Shown here: positions 1 through 64,000 of the stretch, piece by piece | How the letters are laid out: each line of letters opens with the position of its first letter | Numbering within the stretch: the first letter of the stretch is position 1 | Origin: an uncultured Hormoscilla sp. | GTDB taxonomy: Bacteria > Cyanobacteriota > Cyanobacteriia > Cyanobacteriales > Desertifilaceae | Reading direction: 5' to 3' | Length of the DNA stretch: 64,000 bases | NCBI GenBank assembly: GCA_963921275.4 | Contig: OZ001293.3 | Location: forward strand, 6,080,001-6,144,000 | Notes under the pieces: model-generated | Seen by the model: the letters and a program-made list of their open reading frames with translations, nothing else | What the model was told of the DNA's origin: nothing | The model's database searches: none | Program-made: the position numbers and the translations under genes

Positions 1-110
1 CGCGTTCAGACTACTGACGTTACTGGGGCCAGTTACTCGGAGGCTTTGATTATTAATGTGAACGATGTTGCTGAATCTCCTACCGACCTCAACTTCAGCA
101 ATACTCAATG
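1..110 (+). pseudogene. Cadherin-repeat protein fragment (runs off window start; degenerates after about nt 110)
   Basis: Frame 1 reads RVQTTDVTGASYSEALIINVNDVAESPTDLNFSN, a typical cadherin repeat end and linker; a second SPTDLEFSNSSI start occurs at 319-354. Confidence 0.6.
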
Positions 111-391
111 GCCCCTAACCCTCAACCCCCAACTCCTAACTCGATCGCGTAGCGTGCGCGCTGGACGCGATCGCGCTAGCAGGAGGTTTGAGTTCCGATT
201 TTTCCGGAACGGTAGATTTGGCGATCGTCTCTCAGGGCCTCGATACCTGGATTAACTTTGAAGGGGAAACCCTGCAGGGGATTTCAAAGATTTACGTGAG
301 CGATCAGAAGGGCACTCCTCTCCTACCGACCTAGAGTTCAGCAACAGCAGCATTGTCGTATTCGTGGGGACTTTCTGGCGGGTTTCTTAAT

Positions 392-1003
392 TCAAATTGG
401 CAACTTCATCTCGCGAATGGAATAATCCAACAATTCCATCGGATGCATCAGCGTCATTTCCTTTCCTTGCAAATGCTTCTTAATTTGCAAGGAACAACCG
501 GGGTTAGCAGAAGCTATTAACTCCGCACCCGTATTCAACAAATTTTTCACCTTTTGCTGTCCCAATTCATCGGCCACTTCTGGTTGCAGCATATTATAAA
601 CCCCCGCACTGCCACAGCACAAGGCTGCATCTAGGGGTTCCCGCAGCTTGACTCCCGGAATTTGCTGCAATAGCTGACGCGGTTGCACACTAATCTTTTG
701 TCCGTGCAATAAATGACAAGCATCTTGATATACTATTGTTAACTCTCCATCCTGCAATGGTGAAAGTTGCGCCGTCAATCCTACCTCTGCCAAAAACTCT
801 TGCACGTCCCTGACTTTACTGACAAATGCTTTCGCTTTTTCCCTATAATTGGGGTCATCTGCCAGCATATGTCCGTATTCTTTCAGGGTATGACCGCAAC
901 CTGCGGCATTAATGATTATATAATCTACTCCCGTCCCGGCAAAGCTGTCAATCATCTGTCTGGCCAAAGCTTGCGCCTGTATGGTCAAAACCCGTTGGTA
1001 CAC
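392..1003 (-). pseudogene. glcF: 5'-truncated glycolate oxidase Fe-S subunit (C-terminal CCG domains only)
   Basis: NAAGCG, YQDACHLLHGQ, CCGSAGVYN and NPGC motifs; the N-terminal 4Fe-4S half is absent and replaced by unrelated sequence upstream of about nt 985. Confidence 0.8.
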
Positions 1004-1246
1004 GGCTGGCGCCGCGCTGCGCGATCGGCCTCGCCTTCTGTGTCCCCGGTGAGGTTTCTTTTGGGTTTAAAACCTCTCCGTCGGGGTTTTAAACGGGTGT
1101 GGTCTTGCGCCCGTTCGCAACCGTTCACCGTTCTTTGTGAAGAGTTCCCCACTAATACAACTACTTTTGACCACATCCCGCGGCACGGCCAAAGCGATCG
1201 CAGCCATCACTTAAGTTGCCTTTAAAGCACACAAGGAGCTGATATT

Positions 1247-2191
1247 ATGAATCCAGGTCTTCAAAAATGGCACCAACACTACCAACCGATGATCGATTCT
1301 GGAACGATTCGCCCGGGCAACGAACCGAGAATTATAATACAGGAGAGCGAAGCAATCGTAGAGAATGCGGTGGTTTTAGTACATGGCTTAAGCGACTCTC
1401 CTTATTTTATGCAAGCGATCGGCAACAAATTCTACGATCTGGGGTTTAACGTGCTGATGCCTTTGATGCCCGGACATGGCATCAACTCATCTGAAGAGGC
1501 TGAGAAAAAAATGGATAACCTGGATATCAAGGATTGGTTTGCTGAAGTTGCCTTTGCTGTCGCTTGTGCCCGAGACCTGGGCCAGAAAGTCTCTATTGGC
1601 GGCCTATCCAATGGCGGACTGCTCAGCACCTATCATACCATTGTTGCTCCCCAGGAGATAACCGGAGGACTCTTTTTATTTTCCGCTGCCCTCGATATTG
1701 GCGATATTAAAGAAAATCTCCTCCGCGCCGATAATTTCCTGGTTTCCTTTGTACTGGAAACTGCGGAAAATATCCAAGAATCTGAAAGAGGACCGCTGGT
1801 CAACAACGAACTCAATCCCTATCGATATTCCTGGATTCCCATGAATGGTAACGTTCAACTCTCTGACTGTATTAAGGAAATCGAGAATTACTACGATCGC
1901 CATAATCAACCCAAATATAGCGATATCGAGCAGCCCGTCTTTGCTGCTCATTCTGAAAGTGACAAAGCTGCCAGCATTGCCGAAATTGAACTCTTGATCC
2001 GGAATCATCCTCAAAGCGAAACCAAAACCGAATTCTTTAGAATGAAGGAAAAATTCAACGTTCCCCATGCTAGCGTTGTTCTGGCCGAAAACCTCTATTC
2101 CCCCATGGGCGAACCTCAAGAAGGAAAAAATATCTTTTTTGACGACATGATGCAAGCAATGGAGCGGTTTATCGAAAAACATCTGCGATAA
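1247..2191 (+). CDS. Alpha/beta hydrolase (esterase/lipase-like)
   Basis: VHGLSDSP oxyanion motif, GLSNGG nucleophile elbow, downstream Asp and His; AGGAG RBS. Confidence 0.8.
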   Translation: MNPGLQKWHQHYQPMIDSGTIRPGNEPRIIIQESEAIVENAVVLVHGLSDSPYFMQAIGNKFYDLGFNVLMPLMPGHGINSSEEAEKKMDNLDIKDWFAEVAFAVACARDLGQKVSIGGLSNGGLLSTYHTIVAPQEITGGLFLFSAALDIGDIKENLLRADNFLVSFVLETAENIQESERGPLVNNELNPYRYSWIPMNGNVQLSDCIKEIENYYDRHNQPKYSDIEQPVFAAHSESDKAASIAEIELLIRNHPQSETKTEFFRMKEKFNVPHASVVLAENLYSPMGEPQEGKNIFFDDMMQAMERFIEKHLR

Positions 2192-2394
2192 GCAATTCCA
2201 AGTGCAAAATTGTCAATTTTGCATTTGGAAACCAGATTTTTTTGTCAAAACCTGGTTTATAGACGAGTAGTGAATCTGGCCGCAGCTAACATTTCGATGC
2301 ACCCAACGTAAGTTCTCGGTTCGGAGTTCTCGGTTCGGAGTTAGGGTGTATCTAGACTACTTGTCCGATTATTTACTTGGACTTCCCTACTAAT

Positions 2395-2898
2395 TCAACA
2401 AATGCTCGATCGCACCCCAATTACATCGTAGCGCACGTAATTCCCAAATTTTGTATTATTTGCCAAAATTAACTCAGTGATTTCAATCTCGTTAGCAGCG
2501 AGTTTGTTGCGGTCTTCTTCTTCAGGAAAGCAGCAGGAGAAAAAAACACGATGTAGCGTAAATCTTTCGGCCATTCCGAAATGTTTGATCGTCTGGGACA
2601 CAAAATCTAGATTACTGCGCCGATCGCGGACATCGAATTGTCGCAAACAAAGCAGGTTTTGAGCGAGCGCGGGCAGATGGGCATCAATGCAGACAATTTC
2701 TGCTTGGGGCGCGTAGAGTCCCAATACCGCTGAGGAAACGCCCACAAAAGTGCCAATTTCCAGAATGCTGCGAGGATTTTCTGCCTCTACTATGTTAACG
2801 ATCTCTTGGGCATCTTCAATTTTGATGGAGGCATTTTCTACAAATGCCCGATCGAGTCCTGGCTGAGTCAAAAAATCTATTGCTTGGGCGCGGGCCAA
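2395..2898 (-). pseudogene. Class I SAM-dependent methyltransferase fragment
   Basis: ILEIGTFVGVS motif I; no clear start and aberrant C-terminus. Confidence 0.55.
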
Positions 2899-2930
2899 CT
2901 AGCAGCGAGATCATCACTCCTCCTCGTTCT

Positions 2931-3683
2931 TTAAACTGTCAATAAGTGTAATAACAAAGTTTCCGTCCACTCCACAACAGCACCGTAGCTGTCCCCCGTA
3001 TGTCCTCCCAATTTGTGATTAAACCAGGCCCCGACCAGAAAGGCGATCGCCCCTGCTTCCAGCGCTATCCCTATTGCTTCGGATAGCTTTTCGGGTGCCA
3101 CGATCGCCTGCAGGCTGGTTAAACCCAGCAGCAAAACCAACATGGGGACGACATCCCCAACGGAACGAATTGCTTCTTTGTGAAAGGCGCCTTTACCCGT
3201 AGGTTTGAGGTAGGGATAGCGCAGAATTGCCAGCATCTGTCCCCAACGTCCCCAACCCGCGACCATTATTAATGCCAACCAGCGATCAGTCTCTATTTCC
3301 GTTAATGCGGCTGTTTTCAACAGGAGGATGCTAGCGCAGGCGATCGCTCCAAATGCTCCCGTGGCACTATCTGCCATCACCTGCAGACGCCGTCGGGGAT
3401 CTGTTAGCGCCAACCCATCTGCCGTATCCATCGCCCCATCCAAGTGCAGTCCTCCCGTTATCCCCACCCAGGCCACCACCACCAAAGCGCTACGACTCAA
3501 GACAGGCATTCCCAACATTGCTAAAAGCCCATCCAAAATGGCTAGTAAGCCACCAATTAATAGCCCGATCGCCGGGGCTAATTTTGCCACTCCCTGGAAT
3601 TCCAACGCCCAAGAACCTGGCACTGGCAGACAAGTATAGAAGGAGATCGCAGCTGCGATCGAGGTAATAAGCTTTGTCGCCAA
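2931..3683 (-). CDS. cobS: Adenosylcobinamide-GDP ribazoletransferase (cobalamin synthase)
   Basis: [25 protein letters not shown] and [10 protein letters not shown] motifs; hydrophobic protein. Confidence 0.95.
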
Positions 3684-3797
3684 AATTGACCCTCCAAATG
3701 TTAGTTATCAGATTTGTCATCAGCAAGCTTTGGGAGCAGATTTAAATGAATAAGATTATAAGCTGAAGAGGTCCGATGTAGCAGAAAAATAGGAGAT

Positions 3798-5183
3798 ATG
3801 TCACAAATACTGAGGCAGGGTGTCACGATCGCAGGAGTGGCCACAGCAGTTGTCCCGGAACAGGGTAGTATAGGCATTGTGCGGGTGTCCGGACCAGAGG
3901 CGATCGCCATTGCCCGCACCCTCTTCCAAGCATCGGGAAAACAAGCTTGGGAAACTCACCGCATCCTCTATGGTTACCTGCGCCATCCCCAGACGAGACA
4001 GCTGGTAGACGAAGCCTTGTTACTAATTATGAAGGCTCCAAGATCCTATACCCGGGAAGATGTGATCGAATTCCACTGTCACGGTGGCATGATAGTGGTA
4101 CAGCAAGTCTTGCAACTGTGTTTAGAACAGGGGGCCCAACTGGCGCAACCGGGAGAATTCACCCTGAGAGCATTTTTGCACGGACGCCTGGATTTAACTC
4201 AAGCCGAGAGTATAGCTGACTTAGTGGGGGCCCGATCGCCCGAGGCGGCCCAAAGAGCTTTAGCTGGTAGCATGGGTAAATTAGCCCAACCCATCCGGAA
4301 ATTACGGAGTCGCTGTTTGGATATTCTCGCTCAAATAGAAGCCCGGATAGATTTTGACGAAGATTTACCGCCCTTGGATGAAGCAGCGGTAATTGCTAGC
4401 ATTGAGGAGATGGTAGCAGAGTTAACCGATATTCTCGCAACAGCAGATCGAGGGGAATTATTGCGCAAAGGGCTCAAGGTTGCTATTGTCGGACGCCCCA
4501 ACGTGGGAAAATCTAGTTTGTTGAATGCTTGGAGTCGGAGCGATCGGGCGATCGTCACCGACTTGCCCGGTACTACCCGGGATGTGGTAGAATCTCAGCT
4601 AGTAGTGCGGGGAATTCCCGTCCAAGTGCTGGATACAGCCGGTATCAGGGATACAGCCGATCGGGTGGAGAAAATCGGCGTGGAACGAGCGTGCATCGCC
4701 GCCAAAACAGCCGATCTAGTCTTGCTCACCATAGACGCGGAAGCGGGATGGACGCCAGGGGATGAGGTAGTTTACTCCCAGGTAGGCGATCGACCCTTAA
4801 TTCTGGTCATCAACAAAATTGACCTGGTAGAAACAATTGATAAATTATCCTACCCCAAGACTATTACTCGCGCAGTAGCCACCGCCGCCACCCAGAATCA
4901 GGGAATTGCCGATTTAGAACAAGCGATCTCGGAAGCTGTTAATGCTGGTAATATCAAAGCAGCTAACTTAGATTTCACCATTAATCAACGCCAAGAAGCT
5001 GCCTTGAATAAAGGTAAAACTTCCTTGCAACAAGTCAAAGCTACCATAGCAGAGCAATTACCGCTAGATTTTTGGACCATTGACTTACGAGGGGCAATTC
5101 ACGCCCTCTCAGAAGTGACCGGTGAAGAAGTAACTGAATCTATGCTCGATCGCATCTTTAGTCGGTTTTGTATTGGCAAATAG
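3798..5183 (+). CDS. mnmE: tRNA modification GTPase MnmE/TrmE
   Basis: [22 protein letters not shown] and C-terminal FCIGK. Confidence 0.98.
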
Positions 5184-5234
5184 CTCCCTGACCTTAGCTA
5201 TCATTGTACTACTCGCTGGTGATGAGGCAGGCTC

Positions 5235-5879
5235 GTGAACAAGCAACGATCGATTAAAGTTAGTGAATCCCCTGATAATCAATCGATCACAAAGAAATAT
5301 GAAAAATACAGCGTCACGGGATTTTATCAGCACTTTGGGGATGATTACAGGAATCCTCACGAACCTGCGATTAACAGGATGATTCAAGTTGCTGTCCAGA
5401 AATGGCCCCTGGATTTGCATAAGGTATTAGACTTAGCTTGTGGCAGCGGGGAAGTTACTTTAGCCCTAAATAATTTGGGATATGATAACATAGATGGCAT
5501 CGATCCATATACATATAATGCTTATAGCCAACGCACGGGGAAAGCAGCAGAAACATACAGTTTTGAAGATATTGGCAATGGAATACTCTGGGGGAGATAT
5601 TATAGTTTAATTATTTGTAGCTTTGCTTTGCATTTGCTGAGTGAATCCCGTCTGCCTATAGTAGCATATCACCTGAGTACGATCGCCGATTCTCTAGTGA
5701 TTATCACCCCTCACAAGCGCCCTCACTTGAAACCGGAATGGGGATGGCAGTACCGGGATGAACTGGTATTAGACTTCGTTGCGGACCAGTATTTGCATCA
5801 AGTCCATTTTTATCCGTGGCTTATCGTATGCTTGGGATTGAGTTTGGACTTGGGGCGTCTTCTTTGTCACCGGTATTGA
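5235..5879 (+). CDS. Class I SAM-dependent methyltransferase (C-terminus probably altered after about nt 5775)
   Basis: VLDLACGSGE and SFALH motifs; the tail overlaps an unrelated minus-strand fragment. Confidence 0.75.
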   Translation: MNKQRSIKVSESPDNQSITKKYEKYSVTGFYQHFGDDYRNPHEPAINRMIQVAVQKWPLDLHKVLDLACGSGEVTLALNNLGYDNIDGIDPYTYNAYSQRTGKAAETYSFEDIGNGILWGRYYSLIICSFALHLLSESRLPIVAYHLSTIADSLVIITPHKRPHLKPEWGWQYRDELVLDFVADQYLHQVHFYPWLIVCLGLSLDLGRLLCHRY

Positions 5880-5963
5880 CCGAACCGCCGTCCGTTGCAG
5901 TATCCCACTGTTGGTGTTCTTCTCGGGGGACTGGTTGCTTCTCTGAACATATTGACGAGTCAT
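5769..5963 (-). pseudogene. N-terminal leader fragment resembling cyanobacterial DUF4157-type proteins
   Basis: SGILQRTAVRSIP...MDLMQI resembles the leader of such proteins; has a GGAG RBS; truncated. Confidence 0.35.
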
Positions 5964-6259
5964 AATTCTGTTCTCCTTTTTTCTATTCTACCTCTTGCAT
6001 CCGTTTCTTACCATGGCAATCGCCCGCTCCTTATTTGTTTTGTGGCCTCTCTATTTTATTTCCTAACGCTATCTTTATTCTTGCATCGTTTTACTGAATT
6101 CCTGTAGACTTTTTCCTAATTTTTTTCCTCTTCCCCGAAGGGGGCAAGGGATTGAGCCGATTTTTTGATCGACTCAATCCTTTGCCAATTAAAGGTTTGA
6201 CTGATTTTTAGCCTATCGTATCAAACCCTGAGGTCTAAGGCATTCTAGCTTCCATTTAA

Positions 6260-6736
6260 CTAGACATAACCAGTGCCAGCGTGAAGATTAAGGGCATAAT
6301 CTCGATAACGTTCCAAATCTGCCTGGAGGGTGGATTCTACAATTTGACCCAGAAATAGGTTATCCATCACTGGACCGAGAATGCCAGGAATAGCGTAAGC
6401 AACGGTTAGCTTCACGATACTGCTGCCGTGACGGTCATAAAAACGCACGGCCCCTCGGTTAGGCAAGCCATTCACTGATTCCCACTGAATAATCTGCTGT
6501 GGCACTACCTTCACTATGCGAGACAACCAACTGAATTGGAAGGCCCCTGAAGCCAGTTTCCATTTGGATAACTCTCGATTCTCCTCTAGTATCTGAACCG
6601 AATCAATCCATTTCATCCAGCGGGGCATCTGTTCTATATCAGACCAGAGGTGCCAGGCTAACTCAATGGGAACCTCTACCTGTATTTGTACAGTATGTTC
6701 TAACCAATCTGCCATCTTGCTAATTGGGCGTTGCAC
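6260..6736 (-). CDS. SRPBCC/polyketide cyclase family protein (zds neighbour)
   Basis: WLEHTVQIQVEVP...WSDIEQMPRWMKWI...GLPNRGAVRF; probable start at MADWLE. Confidence 0.9.
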   Translation of the reverse strand: MQRPISKMADWLEHTVQIQVEVPIELAWHLWSDIEQMPRWMKWIDSVQILEENRELSKWKLASGAFQFSWLSRIVKVVPQQIIQWESVNGLPNRGAVRFYDRHGSSIVKLTVAYAIPGILGPVMDNLFLGQIVESTLQADLERYRDYALNLHAGTGYV

Positions 6737-6912
6737 AACAACGGGATGATAAGGGTTGAAAATTGTTAATTGTCAATGGTCAATTGAAATAGTTATAGAT
6801 GTTCATAAATAGAAAAATAACCCCTTGGCAATTTTCCTCGTTCCCTGGGGACCGCCTGGGAACGGAAATTCAAGACCATTGACTGCTATCATGCCAAAAA
6901 TGTGCAACGCCG

Positions 6913-8352
6913 CTAATTGTTTATTGCTGCTAAAATTGCTTTTGCAGCTTGACGTCCGGAGAGAGTAGCACCTTCCATGCTGTCGATGTAGTCTTGCTGG
7001 GTGTAGCTACCGGCCAGGAAAAAGTTAGCTACTGGGGTTTGCTGCGGTGGCCGATAGGGATCCATGCCAGGAGCTTCCCGGTAAAGAGATTGAGCAAGCT
7101 TGACTACACTATACCAAGTCATGTTTAATTCCCGTGCGGAAGGGAATAGATCCTGGACTTGCTCGAGCACATGCTGGGCGATCACCTCATTACTCTGTTT
7201 GATAAACGGATCTCCGGGCGTCAAGACTAGCTGCAACAGAGAACCTTGCCCCGGACGATAATAATCTTTGGGGCTAGCTAAGGCCAAGTCCGCAAAACAG
7301 GAGAAGTCCGCATCCGGAGTATAAAGCAAATTATCCATGCCTGCGGCCTCGCGAAGTTGCTGGCGCTTTTCGGCGTCATGCAACTCCGTCACCCAACCAT
7401 CAAACCTCAGCTGTACTGTGGCGACTGGCACCGTGTCTAGTTTATAGATCCGATCGAAGGAAGGCCATTTGCGCCATTCTGAGGGTAAAAGTCGCTGAGT
7501 GCCGGGGACATCCCCCGCACAGACATAAGCATCAGCAGTTATAGTTTCTTTTGTCTCCCCTCGCGCAACCACGATCCCAGTTACCGAAGTCCGTCCTTCC
7601 TCTTCAGCAAACAGAATTTCCCGGACCCGGCGGCGGGTGTAGATTTTCGTGCCTCGCGCTTCCAGATAGTTCAATATCGGTTTGTGCAGGTATTCATCGG
7701 GGGAACCTGCCAGCATCCGCAAGACCGACGCTTCGCTTTTTGCCGCAAATAGCTGGAAGATCGTCAGCATGCAACGGGCCGAAATATTTTCCGTGTCGAT
7801 GAAACCCAGCGCATAGGCGATCGGGTTCCACATCCGCTTCAGGCTACCGGACGATCCTCCTTGCTTGCGGAACCAGTCAGCAAAGCTGAGGCGATCCAAA
7901 TCCCGGATCGTTTTCATCGCTCCAGTAAAGTCTACCAAACCCCGCACGATCGGGCTAGTCCCCAGAGCGATCGCATTTTGCAGCTTGTCGAGTAATGACA
8001 GCTGAGACGTGGTAAAAAATGCCTTAAGTCCGTTAAAAGGCGCACCTGTAAAGAAGCGAAAATCCAATGCGCCTATCTTACCTCCCCGGTTAACGAAGGT
8101 ATGGATATGTTCTTTCAGAAGCAGATTTTCCAATGCCCCCACCTTCTGCATCAGATCGAATAGCTGATAGTAGCAACCGAAGAATACATGTAAACCCATT
8201 TCCACATGGTTCCCCGACTCATCAACCCAGCTACCTACCTTCCCCCCCACAAAGGGACGAGATTCAAATATTTCCACTTCATGGCCGGCATCTGCTAATT
8301 CTACCGCCGTCGCCATGCCTGCTAGTCCTGCCCCTACTATTGCCACCCGCAT
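6913..8352 (-). CDS. zds: Zeta-carotene desaturase (CrtQ)
   Basis: GAGLAG FAD motif, [27 protein letters not shown]. Confidence 0.97.
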
Positions 8353-8488
8353 GTTCTTTTTCCCTATCTATTTCCTTGCTTATATTCTGACATCTGCTCA
8401 GCCCTAGCACTGCTTGCGCTTTTTCTCAAGAAATTTATTTTCATTCTTTTCCGCCTCCCAAAGCGCCTATCATACCCTTCCTAGGGTA

Positions 8489-8610
8489 TATAGCAAGCCG
8501 TGCAGGAGTTGTGCAACTGAGTTAATTTAAATGAAATCCTTACAAGGATTGCGGTTTCCGCCGCGTTCGCCCCTGCCGAAAATTTACACAAATGATTTAG
8601 GTTCGCTATA
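8489..8610. mobile_element. MITE-like element with TATAGC...GCTATA ends
   Basis: Short inverted ends, 122 bp, intergenic. Confidence 0.45.
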
Positions 8611-8615
8611 TTATT

Positions 8616-8981
8616 TCAGGCAATTACCATTGCCATTTGTATTCCCCTTTTAATTCTCTCTAGATACTGCCTACTTATTTTACCGTATGGACCGCGTTCC
8701 AGATAGATTTTGCGCAAGGCCGAAACATTTTCACATACAGCAAGGGAATCTGTTTCCAATCCACCCTCTCCTGCGGCAATTAGAATGCGTGTGGGATTTT
8801 CGCCGCCAGCGATCTCACTTGTGAAAGGAACAACTATAACAGAGTCGCTCAACTCATCTCTGGTATTCATAGAAACCACAACTACCGGGCGTTTTTTGGT
8901 GTCATCCAGCTGACGTAATGCTCTCGATAGGTAGATTTCACCTTGGCGTGGATAGCTTCCACTTGTTTGATTAGAGTCCAT
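8616..8981 (-). CDS. PemK/MazF family toxin
   Basis: PRQGEIY, KKRPVVVVS, VIVVPFTS and GGLETDSLAVCE motifs. Confidence 0.9.
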   Translation of the reverse strand: MDSNQTSGSYPRQGEIYLSRALRQLDDTKKRPVVVVSMNTRDELSDSVIVVPFTSEIAGGENPTRILIAAGEGGLETDSLAVCENVSALRKIYLERGPYGKISRQYLERIKRGIQMAMVIA

Positions 8982-9219
8982 CAGCGTTCCACACTTCTTC
9001 TATCTGATCTTCTACAAACTCTAACCACTCTTGTTCATCTTCAATGTCTGACTTCGGACGATTTTCGTAAAATGAACGCACTTGTTCTTCTATTTGTTTA
9101 ACATACTACAACTGCAATCCTGCTTCGAACGCCTGAGTCCGGTTATCTGTGATTTGGTCGATTTTCTTTAGAATTTCCCTATCAACCTTGACTGATATTT
9201 GTTCTTTTTCGGTTAGCAT
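8971..9219 (-). pseudogene. Cognate antitoxin with an internal TAG at 9106-9108
   Basis: MLTEKEQISVKVDREILKKIDQ...LQL*YVKQIEEQVRSFYENR...WNADGL; RHH-like N-terminus, acidic C-terminus, overlaps the toxin start. Confidence 0.8.
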
Positions 9220-9363
9220 GGCACCTTGTTTCATCTTCTCTTCTACATCCTCTCCTCTAATGACTAGCGTTCCACTGGCAATATCTTTCCGATCGCCCTC
9301 AAAGCTGGCTATCTTTTTCCCCACCATACCCTGCACGGCCCGAAACTGGCCCATTTTGTTCTC

Positions 9364-9690
9364 TTAAATCCTTTTTCTCAGGTTTTTGACTAAGTTAGGA
9401 TAAAGTTTAGTTAATGTTTCCTGTTTCGGCTCATCTTCTACCAGTGAATCTTCGCTTGCTGATATTTCCGTCACTACCGCATCTGTGATATCTGGATAAT
9501 ATGCGCACCAATTGCTAATTGCATCCGCCACTTCCTGATTTGACGCCTTTTTTAAATCTGCCATCAGATCATCCAGTTCCCCTATCGCTTCAACCACCTC
9601 AACCTCTTCAAATAATTCTGGTTGCCATTCAAATACTCGCAGAAACGCTGCAATAAATTCTTCATCTTCTGTCATTGCTAACTTCTCCAT
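9364..9690 (-). CDS. Hypothetical acidic protein
   Basis: 108-aa ORF with GAGG RBS. Confidence 0.6.
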   Translation of the reverse strand: MEKLAMTEDEEFIAAFLRVFEWQPELFEEVEVVEAIGELDDLMADLKKASNQEVADAISNWCAYYPDITDAVVTEISASEDSLVEDEPKQETLTKLYPNLVKNLRKRI

Positions 9691-9751
9691 TTTTCCTCAT
9701 GGTTGTTTTCAGTATTTCCTGGTTTGGAGCCTGTTCATAGCATTCTCTAAT

Positions 9752-9852
9752 TATAGCATTTCTCGAAATTATGAGGTACAGCCGCCAGTGATGAAAACCA
9801 GTGATGGCAATGCTTTCACTGTACCTCACCTTATTTATTGAAAAATGCTATA
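9752..9852. mobile_element. MITE with TATAGCATTT(C/T)TC inverted ends
   Basis: 13-bp near-perfect terminal inverted repeats plus an internal inverted pair TGAGGTACAG/CTGTACCTCA. Confidence 0.65.
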
Positions 9853-9970
9853 TTTTTGCTCTCATATCACCTGCTCTAGGGCCTACTGACAACTCACTAC
9901 TCACTACTGACAAGCTCCCCTGTAGTCATCAGTTGTTATTATAGCATAACTAACAACTAGCAACCACAGA

Positions 9971-11764
9971 TTATAACATCACGGGCATCCGTTGGAGAAC
10001 ACCCAGACCTAATTCTTGTTCCGATAGCGATCGCACCTCAAACAAAGCTAGCATATCTTTCAACTGAGGATTTCCCTTAGAAGCCCCCTTCATCCCCATG
10101 GCAATAATCAAACCGCAGCAACCCTTAGTTTTTTTACAGCGATCGTCCCATTTTTGTCTAGCTGCAGTATGAACCGAACTGAACTCAAACTCTTCAAACA
10201 AGTATAAATCCCCATCACCCGTTTGAAATATCCCCAAATCGAAGCTCTTGTCACTGTAGGGGTCTTCTCCTGGGTTAAAGCCAATTCCTTCCAGACCTTC
10301 AGCCGTTTGCAAATTCTGAATCAAAGCCTTTGCCTTCGGCTTAGAGGTTTGAACGATCACCACTGGCAGACCATCTCCAACTGTGGGAATCTGCTTTCGT
10401 GCCGCCTGATAGAAGTAAGCAGTTTTTCTTAATTGTTCTATACCCTCCCATGATACTACACATATACTACTTAGATAATTATCTGGGATCAGATCTTCCC
10501 GCAATAGGGGCATTTGCAGATCCCACTCATCGGAATCTTCATCGCAATCTTCATCGGAATCAGCTTCCATTACTGAAGAAACCATTTCAAACAGTTCCGC
10601 TGCTATATCCGGCAGAGTGGCAACCTTCACCTGAACTTTTTCTGCCGCCTCTTCGGCATCCGTTTGCGGTGTCTCTTCTTTTGTGCGCTTAGCGCTCCCA
10701 GGAGACACCGGAGGCAGGGTAATATTATATCGATTATTCAGGGCTGGAAACTGCTCGACCGTAATTTTTTTGCGCGAGGACTTAATAAAGCGACCTAGAG
10801 CTTCCAGCGCCACATACATGACCAGAGCCTCTTCTTCGTAGATAATTGACCGCAACCCCTCTAGTGGGTGTAAAGTCCCAAAATTCGGATCTATTTCTGA
10901 GAAGGGCAAGCTACCCAAATCCCAAGAAGACTCGTCGGAGTCAGCTAGTTCCGACTCATCGGAGAGTTCAAAAGTCAAGAACAGGCAATCTTGCTTGAGG
11001 AAGGCTTCTTCCAGCTTTTCGAGCGAGTCATGGGCCCATACCGCTGCCCGAAACTGCTTGAGAGAATCCAAGGACCGATATAGCAAAATGCCATATTCTT
11101 CACCCAGCATCCCCATCACTGAGACATAAAGGGTGCTCACATCCCAGCGGTTGAGTTCGATCGATAATACTTGGTACTCAGCCAAGATGTCCCAAGGACT
11201 CGCCTGCCAAATGTTACGTGCTTTGGAGAGCAACCCTTGAGCATACTGCGGCGGCAGTTGAGGAGGTCTGGTGATGAACTCCGATTGTAACTCTCGGAAC
11301 AGCCGATCGATCAGGGGCAGATTTGGCACATAGTCAATGGCAATGTCGAGGTCTTGGAGGACCCCTCGCAGGTAGAACTGGATTTCTCGATCGCGGACTA
11401 CTATTTTTTGGGGTAGGGCTGGTTTGGCCGGGCCCTGGGGATACTCGATCGCCCTGAGCAATGTCCGTACCACCACTTCTAGCCCTATCTCCGGTGCTAC
11501 CATATCCATTGACCGGACAATGCCTTCCGAGCCATCCACCCAAATAATGCATTCCCCTTGCGCCTCTGAGGGGACTTCTAGTTCATTGCCCTGTTCATCG
11601 ACAACCGGCAGACCAGCTGATATGGTGCGTCGATCGCCCTCCCAGACGCTGGTGATTTGTGGGAGTTTTTGCAGGCGACGGCATGTAGAGCGATTCAGAG
11701 TAGTCATAGACTCAGATTTATTGGGTACAAACGGGGGAGAAGCCAGCTGTGAGGTCAACCGCAT
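9971..11764 (-). CDS. Conserved cyanobacterial hypothetical protein (DUF6930-like)
   Basis: RRLQKLPQITSVWEGDRR, WVDGSEGIVRSMD and SVMGMLGEEYG motifs; long intact ORF. Confidence 0.8.
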   Translation of the reverse strand: MRLTSQLASPPFVPNKSESMTTLNRSTCRRLQKLPQITSVWEGDRRTISAGLPVVDEQGNELEVPSEAQGECIIWVDGSEGIVRSMDMVAPEIGLEVVVRTLLRAIEYPQGPAKPALPQKIVVRDREIQFYLRGVLQDLDIAIDYVPNLPLIDRLFRELQSEFITRPPQLPPQYAQGLLSKARNIWQASPWDILAEYQVLSIELNRWDVSTLYVSVMGMLGEEYGILLYRSLDSLKQFRAAVWAHDSLEKLEEAFLKQDCLFLTFELSDESELADSDESSWDLGSLPFSEIDPNFGTLHPLEGLRSIIYEEEALVMYVALEALGRFIKSSRKKITVEQFPALNNRYNITLPPVSPGSAKRTKEETPQTDAEEAAEKVQVKVATLPDIAAELFEMVSSVMEADSDEDCDEDSDEWDLQMPLLREDLIPDNYLSSICVVSWEGIEQLRKTAYFYQAARKQIPTVGDGLPVVIVQTSKPKAKALIQNLQTAEGLEGIGFNPGEDPYSDKSFDLGIFQTGDGDLYLFEEFEFSSVHTAARQKWDDRCKKTKGCCGLIIAMGMKGASKGNPQLKDMLALFEVRSLSEQELGLGVLQRMPVML

Positions 11765-11780
11765 ATTTTAATCTTAATCT

Positions 11781-14183
11781 ATTAAACTAAGCAAGGATGT
11801 CACCATCCCTGCTCGTCTTCAGAACCGGACTTGACACTTTCACGTCATCCGGCTCCTCAGTAACGCCACCTTTATCATAGGTACGGCTTTGTTTACTACC
11901 ATCGCTGGCAGTCTTTATATCGTGGCAATGTCTGTGTAGTAACTGTAGGTTGTCGTACCGGTCCTTACCCCCTAATGAGAGAGGCTTGACGTGGTCAACT
12001 TCCCACTTGTCACAGTCCATAAACGTTAGTCCGCAGTGTTGGCATTTCCCTTTTTGTCTCTTGAGTAGTGTTGCTACCCTCTTACTCAGCTCGGGGCTTT
12101 TGCCTAACCTCGTACTCCAGTATGTAAGGTTCCCGTCGTATGGGCTTACTGTACCTTTCACTTTTATGTGTCTGATTATCTCAGTTTCGGAGTGTTTACA
12201 CAGCGTTATTTCATCCTCTCCTACCTTGCACCGGAATCGCCATTTACCATCCTTATTTAGAGACCAGTATTTGCGGGCAATCCAATGACTTGATTTTTTG
12301 GGATGTCTTCTTTTTGCCCACTGCCATAGGATGTTCCATAGGTAGTTATCCATGCTTGCGTAAGTCTCCGAACTCACCGCCGCCCTGTAGTAGTTTGACC
12401 ATCCCCGTATTATCTGGTTTAGTCTGCTTATCAAGGCTGCTTGAGATGCTGCTTTATGGCTGGCCACCATTTCTGATAGCCGTTCTTTATACTTCCCTAT
12501 GGATTTATTACTGGGTTTGATTAGGGTTTTGAATCCTAGGGGTATTCCGTGCGTTGATTTGCCGGTTCTGTATTTACTCACCTCATATTGCCTTATGTTG
12601 AATCCCAGGAAATCGAATCCCGGATTTTTTCCTTTTAGCGTATGAGTTATTTTTGTCTTTTCGGCTTTCAACTCTAGCCCCATTCCTTTTAGCCACTCCG
12701 CCACCGCTGTCTGCGCTCTGCCTATCATCTCCTTGTCTTCGTGCATTATCACAAAGTCATCGGCATACCTGACTACTGTCAGCGTCTGCTTTTCCTTTTG
12801 TGTCCTGGCGAGTTTCTTCACTGCCTCCTCTAACCGGTGTAGGGCTATGTTGGCCAGCAGTGGTGATATGACTCCCCCCTGGGGTGTCCCCGCCTCGGTT
12901 GCATGCCATTCCCCTTTGTCCATCACCCCGGCTTTTAACCATGCCCGTATTTGCTTACGGATTGGTGATGTTGTATTCAGTTTTTCCAGTAGCGCTCTGT
13001 GGTTTATCTTGTCAAAGCATTTTGCAATATCGGCATCCAAGACCCACTTGGGTTTGTACCTGATGCTTAGGAATATTGCTTCAATTGCATCGTGGCATCC
13101 CCTACCCGGTCTGAACCCATAAGAGTTCCCTTCCATATGCGCCTCCCATTCCGGTTCGAGCGCAATCTTGAGGAGCCCCTGTGTCGCACGGTCGTACATC
13201 GTTGGTATTCCTAAAGGACGCTTCTCCTCTCTCCCCGGCTTTGGTATCCATACACGACGTGTAGGTTTGGCCTTATTTGAGATTTCAATTTGTCTTACCA
13301 GTTCTGAGCGTTGCTTTGGGGTCAGTGCTTTTATACCGTCCACTCCCGCCGTCTTCTTTCCCTGGTTGTCTTGAGTTACCTGTCGTACCGCTAGACTTTT
13401 GGCAGCCCGGGATTTTACCAGTAACCTTTGGAGTCTGCGAACTGGTCGCTTATTACGCCTTCCATTGCCGCTCTGTAAATTCGCTTTTGCAACTTAAAGA
13501 CTACCCGCTCCAGCCGAGGCCAGGGGCTATCCTTCCATTCATTCATCGATTCGGAAACCCTGCTCATGACGTATGCATTGCTACTTACAACTTCACAATT
13601 GACGTTACCGTGAGGGCGTCAGCATATCCCATCCATTGCAGATAGGCGTTGGCTTCTCCTCGAAATCTTTCCCAGATACAACCTGCCAAATGAAAGCAGA
13701 TGTTGCGCCTGTGGTGGCTACTCAACCTATCGACCGGTAGTTGAGAGTATGTATCTGGTTTACTTCGTTCCTCTAGATGATTGGTCGTAGTTTTAGATGG
13801 ACTCTATATGCCGGGTTTGTTGTCAGTGCTTATTGGTCGGGGACAAAACCGCCAATGACCTATATCCTTTCCCTTTTGGGCCAGCGTATTAGCCTTATTC
13901 CGCTGGTTTGGGTTGACGACACTTATGAGCCTTCGCTTTCGTTCATCATGACTACTTGCTTGACGGTGACCGGTTTTGGCTACCAGTCAGGGCGCCTTTC
14001 TCTCCCGCTTTACGGATTGATGCCATCGCTACCGTCGGGTGAGTGCTGTCACTCCTGCACCTAGAGGGGTGGGCTTTCACCACCATCATCTAGAAGTTAT
14101 CAGGGCTAATGGAACCCTGCCAGTGGTCCCTCGCCGGTGTTCCTCTATTGGTTCACCGGTGATTTACACTGAACGAATCGCAC
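11781..14183 (-). mobile_element. Group II intron (IIB, chloroplast-like) with RT/maturase/HNH ORF
   Basis: 5' GTGCGATTCGTTC; domain V GAGCCGGATGACGTGAAAGTGTCAAGTCCGGTTC; domain VI ending ...TTTAAT; EBS1 UUGUCC (13841-13846) pairs with 5' flank GGAUAA. Confidence 0.95.
11787..13567 (-). pseudogene. ltrA: Group II intron reverse transcriptase/maturase with a frameshift near 13460
   Basis: MSRVSESMNEWKD..WPRLERVVFKLQKRIYRA in one frame and VRRLQRLLVKS..TAGVDG..PQGG..YADD..HNH in another; the two frames differ by 2 nt. Confidence 0.9.
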
Positions 14184-14316
14184 TTATCCAGACCCACCAT
14201 AACAAAATCATACTCTCTGCTGCCACCATCAGCAGTTAATTCCCGAGCCGCCACAACCGGAGTTCCTCGATAGAATAGACAGAAGGATTTATACTGCGTT
14301 AGGAGTACGGCCAACG

Positions 14317-15572
14317 ATGACACAAGCAACTCAAGCTCAACAACGAGGCATCCTGATGACGGCAGCTGCCAAAGAGCATATGCTCGGACTACGGGAAAAA
14401 CAAGGGAAAGACCTCTGTCTGCGGGTTGGAGTCCGCCAGGGGGGTTGTTCGGGATTGTCCTATATGATGGATTTTGAAGACCCCAGCCAGATATCAGAGT
14501 CCGATAAGGTCTATGATTATGATGGCTTCGTGCGATTCGTTCCGGTATAAGCCAGTATGGTGAAAATCGGGTCTGGTTCCATTAGCCAGATAACTCTGGT
14601 AATCATGGGGGTTAAATTCCCCTCCCCCAGGTGCGGGGGTGACACCGGTCCTCGGTGCTGCGGAGCCACATCACCGTGGTGCTAAGCGAGGACTCAAATG
14701 AGGATAGCTGGCAGCCTAAGCTGGCAACTCCACTAGGAAAGAGGCTCATGGTCAGAACAAACAAATCTCCGTAAGTATCGTTACATAGAACCAGCGAAAA
14801 GGCTGATTGCGCTGGCCCAAAAGGGAAAGCAGTTCGCGTATCAATGCTGTGGCCTCATTGATATCGTACCCGCTCAGGACTGCCGGTATAGAGGAGAGAC
14901 CTAAAAGCCTCGCGAAATGATACCAGGGAACGAAGTAACCCCTCGTGTGCTGTCCAATAGGACCAGTCAGATGTGAAGCGCAAGCCACGAGCGGGAAAGA
15001 TGGCCCGAGAAGCTAATGCCTGGGCGGTGTCTTCCGCATGCTCTTGTCCTGAAGGACAAGAGCATGCGGAAGACGCCGGGTAATGCTCATGGATATGCTG
15101 ACGCGGGTCGGTGATATCAGGAAACTACTGGTATAAGTAACCTCAAAACGTCATAAACCCGTCCGCAACGTATAGCGCAAGCGAGTTGAGGATTGAGGGA
15201 TGTATAACTGGTAAAACGGACACGCAAATGGTGATCCTAAAGGTTTTTTAAAGCCACTCACCAACCAGGAAAGGGGCTAAATTGCAAGTAGTAAGGGCCA
15301 ACGGCGAGTAATCCCTAGTAAGCCTACCCATGTCAAGGGCCTGGTACCCAGTAGCCGGATGCGATGAAAGTCGCACGTCCGGTTCCGAACGGGAGGGTTG
15401 GGAAGCGATTCTCAGCTCGACCCCTAATCAGGTCGTCTGCGACCCCAAGAGCCTCCTCTATCTCTATGGCTTGCAGCTGGACTACAGCGATGCCCTCATT
15501 GGCGGTGGCTTCCAATTCACTAACCCCAATGCTACCCAGTCCTGCGGTTGCGGCAAGTCCTTTTCTGCCTAA
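14317..15572 (+). CDS. iscA: HesB/IscA Fe-S assembly protein, two exons (14317-14529 and 15429-15572)
   Basis: Spliced product reads ...GGCSGLSY...[20 protein letters not shown]...[14 protein letters not shown], in frame, 118 aa. Confidence 0.95.
14530..15428 (+). mobile_element. ORF-less group II intron inside iscA
   Basis: 5' GTGCGATTCGTTC; domain V TAGCCGGATGCGATGAAAGTCGCACGTCCGGTTC; domain VI ending CCCCTAAT; removing it restores the iscA frame exactly. Confidence 0.95.
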
Positions 15573-15816
15573 TGGTGATTTGTGACTAGAACGGAAGTAG
15601 GGTGGGCATCGCCCACCTTGCTGCTAAGCTGTCGCGCATCGCTCACTGCATATTTGGCTATCGGATTAAATCGTGGCAACCCTCGACCCCTAAGCGTTTC
15701 AGCAACCCAGCCTGCCCCATTTGGGACTATGCAATTTAAATGCATCACAGCTTACCGGTACTGTCTGGACTGGATAATTTTTGATTGACTAAAAGGCAAA
15801 TATAAGGTATATTGAC

Positions 15817-16239
15817 ATGTCTAAGGCAGCAGAAACCCTGTTTAATGAGGGAGTCGAACGATATCAAGCCGGTGAAGTGGCGGAGACCCTGATTCCGGTG
15901 TTCAAGGAGATTTGCGATCGCTCTCCGAAAAACAGCGCCGCTTGGACAAGTCTAGCATGGCTGTATCTGTTGGAGTCCAAACCAAAATCGGCGTACAAAG
16001 CCGCACTCAAAGCGGTGAAACTCAATCCCGACGATCCTCAGGCACGAGTTAATTTGGCCGCTGCGATGCTAGAAACTAACCGCAAGGGCGTCCGAGAACA
16101 TGTCGATCGGGCCCAGTCCTTGATCGTGGGTTTTGCCGAATTGCGGGAGGAAGTTAAAGCCAATTTTGCAGACGGATTAAGCAGAAAGCCCGATTGGCAG
16201 CACTTAAAGCAGATCGAAAAGTGGCTGTTTGAGCTTTAA
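15817..16239 (+). CDS. Tetratricopeptide repeat protein
   Basis: AAWTSLAWLYLL..KAVKLNPDDPQARVNLA TPR pattern; usual iscA neighbour. Confidence 0.88.
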   Translation: MSKAAETLFNEGVERYQAGEVAETLIPVFKEICDRSPKNSAAWTSLAWLYLLESKPKSAYKAALKAVKLNPDDPQARVNLAAAMLETNRKGVREHVDRAQSLIVGFAELREEVKANFADGLSRKPDWQHLKQIEKWLFEL

Positions 16240-16329
16240 TTAGCCCACAGCTGACCTATCGAGTGGAATTATACCACAAGTTCTGCGATAACTAAGCGCT
16301 TTTCTTACCTGAGCAGATAGAGGCAATCA

Positions 16330-16578
16330 ATGAAAGAGCGACTGATCGATTGGCTGAATTTGGCTTTAACAGCGAATATATTTTTGGTTTTATGCAGTTT
16401 CGCCTGGTTAATACTGGCTGTTTTGGGCAAGGCTACGGGTATTCCCCTGGGTTGGGACGTCTGGTATCAACTATGGGAACCGGTGTTCACCCCGGCCATT
16501 GGCATCTTGGTGGCCGGTGCCATTATTAGTGGTATAGCTAGTTGGGTGGCTAAGCGCCTGAATTCAGATTCGACCTGA
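16330..16578 (+). CDS. Small two-helix membrane protein
   Basis: Two hydrophobic segments, WYQLWEPVFTPAIGIL; GAGG RBS. Confidence 0.8.
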   Translation: MKERLIDWLNLALTANIFLVLCSFAWLILAVLGKATGIPLGWDVWYQLWEPVFTPAIGILVAGAIISGIASWVAKRLNSDST

Positions 16579-16596
16579 TTATATCGTAGATGCTCT

Positions 16597-19500
16597 TAGC
16601 CATCAGCTTCAGCCGCCAAAGCATTATCAATACAAGTCTTTAACCTGTCTGCCAACACCCGCACATGAGGTTCGGCCAGCATACTAAAGTGGTCGCCGGG
16701 AACTCTGATGAGCTCGATAACGTGTTTTTCCCAACCCATTGCTGGGCTGCCTCAAATAAATCGGCAATGTTACTTCCCGGACACGACCTAACAGTTCTCG
16801 AACAGTAGGATTACCATTCAGGTTAGTCCGCAGCACTACGGTGTTGATGAAAAATCCAATCAGTTGCTCGATTTCCGGTCGATTGCGACCTGCTACCGGA
16901 GTGCCCAGGACGATATCTTTACTCCCAGCGAGACAGCAACAGCTTGAATGCTGCTAGTAAGGTCATAAAGACTGTGACTCCTTCTTGTTGGCTTAATGCT
17001 TTGATAGATTGACTTAAGGTTTGAGAAAGGAGCAGAGATTGCTTTTGACCTGTAAAGGTTTGGACTGACGGGCGAGGTCTGTCTGTGGGTAGTTCCAGTA
17101 AAGGTGGCGCACTTGCTAATTGTTGTTTCCAATAGTTGAGTTAGGTTTCCTTGAGGTTTCCCTGGAACCACTCTCGCGGCCACAGTGCATAGTCCGCATA
17201 TTGAATTAGCAAGTCGGCGTCGGGGGACTTTTGGCCACTGCTTCTAGCTTCATACAGTGCCGATAATGAGTGCCATAATACCCCCATTGACCAACCATCG
17301 GAGATGATGTGATGCATGGTTAGCATCAACACATGGGATTGGCAATTCAGTTGTAGTAAGGTCACCCGCAGTAGAGGAACGAACTCTAAATCAAAAGGTT
17401 TTTGAGCCTCTTGTATGACTAGGCGCTGGACTTCCGCCTCCCGTTGAGCCTCTGGCAACTGTTGTAGGTCCATGAGGGATAGGGGAGTTGGCGTGGTCGA
17501 GGCAATTACCTGAATGGGAACCCCATTTTCGCTAGTGAACCTTGTCCGCAGAATTTCGTGACGGCTGATGATTTCCTCGAGGGCAAGTTCTAGAGACTCG
17601 ACCGATAACTTTCCTTCCAGTCGCCAAGCACTGGCTATATTGTATGTAGCGCTTTTTCCTTCAAGTCGATCGAGAAACCAGAGTCTTTCTTGGGCAAAGG
17701 AGAGGGCTAGTTTGACATCTGCTGTTCTGGGCGTGATGGTTGATGCTGGGACATTTCCGGCTGTTTGACGAGCTGTTTCTATGACTTGAGCGAGTTCCGC
17801 TACGGTGGGCGCTTCAAATAAATGGCGCAGGGGTAATTCTACTGAGAATACCTCCTGTATCCTGCAGATGACTTGAGTGGCTTTGAGGGAATGTCCTCCT
17901 AATTCAAAGAAGTTGTCATAGATGCCGATTTTTTTCCTGACGAGAACTTGACTCCAAATTGCAGCTAGCAGTTCTTCTGTGGGACTGCTGGGCGGGACAA
18001 ATGTGGTGTCACTGGCGGCTGAAATATCTGGTGCTGGCAACCCACGGCGATCGACTTTGCCATTGGGAGTTAGGGGCATTGCTTCCAAAAGAACGAAGGC
18101 GGAAGGCACCATATAGTCGGGGAGTTTGCTCTTGAGTAAGTCCCTCAAGTTGCTAATGGTGAGTTCAACCTTGCCAACGACATAAGCAACGAGACGTTTG
18201 TCGCCAGGTAGAGGCGAGAACCCGGGGAGTTGCTAAAGGGTTGGGAATGAATTTTTGTGCGGTTAGGTTTGGGCGGCCCTTATAGCCTCGGGCTAAACCA
18301 GCACCTCCGATATGCATTTCACCGGGAACGCCGATGGGTACTGATTGGAGATGGCTGTCTAGGATGTAAATTTGAGTATTGGCGATCGGACGACCAATGT
18401 GAGGCGACACAAAATCTCGATCGTCAGATATAACCAGTCCAGAAGTCGTCACCACGGTATTCTCAGTTGGCCCGTAGTTGTTAACCAACTTAAACGAAAT
18501 AAAATCGTCCGGAAAGCGAGAAAGTTTATCTCCACCTGTCAGCATAATTCGCAAAGCAATATTTGCTCGCCAATCCAGAGATAGCAACTTTTATGCTAGT
18601 GGTGTAGGGACAAAAGTAATTGTTATTTGCTTTAACAGGAGCCAATCGCGCAGCTTTTCTGGGTCGAGAATATTCTCAGCTTTCACCAGATAAATAGTGG
18701 CTCCGGCTGTTAGGTAAGGCCACAATTCCCATACGGCAGCATCAAAAGCTGTTCCGGCTATCTGAGTGGATCGGTCTGATGAAGCGATCGCAAAATTTAT
18801 TTGGTGCCATAAAACTAAGTTTATAAGTCCCGAGTTCCGAATTAAAACTCCTTTAGGTCTGCCCGTTGAACCCGATGTGTAAATTACAAAAGCTAAGTTG
18901 TTAGCTTTTGTTTTATTGACAGGGTTCTCTTGACCTTCTGAGGCAATAACATCCCAATCGGAATCCAACAAAATCACCTGGGCAATACTTGAGGGGAGTT
19001 CGGAAACCAACTTAGATTCTGTTAACAAAACTGGCACTTCCGAATCTGACAGCATATAATTCAAGCGCTCTGTCGGATAATTAGGGTCTAAAGGCACATA
19101 AGCACCACCGGCTTTGAGAATCCCCAAGAATCCCACCACCATATCAATGGAACGTTCTACACAAATCCTCACCAATACTTCCAGGCCTACTCCTAGAGAT
19201 TGTAAATAATGTGCAAGTTGATTCGCCCGACTATTTAACTGACGATAGGTCAATTGCTCATTTTCAAATACCACTGCCACCGCATCTGGTGTGCGCTCTA
19301 CTTGCTCTTCAAATAACTGATGTATGCACTTGGACTGAGGATAATCGGTCTGAGTATTATTCCACTCCACCAGCAGTTGGTAGCGTTCTTCTGGGGACAG
19401 TAAGTTTAAGCGAGCAATCGGTTGGGTTGGGTCGGTAGCAATGGCACTAGCAAAAATGGCAAACTGGCATTGCATTCTGGCAATGCTCTGCGAGTCAAAT

Positions 19501-20844
19501 ATTTTCGGATCGCAGACCCAGCAGCATTCTGTTCCCTCTTCCGGCAGGACAACGGTGAGGCAACTCTCAGACTCGCTCGAAATTTCATAATTGTCTAATT
19601 TCCTGACCCGTTCCACCACAACTGAGAATCTAGGCGTCTTTTTTAGTTCTGGTATCCGGGCAAAAATATCGCGTCCATAAGTCTTGTGCTGTCGGATTGT
19701 GTTGAGTTCATGCCCTAGGGTATTGAGCAGTTCTTCAAAGTTTTGTTCCGAGTCTATCTCGATGCGTAAATGGATTGAGGAGGCAAAAAAGCCCTCTACC
19801 CTCGCCCACTCTCGTTGCCGCTCATCTGCGTACCCGATATCGAAACGTTTCGTTGCGCCAATCCGAGACAAATAGCCCACAAAAGCCGCCAAGAGGAAGT
19901 CTGCTACGCTCCAACTTCTCTGACACCACTCCCAGAAAGTCAACAGTTCCTTGGATAAAGTCATCTGTCGGCTCTCGGATTCTCTGGGCTGACCGAACGC
20001 TCTAGCCAAAGCTGCATATGGCAACGAGACAGGTTCCAATGTCGTTAGCCTTTTGACCCAGAATGCTTCATGCTAGCAAATTTCGCGATCGCATTGAGAT
20101 AGATGCACTGCCAACTCTGGCGATCGGTCTGCTAAACGATATCCTTCATACAGCCCGGATGAAAGCATCGATCTCCTCGGCACGTCGGTTCCAGGAAATC
20201 ACGCATCCTGCCTCCGGTCTCTGATAGCGTCCGAAATAGCTGCGATCGTCCAGCTTTTGTTTTCGTGGCCAGACTCCACCGGAAGATAGCTCGTCAATTA
20301 ACTGCGTAAAGGAATCGATCGCCGCATCATAACATTTTACATTCAGAGTCAAGGCGGTTTCCTCGGGTGCGATGTCGAGTACAACCTGTTTGAGAATATC
20401 CCCTGTATCAACTCCCTCGTCCATCTGATGCCAAGTAATCCCATGACTTTTCTCCCCATACATCAATGTCCATGAAGTTGCATGGACTCCCGCATATTTC
20501 GGCAAAGGAGCATCGTGGTAATTTATGGCACCCAATCGCGGCAACTCTAAGACCTTTTTCTTTAAAATGTAGGAATTTACGATACTAAACAGAGAATCAA
20601 ACGGTTGCTGGCTTAAAAACTCGGTAATTTCCACCGATGGCCGATCCTGATTTCGGTAAGGTATCCCTCGTTCTTTTGTCCAGTCACCGATTAATGAATC
20701 TGAGGAGACCACACCGCCTATTTTATGACCGCGAGCTAAAATAATTTGGGCACATTGGATGGGTAAACTTCCCTAGCCAATAATAAAACAGCTAAAAATT
20801 TTCCCTCTCGGCTTTTCTGTCCTTTGATTCTCTGTTCGCTTCAT
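16597..20844 (-). pseudogene. NRPS relic: formyltransferase - C-like linker - A - T - C - (deletion) - TE tail
   Basis: INYHDAPLPKYAG and DEGVDTGDIL (formyltransferase); [11 protein letters not shown] and NYGPTE (A); FFELGGHSL (T); MHHIISDGWS (C); VPGDHFSMLAEPHV (TE end); stops at 20773, 18591 and 17141 plus frameshifts. Confidence 0.9.
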
Positions 20845-20952
20845 TAGCCCTTTTCTCCTTTGTTTGTTTCTGATAGGGGGACAACGCGGGTTAGAATGTA
20901 GATAGGCAAGCTCTATGGCACGCTGTCCTTAAAGGCTAGTTTTCCCACTCTT

Positions 20953-21001
20953 CCTACACCCTACACCCTACATCCTACACCCTAATTTCACCCTACACCC
21001 T
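20953..21001. repeat. Heptamer tandem repeat (CCTACAC)n, STRR-like
   Basis: About 5-6 imperfect copies. Confidence 0.8.
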
Positions 21002-21039
21002 CCTTGACTCAAAAAGGCAGTTCCTCTTGGACATTGAGA

Positions 21040-21200
21040 GATTATCTGGCGATTCTCTGCTGCCTTGAGTTTGCCTACTACTGTATTTATAGTATCAAGC
21101 AAACGACTGTAGGTTAGTTGAGACCGACCAGCAGCGACAATAGAGCTATGTCTTGGGGATTTTTCTTGGCCCTAGCCTCAAGCATATGGTATACTCCCAA
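21040..21200 (-). pseudogene. N-terminal remnant of an AMP-binding enzyme upstream of the NRPS
   Basis: HMLEARAKKNPQDIA / IVAAGRSQLTYSRLLDTINTVVGKL across a frameshift; resembles the A1 LTY motif. Confidence 0.45.
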
Positions 21201-21212
21201 AGGGATTGAATG

Positions 21213-21370
21213 TGTCCGGAGCGAGGGGGGAAATCCCTGACCGAAGCAGTCCGGAACACGTAGATGATCCCCCTCCGAAGCAATCTCCTACCCAGCGCCG
21301 TGGATATTGCTTCGGGGGGGTTAATCCTACGACACAATGCTTTCAATTCGACCCACCCTCGCTCCGGACA
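21213..21370. repeat. Palindromic element with TGTCCGGAGCGAGGG inverted ends
   Basis: 15-bp inverted ends and an inner CCGAAGCAAT/ATTGCTTCGG pair; a related end occurs near 54432-54449. Confidence 0.6.
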
Positions 21371-21664
21371 TTACTGCCTTAAAAAGCGCAGTTTTTGACC
21401 GTTCGCAGTATATACTTGAATTTTCTCTAGAGCTTGTTTTGGCGTTCATAATCTTCTGTCAAAAGGTCAGGTAAGCCTGTTTAGCATGACCAAAACATTT
21501 TCTCTTTCACTTTTACCTCACTTCCCTATTCTTCCTTACCCATTCTCGGGTGTCAATGGTGATAATACTGAATCTTAAGCGCAACTTCAAACACTTATAT
21601 CTAGAACCGGTCTGCCGCCACTTGCAGGATGCTAGCTTAACATGAACTTATTTTTTTAGGAATA

Positions 21665-21815
21665 ACTCAAGTTGCTCCCTACACAAACACAATGCCTAAA
21701 GAAGCTCTCCCCTGCCGTTTTCTAGTTCCAATAGAGACTATATTTATTCATTTTAGCCTCTATTTTTCTCAAGAACCTCGTCTTCGGGTATATTTTTATC
21801 GGTAGCAACTTGGGT
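21665..21815. mobile_element. IS982-type MITE with 8-bp target-site duplication TAGGAATA
   Basis: Ends ACTCAAGTTGC...GCAACTTGGGT; TAGGAATA at 21657-21664 and 21816-21823. Confidence 0.85.
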
Positions 21816-21948
21816 TAGGAATAAAGCTATTCCTAAAACTACTTGTAAGTCCTGCTTCCTGTTCGGCCAGCGCTCTCGATCAGATATTACCTGTTCAACA
21901 TCATAGCATGTGCAATATCTTTTGAACCGAATTGACAGGCAATTCCAA

Positions 21949-22875
21949 CTATCGATCACCCAGGATCTGCTCTAAAGCTGATTTCACGGTCCGATATTGA
22001 TACTCAAAGCCCGAGTCCAAGGTGCGTTTGGGCAAAACCTGTTGACCTTCCAGAACTACCTTGGCCCCATCTCCCAATAATAACTCTAAAGCTATGTTGG
22101 GCACTGGCAACCAGGAAGGTCGTTTTAAGACAAGTCCCAGATTCTGGCATAATTCCGATAACCGGACTGGGTTGGGTGCAGTGGCGTTGAATACTCCTTC
22201 AACTTCCCGATGACCTAGGGAAAACAAAATCAGGTTAACCACGTCCTCTCGGTGAATCCAGGAGAACCACTGACGACCGGTGCCTAGGGGACCGCCGACA
22301 AACATTCTGAAGGCGGGTAGCATTTTGGCTAACGCCCCTCCCATGCCCAGGACAATGCCCAGGCGCAGAATCACCAGTCGCACCCCAGCATCTTTTACTT
22401 TCTGAGCTTCCGCTTCCCATTGGGTACAGACATTCGCCAGAAAATCGGCACCCGCTGGACTGCTTTCGACAAAAGTGGCCGTTTCGCTAGTGCCATAGTA
22501 GCCGATCGCGGAAGCATTCACCAACACTTGGGGCTTGGGGTCGGCCTTGGATATCGCTTCCACGATTTTTGCAGTCCCAATGAGGCGACTATCTCCGATC
22601 GACTGCTGGTATTTTGGAGTCCAGCGTTCGGAGGCAATGGGCGCACCCGCTAGGTTTACCACCGCGTCACAGCCTGCGATCGCTCCTTGCCAGTCCCTTG
22701 ATGCCGTGGGTCTATAGGTGACAATTTCTAAATTACCGAAAGCAGTAGGAGGAAAGACTCGCTTGGCCCTGGTTCCGTCGCGACTGAGAACCAGTATTTG
22801 CTCTCCTTGTGCATGTAGACGCTCTACTAACCGACTACCGACAAATCCCGTCGCACCTGTAATTGCTACTTTCAT
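21949..22875 (-). CDS. TIGR01777 family NAD-dependent epimerase
   Basis: MKVAITGATGFVG, VNLAGAPI, SAIGYYG, WIHREDVV. Confidence 0.92.
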   Translation of the reverse strand: MKVAITGATGFVGSRLVERLHAQGEQILVLSRDGTRAKRVFPPTAFGNLEIVTYRPTASRDWQGAIAGCDAVVNLAGAPIASERWTPKYQQSIGDSRLIGTAKIVEAISKADPKPQVLVNASAIGYYGTSETATFVESSPAGADFLANVCTQWEAEAQKVKDAGVRLVILRLGIVLGMGGALAKMLPAFRMFVGGPLGTGRQWFSWIHREDVVNLILFSLGHREVEGVFNATAPNPVRLSELCQNLGLVLKRPSWLPVPNIALELLLGDGAKVVLEGQQVLPKRTLDSGFEYQYRTVKSALEQILGDR

Positions 22876-23183
22876 AGACCTCACCTCCACTTGCTCTAGT
22901 TTACAACACTCCGGGAAGGTGCATCTGACTTTTGCTGCTAGCATATTCGCTCCGGAGCCCAGAAACCAGGTATATGGGAAAAACCTGGTTTCTTAATCTG
23001 GTGTCGAGCTTGCGGTGTAATACCATTTTGGAAAAACAATACTACAATTAGTTTCAGCATCATCTTTTTAGTCGGTATAACACCGAGTGATCGCGCAGCG
23101 CGGCGTCAGCCGTGCGCTATCGGCCTTTGGGTTTGAACCGGAAGGTGTCGAGTGGGTAGTGTTCAGGAGATGTCCCCGAGGTA

Positions 23184-23483
23184 GTGCGGGAAATCTTGTG
23201 CGCACAATATCGATCGGAAGCCGAATCAGATCCTAACGGATATGTTTCCACTCCCACCTTGTCCCTGACGCGCAAATTGATTCGGCAAAATGTGGTGATA
23301 TCCGCCTTGGAGCTGGCGATCGAACATCTAAGGGACTTTAGCTGTGAAAGCGACGGCAACATCGTCACCTGTCGCAGTCTTGACTCTATGTGCCCAGAAC
23401 CCTACGATGGTCGTTACGCCAAGTACAACGAACCGACTTGGGTGATTGAACAACATACAGAGCCCTGCATTGCAAAGCAATAA
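23184..23483 (+). CDS. Hypothetical protein (possibly a fragment)
   Basis: 99-aa ORF, no recognised motif. Confidence 0.3.
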   Translation: MREILCAQYRSEAESDPNGYVSTPTLSLTRKLIRQNVVISALELAIEHLRDFSCESDGNIVTCRSLDSMCPEPYDGRYAKYNEPTWVIEQHTEPCIAKQ

Positions 23484-23575
23484 TAATTTTACAGAAAACC
23501 GGGTTTTTTAATTCCTGCCTGGTCCCCGATTGTAGTAGACTTGATTTTCATCCGATCGAATATTTTGATAGTCCA

Positions 23576-24265
23576 GTGCTGATATCTGCCTCTGTTATTG
23601 CCTTAGAGTTAAAACTTGCCGTCGTAGCAGTCTGGTTGGGAGTCCTGTTCCTGCTAGCCGCGTGGCTACATCGCGACACCCAGACCGATGCCGAAATCGT
23701 CCGCAAGGTGGTTCACATTGGTTCGGGTAATGTAATTTTGCTAGCCTGGTGGCTGGCTATACCGGCTTGGATCGGGATTTCGGCCTCGATCGTATTTAGT
23801 GCGATTACCGTCACCTCCTACTTCGTGCCAATTTTACCAGGTATCAACAGTGTGGGACGGCAAAGTTGGGGGACATTTTTCTATGCTGTCAGCATCGGAT
23901 TGCTAGTTGCGGCATTTTGGCCCTTGCAACAACCCCAGTATGCCGCCTTGGGAGTCTTGATGATGACCTGGGGAGATGGTTTAGCTGCGCTGATCGGTCA
24001 GCGATCTGGACGTCATCAATATTATGTCTGGGGGATACAAAAGAGTTGGGAAGGTTCTGGGACGATGTTCGCAGTCTGCTATCTTATCTGTAGCCTGATT
24101 TTCCTCGGAGTCTATGGCAATCTCTGGCAAACCTGGCTGCTGAGTTTGGTTGTGGCTGTGGTGGCTACCGGTTTGGAAGCTTTCTCTAAATTGGGCATTG
24201 ATAATCTGACCGTACCCTTGGGGAGTGCTGCCGTGGCTTTTGCTTTAATGCAGATGGCGCTATAA
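23576..24265 (+). CDS. Phytol/polyprenol kinase (cytidylyltransferase-like) family membrane protein
   Basis: RKVVHIGSG, WGDGLAALIG, KSWEGS and GIDNLTVP motifs. Confidence 0.9.
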   Translation: MLISASVIALELKLAVVAVWLGVLFLLAAWLHRDTQTDAEIVRKVVHIGSGNVILLAWWLAIPAWIGISASIVFSAITVTSYFVPILPGINSVGRQSWGTFFYAVSIGLLVAAFWPLQQPQYAALGVLMMTWGDGLAALIGQRSGRHQYYVWGIQKSWEGSGTMFAVCYLICSLIFLGVYGNLWQTWLLSLVVAVVATGLEAFSKLGIDNLTVPLGSAAVAFALMQMAL

Positions 24266-24339
24266 TGACAATTAAAATTATTATAGCGTTGTAGAGGCAG
24301 GTTGAATATTCATCCAATTTCTCTAATAAATAAACAAGT

Positions 24340-25566
24340 TTATAGTAGATTTTGCCCCTTTACGTATATGGGTACAGGGCGGCGATCGCCAAGGAGATGC
24401 AGGTATCGATCGGGAACATCCTGAACCAGTTCTGGCTCTGGAATTGTTTCACAACGGGGCACAGAGAGAATCAAAGGCTCATCAAAGGACTTGTTAAAGA
24501 ACTGGCTTGCTATTTCCCGAGCAAGTATTTCTGACATCAAAGATGGAACTGCATTACCAATCTGTCTTTGGATTTCTGTTTGAGGACCATTAATTTTGAA
24601 GTTCTTGGGAAAAGTCTGAATTGCGGCCATTTACTGCCAGGAAAGTTTTCTGTTTTGCCAATGAAATGGGCCAATAGCCGAGCCAGGCTGAGCTTGGATA
24701 GTCCAGCTTGGTAGTCTTTTTGATAGTTTGAGCAAGAAACTCCAATACCTCGTCCTCCATCCAAATAAAGGCAAGCCACCCTTGCGATCGGTGTGCCAAA
24801 GGTAGTTCTCATTTTCTGGTATAGACGGCAGCAAATCAGCCCACTTTCCGCCAAGCTTGAGTTTCTGGCTCTTGTCCTCTGGAATATCTCCGATCGCTTC
24901 CCATGCAGAAATATAAGGGCTAAACCCCATATTACTGAGGAAGGTAGTTTCTGCCTCTTCAATAGGAATGTGAGTTGGTTGAGGAAAACGAAAGCGTTTG
25001 CCATTTATCGCAGCAATCAGAAAAAAACGCACGCGCATCTGTGGCACGCCATAATCAGCAACATTTAGAACCGCCCAAGCAGGACTATAATTAACACCAC
25101 AACGACAGTTGATCTCGCTGATTCTTTCAATAATAAACTGAAAACCCTCTTCCTTGCCGTTATAGTTCAGCCCATGCACATTTTCTAACAGGAACACCTT
25201 GGGCAGTATATCCTCAACGAACCGGAAATAGTGAGAGAGTGTATTGGCACGTAGATCTTTCAGTCTGAGTGTATCTCCTTTGCTCCAATAGGCAGACTTT
25301 GAGAAGGGTTGACAGGGAGGACCGCCAAGGAGTACATCACAGGAACTCTTTTTGGTGCCAATTATTCTAGCGATTTCACTGCTAACAACTTCTTCTACGG
25401 GAGCATGAAGGACATTTTCTCGGTGATTGAGACGTAATGTATTGACTGAATACTTGTCATAGTCATTTGAGAACTGGATCTTGAACCCAGCAGCTTCAAA
25501 ACCGTAGTCAAGTCCACCACACCCTGAGAACAGACTTACGGCTTGAAAATCAGATTTCTGGGTCAT
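24340..25566 (-). pseudogene. C5 cytosine DNA methyltransferase with an in-frame TAA at 24631-24633
   Basis: LFSGCGG, GGPPCQPFS, ENV and QMRVR motifs; RKLSWQ*MAAIQTFP..QIGNAVP continues in the same frame. Confidence 0.92.
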
Positions 25567-26540
25567 AAACTACCTCCGTTTTCTTTCTGTTGATGGCACC
25601 GATGATATCTGCGAGACCATTTTTTGAGATCCGCTCAAAAATCTCTGACCAAGGCTTTGTCTCTTCGGCAATGGAAATATGCACGTTTACTTCTGCGCTT
25701 GCCCCAGTACCCCAGGCGCGAAGACCTATGCCAGGAGTCCGCTTTGGCTTCTTCTGGAGTATGCGGATCGACTTCATTGCGGAGATCAGATGAAACTCGG
25801 GATTGGCAAACTCATCCCGAATGCTATCCCAATGGCGAGTCGTCATTCCGTAGACAAACTTGTCTTCTGCATCTCTAATTCTTGTACCGGAGTAGTCATT
25901 TATGATTCTCCAGACGATAGCCTCATTGTCATCAAACAATGGAATCAGATGAGTGTTGATAGACTCGACAATAGTATAGTCGATCGCCACTACGTAAAGG
26001 AGGTTTGGTTCTTTTTCTATAGCATCATAGGCTTTATAGACGGGGATTGGAATGCAGTCATCAGGCTTCAAGCCAACGAGTTGCTCCGCATTTTCAAATC
26101 GCGTCCCTGCATTTTTTACATTGACAGGAAGACGTAATTTGCCTTCGGTAAGAGTGAAGTCAATCAGGGTGTGTCCTGACTCTCTATCGTCTTCATAGTC
26201 AACTGTACTACGTTGGCATAGCAAATTATCAAGTTTTTCGATAAAACGTTGCAGCTGGGAAGAGCTTTGTGATTGGGTTTTCCGCAGATCCTGTTTTGGT
26301 TCTTGGCTTAATTCTACACAGGAAACCATCTCGCACAAGTGTGGGGACAATTTCCCGTGCTTTGGTGAGGGAAAAGCAGCCCCTCTCATACAGGTGACGT
26401 GCGACAGCTTCTTGTGAACGCTCTTGGTTTATTAACCACAGATAAGCCTTTGAAGTCCAGTGCCTATCCATCGCGAATCTGGAAGGACGGCTTGTATGGC
26501 CTGCGCTGCTTCTGTTTCGGTATAGTTTATATTCGCCATT
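25550..26540 (-). pseudogene. Putative restriction endonuclease partner, frameshifted
   Basis: Overlaps the methyltransferase start; LIDFTL...VNVKNAG resembles a PD-(D/E)xK-like core; coding split over frames near 26250 and 26470. Confidence 0.6.
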
Positions 26541-26618
26541 AGCAATTTTCCATAGCGTTCCGGCGTCGCGCACTGCGTATACGCAAATACAAATGCATGC
26601 ATTATCGTTGCTCCCTTA

Positions 26619-27407
26619 CTATCTTAATCCTTGTTGTCGCAAAAGTGCATTTGCCCAAGCTGCATCTGTTTGGGATAAGCGCGGCACGGGTTCTTGAGAG
26701 TAATCGATCTTCAAGTCGTAGCTACCAATGTCATATATTCCAGTTAATAAATCTCGTAAGTCTATAACTGGTTCGGGATCTTCGGCACGCAATGGCAAGG
26801 GAAACGATGGAATTTGATTTTGGAGGTTAAAGGCATATAAATCGGCTTTGGGACGCTGTTGACCGCGACTAACTAAAATCCGATAGTGACTTTTGATTCC
26901 CTTATTGACAATTGGCATCTGTTTCCCCGATCGCAGTAAATCTATTTCCACAAAATTAGTCGAACTTCCTAAGATTTGCTCGCGTTTCGTGAGATAAGCA
27001 TCTCGTCCTTTTCCCATTCTTTTATTAACAGGAGATAAGACTTCAATGCTAGTTACAACTTTCTTGGTTGCCACCTCCTTGATTTCTAAATAACCTTGCC
27101 GAACAGTTATTGGCATTGGTAGGGTTACTGTTATTGGTTCTGCTGTCGGTGCCGCCACCGCAACTGCCGTGGGGTTTGAGGTACTAATTTTACCTGCTTT
27201 TGACAGCACCGATACATCGGGAATACCCACAAGCAAAGATTGTTCGTCGTTGCTTTCATACATTCGTACTTCTACCGAAACCACATATTTCGGACGTAGT
27301 TGAGGCGATAATGATTGCGCGATCGCCGTTATTAAAAAGTGATGGAATCCCGGCCATAAATCAGGATGTTCCAAATAGGTATCCATGCCGGGAAATGGGG
27401 ATGGCAT
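26619..27407 (-). CDS. DUF4058 family protein
   Basis: MPSPFPGMDTYLE, IEVLSPVNK and VEIDLLRSG motifs. Confidence 0.92.
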   Translation of the reverse strand: MPSPFPGMDTYLEHPDLWPGFHHFLITAIAQSLSPQLRPKYVVSVEVRMYESNDEQSLLVGIPDVSVLSKAGKISTSNPTAVAVAAPTAEPITVTLPMPITVRQGYLEIKEVATKKVVTSIEVLSPVNKRMGKGRDAYLTKREQILGSSTNFVEIDLLRSGKQMPIVNKGIKSHYRILVSRGQQRPKADLYAFNLQNQIPSFPLPLRAEDPEPVIDLRDLLTGIYDIGSYDLKIDYSQEPVPRLSQTDAAWANALLRQQGLR

Positions 27408-27518
27408 TAGTTTTCCTCCTTATCGGTTAAGTCTAGCAACTATTATATCTTAATACTAGATTATCCGCTTGTAAACTTAGGAAATTGGGGCGATCGCCTC
27501 CGTGAGCGCGACATAAAT

Positions 27519-28113
27519 TTAGTCTTCTACTTCCTTTTCTTCTTCCTCAAACCGGACATACTCGTACAGATCCGTTAAGGATATTTCAAACTAAACCGAT
27601 ACTAGAGATAAAACCGACTCTTCTGATTCTAGGTAACGAATTAACCAGTTGTCATCATCATTTTTGATATAATGTTCTACATCAAACCTGTATTGGTCGA
27701 TCGTGATATATTCTTTAAAAGTGGGAATCTATCGATAAAATTGAAACTTATCTCCTCGATTGTAATTGCGGGTTTAATTGGATAGCACTTCCACAATGAC
27801 AGCAGGATTTGTGACCGTATCTTTGCGGTTATCATGGTAGGCAATATCGCCACAGATAATTTGCAAGTCTGGGTAGGTGTAGCGGGGATGGGCAGGGATC
27901 CAGAGGCGAACATCACTGCTAAAAAAGCTGTTTTTTTGGCCCCGCCAACTTTAAGAAAGCAACTAAATTGAGCGCAATGCGATTATGATTCGCAGTGCAG
28001 CCCGTTATGGATGCAATTTCTCCGTTGTGGTATTCGTGTTTGATGTCCGACTTGGACTCCAATGCCAAATATTCTTCTGGAGTGTAGGTGTGAGGCTTTG
28101 CTTGCACTAACAT
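27519..28113 (-). pseudogene. Uma2 family endonuclease, fragmented
   Basis: YTPEEYLALESKSDIKHEYHNGEI..TANHNRIALN followed by stops and frameshifts; tail ISLTDLYEYVRFE. Confidence 0.85.
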
Positions 28114-28129
28114 GGTTGATATCCTGGTC

Positions 28130-28233
28130 GTTTGTAGTAAACGCTAAAGCGTTTGCCGTTTGTAGTAAACGCTAAAGCGTTTGCCGTTTGTAGTAAACGC
28201 TAAAGCGTTTGCGGGTTTGTAGTAAACGCTTTA
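28130..28233. repeat. Tandem array of 28-29 bp units GTTTGTAGT-AAACGCTAAAGCGTTT-GCC
   Basis: Units start at 28130, 28158, 28186 and 28215; no spacers. Confidence 0.9.
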
Positions 28234-28503
28234 GGGAACTCCAAGTAAATAATCCTCCTTTAGGATCCAGTAGTCCAGATGCACCAGTTGGTACAGCGAT
28301 AGAAATTGGGTAATTTAACCTAAGTTGCTACCTATAGAACCTCAACTCCTTGCAAAGCGCCAAAATCAGCCAAAATCAGCCAAAATTACCTTGTGATTTA
28401 CCCCAAAACAGCATTTTGGCGAATAAATTTACCAAAATGGCTGTCTGGGAGGTCGCAATTTTTATAGGTAGCAACTTGAGTTAATTTATTTTTTGGAAGT
28501 CCC
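28234..28503. mobile_element. MITE (GGGAACTCCAA...TTGGAAGTCCC) with TTA target-site duplication
   Basis: Inserted in the loop of the fourth palindromic unit; TTA on both sides. Confidence 0.75.
28318..28481. mobile_element. Nested IS982-type MITE with 7-bp target-site duplication TAATTTA
   Basis: Ends ACCTAAGTTGCTACCTATA...TATAGGTAGCAACTTGAGT; TAATTTA at 28311-28317 and 28482-28488. Confidence 0.88.
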
Positions 28504-28893
28504 TTAGCATTTTAGCGATCGCATCGGGGCAGGGCATCAGTGAATTGAGCGGATGTTCCGACCGATTATCTTCTGCGGTGCCCCGGAGATCGTCCCAGAA
28601 TTGTAGATGCTGCGCCGACCCGGGACCGGTTGCACCTTCGATGTCCCCCAGAGGGGACGCGCTATTCGCACTACCCCAGAGACATCGCGAAGTCATTCTG
28701 ACGCCAGTGCCAAAGATGGTGACGGAGAAATAGCTGCGTTGGGTTAGAAGTGAAAATTGCTATAAATCAAAAGCCCTGGAATAGAGTTCTTCCAGGGCTT
28801 CATTTTTACAGAGAATATTTATCATGCCAACAACTAGAGCAGCTGGACATATCTGCTCCGATCTCCACTAGCTGGATGAAAATCGGTCAGTTA

Positions 28894-29028
28894 TTATACC
28901 CAATGGCTGTAAAAATCGCCATCAAATGGTTGTACGCCAATGGATGGGTAGTCTTCACCATTAGGACGAAAGATTTCGTTGAAGGCTTCCACTAGATATT
29001 GGATCAGTTCATTCATGGAAATTTTCAT
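28894..29028 (-). CDS. atpT: Small protein resembling the ATP synthase inhibitor AtpTheta (Norf1); not in the ORF track
   Basis: MKISMNELIQYLVEAFNEIFRPNGEDYPSIGVQPFDGDFYSHWV (44 aa); QY..EA..IF.P..D.YP.IGVQPF.G family motif; GGAG RBS. Confidence 0.75.
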   Translation of the reverse strand: MKISMNELIQYLVEAFNEIFRPNGEDYPSIGVQPFDGDFYSHWV

Positions 29029-29415
29029 CGTACCATCTCCTTCTTAAATGACTTGCTATATCTCCATCATAGGGGCTGTAATCGTGAATGGGATCGATAC
29101 TATAGGATTATTAATATTTTGTTACTTTTGGCAATATTTTATGTAAAAAAACTACATAAAAATAATTTGATTAAGTTATATTAAGTCAGTTATCAGGCCG
29201 AAACCACTTGATTGCAGTGATTATAAGCCCTCTAGCTGGGAGATCGAGCCACTAGCTTTAGTAAAAGCAATAACTCCGATCATTGTTACAGTTTGTAACG
29301 AACTTCTGAGCGATTGCCGGTATATACAGGGATAAAGTTACTATCATCAAAAGACACGCGCAGTCAGACTGACAATGGCTGCCTGTTATGCCTGTGTTGG
29401 TCGGGACTAGCGCCG

Positions 29416-29529
29416 GTAAACGCTAAAGCGTTTACTACAAACCCGCAAACGCTAAAGCGTTTACTACAAACCCGCAAACGCTAAAGCGTTTACTACAAAC
29501 CCACAAACGCTAAAGCGTTTACTACAAAC
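29416..29529. repeat. Tandem array of 29-bp units AAACGCTAAAGCGTTT-ACTACAAACCCGC, inverted relative to the 28130 array
   Basis: Four units; the last overlaps the nadB stop codon. Confidence 0.9.
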
Positions 29530-31216
29530 GATTCTTTTTGGCGTTGACAGGGAAAAGTTCTATCCGATCGCCGACTACTACAGTATGCACTTCCCACGCA
29601 GCTGCCGTTTCAGGATAATCTTTGCGATAATGTCCGCCCCGACTTTCGGTGCGAAATATTGCACTTTTGAGCATTAAATAGCCGATATCCAATAAATTCA
29701 TCGTTTCTGCCGCAATTTTTAATTGTTGGGAGGCAATTTCCGACTCAAATTGGATGCTTTCGGTGGCCGATAAATTCAAAATATATTTGCCAATCTCTAA
29801 ATCTGCCAACTTCCAACGCCAGGAACAAACTTGAGAGATCGCCTCTTCTAACACAGACTGCGTTCGACAAATCCCCGCACTATGCCACATTAAGGCCGGC
29901 AACTTTTCTCTCACCAACTCTACCTGCTCTATTTCCCTACTCCAGTCTCCCTTGAACGCTGTCAAAGACTCGTCCACCTTACTATCTACCCTATGGTGGG
30001 CGGTGGCCACCCTACCGCTAACTGGTTCCACTTCCAAAGAAAGCAGTTGCGCGGCAAACACAATACATTCTAACAAAGAATTGCTCGCCAAACGATTTGC
30101 TCCATGCACTCCCGTACTGGCAGTCTCGCCAATGGCATATAACCCCAGTATAGAAGTAGCATTCATCAAATCAACCGCCACCCCTCCCATCCAATAATGA
30201 GCAGCGGGTGCTACTGGTATCGGTTGCTGGAAAACATCTACCCCCCACTGCTGACATGTTTGGATGATATTCGGGAAACGATAGCGAACCCTTGAGGGGA
30301 CGATCGCTCGCAAGTCTAAATATACATTAGCCGTTGCCGGATCTGGGGCGGTTTTTTCTAAATGGTTAAAAATTGCCCGACTGACCACATCTCGCGGCGC
30401 TAACTCTCCTTTGGAATGGTAATCAAAGGCAAAACGCCTGCCCGACCCATCTACCAAATGGGCCCCCTCTCCTCGTACCGCTTCGCTAATCAGAAAGTGA
30501 GGTGCCCTCGGTTGGCTGAGGGCCGTGGGATGAAATTGCACGAATTCTAAATCCCGCACTGCTGCCCCCGCCCGCCAAGCGAGGGCGACTCCATCTCCGG
30601 TACTTACTGAGGGGTTGGTGGTTTTGGCGAATATTTGACCCCCCCCACCGGTGGCTAAAATTACTGCATTTGCCGGAAGCCACAGGATTTGATTTTGGTA
30701 CAGGAGGCTGATACCCTGGCAGCGGCCGGTTTGGGGGTTTTGCCACAAGCTGAGGGCAAAGGCTTGGGATAATAACTGGATGTTGGGGCGTTCCGATACT
30801 CTAGCTGTGAGGATCTCAACGATCGCCCGTCCAGTGGTATCTTGAGAATGCAGGACTCGGGACCGAGAATGGGCAGCTTCTAGGGTTGTTGCTAGTTTGT
30901 TATTAACTGCGTCAAAGGCTACTCCTAGTTTTACTAAGGAGGCGATCGCTTCTGGGGCGTTTTCTACAAGAAATTCTGCTGCGGCGCGATCGCACAAACC
31001 TACCCCTGCATTTAAGGTATCTTCCAGATGCAGTTGGGGGGAGTCGTTGTCCGCTATTGCTGCCGCTATTCCTCCTTGGGCCCATTTACTCGAACCGGTT
31101 CGGAGTTTGTCTTTAGTAACTAGGCCCACGCGATAGCGTTCTGACAGACACAGGGTAGCATAGAGTCCGGCTGCTCCCGAGCCCACTACGATAATATCAA
31201 AGGTCGAGTTGTTCAA
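29522..31216 (-). CDS. nadB: L-aspartate oxidase
   Basis: GSGAAG, WAQGGIAAA, VQFHPT, GVHGANRLASNSLLE and ESRGGHYR motifs. Confidence 0.97.
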   Translation of the reverse strand: MNNSTFDIIVVGSGAAGLYATLCLSERYRVGLVTKDKLRTGSSKWAQGGIAAAIADNDSPQLHLEDTLNAGVGLCDRAAAEFLVENAPEAIASLVKLGVAFDAVNNKLATTLEAAHSRSRVLHSQDTTGRAIVEILTARVSERPNIQLLSQAFALSLWQNPQTGRCQGISLLYQNQILWLPANAVILATGGGGQIFAKTTNPSVSTGDGVALAWRAGAAVRDLEFVQFHPTALSQPRAPHFLISEAVRGEGAHLVDGSGRRFAFDYHSKGELAPRDVVSRAIFNHLEKTAPDPATANVYLDLRAIVPSRVRYRFPNIIQTCQQWGVDVFQQPIPVAPAAHYWMGGVAVDLMNATSILGLYAIGETASTGVHGANRLASNSLLECIVFAAQLLSLEVEPVSGRVATAHHRVDSKVDESLTAFKGDWSREIEQVELVREKLPALMWHSAGICRTQSVLEEAISQVCSWRWKLADLEIGKYILNLSATESIQFESEIASQQLKIAAETMNLLDIGYLMLKSAIFRTESRGGHYRKDYPETAAAWEVHTVVVGDRIELFPVNAKKNRL

Positions 31217-31283
31217 TTTTTTCTCCAGATTTTAGAATATTTTTATAACTCTAACTTCTAAAATTTACACTACCTTAACATAT

Positions 31284-31304
31284 TTTTGGTAAACTTCACT
31301 ATAA
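31284..31304. promoter_or_regulatory. Putative NrtR operator
   Basis: TTTTG-GT-AAACTTC-AC-TATAA, a GT-N7-AC imperfect palindrome between divergent nadB and pncB, with nrtR in the operon. Confidence 0.7.
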
Positions 31305-31334
31305 TAAAAAGGCAAGTGCCTTCAGGAGCAGATA

Positions 31335-32689
31335 TTGGTGGAAGATATCCAACTGACGATCGATCCGTCGGACTATAGCCTGTTAACGGACCTTTACCAA
31401 CTGACAATGGGTGCCTGTTATGCCGGTGAAGGTCTGGACCAGCGATGGGCCAGCTTTGAGCTGTTCCCCGTCGTCTGCCAGCCAGTTTTGGCTATTCGAT
31501 CGCAATGGGTTTGGCTCAAGCTGTGGACTACCTAGAGAAATGGCAGTTTAGTTCCACCCAGCTGAAGGCTTTGCGATCGACTGGGATTTTTGAGGGGGCC
31601 CCAGCAAGCTTCTGGTCCCTGCTAGCAGATGGCCACTTCAGCGGGGATGTCTGGGCAGTGCCAGAAGGAACAGCGGTGTTTCCTGATGAACCGGTGCTGC
31701 GGGTGGAGGCCCCATTATGGCAAGCTCAACTGGTAGAGACTTACCTGCTGAATGCGATTAATTATCAAACTCTTTGTGCGACAAAATCGGCTCGGATGCG
31801 GGATGTGGCAGGTACAAGGGTGCCACTGCTGGAGTTTGGCACCAGACGGGCCTTTAGTCCTCAAGCTTCGGTTTGGGCGGCCCGGGCAGCATTAGCAGCG
31901 GGGTTCGATGGCACGTCTAATGTGCTGGCAGCAGTTAAGCTGGGACGCAAGCCTGTGGGAACCATGGCTCATGCTTTGGTGATGGCGATCGCCTCCCTAG
32001 AAGGTTCTGAGTCCCAAGCGTTTACAGTTTTCCACCGCTATTTTCCCGGTGCCCCCTTGTTGATTGATACCTACGATACCGTAGCAGCTGCCAAAGATCT
32101 GGCAGAAAAGGTAGCAGCAGTCCAAATGCAGCTAGCAGGGGTGCGACTAGATTCTGGAGATCTGGTGGCCCTGTCCCAAGAGGTGCGATCGCTACTGCCA
32201 GGGGTGCCGATCTTTGCCAGTGGGGACATAGATGAGTGGGAAATTGCCCGGTTAAAATCAGCAGGTGCCTGCATCGATGGCTATGGGATAGGAACCAAAC
32301 TGGTAACTGGAGCTCCAGTGAATGGGGTCTATAAACTGGTAGAAATTGATGGCATTCCGACCATGAAGCAGTCCAGTGCCAAAGTCAGCTATCCTGGGAG
32401 AAAACAAATATTTCGGCAATTTGAGGGTTCTCAAGTGCAAGCCGATAGATTAGGCTTGGTAAGCGAATCCCCTGTAGAGAACGAGGTGCCATTACTGCAA
32501 TTGGTGATGCAGCAGGGTAGGCTAGTGCAGGAACCAGAACTAATAGAGGCGATCGCCCAACGGACTGCCACTGCTGTTGCCAGTTTACCAGAAGCAACCA
32601 GACGCTTAGACAATCCTACCCCGCTATCAGTTGAAATCTCAACAGAATTACAGCAGTTAACAGAGAAAACAAAACAATCCATTGGCTAA
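31335..32689 (+). pseudogene. pncB: Nicotinate phosphoribosyltransferase, frameshift near 31465
   Basis: SLLTDLYQLTM..ASFELF in one frame; RRLP..MGLAQ..EFGTRR..GTMAH..RLDSGD in another. Confidence 0.9.
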
Positions 32690-32754
32690 AGCCCGTAGCC
32701 CGCCTGCGCGGGCTTGGTTCTCGTCGCCGCACCCTTTAGGGTGATGGCGATCGA

Positions 32755-32805
32755 CAATAAACAATAAACAATAAACAATAAACAATTAGCAATCAACAAT
32801 TAACA
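32755..32805. repeat. (AACAATA)n heptamer repeat
   Basis: About 7 imperfect copies. Confidence 0.8.
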
Positions 32806-33411
32806 ATGAACAAGAAAATCGCTCTTTTTGGCACGAGTGCAGATCCACCGACAACTGGACATCAGACGATAATCAACTGGTTGTCCCAGCATTATGACTG
32901 GATAGCAGTTTGGGCGTCGGATAATCCCATGAAGGTTAATCAGTCCTGTTTGTCCCAGAGGTCTGCTATGCTAATGATCTTGATCGAAGAGATTAATTGG
33001 CGGCAAAATATTCGTCTGCATCCGGAACTCAGCCGTCCCAGAACCCTAGAGTCCGTGGTCAAAGCGAAAGCCCAGTGGCCAGAGGCGGAGTTAACCCTGG
33101 CGATCGGTTCTGACTTAGTGAGACAATTACCTCGTTGGTATGGAGTGGCCGATCTATTGCCACAAGTTAAGCTGCTAGTGGTGTCCAGACCAGGCTATAC
33201 TATCGATCGGGCGGGTTTGGATCGGCTGTTGAGTATGGGGGCGGTGGTGGAAATCGCCAAGATAAATGCTCCAGCAGTATCTTCAACAGCCTATCGCGAG
33301 CAAGGAGACACCAAAGCCTTGACTCGGACCATCCAGGACTACATCGATCTCCAGCATTTGTATGATGTTAGCAGACAGCAGCAAGCCAGTAAACAAACAA
33401 CCCTTAGCTGA
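32806..33411 (+). CDS. nadD: Nicotinate-nucleotide adenylyltransferase
   Basis: ALFGTSADPPTTGH, IGSDL and VSSTAYR motifs. Confidence 0.93.
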   Translation: MNKKIALFGTSADPPTTGHQTIINWLSQHYDWIAVWASDNPMKVNQSCLSQRSAMLMILIEEINWRQNIRLHPELSRPRTLESVVKAKAQWPEAELTLAIGSDLVRQLPRWYGVADLLPQVKLLVVSRPGYTIDRAGLDRLLSMGAVVEIAKINAPAVSSTAYREQGDTKALTRTIQDYIDLQHLYDVSRQQQASKQTTLS

Positions 33412-34093
33412 GTTCAAGGTGGGGGTAGATAATGTAATTTTTTCCGTGGATACCGCCCAAAACCGCCTGTTAGTCCTGCTGGTGATGCGAGAAAGAGAAC
33501 CCTTTCGCCACCAGTGGAATTTGCCCAGAACTCTGGTCCGTCAGGGAGAATCCTTGGAAGATGCCGCTTACCGGATTTTAGCCGATAAAATCCGGGTGCA
33601 GAACCTTTATTTAGAGCAACTTTACAGCTTTGGTAATCCCGGGCGGGATCCCAGAGAATCTGTAGAAGGGGTGCGTTACCTGTCCGTGAGTCACTTTGCC
33701 CTAGTGCGGTTGGATCTCGCGGAACTGACCCCTAGGTGGCCAGGGAAAATTGCTTGGTATCCGATCGATCGAGTACCCCAATTAGCATTCGATCATAACA
33801 AGATTTTAGAGTATGGTTACAGACGCCTGCGTGCTAAGCTAGAATATAGCCCAGTTGCCTTTGATGTGTTGCCGGAAGTTTTTACTCTCAGCGACCTTTA
33901 CCAACTATATACCACGGTTTTAGGAGAAAATTTTTCGGATTATTCCAATTTCCGCTCCCGCTTGATCAAATATGGTTTCTTATGCGATACTGGCCTTAAA
34001 GCTTCGCGCGGTGCGGGACGACCCGCTAGTGTCTACCGCTTTGATGCGGAGGCGTTTGCGGCTTTTAAGGATAAACCTTTGCTATTCATTTAG
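33362..34093 (+). CDS. nrtR: NUDIX-wHTH transcriptional regulator NrtR
   Basis: ESLEDAAYR, LEQLYSF, LAFDHNKIL, NFRSRL and GAGRPASVY motifs; NAD operon context. Confidence 0.9.
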   Translation: MMLADSSKPVNKQPLAEFKVGVDNVIFSVDTAQNRLLVLLVMREREPFRHQWNLPRTLVRQGESLEDAAYRILADKIRVQNLYLEQLYSFGNPGRDPRESVEGVRYLSVSHFALVRLDLAELTPRWPGKIAWYPIDRVPQLAFDHNKILEYGYRRLRAKLEYSPVAFDVLPEVFTLSDLYQLYTTVLGENFSDYSNFRSRLIKYGFLCDTGLKASRGAGRPASVYRFDAEAFAAFKDKPLLFI

Positions 34094-34114
34094 GAATCAT
34101 AAAAATCAAAGTAA

Positions 34115-35797
34115 ATGAAAATTGCGATCGCCCAACTAAATCCGACTATTGGTGATATTAATGGCAACGGCCAGTTGATTATAGATGCAGCAAAACGGGC
34201 AGCTTCCGAGAATTGCCAAATATTGCTGACGCCAGAACTGTCTTTGTGTGGTTATCCACCGCGAGATTTGTTAATGCATGACTCTTTTTTGGAGGCAATG
34301 AATGCATGTTTACAAGAACTGGCCGTAAAATTGCCACCAGCATTGGCAGTATTAGTAGGAACTGTAGCACGCAATACAGAAGCCCCGAGCGATGGAGGTA
34401 AACCTCTATTTAATAGTATTGCTCTCCTGAGAGATGGTAAAGTAGAACAAATGTTTCACAAGCGTCTGCTGCCGACTTACGATGTGTTTGACGAAAACCG
34501 TTATTTTGAATCAGCGTTAGCAAGTAAATATTTGACTATCGAACTAGAGAACGAAATAAACATCGGGGTAAGTATTTGTGAAGATTTGTGGAACGATGAG
34601 TATTTTTGGGGTAAAAGGAGTTATAAGGATAATCCGATCGCGGATTTGAGTAAAATGGGTGTAGAGGTGGTGGTGAATTTGTCAGCGTCCCCCTACAGCA
34701 TCAACAAGCAGGAATTACGGGAAGCAATGCTGCAACACAGTGCTAGACATTATTATAGACCGATAATATACGTGAATCAAGTGGGGGGGAATGACGACAT
34801 AGTTTTTGATGGCAGCAGTTTTGCATTGAACAGTAAAGGGAAATTGATAAGTCGTGCCAAGGCATTTGAACCAGATTTTATGGTAATCTCATTTAATGAG
34901 AAAATACTAAACTTAGAAGCACCAGAGGCAGTACAGTTAACCCCATTAGCAGAATGTTCAGAAGCGGAAATTTGGTCTGCATTGGTACTGGGAGTACGGG
35001 ATTATGCTCGTAAGTGTGGTTTCAGGAAAATTGTGCTAGGTTTGAGTGGAGGCATAGATTCGTCCTTGGTGGCCGCGATCGCCTCTGCTGCGATCGGTCC
35101 AGAAAATGTGCTGGGGGTCCTGATGCCTTCACCTTACAGTTCTGACCATTCAGTTAAAGATGCCCTATTATTAGCAGAGAATTTGGGCATGACTGCGGAA
35201 ACAATTCCCATTGGGGATTTGATGTCCAGTTACGATCGCACGTTAGAGAAAATGTTCGCAAGAACGGCATCAGGGGTAGCAGAAGAGAATATTCAGTCGC
35301 GCATCAGGGGGAACTTGCTGATGGCGATCGCTAACAAGTTCGGACATTTGCTGGTATCAACGGGCAACAAGTCAGAAATGGCAGTAGGATATTGTACCTT
35401 ATATGGAGACATGAATGGGGGCTTAGCAGTCATATCCGATCTGCCCAAAACCAGCGTCTACTCAGTATGTCGCTGGCTAAATGCCAAGTCTCAAAAGGAA
35501 GTCATTCCTGAAAACATTCTCACCAAACCCCCCAGCGCCGAACTCAAACCCGGACAAGTAGACCAAGATTCTCTGCCGCCCTACGATATCCTAGATGATA
35601 TTCTGCATCGCTTAATTGAAAACCATGAATCCGAGGCCCAAATTGTGGCAGCAGGGCACAATCGGGCAACAGTAAACCGCATCAGAAAAATGGTGAAGCG
35701 GGCAGAATTTAAGCGCCGACAGGCACCTCCAGGATTGAAGATTACCCAGAGGGCCTTTGGCACGGGCTGGCGGATGCCGATCGCTAGTTATCAGTAG
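34115..35797 (+). CDS. nadE: Glutamine-dependent NAD+ synthetase
   Basis: Nitrilase domain (PELSLCGYPP, ICEDLW) plus GLSGGIDS, STGNKSE and PPSAEL. Confidence 0.97.
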   Translation: MKIAIAQLNPTIGDINGNGQLIIDAAKRAASENCQILLTPELSLCGYPPRDLLMHDSFLEAMNACLQELAVKLPPALAVLVGTVARNTEAPSDGGKPLFNSIALLRDGKVEQMFHKRLLPTYDVFDENRYFESALASKYLTIELENEINIGVSICEDLWNDEYFWGKRSYKDNPIADLSKMGVEVVVNLSASPYSINKQELREAMLQHSARHYYRPIIYVNQVGGNDDIVFDGSSFALNSKGKLISRAKAFEPDFMVISFNEKILNLEAPEAVQLTPLAECSEAEIWSALVLGVRDYARKCGFRKIVLGLSGGIDSSLVAAIASAAIGPENVLGVLMPSPYSSDHSVKDALLLAENLGMTAETIPIGDLMSSYDRTLEKMFARTASGVAEENIQSRIRGNLLMAIANKFGHLLVSTGNKSEMAVGYCTLYGDMNGGLAVISDLPKTSVYSVCRWLNAKSQKEVIPENILTKPPSAELKPGQVDQDSLPPYDILDDILHRLIENHESEAQIVAAGHNRATVNRIRKMVKRAEFKRRQAPPGLKITQRAFGTGWRMPIASYQ

Positions 35798-35924
35798 GGT
35801 GGGCACTGCCGGCACTGCCCACCTTACCCTTGGGGTACTGAGAAACCAGTTTCTGGATTGTAAATGCAAAACCTGTCAATTTGCGGCTATAATATATTAA
35901 AACAAAAACAGAACAGACCCAACC

Positions 35925-36236
35925 ATGAATGTATTGCTGACATCAGAACTTGAGGAATTTGTTTAAAAAAAAGTCAATACTGGCAAATATCAGTCGGCCA
36001 GCGAAGTGATTATTGTCCCATTGCGACTACTTGAACAACAAGACAGAATTCGCCAAATGCAAATCGATAAACTGCTTCGATGTCTCTGGGGAGCGCTATT
36101 CGCACTACCCCAGAGACATCGATCGGAAATTGCTATTGGTATTGAGCAAGGCGAGAGAGGAGAAGTTTTTGATGGGGAAGAGGTAGTCAGAGAACTACTT
36201 GAGGAGATCGACCAAGGGGAGCAAGCCCAACAATGA
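35925..36236 (+). pseudogene. ParD family antitoxin with TAA at 35964-35966 and a 15-codon palindromic insert
   Basis: MNVLLTSELEEFV*KKVNTGKYQSASEVI..LRLLEQ..EIAIGIEQGERGEVFDGE. Confidence 0.88.
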
Positions 36237-36586
36237 GCCATTATATTCTGACCGCTCAAGCAAAACAAGACCTAAAGGAAATTAAAGATTACATCCTCAC
36301 AACCCAGCAGCGATATCTCCTGTGTGCCGAGTCCCCTGGGACAAGAGCACAGCAGGAGATATCGAAAGCAAGGCGTTTTGTTCAGGCATTCCGGCAGCAA
36401 TGCCAGCTTATAGCCAGGTTTCCGGAGATAGGTCGCAGTTATAGTCAACTAGCTCCTGCATTACGAGGGTTTCCACTTGAGAACTACATCATCTTCTACC
36501 GTCCGGCTGCAAAGGGAATAGAAGTTGAGCGTCTGCTGAGTGGCTACCCTGACTTAGAGGCTCTTTTGTTGGAAGCTGAAGAGTAA
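36233..36586 (+). CDS. ParE/RelE family toxin with a 54-bp palindromic insert
   Basis: YILTAQAKQDLKEI..FPEIGR..LRGFPLENYIIFYR..IEVERLLSG; ATGA overlap with the antitoxin. Confidence 0.85.
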   Translation: MSHYILTAQAKQDLKEIKDYILTTQQRYLLCAESPGTRAQQEISKARRFVQAFRQQCQLIARFPEIGRSYSQLAPALRGFPLENYIIFYRPAAKGIEVERLLSGYPDLEALLLEAEE

Positions 36587-36719
36587 TGATTTTTCCATTA
36601 GTTTAAGCATTATATTCTTAGTCGGTTAAAACCTTCCTTTAGCTATGACGCGGGAAGCCTTTGGGTTTTAACTCCCGGTGAACCTCCGGCGAGCTAATAG
36701 CGAAGAGAGGGAATTATAA

Positions 36720-37088
36720 ATGACTATTATGAACAGTGAAACCTGGATTATTTTCTATGCCGAACCGGAACAACCGGGATGGGAAACTCGCAAGCTGCCA
36801 ATGGGGGGACTGACGGATATCCTAGATGAACAGTTAGATTATACCGAAAAGGGAAGCATTCCTAAAGTAGGTGATCGGCTACGGCAATTTCTGCGCATTC
36901 CGGACTTTGCTTCGAAGCGGTTTCCTGAAAGTTCTACTCATGTCCGAGATGGAGACTGGGTTGTGACTCGGGTGGAAAGCTATTCCCCTAAATCTCATGA
37001 TTGTTCCAAAAGGGAAATTGTAGTGCTTCTAACGATCTCCGGAGACATCGAAAGGGCAATGCCAACAAGTGAGGAGATCGCCAGATAA
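36720..37088 (+). CDS. Hypothetical protein (C-terminus possibly altered)
   Basis: WIIFYAE..PGWETRKL..GDWVVTRVESY; GAGG RBS. Confidence 0.6.
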   Translation: MTIMNSETWIIFYAEPEQPGWETRKLPMGGLTDILDEQLDYTEKGSIPKVGDRLRQFLRIPDFASKRFPESSTHVRDGDWVVTRVESYSPKSHDCSKREIVVLLTISGDIERAMPTSEEIAR

Positions 37089-37245
37089 AATGCGATCGCA
37101 CTTCTTCCCTAAAGGAACTACCCACCCCGTCAAGTAAGTCGATGGCGACCCCAAAGAGCAAAAATCAAGCGGGCCTTGTCAAGAAGCCCGCCTGTATGTG
37201 ATCAATATGGAATAACTAGAATTAACCTAGCTAACAGTAGATGTA

Positions 37246-37425
37246 TTAAAAATAACGCCGTTTACGTCGGGCTGCAACTAACTTGCGTTTGCGCTTCTCC
37301 GGTGGAGTTTCAAAATGGCGACGGCACTTGACATCTGCTAAAATCCCGGCCTTGGAAACTTGGCGCTTAAACCTGCGTAAAGCGGAGTCTATTCCTTCGT
37401 TTTCACCTACTACTACTTGAGTCAT
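37246..37425 (-). CDS. rpsU: 30S ribosomal protein S21 (copy 1; not in the ORF track)
   Basis: [48 protein letters not shown]; strong AGGAGG RBS. Confidence 0.97.
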
Positions 37426-37683
37426 ACCTCCTCCTTTTCTAGGGCTATTTATAACTAGAGTAGTTAAAATCGATTTAATTGTCAGTAGTTAATTGTCAGT
37501 AGTTAGTTGTCAGCGGTCAGTTGTCAGTAGCGTAGGACGAGCGAATCGCCTGGGAATCAGTTGCTCGGCCTGGTAAACCCTCACTTGTGGCCCTGGTACG
37601 ATGTGCGATGCGCGAGCTAGTCGCACTGCGCATCGGCACATTGCGTGGTCACTGGTCCTACTACTTACATATTTATACTATCA

Positions 37684-38943
37684 CTAAGGATTACCTTGAA
37701 CAATGGATTTAAAAGTGGTTAAAGTTTCCAGGTTAATCAGTCCGCGACGAAAGCCATTTTGATTAGACATGCCCAGAAAAATATCATTGCCCCCTTGAGG
37801 ATTGCGTGAAAATCGCGGGCTAGTGTTAATGTAGATGGAAGCACTGTTGATGCCCAAGGCAAACTGGCGGCTTTCCTGATAAGATTCGGTAACCAGACAG
37901 TCGGCGTGACCGCTGCTGTAGCGGTTAATCCAGGCGATCGCCAACTCCAGAGAATCAACAACGGAAAAGGTAACTATCTTGTGTAAATAGGCTTGTTGCC
38001 ATTCGGAAGGTGAGGCCAAGGTTAAGTCGGGAAAATCTTGCACTAGCTGAGCATCACCCCTAATTTCAAAACCTTCTTCCTTCAGACTATTCCAAAGCAT
38101 CACCAAAGAAGAAGTATTTTGATCGTGATGAATCAATACCTTTTCTATAGCATTAACCGGGTCGGGTTCACTCTCATGAGAGTCTAAAATCATCCAGCGG
38201 GCAATATCCAGGCTGCCAGAAGGACTCCAGTACAGGTAACAGTTGCCGATCGCCGATTTCAATACGGGAGCCGTCGCTTGTCGCATCACTTGCTGCACGA
38301 GACTAGGACGCCCATAGGGAATCACCAGATTGATATACTGGTCCAGCCTGACCAAATCCCGAATGGAAACCCCAGGATCTGATGGCAGCAGTTCCAGACA
38401 GCCTGCTGGCAGTTTCGTCTCGGAAATGGCAGTCTGTAGCACTCGGGCGATCGCCCCATTAGAGTTACTCGCCTCACTTCCCCCTCTCAGAATCAGACTG
38501 TTGCCAGTTTTCAGACATAAACCTGCCGCGAGCGCTGACAACTCCGGGAACGCCTCATAAATTAAAGCGATCGTCCCCAAAGGAGTCCGCTGGCAGTAAC
38601 TCTGGCATTGTTCAACCTGATAATCAGCTTCCATCACCTGTTGGAGAGGATCGGGTAAATGAGCCAACCTATGCAGAATTTGTACGCCGGTTCCCAGTCG
38701 TTCTGGCGTCAGCTTCAACCATTCCAGAATCAGTTCAGGCACCGCCATCTCACGAGATGCCTCTAAGTCCAGGGTATTCGCTTCCAGGATGTCATCAATG
38801 GAACCCTCTAGTCCCTCTGCCATCGCCTTTATCGCTTGAGAGCGGTTATTTCCAGACCTGCTTGCCAATTCAAGACTTGCTTGATAGGTACGGTCAATGG
38901 CAGCCATCGAATTAGGTGAAGCAGCAAAAAAGTCAGTTGTCAT
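37684..38943 (-). CDS. proA: Glutamate-5-semialdehyde dehydrogenase (cyanobacterial paralog type)
   Basis: PLGTIALIYEAFP, KTGNSLILRGGSEA, VIPYGRPSLV and YSSGHAD motifs. Confidence 0.9.
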   Translation of the reverse strand: MTTDFFAASPNSMAAIDRTYQASLELASRSGNNRSQAIKAMAEGLEGSIDDILEANTLDLEASREMAVPELILEWLKLTPERLGTGVQILHRLAHLPDPLQQVMEADYQVEQCQSYCQRTPLGTIALIYEAFPELSALAAGLCLKTGNSLILRGGSEASNSNGAIARVLQTAISETKLPAGCLELLPSDPGVSIRDLVRLDQYINLVIPYGRPSLVQQVMRQATAPVLKSAIGNCYLYWSPSGSLDIARWMILDSHESEPDPVNAIEKVLIHHDQNTSSLVMLWNSLKEEGFEIRGDAQLVQDFPDLTLASPSEWQQAYLHKIVTFSVVDSLELAIAWINRYSSGHADCLVTESYQESRQFALGINSASIYINTSPRFSRNPQGGNDIFLGMSNQNGFRRGLINLETLTTFKSIVQGNP

Positions 38944-39347
38944 CAGCGCCTATAAGTCAGCCATTGCATCATTACCAACAGTAACACCACTAATAGGGGA
39001 GCCATCACCCACAGCCGCAGATATGCACCGGCAAACAGAAATATCCATAATAGGCAAACCACCAGCAGTACCAAGAACGTTAATAACATTACTGACCAGT
39101 AATGTTCTGACCAACCCGAATGAACTTTCTGCCACTCTCTACCCGTCCAGCACCAAGTTTTCTTATAGGGATAGTTCGTTGATAGTTGCTCCATAACAGT
39201 CCCCCCCTCTTGGACAACAAATATCTGCTGACATTTGTTGCAGCCCAAGGCTTCGGTCAGAATGATATTACTCAACCGACCCCGACGTCTACAAGGACAG
39301 GGGTACTCCACATTCAAGTCAATTTTTTCAGCTTTCTCAGATGGCAC
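38943..39347 (-). CDS. Conserved Cys-motif membrane protein
   Basis: YPCPCRRRG..EALGCNKCQQIF plus two transmembrane segments. Confidence 0.8.
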   Translation of the reverse strand: MPSEKAEKIDLNVEYPCPCRRRGRLSNIILTEALGCNKCQQIFVVQEGGTVMEQLSTNYPYKKTWCWTGREWQKVHSGWSEHYWSVMLLTFLVLLVVCLLWIFLFAGAYLRLWVMAPLLVVLLLVMMQWLTYRR

Positions 39348-39585
39348 AAGCAGCTTACCGAGTTAAACCATCAGATCGACAGCTATTAACTGGCTGTCAT
39401 TTTACCAGTTCCCAGTTCCCAGTTACAACTGACTCCCAGGCGAGACGCCCTGACTACACGCTACGCTACGATATCTCCTGTGTGCCGTCCGCGTAGCGTG
39501 GCGCAGCCATGTCCCGTGGGAGAAGAGCACAGTAGGAGATATCGAAGACTCCCAGGCGAGACGCTCTCTTTTATTTTACTTTCTA

Positions 39586-39657
39586 AGCGGGTAACGCGAT
39601 TCGAACGCGCGACATTCACCTTGGCAAGGTGACGCTCTACCGCTGAGCTATACCCGC
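39586..39657 (-). tRNA. tRNA-Gly(GCC)
   Basis: GCGGGTATAGCTCAGCGGTAGAGCGTCACCTT-GCC-AAGGTGAATGTCGCGCGTTCGAATCGCGTTACCCGCT cloverleaf. Confidence 0.97.
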
Positions 39658-39665
39658 AATCAACC

Positions 39666-39826
39666 TTCCTTATACTATCTTGTCACAGCAATTGCAGTTT
39701 GTCAACAGTTTTTTTCTAATTAGACAATCCGCAATTTTAGCTGCCTTTTCTCTGGAAGCCGGTCATGACGAGCGTGCTTCTTGAGTTCCTTATACTATCT
39801 TGTCACAGCAATTGCAGTTTGTCAAC
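39666..39826. repeat. 41-bp exact direct repeat (39666-39706 and 39786-39826) upstream of the tRNA
   Basis: TTCCTTATACTATCTTGTCACAGCAATTGCAGTTTGTCAAC twice; contains TTGACA on the minus strand. Confidence 0.9.
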
Positions 39827-40353
39827 CGCTTTTTTTCTGGGGATAACTGCTCTAAACAGATAGCTGGCTGCTGTAACGATCCTACCTCTCCCATAGTAGC
39901 ACTATTTTCTTTGAGATGATGCACAGTCTCCACAAAATCTCTAATTCCTTGAAACTGCCGGTATACAGAGGCGAAACGGACGTAGGCCACTTCCGATAGC
40001 TGTTGCAGATGCTGGAGCACAAGTTCGCCAATGAAGCTACTGGTGACTTCCCGCACCGATATCCGTTGTAATTCTGCTTCTATTTCATCCACTAGTACCT
40101 CCAGTCTCACGGTTTGGATACCGGTCTTCTCGCAGGATTTGACAATCCCGCGTAATAACTTGCAACGGTTAAAGGGCTCCCGCTGACCATCCCGCTTAAT
40201 GACGGCGATCTCGACAAATTCAATCCGTTCGTAAGTCGTGAAGCGACGCTGGCAATTTAAGCATTCTCGCCGACGGCGAACGCTCTGACCGCCTTCAGCA
40301 GATCTCGATTCGAGCACTCGACTTTCTGTATGTTGACAGAATGGACATCGCAT
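39790..40353 (-). CDS. nrdR: Transcriptional repressor NrdR
   Basis: [24 protein letters not shown] cone, [10 protein letters not shown]. Confidence 0.97.
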
Positions 40354-40412
40354 GATCTGTGTCTCAAGCAGGATGGTGGACCATTAGATGGCCTTCTTCA
40401 TTACATAACAGG

Positions 40413-40508
40413 CTACTTGCCAATTCTTGGCGGATCCCGAAAGGCGATCGCAAAGAATAATGTACCCAATGCCAAAGTCAGAATCAAAATGTAGGCAACG
40501 CTTTCCAT
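40413..40508 (-). CDS. psbT: Photosystem II protein T (not in the ORF track)
   Basis: [31 protein letters not shown], downstream of psbB. Confidence 0.97.
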
Positions 40509-40630
40509 GTCAGGATTTCCCCATTCTCTAATTCAGATCTAGTATTCACTTTACCATAGGCTGGTGCGATCGAATCAAATAGGGGCAAGAAATTTTCCCG
40601 CCCCCCAATTAAAATTTATGCCAGTGCTGT

Positions 40631-42157
40631 CTATACAGCTTCCTTGCGGGTTGTTTCGTCACCCACTTTCTGGAAGACGCCGAACTCAACCTGCTCTTCG
40701 AGGCCCTCCTCAATTCCAGCAAACACATCCCGGAACAGAGTGCGGGAGCCATGCCAGATATGACCGAAGAAGAACAGTAGAGCAAACACCGCATGTCCGA
40801 AGGTAAACCAACCACGAGGACTGCTGCGGAATACGCCGTCAGAATTTAATGTTTCCTTGTCAAACTCAAAGGGTTCGCCCAATTGAGCCAGGCGAGCATA
40901 TTTCTTGACCGTTGGTGGGTCTGTGAAGGTTTTACCGTCTAACTGACCACCGTATAAGCTGACCGTGACGCCAGTTTGCTCAAAACTGTATCTTGATTCT
41001 GCCCGACGGAAGGGAATGTCGGCACGGACGATGTTATCAGAGTCAGTCAAGACTACGGGGAAGGTTTCAAAGAAGTTAGGCATCCGACGCACGGTCAATT
41101 CCCGACCTTCAGCATCTGTGAATACTGGATGACCAAGCCAGGTTTGGGCAATCCCATCTCCCTGGTTCATCTGACCGGTGCGGAACAGACCGCCCTTAGC
41201 TGGGCTATTGCCCACATAGTCGTAAAAGGCCAGTTTTTCGGGAATCAGATTCCAGGCTTCTGAGAGGCTCTTACCTTCTGCTACACTTGCTTGCACTCGT
41301 CGCTGAATTTCCTGCTGGAAATAGCCTTGATCCCACTGGTAACGGGTGGGGCCAAATAGTTCGATCGGGGTAGCTGCGCAGCCGTACCACATTGTTCCGG
41401 CGACCACGAAGGCGGCGAAGAAGACTGCGGCAATACTGCTGGAGAGTACTGTTTCAATATTCCCCATGCGCAGGGCTTTGTAGAGCCGTTCTGGCGGGCG
41501 CACCGTTAAGTGAAATAGACCAGCGATCACCCCAACTATTCCAGCAGCAATATGGTGAGCTGCGATTCCTCCTGGGTTGAAGGGGTCAAACCCAGCTGGC
41601 CCCCATTCTGGTGCTACCGGTTGCACGCTGCCAGTTAAACCATAGGGGTCGCTCACCCAAATTCCTGGTCCAAATAGTCCTGTGACGTGGAATGCTCCGA
41701 AGCCAAAGCACAGCAGACCTGACAAAAACAGGTGGATGCCAAACATTTTGGGCAAGTCCAGGGCTGGTTCGCCAGTGCGGGGGTCGGTAAACAGTTCCAA
41801 GTCCCAATAAACCCAGTGCCACACTGCTGCTAGGAATAATAGACCGGAAAGCACGATATGAGCAGTCGCAACTCCTTCAAAGGACCAGAAGCCTACGTCA
41901 GTTGCTGTCCCCCCATAAATATTCCAACCGCCCCAAGAGTCGGTTACACCCAGACGGGCCATGAAGGGCATGACAAACATCCCCTGACGCCACATGGGGT
42001 TCAAGATTGGATCGCTTGGATCGAAAATGGCTAGCTCATACAATGCCATTGAGCCAGCCCACCCTGCTACGAGGGCGGTATGCATTAGGTGTACAGCAAT
42101 CAGTCGTCCTGGATCGTTCAGGACGACTGTGTGTACGCGATACCAGGGTAGTCCCAT
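40631..42157 (-). CDS. psbB: Photosystem II CP47 protein
   Basis: [26 protein letters not shown]; full length 508 aa. Confidence 0.99.
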
Positions 42158-42425
42158 TGAGTAGGATCCTCCTCTACTACTTCTTTTAGCTAATGTTCTC
42201 TAGCGGATCGATCGTTAAACAGAATATAACGAATTGTAACCAGTGTTGGCTGCGATGACAACCTTTTCTCAGCGAGCTGCGATCGTCTACCAGGGTCACC
42301 ATTCAGTTGTCCCTTCGGCACCGACCGCTACACTGCTTGACAATTTTCGCTTATATAGCATTATATGTTATATGTAAGCAAGATTTCTTGATAATTCTTC
42401 ACATAAGTTCAATATTGATCCAAAA

Positions 42426-42722
42426 ATGGCTAACATCAAGTTTGTCAAGGAAAACCGTGAGGCGATTGCCGCCGATGGAGCGAATCTGAGGCTGAAGGCT
42501 CTGGAGAACGGGATCGATCTGTATAAGACCTGGGGGAAGATGACCAATTGTGGGGGCTACGGTCAATGCGGCACCTGTATTGTGGAAATTGTGGCCGGGA
42601 TGGAAAATCTCTCACCTCGGACTCAGACCGAACAGCGCAAGTTGAAGAAGAAGCCCGACAACTACCGGCTAGCCTGTCAAACTCTGGTGAATGGCCCAGT
42701 TTCTGTGAAAACGAAGCCGTGA
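42426..42722 (+). CDS. 2Fe-2S ferredoxin family protein
   Basis: [10 protein letters not shown]...RLACQ. Confidence 0.93.
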
Positions 42723-42789
42723 GATCGGATCTGAGGTATTCTAGGTACGTAATGGTTTCGTGTCTATTCAGTAAGGAGGCTTGCAAGGG

Positions 42790-42906
42790 ATGGAAGTTAA
42801 CGATCTCGGATTTGTGGCCAGCATTTTGTTTGTGTTAGTGCCTGCTGTATTCTTGTTGATCCTTTACATTCAAACGGCTAGCCGTGAAGGCAATAAAGAT
42901 GCTTAG
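42790..42906 (+). CDS. psbM: Photosystem II protein M (not in the ORF track)
   Basis: [47 protein letters not shown]. Confidence 0.97.
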
Positions 42907-42972
42907 AGTTAAGCACTGACAAAACCGATCTGTTGGTGCCGGCATTTGGTGACGGCACCTTTTTAGTCGGGC

Positions 42973-43812
42973 CTAGTCAGGGAACCGGACTAGCAACACT
43001 GGACAGTTAGCATTCACCCGGACATAGTCGGACAGAGAACTTCCGAGCAGTCGATCGAGGTCTGGCAAGGTCTTGGCCACGGAGGGGCGTCGGTCTGGGG
43101 AACCGAGAATTAACAAGTCTATATTCTTATCTTCTGCGAGGCGACAGATTTCTTTGCTAGCATCACCACGGGAATTGATGCAACTATAAGCAACTCCCAT
43201 CAGTTTGGCCTGTTTGGCCGCTTCCTTCAACAGGTGATCCTCTTCAGGGCTAGCGACGTTCTTGTCTGGGTTGACGTGAGCTAGCACCAGTTTAGCTTTG
43301 CCACCTGGAAGATCTCGCAGCAACGATAGAGCTAGCTGCAAGCTCTGCTGGGCCGCTGGAGAGGGGTCGAGAGCCACCATGACGCGGTAGATTCTTTTGA
43401 CATAGACATCGTCCTTCACCAGCAGCATGGGACGAGAGGCTAACTGGAAAACGTACTGACTGACTGAGTTCTTCAAGATGGCTTCCAGACGTCCTAAGGC
43501 CCGCGAACCCATAATAATTAGGTCAGAATCTTCTTCCTTGGCAACTGCGAGGACGACATCTTTGCGGTCTCCCTGTTTCAGTCGGGGATTGATCCGGTTA
43601 GGATCGTCGATCTTGATTGATTTTACTGCCTCTGCTAGAATCTTACCGCCCTCTTCTAGCTTTTGTGACATGGCTTGGGCTGTGGCTTGGGGAGGCACGA
43701 CGTGCAATACTGTCACCGATGCCTGCTTGATGCTCGGGATTTCCAGCAACATATTTACCATCTGTTCGCACAGTCCCCTGCCAGCGACGGTTACTAAAAT
43801 CTTCTTGAACAT
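42973..43812 (-). CDS. Tandem universal stress protein
   Basis: Two USP domains (DLIIMGSR..SVS..PMLLV; DLLILGS..CPVLLV). Confidence 0.93.
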   Translation of the reverse strand: MFKKILVTVAGRGLCEQMVNMLLEIPSIKQASVTVLHVVPPQATAQAMSQKLEEGGKILAEAVKSIKIDDPNRINPRLKQGDRKDVVLAVAKEEDSDLIIMGSRALGRLEAILKNSVSQYVFQLASRPMLLVKDDVYVKRIYRVMVALDPSPAAQQSLQLALSLLRDLPGGKAKLVLAHVNPDKNVASPEEDHLLKEAAKQAKLMGVAYSCINSRGDASKEICRLAEDKNIDLLILGSPDRRPSVAKTLPDLDRLLGSSLSDYVRVNANCPVLLVRFPD

Positions 43813-44054
43813 ATAAACACTTCTCGCAATTAATTCGCTTCTGTTTATTCAGCATAAGCTTAAGTATTGACTCAGAGTTTGAAGAAATGTAGCGGTTCGT
43901 AACAATTTGTAATGTGAACGAAGAGTTGAGTTGGTTTGAATATCGGGTATATTGCTTGGATGGAGGAGGCGCGGGTAGAATGCTTGCGTTTTTTCAGTCT
44001 CAGACTGGGAACCAGATTCAGATGTGAGACTCGTCCTAGTTATTCAAATATACC

Positions 44055-45260
44055 ATGAAAGCAATTTCTCTCCTGGGCTCTACTGGCTCTATTGGTACTC
44101 AGACTCTGGATATTGTGGCCCAAAACCCCGAACAGTTTCGGATTGTCGGGTTGGCAGCGGGGCGCAATGTGGAACTGTTGGCTCGGCAAATTCGCCAGTT
44201 TCGCCCGGAAATAGTGGCTATTCGGGCAGAAGCAATGTTGCCCGAACTGAAAGAGGCGATCGCCTCATATGACCAGCAACCTATTCTCTTAGCAGGAGAG
44301 GCGGGAGTTACGGAAGTGGCCCGTTACGGCGATGCGTCCACTGTTGTTACTGGCATTGTCGGTTATGCTGGTCTGTTACCGACTATAGCTGCTATTGAAG
44401 CTGGTAAGGATATCGCCTTGGCAAATAAGGAAACGCTGATTGCTGGCGGTCCAGTAGTTTTGCCTTTGGTGGAAAAACATAGGGTAAAGCTATTACCTGC
44501 TGATTCTGAGCATTCTGCTATCTTTCAATGTCTGCAAGGAGTGCCATCCGGTGGTTTACGGCGGATTATTCTGACTGCTTCTGGTGGTGCTTTCCGAGAT
44601 TGGCCTGCCGAAAAATTAGCTCAGGTACGGGTTGCTGATGCCATTAAGCATCCTAATTGGTCGATGGGACGTAAGATCACTGTCGATTCTGCTACCTTGA
44701 TGAATAAGGGGCTGGAAGTAATTGAGGCTCATTTTCTGTTTGGCATGGATTACGACCAGATCGATATCGTGATTCATCCTCAAAGTATTATTCACTCTTT
44801 GATTGAACTGCAAGATACTTCTGTGTTGGCCCAACTGGGATGGCCGGATATGCGCTTGCCTTTGCTTTACGCTCTCTCTTGGCCCGATCGGCTCTATACT
44901 GATTGGGAAACTTTGGATTTGGTTAAGGCTGGGAATCTGACTTTTAAGGAACCCGAGCATGAAAAGTATCCTTGTCTGGGCCTTGCCTATGCTGCGGGAC
45001 GTGCCGGGGGTTCTATGGCTGCGGTTTTGAATGCTGCTAATGAACAAGCTATCTCTCTGTTCCTAGAGGAGAAAATTAGGTTCTTGGATATTCCCAGAGT
45101 GATTGATTATGCGTGCGATAGACACCTTGGAGAACTCTGTCATCATCCGACTTTAGATGATATTATAGCAGCAGATCGATGGACAAGACAGGCTGTTTTG
45201 GCTGCTGTAGATACGGGTGTTGCTTCTGGAAAGCAGGCGACATTGGTTTCTCTGGGATAA
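44055..45260 (+). CDS. dxr: 1-deoxy-D-xylulose-5-phosphate reductoisomerase
   Basis: [26 protein letters not shown] and NAANE motifs. Confidence 0.98.
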
Positions 45261-45733
45261 ATTCATGCATGCTAGAGCATTGGTCAAGTATTCTCATTAA
45301 CCGGGTTTCTTGACCTTATCTCTATATTTTTTGGTTGTCAAGTTAACTTTTCAAGCATTTAATCCATCCTCCGATCGCCGTGCGTTAATTTTATCGAATC
45401 ACGCAATTCCTCTGGAGTAGGCTTCATCCAACCGCCCCGCTTTTCTCAACTTTGTGGTAGCATTGTCACAACCCCAATGCTATGTGAATTACTTCTACAA
45501 TTTGTGGCTCTGTATAAGCCACAGCACCAACCTGTGTAACAAATCCATCTCGATCATAAAAAATCTGCAGTTTTACATCACCTATTTCTGAGTTAATGTA
45601 GTAAACCTCCTGGTAATTGTGGTGTTCCGGACGGCTGCTAGAGCAATTTCCTGATGGTGATGCCCACCCTACAAACATGATACAATTTTATTCACTTCAG
45701 ATAAAAAATATTTGCCTGCGATCGCCCACCAAA

Positions 45734-46192
45734 TTATCCTAGATTAAATTCCTTGAGGGCTGGTAAAAAGTTCTTATTTTCGTGACTGGGGCGACTGAGT
45801 TTATATAAAGCAAATCGCTCCACCGGTGTTAAATATGCCCATTGTTCTGAAGTAATAGTTACGTCAAGTTCTCGTGCTTTTTCTTCTAAGCTAGCAGGGA
45901 TAACTGTTGCATCCATCCATGCCGGATGGGGGTCAATTGGCAGTACAGAAGCAGACTTACCCGTGCGTTCGGTTACCAACTCCTGGAGAAATTTCCCGTA
46001 GGCTTGAACTTCTTCTGATTTGTTGCAAGGCAATTCTACCAGAATTTGACGTTCTTCTTGGCTAAATTGGTGCCAGTGAGATAGTTTGAGTTTCACGCCG
46101 CAAGTATCAAGCTTGAGGCGCACCTGCATAGGAATGCAGCGTAGGGAGTCTACAAAATCTGCTTCAAATTGGAAGAAAACCTTTTTTCCCAT
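45734..46192 (-). CDS. narM: Nitrate reductase-associated maturation protein
   Basis: FFQFEADFVDSLRCIPMQVRLKLD..RFALYKLSRPSHENKNF. Confidence 0.9.
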   Translation of the reverse strand: MGKKVFFQFEADFVDSLRCIPMQVRLKLDTCGVKLKLSHWHQFSQEERQILVELPCNKSEEVQAYGKFLQELVTERTGKSASVLPIDPHPAWMDATVIPASLEEKARELDVTITSEQWAYLTPVERFALYKLSRPSHENKNFLPALKEFNLG

Positions 46193-46320
46193 ATCTTAGT
46201 CCAAATGCTAAATCTAAAATCCTACCACAGTTTACTTCTATATACACTGAGTGGGTTGCGACGCAACCCACTCGATGGCTGGAATTAGCAGTAAGCATTC
46301 AGCTGAATGCTTACCATTGC

Positions 46321-46500
46321 CTAATTAAAACGCCGCTTACGCCTTCTGGCGATCTCCTTGCGCTTACGTTTCTCGATCGGAGTCTCGAAGTGGCGTACTC
46401 GCTTTATTTCTGAGAAAATTCCCTCCTTGGACACCTGACGCTTAAACCTACGCAGGGCCGAATCTATACCTTCATTTTCGCCAACTATCACTTGGGTCAT
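46321..46500 (-). CDS. rpsU: 30S ribosomal protein S21 (copy 2; not in the ORF track)
   Basis: [48 protein letters not shown], directly downstream of the rbp gene. Confidence 0.97.
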
Positions 46501-46575
46501 AAGTTCTCCTACAGCACGTGGGTAGATATCTCAAAACTTCTGCCTTGCTTGCCCCAGCCTGGGGCTTCAGCCAGT

Positions 46576-46914
46576 TTAGTAGCGATTGTGAGAGAATCCA
46601 TCCCGAGAAGAAGAGAATCCGTCTCTGTTGCGACCACCACCTCGACGGCCACCTCCACCTGGACTTCTTTCCGTGCGAGGCTTAGCCTTGTTTACCTTGA
46701 TTTCCCGATCCATCCACTCAGCCCCATCTAGAGCTTCTATGGCCGCTGTTTCTTCTTCCTCTGTTTCCATTTCCACAAACCCGAAACCGCGCTTACGACC
46801 CGTGTCGCGGTCAACTGGTAGCTGCACCCGCTTCACCGTTCCATATTCTTCAAAAATGCCACTCACATCCTCTTCCGTGGCTTGGTAGGATAGGTTCCCT
46901 ATATAAATTGACAT
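46576..46914 (-). CDS. rbp: RRM RNA-binding protein with Gly-rich tail (Rbp family)
   Basis: IYIGNL (RNP2) and RGFGFVEM (RNP1). Confidence 0.95.
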   Translation of the reverse strand: MSIYIGNLSYQATEEDVSGIFEEYGTVKRVQLPVDRDTGRKRGFGFVEMETEEEETAAIEALDGAEWMDREIKVNKAKPRTERSPGGGGRRGGGRNRDGFSSSRDGFSHNRY

Positions 46915-47000
46915 GGATTACCTCCAGAATCATTGATTGTAGAGATTGAGATTCGGAGATATGCCTGATTCAGAACGAAAACAAACTACTCAGCCGATCT
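46915..47000 (-). promoter_or_regulatory. Conserved rbp 5' UTR boxes
   Basis: TCTCCGAA (46952-46959), TTTGTTT and TCGGCTGA motifs, as described upstream of cold-regulated cyanobacterial rbp genes. Confidence 0.55.
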
Positions 47001-47213
47001 TCTCCCTTCTTTTCTAGCCTAGCACATAAATTCGGCAATGTCTAAAATTTTTTGGCAAGCAGCTATCTTTGTCTGGTCATCATTATCTTCTCTGGGGTTG
47101 TAGTATAATCTTACTTCTGCTGCATATTACACCGGCGCACTCCCACCCGTCTCGGGAGCATGTCAGTTGTCAGTTGTTAGTTGTCAGTTGGTCCTATTAA
47201 CAGGTAATTCTGT

Positions 47214-47342
47214 CAGGGGAAAACGCATCTAAATCCTGGAAGCCTTTCCCAGGAAGCATTCTCTAATTATATAAGTATAAATACTTGAAAATCTCAAACC
47301 CTTGTCCTGTAAGCGTTTCAAAAATAAGATGCGTTTGCCCTG
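47214..47342. mobile_element. 129-bp MITE with 10-bp target-site duplication GTAATTCTGT
   Basis: CAGGG...AACGCATCT-type inverted ends; duplication at 47204-47213 and 47343-47352. Confidence 0.9.
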
Positions 47343-47598
47343 GTAATTCTGTAGAAGTTGTAAAAATTCTTATAACCAACTGGTGTAGTACAATATCATA
47401 CATTTAACTAATACGTAATTTATCGTTGGGATTACTATTATGCTACTTTTTGTAATCTGTACTAGCTCTGATGATTTAGGAAACAGGACGTATATTTATT
47501 TATACGGATACGAACTTTTCTGTTCGTTTTCATCACAAGCTGTTTGTCATCATTACGTCAGACATTTTGTCGTGCGGAATGTAGGTTATAACATTATC

Positions 47599-48254
47599 GT
47601 GCGACTTGTTCCGGCGTAAACCAGTAATGGTGAAAGTCGGGTCTGGTTCCATTAACTAGATAACTCTGGTCATCATGAGGGTTAGTGCGTGGTGCTGTCC
47701 TCATTTGGACAAGTTAGATGTAAAGCGCATGCTCACGTGGGGAGGGATGTCCTAAGAAGCTAATGCCTGGGCGGTGTCTGGAGCATGCCGATGGCGCTAC
47801 GCTGGGGGCGCCAGCCGTGTCCTGAAGGACAAGAGCATGCGGAAGACGCCGGGTAATGCCTAGGATATGCAGACGTACAACGGATATGGTAAGAAGTCCT
47901 GGGAGATAGTAGCTTTCCAAACGTGCATAACCAGGAGCAATCCTAGGTAGTAATGATGGATTAAAATCCTAACCGGGTAAAAATGTAGATCCCCCAAGAT
48001 ACGGGTACCTGTTAGTAAAGAGCGGTTATGGTGGTTTCCTAGTTCTCCCCCGCGAATCTTCCGGAGTTAGGTACTCAACGGTTCATTGACTGACCATAAA
48101 GAAGCGAAATCTCATAGGATAAGGGACAACGGGGGTAACCCCTAGTAATTCTGCTCATGACAATAGCTTACCAACCAGTAGCCCTGTGCGGTGAAAGTCG
48201 CTCTTCAGGTTCCGAAAGGGAGGGTTGGGAAGTGATTCCCAGGGAGACCCCGAC
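47599..48254 (+). mobile_element. Degenerate ORF-less group II intron, intergenic
   Basis: 5' GTGCGACTTGTTCC homologous to the iscA intron; large domain I deletion; mutated domain V; ends CCCCGAC. Confidence 0.85.
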
Positions 48255-48311
48255 CTGGATACGATCAAAAGCGTCTCTCATCTTATATCTGTAGCTTTTT
48301 TTATAGATTTA

Positions 48312-48776
48312 TTATTTTTTATTAGTACTGCGGATGATTAAGTAGCTAATGGAAAGAGTAAAAACTGCTACACCCAAGCCTATCAGGTCACTGGCTGACT
48401 TTTTTTCCAGGTCGATAATAATGATTTTCCGAGCTACAGCAATTAGGGAAGTGATAATCACTAACTCTGCTTGCACCACATGTTTGCGCAGATAGGCTGT
48501 GATGTTTTCTAATATTTCTAGGGCAATCAGGACGTTTAGGAACAGCCCGAATACTTCAAATAAGGTGGTTTGATAGAATCTTAAGGGATCGAGAAATATC
48601 TGTCTAAATAAAAAGATCGCTATGTCGCAAACCGTGACAAATATGACCACCACCATCAACACGGACAGTACCTTAGATACGATCACCTCTAGGTTCTCGA
48701 TCAAGCCCATAAACTTCTCGGACTCCTTGGCTATGCTGATAAGTTTCTGGGCTTGTTTCGGTAACCGCCGCATCAC
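48312..48776 (-). CDS. PsiE family membrane protein
   Basis: FGLFLNVLIALEILENITAYL..LIAVARKIII. Confidence 0.9.
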   Translation of the reverse strand: MMRRLPKQAQKLISIAKESEKFMGLIENLEVIVSKVLSVLMVVVIFVTVCDIAIFLFRQIFLDPLRFYQTTLFEVFGLFLNVLIALEILENITAYLRKHVVQAELVIITSLIAVARKIIIIDLEKKSASDLIGLGVAVFTLSISYLIIRSTNKK

Positions 48777-48838
48777 TTTTCGTTCTTTTGCATTTGTTCT
48801 TTGCTACGGGCCCAGAGCCAAAGACAATTGGGCGATCG

Positions 48839-51028
48839 CTAATTAGCGATTAGAGATGGTTCCGCCAAATTGTCTGCTGCTGTCAAGTCCCTGACTACCC
48901 TAGTCAATTGTACAGCACAGGCTTTTAATTCGGGTTGCCCTGATTCGGGACAAGCTTCTGGATGAGTCAGGGCGTTTGCTTCTGACTGTTGGGCCCAAAG
49001 TACTCCCCAGTGCATCGGCACAAACACCGTACCCGGAGATATTGCCTTTGTTATTCTAGCAGGAAAACGGGCAAATCCTCGACGCGATCGCACTTCCACC
49101 CAGTCTCCTTCGGAGATCAACAGCTTGCTGGCATCCCGGGGATGAATCTCGATAAATGGTTCCGGGTGCATCTGGATGATTTTCTCAATCCGACCGGTGC
49201 GGGTCATGGTATGCCAGTGACCGTAAACTCGCCCCGTCGTCAGCACGAAGGGATAGTCCGGCGAGCTGGGTTCTGCTAGTCCTTTAGCATGATAGGCCCC
49301 AAACCTGGCCCTGCCATCAGGGGTGTGGAATCGCAGATCGGTGTAGAGACGCTCTCTGGGAACATCTGTAGTCCGATCGGGGCAAGGCCACTGCATCGGA
49401 CCATGCTGGCGCAGCCGATCGTAACTGATACCGGTCATGTCGCAAGGGCGCGAGCGGGTCAGTTCAATAAACTCTGACCTGACAGCAGCAGAGTCGGCAA
49501 AATCAAACTTATCGGCAAAACCCAGGCGACGGCCTACTTCGGCAAATATTTCCCAGTCGGCTTTCGCGGATCCCACCGGTTCCCGGAAGGCCGGACATAG
49601 AGTCACCACTCGCTCTGAATTAGTCATTGTACCAGTTTTTTCTCCCCACTGGGCCGCCGGTAATACCACATGGGCATAGGCGGTGGTTTCCGTCGGGTAA
49701 TAAGCATCCTGATATATTGTAAAGGGCGAGTGCAGCAATGCCGCTTTCGTCCGAGCCAGATCTGGCATACTCACTGCTGGGTTAGTAGCAGCTATCCACA
49801 AGCAACCGACTGCGCCCCGTTCCAGACCGGTAATCATCTCCCAGGCAGTCAGACCCGGATGAGGCGAGATTTGCCCTGGTGGGAGTCCCCATAACTGTTC
49901 CACTTCTGCCCGATGTTGGGCATTGGTGACTAGCCGATAACCGGGCAATATGTGTGCTAGTCCTCCTGCTTCTCGTCCCCCCATCGCATTGGGCTGACCG
50001 GTGAGGGAGAAGGGCCCCGCCCCCGGTTTGCCAATGTTTCCGGTCATCAGATGCAGGTTAACGATCGTGCGGACTTTAGCAGTACCTTCTGTAGACTGGT
50101 TTACCCCCATCGACCACATGGACAGAACTCGCTGGGATTTGCCCCACCAGCGGGCCGCCGTCTCCAGTTCGTCGATGCGGATGCCGCATTGTTCGGCTAC
50201 CAGTTCCGGTTGATAATGGCGAATCACTTCTGCGTACTCGGGAAAACCGGTAGTGCATTCATCAATAAAGATCGTGTCTATCATACCCCAGCGCATTAAC
50301 AGGTAGGCAATGCCATTGAGTAAATCAATGTCAGTGCCCGGTCGGATCGCCAGATGTAGGTCCGCTATCTCCGCTGTTGCTGTCTGGCGGGGGTCTACCA
50401 CAATCATCTTGACATCTCGATTTTTTTTGTGGTACTTGCGCAGGCGGTTGAAGACGATCGGGTGACATGCAGCAGCATTGGTGCCAATCAAAAAGGCCAT
50501 GTCTGTCTGCTCCAAGTCATTGTAGCAGCAGGGAGGACCGTCGGCCCCAAAGCTTTGGATATACCCGGACACCGCTGAGGACATGCAGAGGCGGGAGTTA
50601 GCATCAAAATTGTTGGTGCCCAGACATCCTTTGATTAGCTTTTGGGCCACGTAGTAGTCTTCGGTTTGGAACTGACCGGACCCGTACATGCAAATTGCCT
50701 CTGGACCTTGGGTGAAGCGTACCGTTTGCAGGCGGTTGACGATCCGATCGAGGGCTTCATCCCAACTCACCCGCTGCAAGGGTTCGCTTAAGGAATCTCG
50801 CATCATTGGGTATTTCAGCCGGTCTTTGTCTAGGGATTCGCTCACTGTTGCCCCTTTGACACATACCATACCTTGGCTGGAGGGATGGGCCCGATCGCCC
50901 CGAACCTGCCAGATGGGATTTCCCTGACTATCTCTATGGGTGGCTTTACCAGGCTGGGCGGGGGGTAAAACTTCTAGACCACAGCCTACGCCGCAGTAGG
51001 GACAGAGTGTTTTGGTTGGGTCAGTCAT
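48839..51028 (-). CDS. narB: Ferredoxin-nitrate reductase
   Basis: [26 protein letters not shown] and [10 protein letters not shown]; likely ATG at 51028 rather than the ORF-track start. Confidence 0.96.
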
Positions 51029-51189
51029 AATTTCTTCTGAGGATAATATATCGCTTATGCGCCCTCGATCGAGGATGCTTTGGTGTCTCCTGGGTAGTGC
51101 GAGTACGATGTTTGTGCGAATAGCGCTCCCGGGGAATATCGAGATCCCAGGAGACACCGTGGGATCTGGCGCAATTGTGGTATTGCCAG

Positions 51190-51527
51190 AGCGTAGCGTG
51201 CGCGCTCGCGCTCGTTTTCAGCATGTAGATATTGCTAGTTAAGAAGAAACTGACAAAGCTAGCGATCGCCACAACTGGAATCATGCTCGTATCAGACAAA
51301 ACACGCTCGTATCACGCTGGTACTAATTGGCGTTTTCGTCACCGCCACATTCACCGCCGCCAAAGTAGTACAGACTGGCAACTAATCCCCCATCCAGAGG
51401 GGTCTTCTGGGTAGTGCTCCTAGGGGTCGGGAGACACCGATCGCTGCTGCACAGATAATCCTATGAAAATAGCTCAGAGTGCTAAATTCATTCTCCTGCG
51501 CTTTTTTCGATGATGCTTTTTCCTCAT
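51190..51527 (-). pseudogene. Remnant of a CLC-type channel gene (start plus C-terminus, middle deleted)
   Basis: VCTTLAAVNVAVTKTPISTSVI..SDTSMIPVVAIASFVSFFLT resembles CLC C-terminal helices. Confidence 0.5.
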
Positions 51528-51926
51528 ATCTTGCTGTTGGGACTGTCGCTATCTCTTTTGTTTTAATATTCACTCGCTGACCGTCCTTCTTCTCTCGTCA
51601 ATCGGTTATGCAAGCTAAGCATCCTGGAGATCTTCGGTCAATAAACAGGGTTTCTTTTGGGGAAAATGCTGATATTTCGTCTATCACCTCACGAGAAACC
51701 CTGTTTCTGAGAATACTTTCCAGATGTCCTAGGAGCGAAAGAATCAGCCTATCTTTTCCGCGATAAATTGCTATATTTTAGCAATTTATAATTAGAGGAA
51801 AAAGCACAGGAATTAGCAATTGTTCGTAGTAAGGACTAAAGTCCTTGCACGCAGTTCGATTAGCGCTACGCGCACTGCGTATATCACCGCAAGAGGTAAG
51901 CACTAAAGTGCTTACTACAAACCAAT

Positions 51927-53438
51927 TTATTCTTCGGCGATCGCATTAGGCAGGGCATTGGTTGCGTATTCTGCTTCACCCTCGTGGTGTTCCGCAAAGG
52001 AACCTTCAGGTTCTTTCAGGTAGAAGACACAGATGAAGGCCACAATTAAAGCCATGACTCCTAGGACTTCAAAGAAGACGCGGTTGCCGACATCGCCTGC
52101 GGGTAACAAGCTGAAGAGAGTCAGGTAAACTACTGCACCTACGTTTCCATAAGCCCCGACATTCCCGGCTATCTGACCCGTGACCCGCCGCTTAATTAGA
52201 GGGACGATCGCAAAGGTAGAACCTTCACCTGCTTGCACGAAGAATGAACAAGCCATTGTCAGCAGCACCGCTATAGGAAGCCACCAACCGCCATTAACTT
52301 GACCCATCATCAGATAGCCGATACCCATGCCAGCAGTTAGCACCGCCATTGTCATCTTGCGACTGCCCAGCTTATCGGAAATTAAGCCACCACCCGGACG
52401 AGACATCAGATTCATGAAAGCATAGCTGGCGGCGATTGCCCCTGCCAGTTGTTTGCTCAGTCCAAAGGTGCCTTCAAAGAAAGCGGGTAGCATGGAAACC
52501 ACTGCCAGTTCGGAACCGAAGTTGACAAAATAGGTGAGTTCGAGAATTGCGACTTGGGAGAATTTGTAACGGTCTACGGGGGGATAGCGCTTTTGGGACG
52601 CAACCAACTCTTTATTTACTTTCCAGCAATTATAAGCTTGGAACAGATACAAACCTACTAGAAAGGCCCAGACCATGTATAGTTGACCTTGATTGAGGAA
52701 ACCAACTTTACTCAAGCGCCAAGCTAGGAGGCACAGCACCCCAGACAAGGGAATATTCATCACCATCAGGAACCAGAAGTCGTTCTTCGTGGTGACTTCC
52801 AAACCTGTGGTCCGGTTCGGTTTCTGATAGACTTTGCCAGTAGGCGTGTCTTGGACGTTCAAGAAGTAAATGGCTCCATAAGCTGCAGTGATGATGCCTG
52901 TTAGGGCGATCGCCAGCCGCCAGTTAATCATACTGGTGCCTGCAAAAGCTAGCACTGTCGCCACCGTGGGCAGTGTCAAGGCCGATCCTGCTGAACCAAA
53001 GTTACCCCAACCGCCATAGATACCTTCTGCTAAGCCAATTTTTTTGGGGGGAAACCATTCTGCTACCATGCGGATGCCGATCACGAAACCTGCACCCACA
53101 ATGCTCAATGCTAAGCGCGATATCACCAACTGACTAAAGTTCTGTGCCATGGCGAAGGCGATACAGGGAATTGCTGAATACATGAGCATCAGGGAGAAGG
53201 TAATTCTCGGCCCATATTTATCTAATAGCATCCCGATGATTATCCGGGCTGGCACTGTCAGGGCTACGTTACAGATCGCGATCGTCCGTATCTGAGATAT
53301 TTCCAAACCCAGGTCTTCTCTTATAGCTGTGGCTAGGGGGGCGAAGTTAAACCACACGACAAAGGTCAAGAAGAATGCAAACCAGGTCATGTGCAGGATT
53401 TTGTAGCGACCCCGAAATGACCACATTTCTGTTAGCAC
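51927..53438 (-). CDS. nrtP: NarK-family nitrate/nitrite MFS permease
   Basis: HMTWFAFFLTF, GIYGGWGNFG and AGNVGAYGNVG motifs; located between nirA and narB. Confidence 0.95.
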   Translation of the reverse strand: MLTEMWSFRGRYKILHMTWFAFFLTFVVWFNFAPLATAIREDLGLEISQIRTIAICNVALTVPARIIIGMLLDKYGPRITFSLMLMYSAIPCIAFAMAQNFSQLVISRLALSIVGAGFVIGIRMVAEWFPPKKIGLAEGIYGGWGNFGSAGSALTLPTVATVLAFAGTSMINWRLAIALTGIITAAYGAIYFLNVQDTPTGKVYQKPNRTTGLEVTTKNDFWFLMVMNIPLSGVLCLLAWRLSKVGFLNQGQLYMVWAFLVGLYLFQAYNCWKVNKELVASQKRYPPVDRYKFSQVAILELTYFVNFGSELAVVSMLPAFFEGTFGLSKQLAGAIAASYAFMNLMSRPGGGLISDKLGSRKMTMAVLTAGMGIGYLMMGQVNGGWWLPIAVLLTMACSFFVQAGEGSTFAIVPLIKRRVTGQIAGNVGAYGNVGAVVYLTLFSLLPAGDVGNRVFFEVLGVMALIVAFICVFYLKEPEGSFAEHHEGEAEYATNALPNAIAEE

Positions 53439-53635
53439 TTGAATTCACTCCTGAAATTAAACTACTGTTTTTTTACAACTGCGAGCAAACAATGCTCAAT
53501 ATTCAGCTTCTGATGCCTCTCGGGAGAACCTTTAAGGCTTAAGGGTGAGCTGGCTCAACAGTGAACTTCTGTTCGCGTAGCGTGGCGCAGCCATGGCTCA
53601 AGGTCGAGCCTCAAATGTATAGCCCTAACTACGAA

Positions 53636-54262
53636 CTACTCTTGCTCTACCCAAGGGCTAACTTCTAGCACGCCCTGGGGAGAAAGGACTGCCAAAAATG
53701 GCACTGTCGGTTCTGCCTGAGCATCTGCTATGAAGCTTTCCGATTTTGTCAATGTATCTATCCCCGTTTCGGCGATGTAATCTGAAGCTACTTGATTGAG
53801 GGATTCGTAGGAGGCTATCTCCCCGTTCTGGTTCACCTCGATCCGGTAAACTAAACTCTGATTGAAGGTGGGAATGATTCGCCAAGCCCGGTCAATTTGG
53901 CTGTACAGCTTCCTGTTCAATTCGGCGATCGCCTCTGGGGTTATTTCTGCTGATTCAGTTATTTCTGCTGCTGGTGCTGGGGCTACCACTGGTACTTTTG
54001 GTGCTGAGGAGGTCTTCAACTTCTCCGGAGTTTTCTTTGTCTCGACTACAGTTGCTGTTGCTGCTGTTGTCTCTGGAGCAGTTTGTACAGCCTCTAGTTG
54101 ACGGTGCCAACTGTTGACCATAAAACCTACAAATCCGATCAGGGCTATGCCCAACATTACTTGGGGTCCGGCGCTCTGTTTTGTCTGCTCATCTGAGAGT
54201 GAAGCGCCATTCATTTCTACTTCGCGGTCAATTTTCTTGGCGATTTCTTGTGAACTATCCAT
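53636..54262 (-). CDS. Hypothetical single-pass membrane protein
   Basis: One transmembrane segment; C-terminal LVYRIEVNQNGEI..GVLEVSPW (DUF4335-like tail); GGAG RBS. Confidence 0.7.
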   Translation of the reverse strand: MDSSQEIAKKIDREVEMNGASLSDEQTKQSAGPQVMLGIALIGFVGFMVNSWHRQLEAVQTAPETTAATATVVETKKTPEKLKTSSAPKVPVVAPAPAAEITESAEITPEAIAELNRKLYSQIDRAWRIIPTFNQSLVYRIEVNQNGEIASYESLNQVASDYIAETGIDTLTKSESFIADAQAEPTVPFLAVLSPQGVLEVSPWVEQE

Positions 54263-54497
54263 TTAATCATTTCCTCCTTTTGTTCGTAGTAAGCACTTTA
54301 GTGCATATAGCAAGTGCTTATAGCATTTATCAGATTAGTGTGATATGCTGTCGGAGATTGCTGGCCCTCCGACGTCGGGCCGCTGCGCTAACGGGGGGGT
54401 AACTCATAAAGCATAAGTTACTCGCCAGTCTCCCCCCTCGCTCCGGACTTCTAGGCGATTGTGCTGTACCACATCAATGCATTCGAGATGAGCTAGA

Positions 54498-56372
54498 TCA
54501 TGCATCAATTTCAACTCGTCCTACCGGGTGGGCGCTGCAAGTCAAAATCATACCTTGGGCGCAATCGCCTGCCGTGAGGGCTTCCGGGTCCTCATCATAG
54601 GTCACCTCTCCTGCCAATAGCTTCTGCTTGCAAGTGCCGCATATTCCCGAGCGGCAGTCGCTATCCAATTCCAGATATTCTCGTTCTGCTACATCCAGGA
54701 TGAATTCTGCTTGAGAGCAAGTAATTTCTTTTCCAGACTTAGCGAACGCCACCACAGCCGTTGGTGCCTGTCCATTTTTCCCATTCCCATTGTCAGAGTC
54801 TGCCTGTCCGAGAGGTTCCTCCACTTTTAACAGGCCATTAAGTGGTTGAGCATCGAAATGCTTAATCAACAAGTCTCTCATTACTGGTTTGAGGTCTTCA
54901 CAGGGAATTGCTTTCATCGTGCGGCTGCCCAATTTGGCATCTTTGCCCACCTTGCCGCCTATGTATATATCCACCCCTTCGACAACTTTGCCGTTTTTGC
55001 GTGCTTTTGTGCCCATCAACCCAATATCTGCCACTTGCGGTTGACCGCAGGAATTTGGGCAACCTGTCCAGTGAATTCTGACAGGTTTTGGTATAGATAA
55101 CTCTTGTTCTACTTCTTTAATCAGCGCCTGGGCCTGATTTTTGGTTTCGATCAGGGCAAATTTGCAAAATTGGGCACCAGTACAAGAAACTAAGGCCCTG
55201 CTTAAAGGTTTGGGGTTGATGGAAAATCTTTCTTGCAGCTGCGGTTCGGCTAAGAAGGCTTCTAAGCAAGAGTTGGCAATGTTGGGAATGATGACATTTT
55301 GCTCGACTGTTAATCTGATTTCCCCACTGCCGTAGACTTCTGCCATCCGGGCCAGTTCAAACATTTCTGGTGCGTACAGGCGTCCGACGGGGACATGCAA
55401 ACCGACATAGTTTAAGTGCGGTTGCTTTTGTCGATGAACCCCGATGTGGTCCCGCTTTTCCCAGTCTATTTCATCTTTGGGGGCGGCGGTCAATATCTCG
55501 CGCCCCAACTGTTTTTCTACTTCGGTCCGGAATTTCTCGATTCCCCATTCATCAATTAACCACATCAACCGCGCTTTTTGCCTGTTCGCCCGCAGACCCC
55601 GATCGCGATATACTTCCAGGATGGCTTTGCTGATGTCTACCACTTCATCAGTCCTAACCCAAGCATTCATAGGCACTGCAGCAGCGCAGCGCTTGGCCGA
55701 GAAGAAACCTCCTACCAGGACATTAAAGCCTAGGCGTTCTTCTTTGTAGGCGGGAACGTAGGCGATATCATTGATTTCCGCGTGGACTGAATTGTCCCTA
55801 CCTCCCGCGATCGCAATATTAAATTTCCGGGGCAAGTTGGTAAAAGCGGGGTTACCTTGACTATTGTTGGTAATCATGTCCTGAACTTTCTTGACCAGTT
55901 CCCGGGTGTCGATCAATTCATGGGCATCAATTCCTGCCACGGGTGAACCGGTTATATTCCGGACGTTATCCATCCCCGACTGCACTGATGTCAAACCTAT
56001 TTGGTCAAATTTGGCAAAGATTTCGGGAATGTCTTCTATCCGAATGCCCCGCAGTTGGATGTTTTGCCTGGTGGTAATGTCAGCATTGCCATCTTCGCCG
56101 TAGCCCTGGACTATTTCCGCTAGTGTCCGCATTTGGATGGTGTTGAGAATGCCGTTGGGCATCCGCATCCGCAGCATGAATTTTCCCGGTGTGACCGGTC
56201 TAAAGAACACCCCTAGCCATTTCAGGCGTTGGGTCAAGTCTGTTTCATCGATCGCCTCCCACCCTAGTTGGGCAAACTTTTCTAGTTCCGCTTTTACTGC
56301 CAGACCATCTTTTTCCGCTTTTAATTTCTCAAATTTATTCAGCTTTGCCTCTGTCTGTACTGTCGCAGTCAT
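54498..56372 (-). CDS. nirA: Ferredoxin-nitrite reductase with a fused C-terminal 2Fe-2S ferredoxin
   Basis: TTRQNIQ, LPRKFN, SCTGAQFC and TGCPNSCG motifs; tail CRSGICGTC..ILTC. Confidence 0.96.
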   Translation of the reverse strand: MTATVQTEAKLNKFEKLKAEKDGLAVKAELEKFAQLGWEAIDETDLTQRLKWLGVFFRPVTPGKFMLRMRMPNGILNTIQMRTLAEIVQGYGEDGNADITTRQNIQLRGIRIEDIPEIFAKFDQIGLTSVQSGMDNVRNITGSPVAGIDAHELIDTRELVKKVQDMITNNSQGNPAFTNLPRKFNIAIAGGRDNSVHAEINDIAYVPAYKEERLGFNVLVGGFFSAKRCAAAVPMNAWVRTDEVVDISKAILEVYRDRGLRANRQKARLMWLIDEWGIEKFRTEVEKQLGREILTAAPKDEIDWEKRDHIGVHRQKQPHLNYVGLHVPVGRLYAPEMFELARMAEVYGSGEIRLTVEQNVIIPNIANSCLEAFLAEPQLQERFSINPKPLSRALVSCTGAQFCKFALIETKNQAQALIKEVEQELSIPKPVRIHWTGCPNSCGQPQVADIGLMGTKARKNGKVVEGVDIYIGGKVGKDAKLGSRTMKAIPCEDLKPVMRDLLIKHFDAQPLNGLLKVEEPLGQADSDNGNGKNGQAPTAVVAFAKSGKEITCSQAEFILDVAEREYLELDSDCRSGICGTCKQKLLAGEVTYDEDPEALTAGDCAQGMILTCSAHPVGRVEIDA

Positions 56373-56425
56373 TAGTTTTACTCAAGAACATTTATATAGA
56401 TTGCCTTAGGTTTTATGCTGTTTTT

Positions 56426-56439
56426 GTAGCCTCTTTTAC
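56426..56439. promoter_or_regulatory. NtcA box in the nirA leader
   Basis: GTA-GCCTCTTT-TAC, an exact GTA-N8-TAC match. Confidence 0.55.
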
Positions 56440-56503
56440 AATTGCCATGAACGCTAATTAATTTTTGAGTTCCGAGCAGCCCATTTGTGATTTCTTGTAT
56501 GTC

Positions 56504-56545
56504 ATCTTATGGATATTCCATCGGTAATTTTGTATCGGATGTAAC
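56504..56545 (-). promoter_or_regulatory. Class II NtcA-activated promoter of the nir operon
   Basis: Minus strand GTT-ACATCCGA-TAC, then 22 nt, then TAAGAT -10 box. Confidence 0.75.
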
Positions 56546-56775
56546 AAAATATTAAGAAATTTGAGTTTTTTGCATGAATTTAATGCGGAATGTGCATGGA
56601 CTGTGATTGCATGGGGAGTTGTCTGGCTGAAGGTGCTGCCGGTTGCAGTAGTTACTCTGGACAGCAGGCTATTGGCAGTGTCTAGTCCAGAACGGCGATC
56701 AGCGCACGTGTAGGTAAGAGAGCAAGGATTTTTGCCATCCCGAAACGTGAGTTCTCTGTTCGGAGTTTGGGCTCG

Positions 56776-56893
56776 GGTGCGGCTCAGGTACGGCTCTGGT
56801 ACGGCTCGACTACGGCTCGACTACGGCTCAGGTACGGCTCTGGTACGGCTCGACTACGGCTCGACTACGGCTCAGGTACGGCTCGGATACGGC
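56776..56893. repeat. 11-bp tandem array TACGGCTC(AGG/TGG/GAC) with a 44-bp higher-order period
   Basis: About 10.5 units in the order AGG,TGG,GAC,GAC,AGG,TGG,GAC,GAC,AGG,GGA. Confidence 0.92.
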
Positions 56894-57061
56894 GACCGGT
56901 GTGTAAGAACAACGCCAAGCTCTGTATAGTGTTGGTCGGAATTTTATTTGCAAGCGATCGGGAACTTCTGGTGATTGGCTTGGCGTCATGTTTTCTGAGG
57001 CGGCGCTGTTTGAGCTTTGCTTTATGGTATACAGGTTGTAGTTACTTTAAGGAGGTGTGCT

Positions 57062-57796
57062 ATGGCACGCTATGGAGGTGACCCAAAGTCGGGTCGAGTT
57101 GGTAATTTGGTTTATCGGGCTGACGGAGTTGTTCAGAGCGCTCCAGTTGCTCGGCGTCGCTCTAATTCTCCTCGGGTAAAGGAAAATAACAGTGACTTTG
57201 CCACTACGTCTAGATATGTTGAGTTTTTTCGCAACAATGCTCTTGTGCTGATGCCAATTCGCGATTCTCGGCAGAGGTCTAGGTTGTTCCGGTCTGTGAG
57301 GCTGGCCTTAAATAGTGATGGCGCGAATTCTAGAGGGTCTAAGCGTCTTGATAGAAGTCTAGGTATTCTTGTCTTTCAGGATTTTCAGCTAAACGCTAAT
57401 GCTACCTTTGAGTCGTTGTTTGGCGGTTCTGTGATTTTCTCTGGTTCTGGTGTAGAGATTAAAAACGCTCTGGGGAATTCTTACACTGGTTTGGATGCTC
57501 GTGCTCCTTCTGAAGCGACTCACCTGGAATTTACTTCTGTTGTTGTGGGCTTCGATCTTAAGCCTGATGAGCCTATGGTCTCTGCGATCGCTCAGCAGGG
57601 GTCTACTGGTAAAGTTCCCTTGGACTCTACTGCGGTGACGTTTTTACCCAATCCGGGATTGGATCCATCTGACTCCGCTGGCACTGTACTGCATGTGGCG
57701 ATTATTGGTTTGCAGTTCTTCCAGGAAGATGCTTCCCGGTATTATCTTCTTAACAATGTTAAGTACAAGGGTGCTAAGGTGGTGTTTGCTGGTTAG
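57062..57796 (+). CDS. Hypothetical protein, foreign-looking (Bacteroidota-type family by recall)
   Basis: TAAGGAGG RBS; SGRVGNLVYR..RVKENNSDF..FQLNANA..APSEATHL..GLQFFQE; T-ending codon bias. Confidence 0.8.
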   Translation: MARYGGDPKSGRVGNLVYRADGVVQSAPVARRRSNSPRVKENNSDFATTSRYVEFFRNNALVLMPIRDSRQRSRLFRSVRLALNSDGANSRGSKRLDRSLGILVFQDFQLNANATFESLFGGSVIFSGSGVEIKNALGNSYTGLDARAPSEATHLEFTSVVVGFDLKPDEPMVSAIAQQGSTGKVPLDSTAVTFLPNPGLDPSDSAGTVLHVAIIGLQFFQEDASRYYLLNNVKYKGAKVVFAG

Positions 57797-58148
57797 GAAC
57801 TTGCTCTCACTTCGCTGTCATCCGCCTCAAGTCGGTTAAAACAGACTAAGAGAATAATGATTGAAATTTGTAGCCAACCTTGACCAAATGCGTTCCCGGG
57901 AGCCTCTTAACGAGGGGAAATGGTAAAAAATCAAGGGGCAAAATCTCCTCGCCGAACGGTATTGACAACGGCGCGATCGCTCTATAGAGACCTTTTTGAG
58001 GCGATCGCGCCAACCCGGTTTCTGGCAAGGGCGATCGCGCGGGGTCCAGAAACCGGGTTTCTCTGTATTTTTGCTGGTATTGGAGAATATGCAGTTTAGA
58101 TGGATGAAGGGTTATAATTAAATTAGAGATGAATAAGGAGGATGTAAA

Positions 58149-58721
58149 ATGGTCAAGTCTGGGTTACTATTGCGGACTGTACCAGACGATCCGGCTGCGG
58201 TGCTCGCTGAAACTGGCTGGCGATATGTAGAGGAAGTGCAGCCGGACGGTACTACTAAGAATATCCTGCTAGAAGATTCCCGGGTGCCTTTGCTGTTGGC
58301 TTCCGATTTTTCCGGAACGGTAAAGTCAGTGGCTAGACTGCCAGGAGGCGAGGCGCAGGTTGTTTTCTTGGATAAAGATTGGCCGCTCATTTGTCAGTAT
58401 AGCGAGGAAAATATCGCCAGGGAAGCGAAACAGGCTTCCCTGGCTTATGTCATCTACACTTCCGGTTCTACAGGCAGGCCGAAAGGGGTGGAGGTCGAGC
58501 ATCAAAGTCTGGTGAATGCTTATCGAGCATGGGAGCAAGCCTATCAGCTACAGAGAAGCAGTCATCTCCAAATGGCCAGTTTCTCCTTTGATGTCTTTAC
58601 GGGAGATTGGGTGCGATCGCTTTGTTCGGGAGCGAAGTTAGTGCTCTGTCCGAGAGAGTTTTTGTTGGATCCCGAAAAGCTGTATCGGTTGATGCTCCAA
58701 GAGGAAGTCGATTGTGATTGA
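58149..58721 (+). pseudogene. Chimeric ORF: short Uma2-like N-terminus fused to an internal NRPS A-domain fragment
   Basis: GWRYVEEVQPDGT, then [28 protein letters not shown]; no A5-A10 motifs. Confidence 0.7.
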
Positions 58722-60126
58722 ATCTCTCAAAGACCCCGAAGAGGCTGCTGCCGGTGACTTTAATGGGGACAATCATGATGATATCCTCCGTCAAGAAAAG
58801 GGCAGTTGGTCCAACGACGATGCCGTAAGGACTGCTGAAGTCCTCTTATCCCAAGGTAACGGCAACTTTACCCGCACCACCCTTCCTGAGAGTTTTGCTC
58901 TCAATGGCAACTTTACCAATTTGTACATCGGTGACTTTAATGGGGACGGGAAAAGCGATATCCTCCGTCAAGAAAACGGCAGTTGGTCCAACGACGATGC
59001 CGTAAGGACTGCTGAAGTCCTCTTATCCCAAGGTAACGGCAACTTTACCCGCACCACCCTTCCTGAGAGTTTCGAGCTCAATGGCAACTTTACCAATTTG
59101 TATGTCGGTGACTTTAATGGAGACGGGAAAAGCGATATCCTCCGTCAAGAAAACGGCAGTTGGTCCAACGACGATGCCGTAAGGACTGCTGAAGTCCTCT
59201 TATCCCAAGGTAACGGCAACTTTACCCGCACCACCCTTCCTGAGAGTTTCGCTCTCAATGGCAACTTTACCAATTTGTATGTCGGTGACTTTAATGGAGA
59301 CGGGAAAAGCAATATCCTCCGTCAAGAAAAGGGCGATTGGGATAACGATGCCGTAAGGACTGCTGAAGTCCTCTTATCCCAAGGTAACGGCAACTTTACC
59401 CGCACCACCCTTCCTGATAGTTTCGAGCTCAAGGGCGACTTGACCAAGTTGTATATAGAAGATTTGGATGGTGATGACCGAGATGAGATTCTGGTTCAAA
59501 AAAAATCGGCCCAAGGGGATCTGTCCCGCGTCCTGAAGGTATTGTCCTCAAATGATGGGCGCAATTTTACCGAATCTCCTTCTGCGCTTCCGTTTTCCAG
59601 TCAAAGCGGGCAACTGTATATTGCCGATTACTCCGGCAGTGGGCAAAACAATGATGTTCTGGTTCAGCGTTCTGGAAATAACCAAGCGCTGCTAGGCAGC
59701 ATTACCCTGGGGAGCAATGACTACCTTCAAGGGGGAACAGGAAACGATTCCCTCAATGGGGGTAACGGAAACGACTGGATTCGCGGATACGGGGGCGACG
59801 ATACCCTTTTAGGGGGCAGCGATAACGATACTCTCTATGGCGACGAGGGAGAGGATATTCTCAATGGGGGTAAGGGGCACGACATGCTTTACGGCAATTC
59901 CGGTAGTGATACTTTTGTCTTGGCCCGGGGCATGGGCGGGGATACCATCCAGGACTTTTCAGATGGTACGGACTTTATCCGGTTAGAAGGAGGTTTGAGT
60001 TTTGCTGATTTAGGAATTGATTCTCAGAACGATTCGACTTCTATTAAGGTCAGTGCTTCTGGGGAACTGTTGGGGATTTTGTCGGGGGTTGATTCTAGTC
60101 TTATTGGTGCTTCTGATTTTGTTTAG
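58714..60126 (+). CDS. FG-GAP repeat / RTX calcium-binding protein (probably 5'-truncated)
   Basis: Four 177-nt GDFNGDG repeats (58753, 58930, 59107, 59284); GGxGxD nonamers; type I secretion-like C-terminus. Confidence 0.8.
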   Translation: MIESLKDPEEAAAGDFNGDNHDDILRQEKGSWSNDDAVRTAEVLLSQGNGNFTRTTLPESFALNGNFTNLYIGDFNGDGKSDILRQENGSWSNDDAVRTAEVLLSQGNGNFTRTTLPESFELNGNFTNLYVGDFNGDGKSDILRQENGSWSNDDAVRTAEVLLSQGNGNFTRTTLPESFALNGNFTNLYVGDFNGDGKSNILRQEKGDWDNDAVRTAEVLLSQGNGNFTRTTLPDSFELKGDLTKLYIEDLDGDDRDEILVQKKSAQGDLSRVLKVLSSNDGRNFTESPSALPFSSQSGQLYIADYSGSGQNNDVLVQRSGNNQALLGSITLGSNDYLQGGTGNDSLNGGNGNDWIRGYGGDDTLLGGSDNDTLYGDEGEDILNGGKGHDMLYGNSGSDTFVLARGMGGDTIQDFSDGTDFIRLEGGLSFADLGIDSQNDSTSIKVSASGELLGILSGVDSSLIGASDFV

Positions 60127-60323
60127 TTACGGTAAGGCTGTTGTTTTCCCTGGGGGGCCTTTGACTGCTATTGGGGTGTGGTCTTGCGCCCGTTGGTAGG
60201 AGACAGTAGCCGGGCCAGTGAAGGGCCGGTGATCGTCAACAGCAGTAGCGTCAATGAAGGTAGCCAGTCTCTTGTAGTGATTTTAGCACCGGCAACTCGG
60301 GACCCTAGTCAAATCACTGCATA

Positions 60324-60393
60324 ACCAAAGTTGCGACCTACACAAACAGGCAAAATCAACTCCCCTGCTGTTTCTCCTCCGAGCAACTTGGGT
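60324..60393. mobile_element. 70-bp IS982-type mini-MITE
   Basis: Ends ACCAAAGTTGC...GCAACTTGGGT; near-duplication TGCATA/TACATA on the flanks. Confidence 0.65.
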
Positions 60394-60493
60394 TACATAT
60401 AGAGCAGTACCAGTAGACATTCTGGACCTGAGTTTGATCTGGTTAAGATGTCCTCAGCGGATAAAGGTCTTGATTGCTGGCCATTTGAGCTAC

Positions 60494-60823
60494 GTATAGC
60501 GAGGAAAATATCGCCAGGGAAGCGAAACAGGCTTCCCTGGCTTATGTCATCTACACTTCCGGTTCTACAGGCAGGCCGAAAGGGGTGGAGGTCGAGCATC
60601 AAAGTCTGGTGAATGCTTATCGAGCATGGGAGCAAGCCTATCAGCTACAGAGAAGCAGTCATCTCCAAATGGCCAGTTTCTCCTTTGATGTCTTTACGGG
60701 AGATTGGGTGCGATCGCTTTGTTCGGGAGCGAAGTTAGTGCTCTGTCCGAGAGAGTTTTTGTTGGATCCCGAAAAGCTGTATCGGTTGATGCTCCAAGAG
60801 GAAGTCGATTGTGATTGAATCTC
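60494..60823 (+). pseudogene. Second copy of the NRPS A-domain fragment (duplicate of 58397-58726)
   Basis: 330-bp apparently identical repeat. Confidence 0.9.
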
Positions 60824-62850
60824 GCAAGTGATTACGCCGCCCTTCGGGCTCTCTATAACAGTACTTCTGGGAAGAATTGGACGAATAAGACAGGCTGGGA
60901 TGTTAGCAGCCCAACTCCCCCCGATGCTTCTGTTGTTAATAGCTGGCATGGGGTGACGGTAGTGGGCTCACGGGTGACGGAACTCTCGCTGTCCTCCAAC
61001 AACCTGAGCGGTACGATCCCCTCTGAGTTAGACTCCCTCAGCAATTTGCAATATCTCTACCTGTCCTCCAACAACCTGAGCGGTACGCTCCCCTCGGAGT
61101 TAGGCTTCCTCAGCAATTTGCAATATCTCTACCTGGGTCCAACTCCCTGAGCGGTACGCTCCCCTCGGAGTTAGGCTTCCTCATCAATTTGCAATATCTC
61201 TACCTGGGCTCCAACTCCCTGAGCGGTACGCTCCCCTCGGAGTTAGGCTCCCTCAGCAATTTGCAAGACCTCTCCCTGGAGGAAAACTCTCTGAGCGGTA
61301 CGCTCCCCTCGGAGTTAGGCTCCCTCAGCAATTTGCAAGTACTCAACCTGGACAGAAACTCCCTGAGCGGTACGCTCCCCTCGGAGTTAGGCTCCCTTAG
61401 CAATTTGCAATACCTCTGGCTGGAGTCCAACGACTTTCGCGGTACGATCCCCAACAGTATCAACGCTTTGTCAGCAGACAAACAATTGGAAAACCCTCCC
61501 TATGTGGAAATTCAAATTCCCGACGTCAATGCCTTCAGGAGTGAGAACTTCAACTTCAATGTCAGCCGGAACTTCGGCGACCTCAACAACAACATTAGTA
61601 GCTACGGCGCTAATGGTTTGCCAAACGGTTTAACCATTAACTCCACTACTGGGGTGATCAGCGGCACTCCTACTACTGATGGCAGTTTTACCGTGACGGT
61701 AACAGCAACGGATAGGGCGGGAGGCCGGGGAGAGGATGAATTTAATATTACAGTATCGCGTCCCACTAGCTTCACCCTTTCTGGGAGTTTCGCCCTCAAT
61801 CGCGACTTTACCAATTTGTATGTCGGTGACTTTAATGGAGACGAAAAAAGCGATATCCTCCGTCAAGAAAAGGGCAGTTGGTCCAAGGACGATGCCGTAA
61901 GGACTGCTGACGTCCTCTTATCCCAAGGTAACGGCAACTTTACCCGCACCACCCTTCCTGATAGTTTCGCTCTCAATGGCAACTTTACCAATTTGTATGT
62001 CGGTGACTTTAATGGAGACGGGAAAAGCGATATCCTCCGTCAAGAAAAGGGCGATTGGGATAACGATGCCATTCGGACTGCTGAAGTCCTCTTATCCCAA
62101 GGTAACGGCAACTTTACCCGCACCACCCTTCCTGATAGTTTCGAGCTCAAGGGCGACTTGACCAAGTTGTATATAGAAGATTTGGATGGTGATGGCCGAG
62201 ATGAGATTCTGGTTCAAAAAAAATCGGCCCAAGGGGGTCTGTCCCGCCTCCTGAAGGTATTGTTCTCAAATGATGGGCGCAATTTTACCGAATCTCTGCT
62301 CCCTTCTGCGCTTCAGTTTTCCAGTCAAAACGGGCAACTGTATATTGCCGATTACTCCGGCAGTGGGCAAAACAATGATGTTCTGGTTCAGCGTTCTGGA
62401 AATAACCAAGCGCTGCTAGACAGCATTACCCTGGGGAGCAATGACTACCTTCAAGGGGGAACAGGAAACGATTCCCTCAATGGGGGTAACGGAAACGACT
62501 GGATTCGTGGATACGGGGGCAACGATAGCCTTTTAGGGGGCAGCGATAACGATATTCTCTATGGCGACGAGGGAGAGGATATTCTCGATGGGGGTAAGGG
62601 GCACGACATGCTTTACGGCAATTCCGGTAGTGATACTTTTGTCTTGGCCCGGGGCATGGGCGGGGATACCATCCAGGACTTTTCAGATGGTACGGACTTT
62701 ATCCGGTTAGGAGGAGGTTTGAGTTTTGCTGATTTAGGAATTGATTCTCAGAACGGTTCGACTTCTATTAAGGTCAGTGCTTCTGGGGAACTGTTGGGGA
62801 TTTTGTCGGGGGTTGATTCTAGTCTTATTGGTGCTTCTGATTTTGTTTAG
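60815..62850 (+). pseudogene. LRR + Ig-like (He_PIG) + FG-GAP + RTX protein with a 1-bp deletion near 61137
   Basis: ALRALYNST..W..W plant-like LRR cap; 72-nt LRRs LSGTLPSELGSLSNL; GLPNGLTINSTTGVISGTPT; CTGGGTCC versus CTGGGCTCC in the sister repeat. Confidence 0.85.
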
Positions 62851-63001
62851 TTACGGTAAGGCTGTTGTTTTCCCTGGGGGGCCTTTGACTGCTATTGGGG
62901 TGTGGTCTTGCGCCCGTTGGTAGGAGACAGTAGCCGGGCCAGTGAAGGGCCGGTGTCTGTCCTATGGTATACAGGTTGTAGTTACTTTAAGGAGGTGTGC
63001 T

Positions 63002-63724
63002 ATGGCACGCTATGGAGGTGACCCAAAGTCGGGTCGAGTTGGTAATTTGGTTTATCGGGCTGACGGAGTTGTTCAGAGCGCTCCAGTTGCTCGGCGTTGC
63101 TCTAATTCTCCTCGGGTAAAGGAAAATAACAGTGACTTTGCCACTACGTCTAAATATGTTGAGTTTTTTCGCAACAATGCTCTTGTGCTGATGCCAATTC
63201 GCGATTCTCGGCAGAGGTCTAGGTTGTTCCGGTCTGTGAGGCTGGCCTTAAATAGTGATGGCGCGAATTCTAGAGGGTCTAAGCGTCTTGATAGAAGTCT
63301 AGGTATTCTTGTCTTTCAGGATTTTCAGCTAAACGCTAATGCTACCTTTGAGTCGTTGTTTGGCGGTTCTGTGATTTTCTCTGGTTCTGGTGTAGAGCTT
63401 AAAAACGCTCTGGGGAATTCTTACACTGGTTTGGATGCTCGTGCTCCTTCTGAAGCGACTCACCTGGAATTTACTTCTGTTGTTGTGGGCTTCGATCTTA
63501 AGCCTGATGAGCCTATGGTCTCTGCGATCGCTCAGCAGGGGTCTACTGGTAAAGTTCCCTTGGACTCTACTGCGGTGACGTTTTCACCCAACCCGGGATT
63601 GGATCCATCTGACTCCGCTGGCACTGTACTGCATGTGGCGATTATTGGTTTGCAGTTCTTCCAGGAAGATGCTTCCCGGTATTATCTTCTTAACCTAAGT
63701 TGCGACCTATTAAAAAAAATATGA
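63002..63724 (+). pseudogene. Near-identical copy of the 57062 gene, 3' end cut by an IS
   Basis: 57023-57754 matches 62963-63694 with few substitutions. Confidence 0.88.
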
Positions 63725-64000
63725 ATTACCCACTTAGACTTTACAGATATTTGGGATATTTCGTAGCTTTTGATACAAAATTATATTTTTTTTGTGCTAG
63801 ACGGCGGGTTGGCTGTTTATAGGTTATAATGTACTAAAATAATAGTTAATTGCTGGGGGATGTAGATGATGGAAGATATGATTACAACAATTTTTGTTCT
63901 TTGTGACGAGCTACTAAAAGCGTTAAATATAAAAGAAGATCCACAAGTAAAAATGAACAATGCCGAAGTGATGACAGTCGGATTAGTTGCTGCATATTTT
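63693..64000 (+). mobile_element. IS982 family element, left end plus transposase start at 63866 (runs off window)
   Basis: End ACCTAAGTTGCGACC; MMEDMITTIFVLCDELLKAL..KMNNAEVMTVGLVAAYF. Confidence 0.8.

What the first reader, a model, noticed from the sequence alone, without database searches (positions are those of the whole stretch)
14317..15572. ORF-less group II intron precisely splitting the Fe-S assembly gene iscA
Seen: an 899-nt intron (GTGCG...AAT, intact domains V and VI) with no intron-encoded protein sits between codons 71 and 72. Both exons are free of lesions and rejoin into a canonical 118-aa IscA. A candidate EBS1 (GUGGCC in the loop at 14849-14854) pairs 5 of 6 with IBS1 GGCUUC. 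Established: bacterial group II introns rarely occupy conserved housekeeping genes. Inference: full-length IscA requires splicing, either self-splicing or with a maturase acting in trans, so splicing could gate Fe-S biogenesis.
Basis: partly seen in the sequence, partly recalled or inferred. Interest (0 to 1): 0.8.

Follow-up and report, generated by a model that had tools for sequence, protein, structure and literature searches.

The report
Protein-less intron splits sufA and enolase
A protein-less group II intron sits exactly between two codons of an iron-sulfur carrier gene, a near-identical copy splits the genome's only enolase gene, and both likely get spliced out as members of a genome-wide swarm of such introns rather than acting as a switch for iron-sulfur assembly.

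Summary
Observation confirmed: an 899-nt ORF-less group IIB intron (14530-15428) lies after codon 71 of an intact 118-aa A-type Fe-S carrier. Four of four same-genus genomes have the empty site with the exact junction. A copy identical at 897 of 899 bases splits the single enolase, a gene essential in Synechococcus elongatus, so this RNA most likely splices. The intron is a recent arrival from a swarm of about 384 group II introns (most ORF-less; 83 of 306 non-nested ones in frame in sense ORFs), likely mobilised in trans by RTs of another intron lineage. The 'gate on Fe-S biogenesis' is not supported: the host looks like five-cysteine SufA, dispensable in model cyanobacteria; a paralogue is intact; the insertion is strain-specific. 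No splicing was shown: the one RNA contig with joined exons is probably an intron-less allele. ORF-less introns in core genes are known from Trichodesmium. This scan reported the swarm before, from other windows of this genome.

The parts
14317..14529 (+). Exon 1 of the A-type Fe-S carrier gene (codons 1-71; Cys34, Cys44)
   Evidence: 96-99% DNA identity to three congeners, 89% to the fourth
14517..14522 (+). IBS2 (-13 to -8), pairs 5 of 6 with EBS2
14524..14529 (+). IBS1 (-6 to -1), pairs 5 of 6 with EBS1
14530..15428 (+). ORF-less group IIB intron, 899 nt, phase 0; twin at G000:C1:1800238-1801136 in enolase
14783..14788 (+). EBS2 (ACAUAG)
   Evidence: this alignment column set pairs with target -13..-8 in 106 of 138 cells over 23 families; shuffled mean 55, max 73 of 2000
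14849..14854 (+). EBS1 (GUGGCC) in the 9-nt loop 14847-14855 of the ID3 hairpin
   Evidence: 111 of 138 cells pair; shuffled mean 67, max 86; hairpin fold
14891..14891 (+). EBS3 (G), pairs with C at +1 of exon 2
   Evidence: best column of the alignment: Watson-Crick with exon +1 in 21 of 23 families once 3' ends were corrected
14998..14998 (+). gamma (A) in J2/3, pairs with the last intron base U15428
   Evidence: best column: Watson-Crick with last base in 22 of 23 families
15023..15349 (+). Domain IV, short and non-coding
   Evidence: fold; no RT remnant
15026..15077 (+). 24-bp hairpin inserted in domain IV; member of a small dispersed palindromic repeat
   Evidence: 81 merged loci match it in G000, most outside catalogued introns
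15351..15387 (+). Domain V, paired, AGC triad at 15353-15355, GAAA loop, AC bulge
15391..15423 (+). Domain VI with predicted branch A at 15420 (ninth base from the end)
15429..15572 (+). Exon 2 (codons 72-118 and stop; Cys75, Cys110, Cys112)

Best explanation
The element is an ORF-less group IIB intron that recently inserted between codons 71 and 72 of a SufA-type Fe-S carrier gene and likely splices out of the mRNA, restoring the 118-aa protein. Its EBS1, EBS2 and EBS3 match the flanking exon bases (shown). It likely arrived by reverse splicing and reverse transcription with an RT-maturase borrowed in trans from the genome's RT-bearing introns, which belong to a different RNA lineage (inferred). 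The same RNA also landed in the single enolase gene, so splicing is likely efficient enough for an essential enzyme. It is best read as a tolerated selfish passenger, not an evolved regulator.
For: Shown: exact empty sites in 4 of 4 congeners for sufA and for this enolase position. Twin copy differs at 2 of 899 bases; contigs of X3-X5 cover that stretch at double depth and read the enolase-copy letters throughout, so the copies may be identical. All three target sites that use these guides (sufA, eno, an antisense site at C1:1436761) reach 5/6 + 5/6 + C; 1,812 of 13.76 million positions do so by chance. Enolase is single-copy, its halves match TIGR01060 1-255 and 265-419, and catalytic motifs fall on both sides. 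eno is listed as essential in S. elongatus PCC 7942 (PMC5464585 supplement file 6 row 124). Population signal: 83 sense, 40 antisense, 183 intergenic of 306 non-nested introns against 77/86/137 of 300 random positions (sense vs antisense p=1.3e-4). Against guide-matched empty sites, antisense is depleted for family 1 (21 vs 2, p=0.003) and sense is not depleted. The single zwf is split in sense at Pfam position 137, whereas the antisense hit in a phosphoribulokinase-like gene fell on a decayed second copy. Precedent: ORF-less introns mobilised by driver IEPs (PMC2882425); 10 of 17 in vivo spliced Trichodesmium introns lack an ORF (PMC4649490).
Against: No spliced read from an intron-bearing strain. 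The one joined contig (X1, RNA library) has a base of another allele and no matching intron contigs. Guide pairing is 5/6 at both EBS1 and EBS2, with one G-U each at the sufA site. The predicted branch A is ninth from the end, one further than the usual IIB spacing (recalled). The sense/antisense contrast is not significant for the largest family (38 vs 23, p=0.07) and rests on my own ORF classifier. The helper RT is not identified: similarity to RT-bearing introns is limited to stretches of 58-126 nt. Exon dN/dS has little power because the insertion is so recent.
Confidence: 0.8

Rival explanations
1. Regulatory gate: splicing is condition-dependent and has been co-opted to control SufA and so Fe-S supply.
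For: Full-length protein needs splicing. sufA deletion gives chlorosis under iron limitation in a model cyanobacterium (PMC7058544 passage).
Against: Insertion absent from 4 of 4 congeners; same RNA in enolase; intact paralogue; SufA mutant without visible phenotype in normal growth; nothing host-specific in the intron sequence.
Confidence: 0.05
2. The intron splices poorly or not at all; sufA is in effect knocked out, and enolase loss is tolerated through relaxed selection in a symbiont or through uninterrupted chromosome copies not shown in the assembly.
For: 40 antisense in-ORF insertions persist in this genome, so gene loss is tolerated often. SufA is dispensable. No spliced read. G000 enolase has 5 private amino-acid changes.
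Against: No stop or frameshift in either host gene; private enolase changes 18 synonymous to 5 non-synonymous, within the range of congeners (13/0, 17/5, 13/9, 11/0). No empty-site joint in X3-X5 (contigs drop rare variants). The intron copied itself recently, which needs an excised active RNA. A congener carries a different intron in its enolase.
Confidence: 0.08
3. The RNA splices without any maturase in vivo and uses an RT only for its rare jumps.
For: None of the 373 ORF-less-type domain V hits follows an RT match of this lineage; relatives in two other genera also lack an RT upstream; compact well-folded RNA. C.te.I1 is a protein-free precedent (PMC4424553 passage).
Against: ORF-less bacterial introns nearly always share a genome with IEP-bearing ones, and trans action is shown in cyanobacteria. 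This rival differs from the best reading only in the helper step.
Confidence: 0.15
4. No splicing is needed: the genes are made as two pieces, the second started at an ATG inside the intron (15330) that is in frame with exon 2.
For: An 80-codon ORF 15330-15572 runs from domain IV through DV/DVI into exon 2; the same holds for the enolase copy (open frame of 204).
Against: The 39-codon open end with Met is shared by unrelated families and so looks incidental; no clear ribosome-binding site by eye; the start would lie just before two stable hairpins.
Confidence: 0.03

Closest known systems
[quoted passage not shown]
   Same: Cyanobacterial, ORF-less, inside conserved genes (dnaN x4, nrdJ, thymidylate synthase); thought to use trans-encoded maturases.
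   Different: There splicing is shown in vivo for 17 introns in 10 genes; here it is inferred. Hosts here are sufA and eno, the insertion is strain-specific, and the family is far larger.
Thermosynechococcus elongatus TeI3 (ORF-less) / TeI4 (RT-bearing) introns (PMC2882425 passages)
   Same: ORF-less copies outnumber RT-bearing ones, diversify by EBS change, and are mobilised in trans by driver IEPs; twintrons occur.
   Different: TeI3 arose by deletion from a TeI4-like parent and keeps ORF remnants; few sit in genes. Here no RT remnant is found, DV/DVI differ from those of the RT-bearing introns, and about a quarter of copies are in frame in sense ORFs.
Arthrospira platensis group II intron expansion (101 copies, PMC8919778 passages)
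   Same: Large cyanobacterial expansion of group II introns.
   Different: About 384 paired introns here by my own pipeline, 314 of them 1.2 kb or shorter; methods and datasets differ, so the comparison is rough.
Cyanobacterial SufA (Slr1417 type) and IscA A-type carriers (PMC7058544 passages)
   Same: PF01521 / TIGR00049 family; five Cys as described for SufA.
   Different: No direct alignment to Slr1417 was made; the assignment rests on Cys count and on the paralogue being closer to 1X0G.

Membership tests
Group II intron | Domain V with catalytic triad and bulge, domain VI with unpaired A | tested here: met
   RF00029 45.0 bits; folds
Group II intron | 5' GUGYG and 3' AY ends at exact exon boundaries | tested here: met
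   empty sites in 4 of 4 congeners
Group II intron | Six-domain secondary structure | tested here: met
   MFE fold z -5.2; domain folds; alignment with 22 other families. DIII is weak (-2.7 kcal/mol).
Group II intron | gamma-gamma' pair | tested here: met
   22 of 23 families
Group II intron | Splicing of the precursor RNA | tested here: inconclusive
   joined contig only in X1, likely an intron-less allele; reads on the enolase locus were not obtained
Subgroup IIB | EBS1-IBS1, EBS2-IBS2 and EBS3-IBS3 exon recognition | tested here: met
Subgroup IIB | Branch A eighth from the 3' end (recalled) | tested here: inconclusive
   predicted A15420 is ninth; the same spacing holds across the ORF-less swarm after end correction; branch point not mapped
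ORF-less, trans-mobilised intron (TeI3-like) | No IEP in domain IV | tested here: met
ORF-less, trans-mobilised intron (TeI3-like) | Recent copies at unrelated guide-matching sites | tested here: met
ORF-less, trans-mobilised intron (TeI3-like) | Derived from a close RT-bearing intron of the same genome, with ORF remnants | tested here: not met
   no RT remnant; only 58-126 nt stretches shared with RT-bearing introns; distinct DV/DVI
ORF-less, trans-mobilised intron (TeI3-like) | A genomic IEP promotes its splicing and mobility | not testable with these tools
   11 uninterrupted candidate RT frames exist; needs an assay
A-type Fe-S carrier (IscA/SufA/HesB) | PF01521 domain with Cys and C-terminal CxC | tested here: met
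   Cys44/110/112 conserved in 80 of 80 orthologues
Cyanobacterial SufA rather than IscA | Five cysteines; distinct from the IscA paralogue | tested here: met
   five Cys, extra two kept in 66 and 73 of 80 orthologues; paralogue closer to 1X0G; criterion from PMC7058544

The most novel reading that the evidence does not exclude
This free cyanobacterial genome has reached an organelle-like state: a standing lineage of protein-less group II introns, with no RT-bearing parent of its own, has spread to some 300 copies on RTs borrowed from another intron lineage and now interrupts single-copy core genes (eno, zwf), so the host depends on a small shared pool of trans-acting maturases. The sufA/eno twin is a ready test pair: one ribozyme in two exon contexts.
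Probability: 0.4. Interest if true: 0.7.

Novelty: new member of a known kind. Interest (0 to 1): 0.42.

Why it matters
As a single locus it is one more ORF-less intron in a cyanobacterial gene. Its value lies in the twin in enolase: it turns 'can a protein-less intron of this swarm splice in vivo?' into a direct test on a gene the cell probably cannot lose, and it shows how a host can become dependent on trans-acting maturases, the step proposed between bacterial retroelements and organellar or spliceosomal introns. It also means gene callers will miss or fragment dozens of working genes in this genus. I found no paper on it: 'Hormoscilla' + 'intron' gave 0 papers; 'group II intron' + 'sufA' gave 2 listings, neither reporting such an insertion in what I read; 'group II intron' + 'enolase' + 'interrupted' gave 5 listings, the one read concerning reverse splicing into L. 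lactis enoA mRNA. The library lacks most subscription journals.

Tried and rejected
In-gene counts (39/51 and 20/9 sense/antisense) are void: they used 3' ends one or two bases short for 294 introns; the error showed when the EBS3 test failed and was fixed. X1 joined contig as proof of splicing: rejected; 1 difference (15470 C>T, also in G003's empty allele), no X1 depth in two intron bins, listed intron pieces differ by 2-8 letters, and a 42.6-kb record suggests DNA in the run; about 1 in 4 that it is a spliced product (my estimate). Only 4 of the 8 runs listed were laid; RNA run X2 was not examined, and no reads were laid on enolase. The neighbouring RT intron as helper: unlikely, its ORF is frameshifted after codon 54. 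Antisense intron in phosphoribulokinase as an essential-gene knockout: rejected, an intact copy exists. Promoter/terminator scan gave chance-level results. The 80 orthologue loci are the best-scoring of 526 and favour uninterrupted genes, so they do not show that the site is empty elsewhere. dN/dS is uninformative for so young an insertion. Two primary papers were not held, so SufA mutant data come from a review and essentiality from a secondary table; that table gave one HesB-family gene as non-essential, and I could not tell which paralogue it is. A sequence look-up in earlier findings returned nothing.

Full report
Observation. The window holds an 899-nt insertion at 14530-15428 that begins GTGCG and ends AAT. 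Removing it joins codons 71 and 72 of a 118-aa protein without lesions. The exons match consecutive parts of TIGR00049. Rfam RF00029 scores 45.0 bits on the 3' end; domain V is paired with an AGC triad and domain VI has an unpaired A; the RNA folds far better than shuffles (z -5.2). All three sense frames are full of stops and no RT remnant is detectable. Four of four same-genus genomes have the uninterrupted gene with identical junction bases, which fixes the boundaries and dates the insertion as recent. Contigs of three runs of one study carry both junctions unchanged. The two closest named records for the protein are Hormoscilla sp., so the genome is probably of that sponge-associated genus (habitat recalled and from earlier notes).

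Exon recognition. I tested the guide positions by covariation over 23 intron families of this genome. The EBS1 columns (14849-14854) pair with each family's -6..-1 consensus in 111 of 138 cells (shuffled mean 67, max 86); the EBS2 columns (14783-14788) pair with -13..-8 in 106 of 138 (mean 55, max 73). After correcting 3' ends, column 14891 pairs with exon base +1 in 21 of 23 families (EBS3) and column 14998 with the last intron base in 22 of 23 (gamma). This is a IIB pattern. At the sufA site the pairing is 5/6, 5/6 and G-C; only 1.3 in 10,000 genome positions reach that.

The twin. A copy identical at 897 of 899 bases lies in phase 0 in the enolase gene at G000:C1:1800238-1801136. Contigs of X3-X5 cover the two differing bases at twice the flanking depth and read one version, so the copies may be identical. 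Enolase is single-copy; its halves match TIGR01060 1-255 and 265-419 and share the catalytic motifs between them. The gene is listed as essential in S. elongatus (PMC5464585, supplement rows only). Three congeners have uninterrupted enolase; the fourth is empty at this site but carries a different 2.46-kb RT-bearing intron 89 bases downstream. A third element shares the first 494 bases at 97.6% and the same guides, and sits antisense in another gene.

The swarm. Pairing 460 5' ends with domain V/VI hits gave 384 introns, 314 of them 1.2 kb or shorter, with families of 143 and 71 near-identical copies; 76 5' ends and 72 3' ends stayed unpaired. Of 487 domain V hits, 373 are of the type found here, 91 of the RT-bearing type, 23 other; none of the first type directly follows an RT match, apart from one misclassified element (middle of that output was cut). 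Eleven catalogued introns have uninterrupted RT frames of 591-609 codons with YADD (11 of 18 listed; I dropped 4 with nested introns and 3 shorter than 590). In 200 genomes of the order, 6 matched the 3' end; two from other genera that I inspected had no RT within 1.5 kb upstream, one had a more distant RT-bearing intron. Of 306 non-nested introns of plausible length on C1, 83 rejoin a sense ORF, 40 an antisense ORF and 183 neither; random positions give 77/86/137 of 300. Against empty guide-matching sites, antisense insertions are depleted in family 1 (p=0.003) but only weakly in family 0 (p=0.07); sense insertions are depleted in neither. Sense hosts include the single zwf, a glutamate synthase large subunit, recJ and queG. 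This is what one expects if sense copies splice out and antisense copies cannot.

Host gene. The protein has Cys at 34, 44, 75, 110 and 112, conserved in 66-80 of 80 orthologues. A review states that cyanobacterial SufA has five Cys and IscA three, and lists the sufA mutant as without visible phenotype while sufB, C and D are lethal; it notes chlorosis under iron limitation (PMC7058544, passages). A second, intact carrier at C1:1315135-1315443 is the closer match to T. elongatus IscA. No amino-acid change is private to the intron-bearing allele.

Mechanism. Shown: anatomy, guides, empty sites, recent duplication, single split enolase. Inferred: transcription of sufA gives a precursor; the intron folds, pairs with IBS1-3 and splices, probably with an RT-maturase supplied in trans; the excised RNA with that RT reverse-splices into guide-matching DNA, which explains both insertions. 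Not shown: any spliced RNA. One RNA-library contig (X1) joins 14529 to 15429, but it carries a base seen in another allele and the run lacks matching intron sequence, so it is most likely an intron-less relative. Reads on the enolase locus remain unexamined.

Comparison. It works like the ORF-less introns of T. elongatus, which are spliced and mobilised by driver IEPs (PMC2882425, passages), and like those of Trichodesmium, which are spliced in vivo from dnaN, nrdJ and thymidylate synthase (PMC4143802, PMC4649490, passages and Table 2). A review calls ORF-less bacterial introns rare and notes cyanobacterial housekeeping insertions (PMC4424553, passages). The published maximum is 101 introns per genome (PMC8919778, passages). 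It differs from TeI3 in having no detectable RT-bearing parent in its genome. Supplements of these papers were not read except for PMC5464585.

Verdict. Real, well formed and most likely spliced; a new member of a known kind. The Fe-S gating idea is unlikely (0.05). The enolase twin is the more telling locus. Earlier notes of this scan already describe the swarm; my counts were made before reading them and agree. Interest 0.42.

Noticed in passing
window 11781-14183 (-): RT-bearing group II intron (RT, maturase, HNH) 133 bases upstream of sufA, absent from 4 of 4 congeners, inserted 16 bases before the ATG of a DUF6930/DUF7309 gene; its ORF is frameshifted after codon 54.
   Followed up: yes
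G000:C1 genome-wide: Most ORF-less introns end four bases after the domain VI C-run, in CC or CT rather than AY, which puts the predicted branch A ninth from the end; supported by EBS3 and gamma covariation.
   Followed up: partly
L031 (G004:C14, about 9458-11915, -): A congener has an independent RT-bearing group II intron (608-codon frame) in its enolase after base 881.
   Followed up: partly
window 15026-15077: Palindromic 52-nt hairpin in domain IV belongs to a small dispersed repeat with 81 loci in the genome, in variants and tandem forms, mostly outside catalogued introns.
   Followed up: partly
G000:C1:6446752-6447684, 5580677-5581511, 5887449-5888241, 2638282-2639152: Sense in-frame ORF-less introns in zwf (single copy), glutamate synthase large subunit, recJ and queG.
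   Followed up: partly
G000:C1:4362037-4362907: Antisense intron in a second phosphoribulokinase-like gene that also has stops; the intact copy is at 5358187.
   Followed up: yes
window 14246-14247: Three congeners have about 54 extra bases here in the sufA upstream region; G001 and the window lack them.
   Followed up: no
G001-G004: Intron load is genus-wide but uneven: 127, 86 and 119 RF00029 matches of 150 scored candidates in G002-G004, 2 in G001, 0 in G005 of another genus (assemblies differ in contiguity).
   Followed up: partly
G000:C3: A 31-kb contig with 17.6% GC, unlike the 42-49% of the others; possibly foreign to this genome.
   Followed up: no
window 17141-20712 (-): Fragmented non-ribosomal peptide synthetase-like ORFs, named by eye from translations.
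   Followed up: no
L129, L130 (G063, G078): The same domain V/VI type occurs without an RT upstream in two other cyanobacterial genera; L130 has a GTGCG start about 815 bases before its end.
   Followed up: partly

What the first reader, a model, noticed from the sequence alone, without database searches (positions are those of the whole stretch)
56776..57796. 11-mer higher-order array plus a foreign-looking orphan gene: candidate undescribed module
Seen: about 10.5 units of TACGGCTCNNN (one helical turn each, 44-bp superperiod) lie about 170 nt upstream of a 244-aa gene with a strong RBS, basic N-terminus, beta-rich C-terminus and T-ending codons unlike its neighbours. The gene is duplicated at 63002 without the array. 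Recall, unverified: similar uncharacterised genes preceded by 11-bp arrays occur in Bacteroidota. Inference: a horizontally acquired unit in which the protein binds or coats the phased array (iteron-, centromere- or capsid-like role).
Basis: partly seen in the sequence, partly recalled or inferred. Interest (0 to 1): 0.7.

Follow-up and report, generated by a model that had tools for sequence, protein, structure and literature searches.

The report
Helically phased array with cognate protein
A row of 11-base DNA repeats sits just upstream of an unnamed gene that a sponge cyanobacterium likely acquired from other bacteria; many of its distant relatives keep such a row, so the protein likely binds its own repeats once per helical turn, in what appears to be an undescribed mobile DNA-protein unit.

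Summary
There are about 11 units of TACGGCTCNNN, 168 nt upstream of a 244-aa gene, and a second copy at 63002 lacks the array and is cut by an insertion element.

The gene is no orphan. It belongs to a large unannotated, mostly Bacteroidota family (5,105 clusters) with no Pfam, PHROG, NCBIfam or fold match. In cyanobacteria I found it only in this genus and in one metagenomic clade, which form one branch.

An 11-bp array lies upstream in 30 of 73 and 29 of 64 homologues, against 7 of 138, 2 of 70 and 0 of 365 controls. Arrays occur in either orientation and share a loose motif. They go with the gene, not with the neighbouring HTH gene (34/83 with it, 25/55 without). Two unrelated lysis cassettes follow the gene in different lineages; none remains here. 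The 44-bp superperiod is strain-specific.

Best reading (inferred): the protein nucleates on its own array and coats the DNA of a mobile element. Binding, polymer and particle are untested. The scan noted the gene module earlier in Bacteroidota (e1-5095925); that note's listing mentions no array.

The parts
56767..56893 (.). 11-bp tandem array (TACGGCTCNNN, about 11 units). Copy number varies between strains. The unit fits the family-wide motif T[GA][CG]NNTATC[TC]A.
57049..57055 (+). Ribosome-binding site AAGGAGG
   Evidence: sequence
57062..57796 (+). 244-aa gene (P0001) of an unannotated family. Predicted Arg-rich beta-meander plus helical N-half and Ig/FN3/C2-like beta-sandwich C-half.
57023..58266 (+). 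First copy of a 1.24-kb direct duplication (RBS, gene, start of a Uma2 gene). The array lies outside it.
62963..63694 (+). Second copy (99.3% identical, ATG at 63002), without array, interrupted after codon 231
63695..64000 (+). Start of a roughly 1-kb insertion element with a DDE transposase, inside copy 2; it continues beyond the window
54498..56372 (-). Host nitrite reductase (nirA), the divergent neighbour that fixes the insertion site. The same site is occupied in G302, G303 and G304.

Best explanation
The array and gene are the retained core of a small unit, likely mobile and horizontally acquired, whose 244-aa protein likely binds its own upstream 11-bp repeats one site per helical turn and would polymerise from there to coat the element's DNA. 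In complete versions a lysis cassette follows the gene (DUF5675 plus two small membrane proteins in Bacteroidota; phage lysozyme or C39 peptidase plus small membrane proteins in the second cyanobacterial clade) and would let the nucleoprotein out of the cell. Because the array overlaps the upstream promoter region, binding would also repress the gene itself. In this genome the regulator and lysis genes are missing, so the unit is probably a reduced, partly decaying relic. Shown: array, gene, family, statistical coupling of array and gene, shared motif, gene neighbours, patchy distribution. Inferred: the binding partner, polymerisation, autorepression, release.
For: (1) Coupling. An 11-bp tract scoring 22 or more of 33 lies within 700 nt upstream in 30 of 73 genome loci, against 4 of 71 downstream, 0 of 60 and 2 of 66 distant stretches, 7 of 138 upstream of other genes and 0 of 365 shuffles. 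Periods 10 and 12 score 1 of 73 each. This repeats in metagenome loci: 29 of 64 upstream, 2 of 70 downstream. The signal peaks at -150 to -450. (2) One loose motif. 66 distinct units from 88 of 199 loci align to T[GA][CG]NNTATC[TC]A, 7.8 bits against 5.0 (maximum 5.29 in 12 shuffles), 40 forward and 26 reverse, which fits a double-stranded DNA site. (3) The gene is the only constant partner. Arrays occur in 34 of 83 loci with the small HTH gene and 25 of 55 without. No HTH, DUF5675 or membrane-protein homologue was found in this genome. In G323, 1 of 9 paralogues has the HTH, while 6 of 9 score 22 or more and two more score 21, mostly with different units. The second cyanobacterial clade has an array in 7 of 7 loci with upstream sequence and an unrelated XRE-type HTH gene in 4 of them. 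The 32%-identical paralogue in this genome also has an array, with a different unit, about 500 nt upstream; with 25 period-11 tracts in 6.9 Mb chance is about 0.3% per gene (my estimate). (4) Nearly invariant basic residues R38, R40, K54, R57, R74, R91, R94 in the N-half. (5) Lysis-type genes within 1.5 kb in 70 of 138 non-cyanobacterial loci. DUF5675 is grouped with C82 peptidases among phage lysins (bioRxiv 10.64898/2026.04.11.717860, passages). Non-homologous phage lysozyme in L161 and L169. (6) Mobility: 18 of 251 Bacteroidota genomes, 1-4 copies, 9 in G323; one copy on each of 7 plasmids of one strain. (7) Purifying selection: dN/dS 0.12 between two Hormoscilla lineages and 0.08 in the second clade.
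Against: No binding, oligomer or particle has been shown. More than half of the homologues have no array at my threshold (111 of 199). That includes 7 of 7 Fulvitalea plasmid copies (best score 21, in one) and a high-GC clade. Arrays are not commoner beside lysis genes (23 of 70 against 36 of 68). Most 11-mer arrays in this genome have no gene: only 2 of 25 do, and G472 has three gene-less arrays. No fold match to any nucleocapsid or DNA-binding protein (best Z 4.8 for the whole model, 5.6 for the N-half). Only 2 viral contigs in three scans and none among 50,697 phage records. The window lineage looks weakly constrained: dN/dS 0.47 on 27 changes, with the gene broken in G302, G304 and copy 2. 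Loci are related and a few were fetched twice; counts were not deduplicated by locus.
Confidence: 0.42

Rival explanations
1. The array is an operator bound by the small HTH protein or a host factor, and the 244-aa protein is cargo (for example a toxin or extracellular DNA-binding protein) exported by a holin/peptidoglycan-hydrolase cassette.
For: In many Bacteroidota loci the array abuts the start codon of the divergent HTH gene. All 13 HTH copies in five genomes lie beside the gene (coordinates compared). Lysin and membrane genes follow in 70 of 138 loci.
Against: Array frequency does not depend on the HTH (34/83 against 25/55). The motif is kept where the HTH is missing (this genome) or replaced by an XRE-type gene. 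A host factor would have to be shared by two phyla.
Confidence: 0.22
2. A plasmid and integrative-element maintenance system: the array works like a centromere or a recombination-accessory site, the protein builds a nucleoprotein complex on it, and the lysis genes are passengers or a killing module.
For: One copy per plasmid on 7 Fulvitalea plasmids, with a rep gene within 6 kb in 5 and xerA next door in 2. R1 ParR needs two 11-bp repeats (PMC9426499, passage). One array lies at the 3' end of a GTPase gene that I recognise as trmE/mnmE, a recalled integration site.
Against: Those plasmid copies lack a clear array, and 3 of the 7 show ParA/ParB within the stretch read. No NTPase gene recurs among the neighbours. 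A tRNA lies within 4 kb in only 8 of 77 Bacteroidota genome loci.
Confidence: 0.2
3. The array is a self-renewing minisatellite inside a small dispersed element that hitch-hikes with the gene. It has no binding function, and the gene acts independently.
For: This genome is full of tandem repeats. Three families of gene-less arrays have 100-150 bp conserved flanks. Copy number runs from 4 to 11 between strains. More than half of homologues lack an array.
Against: Period 11 and a shared motif persist across two phyla at 20-30% protein identity. In family C the flanks are homologous while the unit has been replaced at unchanged period. The position is restricted to -50 to -450.
Confidence: 0.1
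4. The protein is the coat of a true virus or phage satellite with its own replication genes, and the array is its packaging signal.
For: Regulator, basic protein, lysin and holin-like genes in a row. Strong strand skew in the cyanobacterial copies (third-position skew about -0.5 in L160, L161, L163, L164; T3 about 0.5 here).
Against: No recurrent replication, packaging or structural neighbours. 2 viral contigs in three scans; one sits beside a Mu-like prophage and one is a partial match. No capsid fold match. Skew correlation is also seen for control genes (rho 0.44 against 0.67).
Confidence: 0.06

Closest known systems
ParMRC centromere parC with ParR (plasmid R1; PMC9426499, passages read)
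   Same: Direct repeats upstream of the gene; R1 ParR needs two 11-bp repeats; cognate pairs differ in repeat sequence; binding seeds a higher-order complex.
   Different: No actin-like or Walker ATPase among recurrent neighbours; the constant partner is a 244-aa two-domain protein, not a ribbon-helix-helix adaptor; lysis genes are often attached.
Rep-iteron replicons (recalled)
   Same: Helically phased repeats beside their gene; one copy per plasmid in Fulvitalea.
   Different: No Rep family or fold match; those plasmids carry separate rep genes; mostly chromosomal and multi-copy.
Holin/peptidoglycan-hydrolase secretion (type X; Palmer et al. 2021, seen only as a reference title in PMC10202321)
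   Same: A putative cargo gene followed by a wall hydrolase and small membrane proteins.
   Different: The cassette is present in about half of loci and absent here; holin activity untested; no phased array is part of that system as I recall it.
DUF6266 (PF19781) proteins of Bacteroidota
   Same: Language-model features of the N-half resemble DUF6266 clusters (0.83-0.84, a lead only).
   Different: 0 of 84 family members match any Pfam model, DUF6266 included; DUF6266 has no known function and was not found in the paper library.
Adnaviria coat proteins (helical virions with A-form DNA; PMC9643867, passage read)
   Same: A basic helical N-half; A-form DNA has about 11 bp per turn (recalled).
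   Different: The only structural hint is AFV1 ORF140 at rank 50, Z 4.2, rmsd 10.8 over 89 residues, which is within noise; there is an added beta-sandwich; no viral genome context.

Membership tests
ParMRC / type II partition system | [quoted passage not shown] | tested here: met
ParMRC / type II partition system | Linked filament-forming NTPase gene | tested here: not met
   No recurrent NTPase family among clustered neighbours of 77 loci; window neighbours are nirA, Uma2 and FG-GAP genes
ParMRC / type II partition system | Stabilises a replicon | not testable with these tools
   needs a plasmid-loss assay
Rep-iteron replicon | Initiator of a known Rep family | tested here: not met
   No Pfam, PHROG or NCBIfam match; plasmids carry separate annotated rep genes
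DUF6266 (PF19781) | Match to the Pfam model | tested here: not met
   0 of 84 members at E <= 0.01; only feature-level likeness
Virus capsid or nucleocapsid (jelly-roll, HK97, SIRV2 folds) | Structural match to a solved or predicted coat protein | tested here: inconclusive
   No Foldseek hit at E <= 0.001; VIA best Z 4.8 and 5.6
Virus capsid or nucleocapsid (jelly-roll, HK97, SIRV2 folds) | Encoded in viral genomes with replication and packaging genes | tested here: not met
   0, 1 and 1 loci in three IMG/VR scans; no match in 50,697 phage records
Holin/peptidoglycan-hydrolase (type X) secretion | Adjacent wall hydrolase plus small membrane protein | tested here: inconclusive
   Lysin or membrane genes in 70 of 138 non-cyanobacterial loci and in L161, L169; none found in this genome's chromosome
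Holin/peptidoglycan-hydrolase (type X) secretion | Cargo export depends on the cassette | not testable with these tools
   needs knockouts and supernatant proteomics

The most novel reading that the evidence does not exclude
A minimal, previously unrecognised class of self-packaging bacterial mobile elements: one protein of new architecture nucleates on a helically phased 11-bp array, wraps the element's DNA into a helical nucleoprotein filament (possibly A-form, 11 bp per turn), and leaves through whichever lysis cassette the lineage has picked up. Gene-less arrays would be non-autonomous satellites of the same protein.
Probability: 0.15. Interest if true: 0.92.

Novelty: categorically new. 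Interest (0 to 1): 0.7.

Why it matters
A protein family of more than 5,000 clusters has no annotation, fold match or paper in the libraries searched. The array gives it a candidate DNA target, and natural variants offer cognate and non-cognate pairs (three array families in one genus, several in one Bacteroidota genome), so its activity can be tested directly by EMSA and electron microscopy. A confirmed phase-reading DNA coat would be a new kind of mobile-element machinery and a possible tool for array-directed DNA assembly. The case also documents a likely Bacteroidota-to-cyanobacterium transfer in which a non-coding periodic signal was kept while both partner gene sets were swapped or lost.

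Tried and rejected
Family libraries: no match in Pfam, PHROGs or NCBIfam; none in PDB by sequence below E 0.02. Fold searches gave only generic beta-sandwich or helical matches; the AFV1 coat hint was rejected as noise. A three-copy complex prediction gave no answer, neither support nor evidence against. No RNA holder was listed; DNA contigs of four runs were laid and X2, X3 and X5 cover the gene. A structured-RNA reading was rejected: the strand folds no better than shuffles when folded as DNA (z +1.1), and arrays occur in both orientations. The 44-bp superperiod was rejected as a conserved feature. Strand skew as a family-specific signature is weak, since control genes also correlate. A tRNA-anchored island rule is weak (8 of 77 genome loci). 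The second cyanobacterial genome hit (G218) was set aside as a probable Flavobacterium-like contig (inference from low GC and module layout). Paper searches with no relevant result: DUF6266; 11-bp + tandem repeats + Bacteroidota + hypothetical protein + helix-turn-helix; 11-bp repeats + Flavobacterium; Hormoscilla + horizontal gene transfer + Bacteroidetes (listing only); Adnaviria + bacterial provirus. The library lacks most subscription papers, and I opened no supplements, so 'not in print' means not found in these searches. The SIRV2 structure paper was not held.

Full report
**Observation.** The array is real: 56770-56893, period 11, 11.3 copies, with a 44-bp superperiod of 2.6 copies. It ends 168 nt before the ATG of a 244-aa gene with an AAGGAGG site. 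The gene's third positions are 48% T. It and its paralogue rank top two of 2,625 long open frames on the chromosome. The segment 57023-58266 is duplicated from 62963, which leaves out the array. Copy 2 is interrupted after codon 231 by a DDE-transposase element. The closest named relatives are from Hormoscilla, a genus of sponge-symbiotic cyanobacteria (PMC7313196, abstract start).

**Within the genus.** The same site upstream of nirA is occupied in G302, G303 and G304 (3 of 4 other genomes of the genus have a match). Their arrays have about 10, 4 and 9 units in other orders, so the 44-bp order is a recent duplication pattern. The gene is broken in G302 and G304. A 32%-identical paralogue at C1:2671130-2671864 has an 11-mer array with a different unit (GGGATTTGGGT) about 500 nt upstream. 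A third lineage (L009) has a third unit type, in reverse orientation, and A/C-rich rather than T-rich codons. The chromosome holds 25 period-11 tracts against 3 of period 10 and 4 of period 13. Only two have the gene. Seventeen that I aligned fall into three families with 100-150 bp of conserved flank, and each family matches one gene lineage. In family C the flanks are homologous while the unit has changed at constant period.

**The family.** The paralogue bridges to about 250-aa proteins of Bacteroidota. A profile finds 5,105 clusters at 50% identity. No member matches Pfam (0 of 84), and the two Hormoscilla proteins match neither PHROGs nor NCBIfam. The family was found in 18 of 251 Bacteroidota genomes, in 1-4 copies, and in 9 copies in G323. 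Outside this genome it was found in 1 of 300 and 1 of 400 sampled cyanobacterial genomes, both times the same 2.5-kb contig that looks like Flavobacterium. A metagenome scan gave a second clade (L160-L165, L169, L173). L173 carries an HpsJ-like gene above cut-off and is therefore cyanobacterial; the others are assumed so by similarity. Both cyanobacterial groups form one branch (SH-aLRT 99, quick tree, midpoint root, 57 rows). This fits one old transfer. The tree is unrooted, so the direction is inferred from distribution, and no donor is identified.

**Array and gene are coupled.** In the 73 Bacteroidota genome loci with enough upstream sequence (of 77), 30 have a period-11 tract scoring 22 or more of 33. 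Controls: 4 of 71 downstream, 0 of 60 and 2 of 66 distant, 7 of 138 upstream of other genes, 0 of 365 shuffles. The metagenome set repeats this, 29 of 64 against 2 of 70. Across 199 loci, 88 have an array, giving 66 distinct units that share T[GA][CG]NNTATC[TC]A (7.8 bits against 5.0 in shuffles), in both orientations. Loci are related and some were fetched twice, so these are descriptive counts. More than half have no detectable array, including the Fulvitalea plasmid copies.

**Who binds?** A small HTH-like gene lies near the gene in 60 of the genome loci, and all 13 copies in five genomes sit beside it. But arrays are equally common with and without it (34 of 83, 25 of 55). It was not found in this genome. 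Eight of nine G323 paralogues lack it, while six of nine have arrays at threshold and two more just under. The second cyanobacterial clade has an array in 7 of 7 loci and an unrelated XRE-type gene in four. The only gene common to all array-bearing modules is the 244-aa one, and its most conserved residues are arginines and a lysine in the N-half. I infer that it is the binder. This is not shown.

**Neighbours.** DUF5675 or one of two small membrane proteins follows in 70 of 138 non-cyanobacterial loci. A preprint groups DUF5675 with C82 peptidases among phage lysins (10.64898/2026.04.11.717860, passages). In the second cyanobacterial clade a phage lysozyme (L161, fused to a C39 peptidase; L169) and small membrane-type genes follow instead. 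Two unrelated lysis cassettes behind one gene suggest that its product, or a complex it forms, needs to leave the cell. Against this, half of the loci, including this one, have no cassette. On plasmids the gene occurs once on each of seven Fulvitalea plasmids, near rep, parAB or xerA, and on one Marivirga plasmid. It is nearly absent from viral collections.

**Structure.** AlphaFold2 gives mean pLDDT 77.9: a low-confidence N-terminal beta-meander, three helices, then a beta-sandwich. Searches give only generic matches: C2/FN3-like Z 4.8 for the whole model and Z 5.6 or less for the N-half. A weak or missing match does not prove a new fold.

**Selection.** dN/dS is 0.12 between two Hormoscilla lineages and 0.08 in the second clade, but 0.47 on only 27 changes between the window gene and G303. 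The protein has been functional in cyanobacteria; the window's lineage may be relaxing.

**Mechanism and rivals.** Best: the protein nucleates on its array and coats element DNA, with autorepression and, in full modules, release by lysis (0.42). Rivals: HTH-bound operator with exported cargo (0.22); replicon maintenance (0.20); neutral minisatellite (0.10); true virus coat (0.06). It works like a parC-ParR pair in layout (R1 ParR needs two 11-bp repeats; PMC9426499, passage), but fails membership for lack of an NTPase. It also fails the Rep-iteron and DUF6266 tests.

**Prior notice.** An earlier scan note described the same gene module in Bacteroidota islands and plasmids and saw no support for a particle (e1-5095925). 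My plasmid, neighbour and fold results agree with it. Its listing does not mention the array or the cyanobacterial branch. Other notes describe 21-bp arrays before other Bacteroidota gene families, which I did not test. Paper searches found no description of this family or array.

**Verdict.** A real, conserved and apparently undescribed array-protein unit, far from known families, with an inferred mechanism and a simple decisive experiment. Interest 0.70.

Noticed in passing
G000:C1, e.g. 4214927-4215230, 4534699-4534901, 997851-997924, 48100-48159, 4503438-4503497: About 23 gene-less 11-mer arrays; those aligned form three dispersed families with conserved flanks and mostly G+T-rich context on one strand. 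They may be extra binding sites or non-autonomous elements.
   Followed up: partly
window:58267-62962: About 4.7 kb of FG-GAP, LRR, Ig and RTX-repeat genes plus AMP-binding fragments lies between the two copies of the 1.24-kb duplication; the Uma2 gene is cut in copy 1 and whole in copy 2.
   Followed up: partly
window:60000-60200 and 62800-63000: Very strong G+T skew (+0.42, +0.41) at the 3' ends of the FG-GAP genes, just before a short repeated element also seen near C1:6763690.
   Followed up: no
L003:3110-3157 (G000:C1:2089106-2089156): An isolated 16-codon fragment matching the gene's C-terminus at 94% identity, beside palindromic repeats.
   Followed up: no
L001:3930-4290: Three tandem copies of a roughly 110-bp hairpin-bearing unit lie between the paralogue and its array; about four copies in G304.
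   Followed up: no
L167, L176, L195, L200, L202: A high-GC clade has roughly 340-aa versions with a C-terminal extension, keeps the HTH where enough flank is held, and shows no array at threshold; L232 is 511 aa.
   Followed up: no
L089-L093: Fulvitalea plasmids carry a 71-aa membrane plus coiled-coil gene between the HTH and the main gene, resembling in layout the small gene after the lysozyme in L161 and L169.
   Followed up: no
G000:C6:12088-12531: A phage-lysozyme homologue lies on the 42-kb contig C6, unlinked to the gene copies.
   Followed up: no
G000:C3: A 31-kb contig of 17.6% GC with an internal roughly 15-kb repeat, probably foreign to this genome.
   Followed up: no
L004 (G218:C152): A 2.5-kb low-GC contig with the full Flavobacterium-type module inside a cyanobacterial assembly; probable contamination.
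   Followed up: partly
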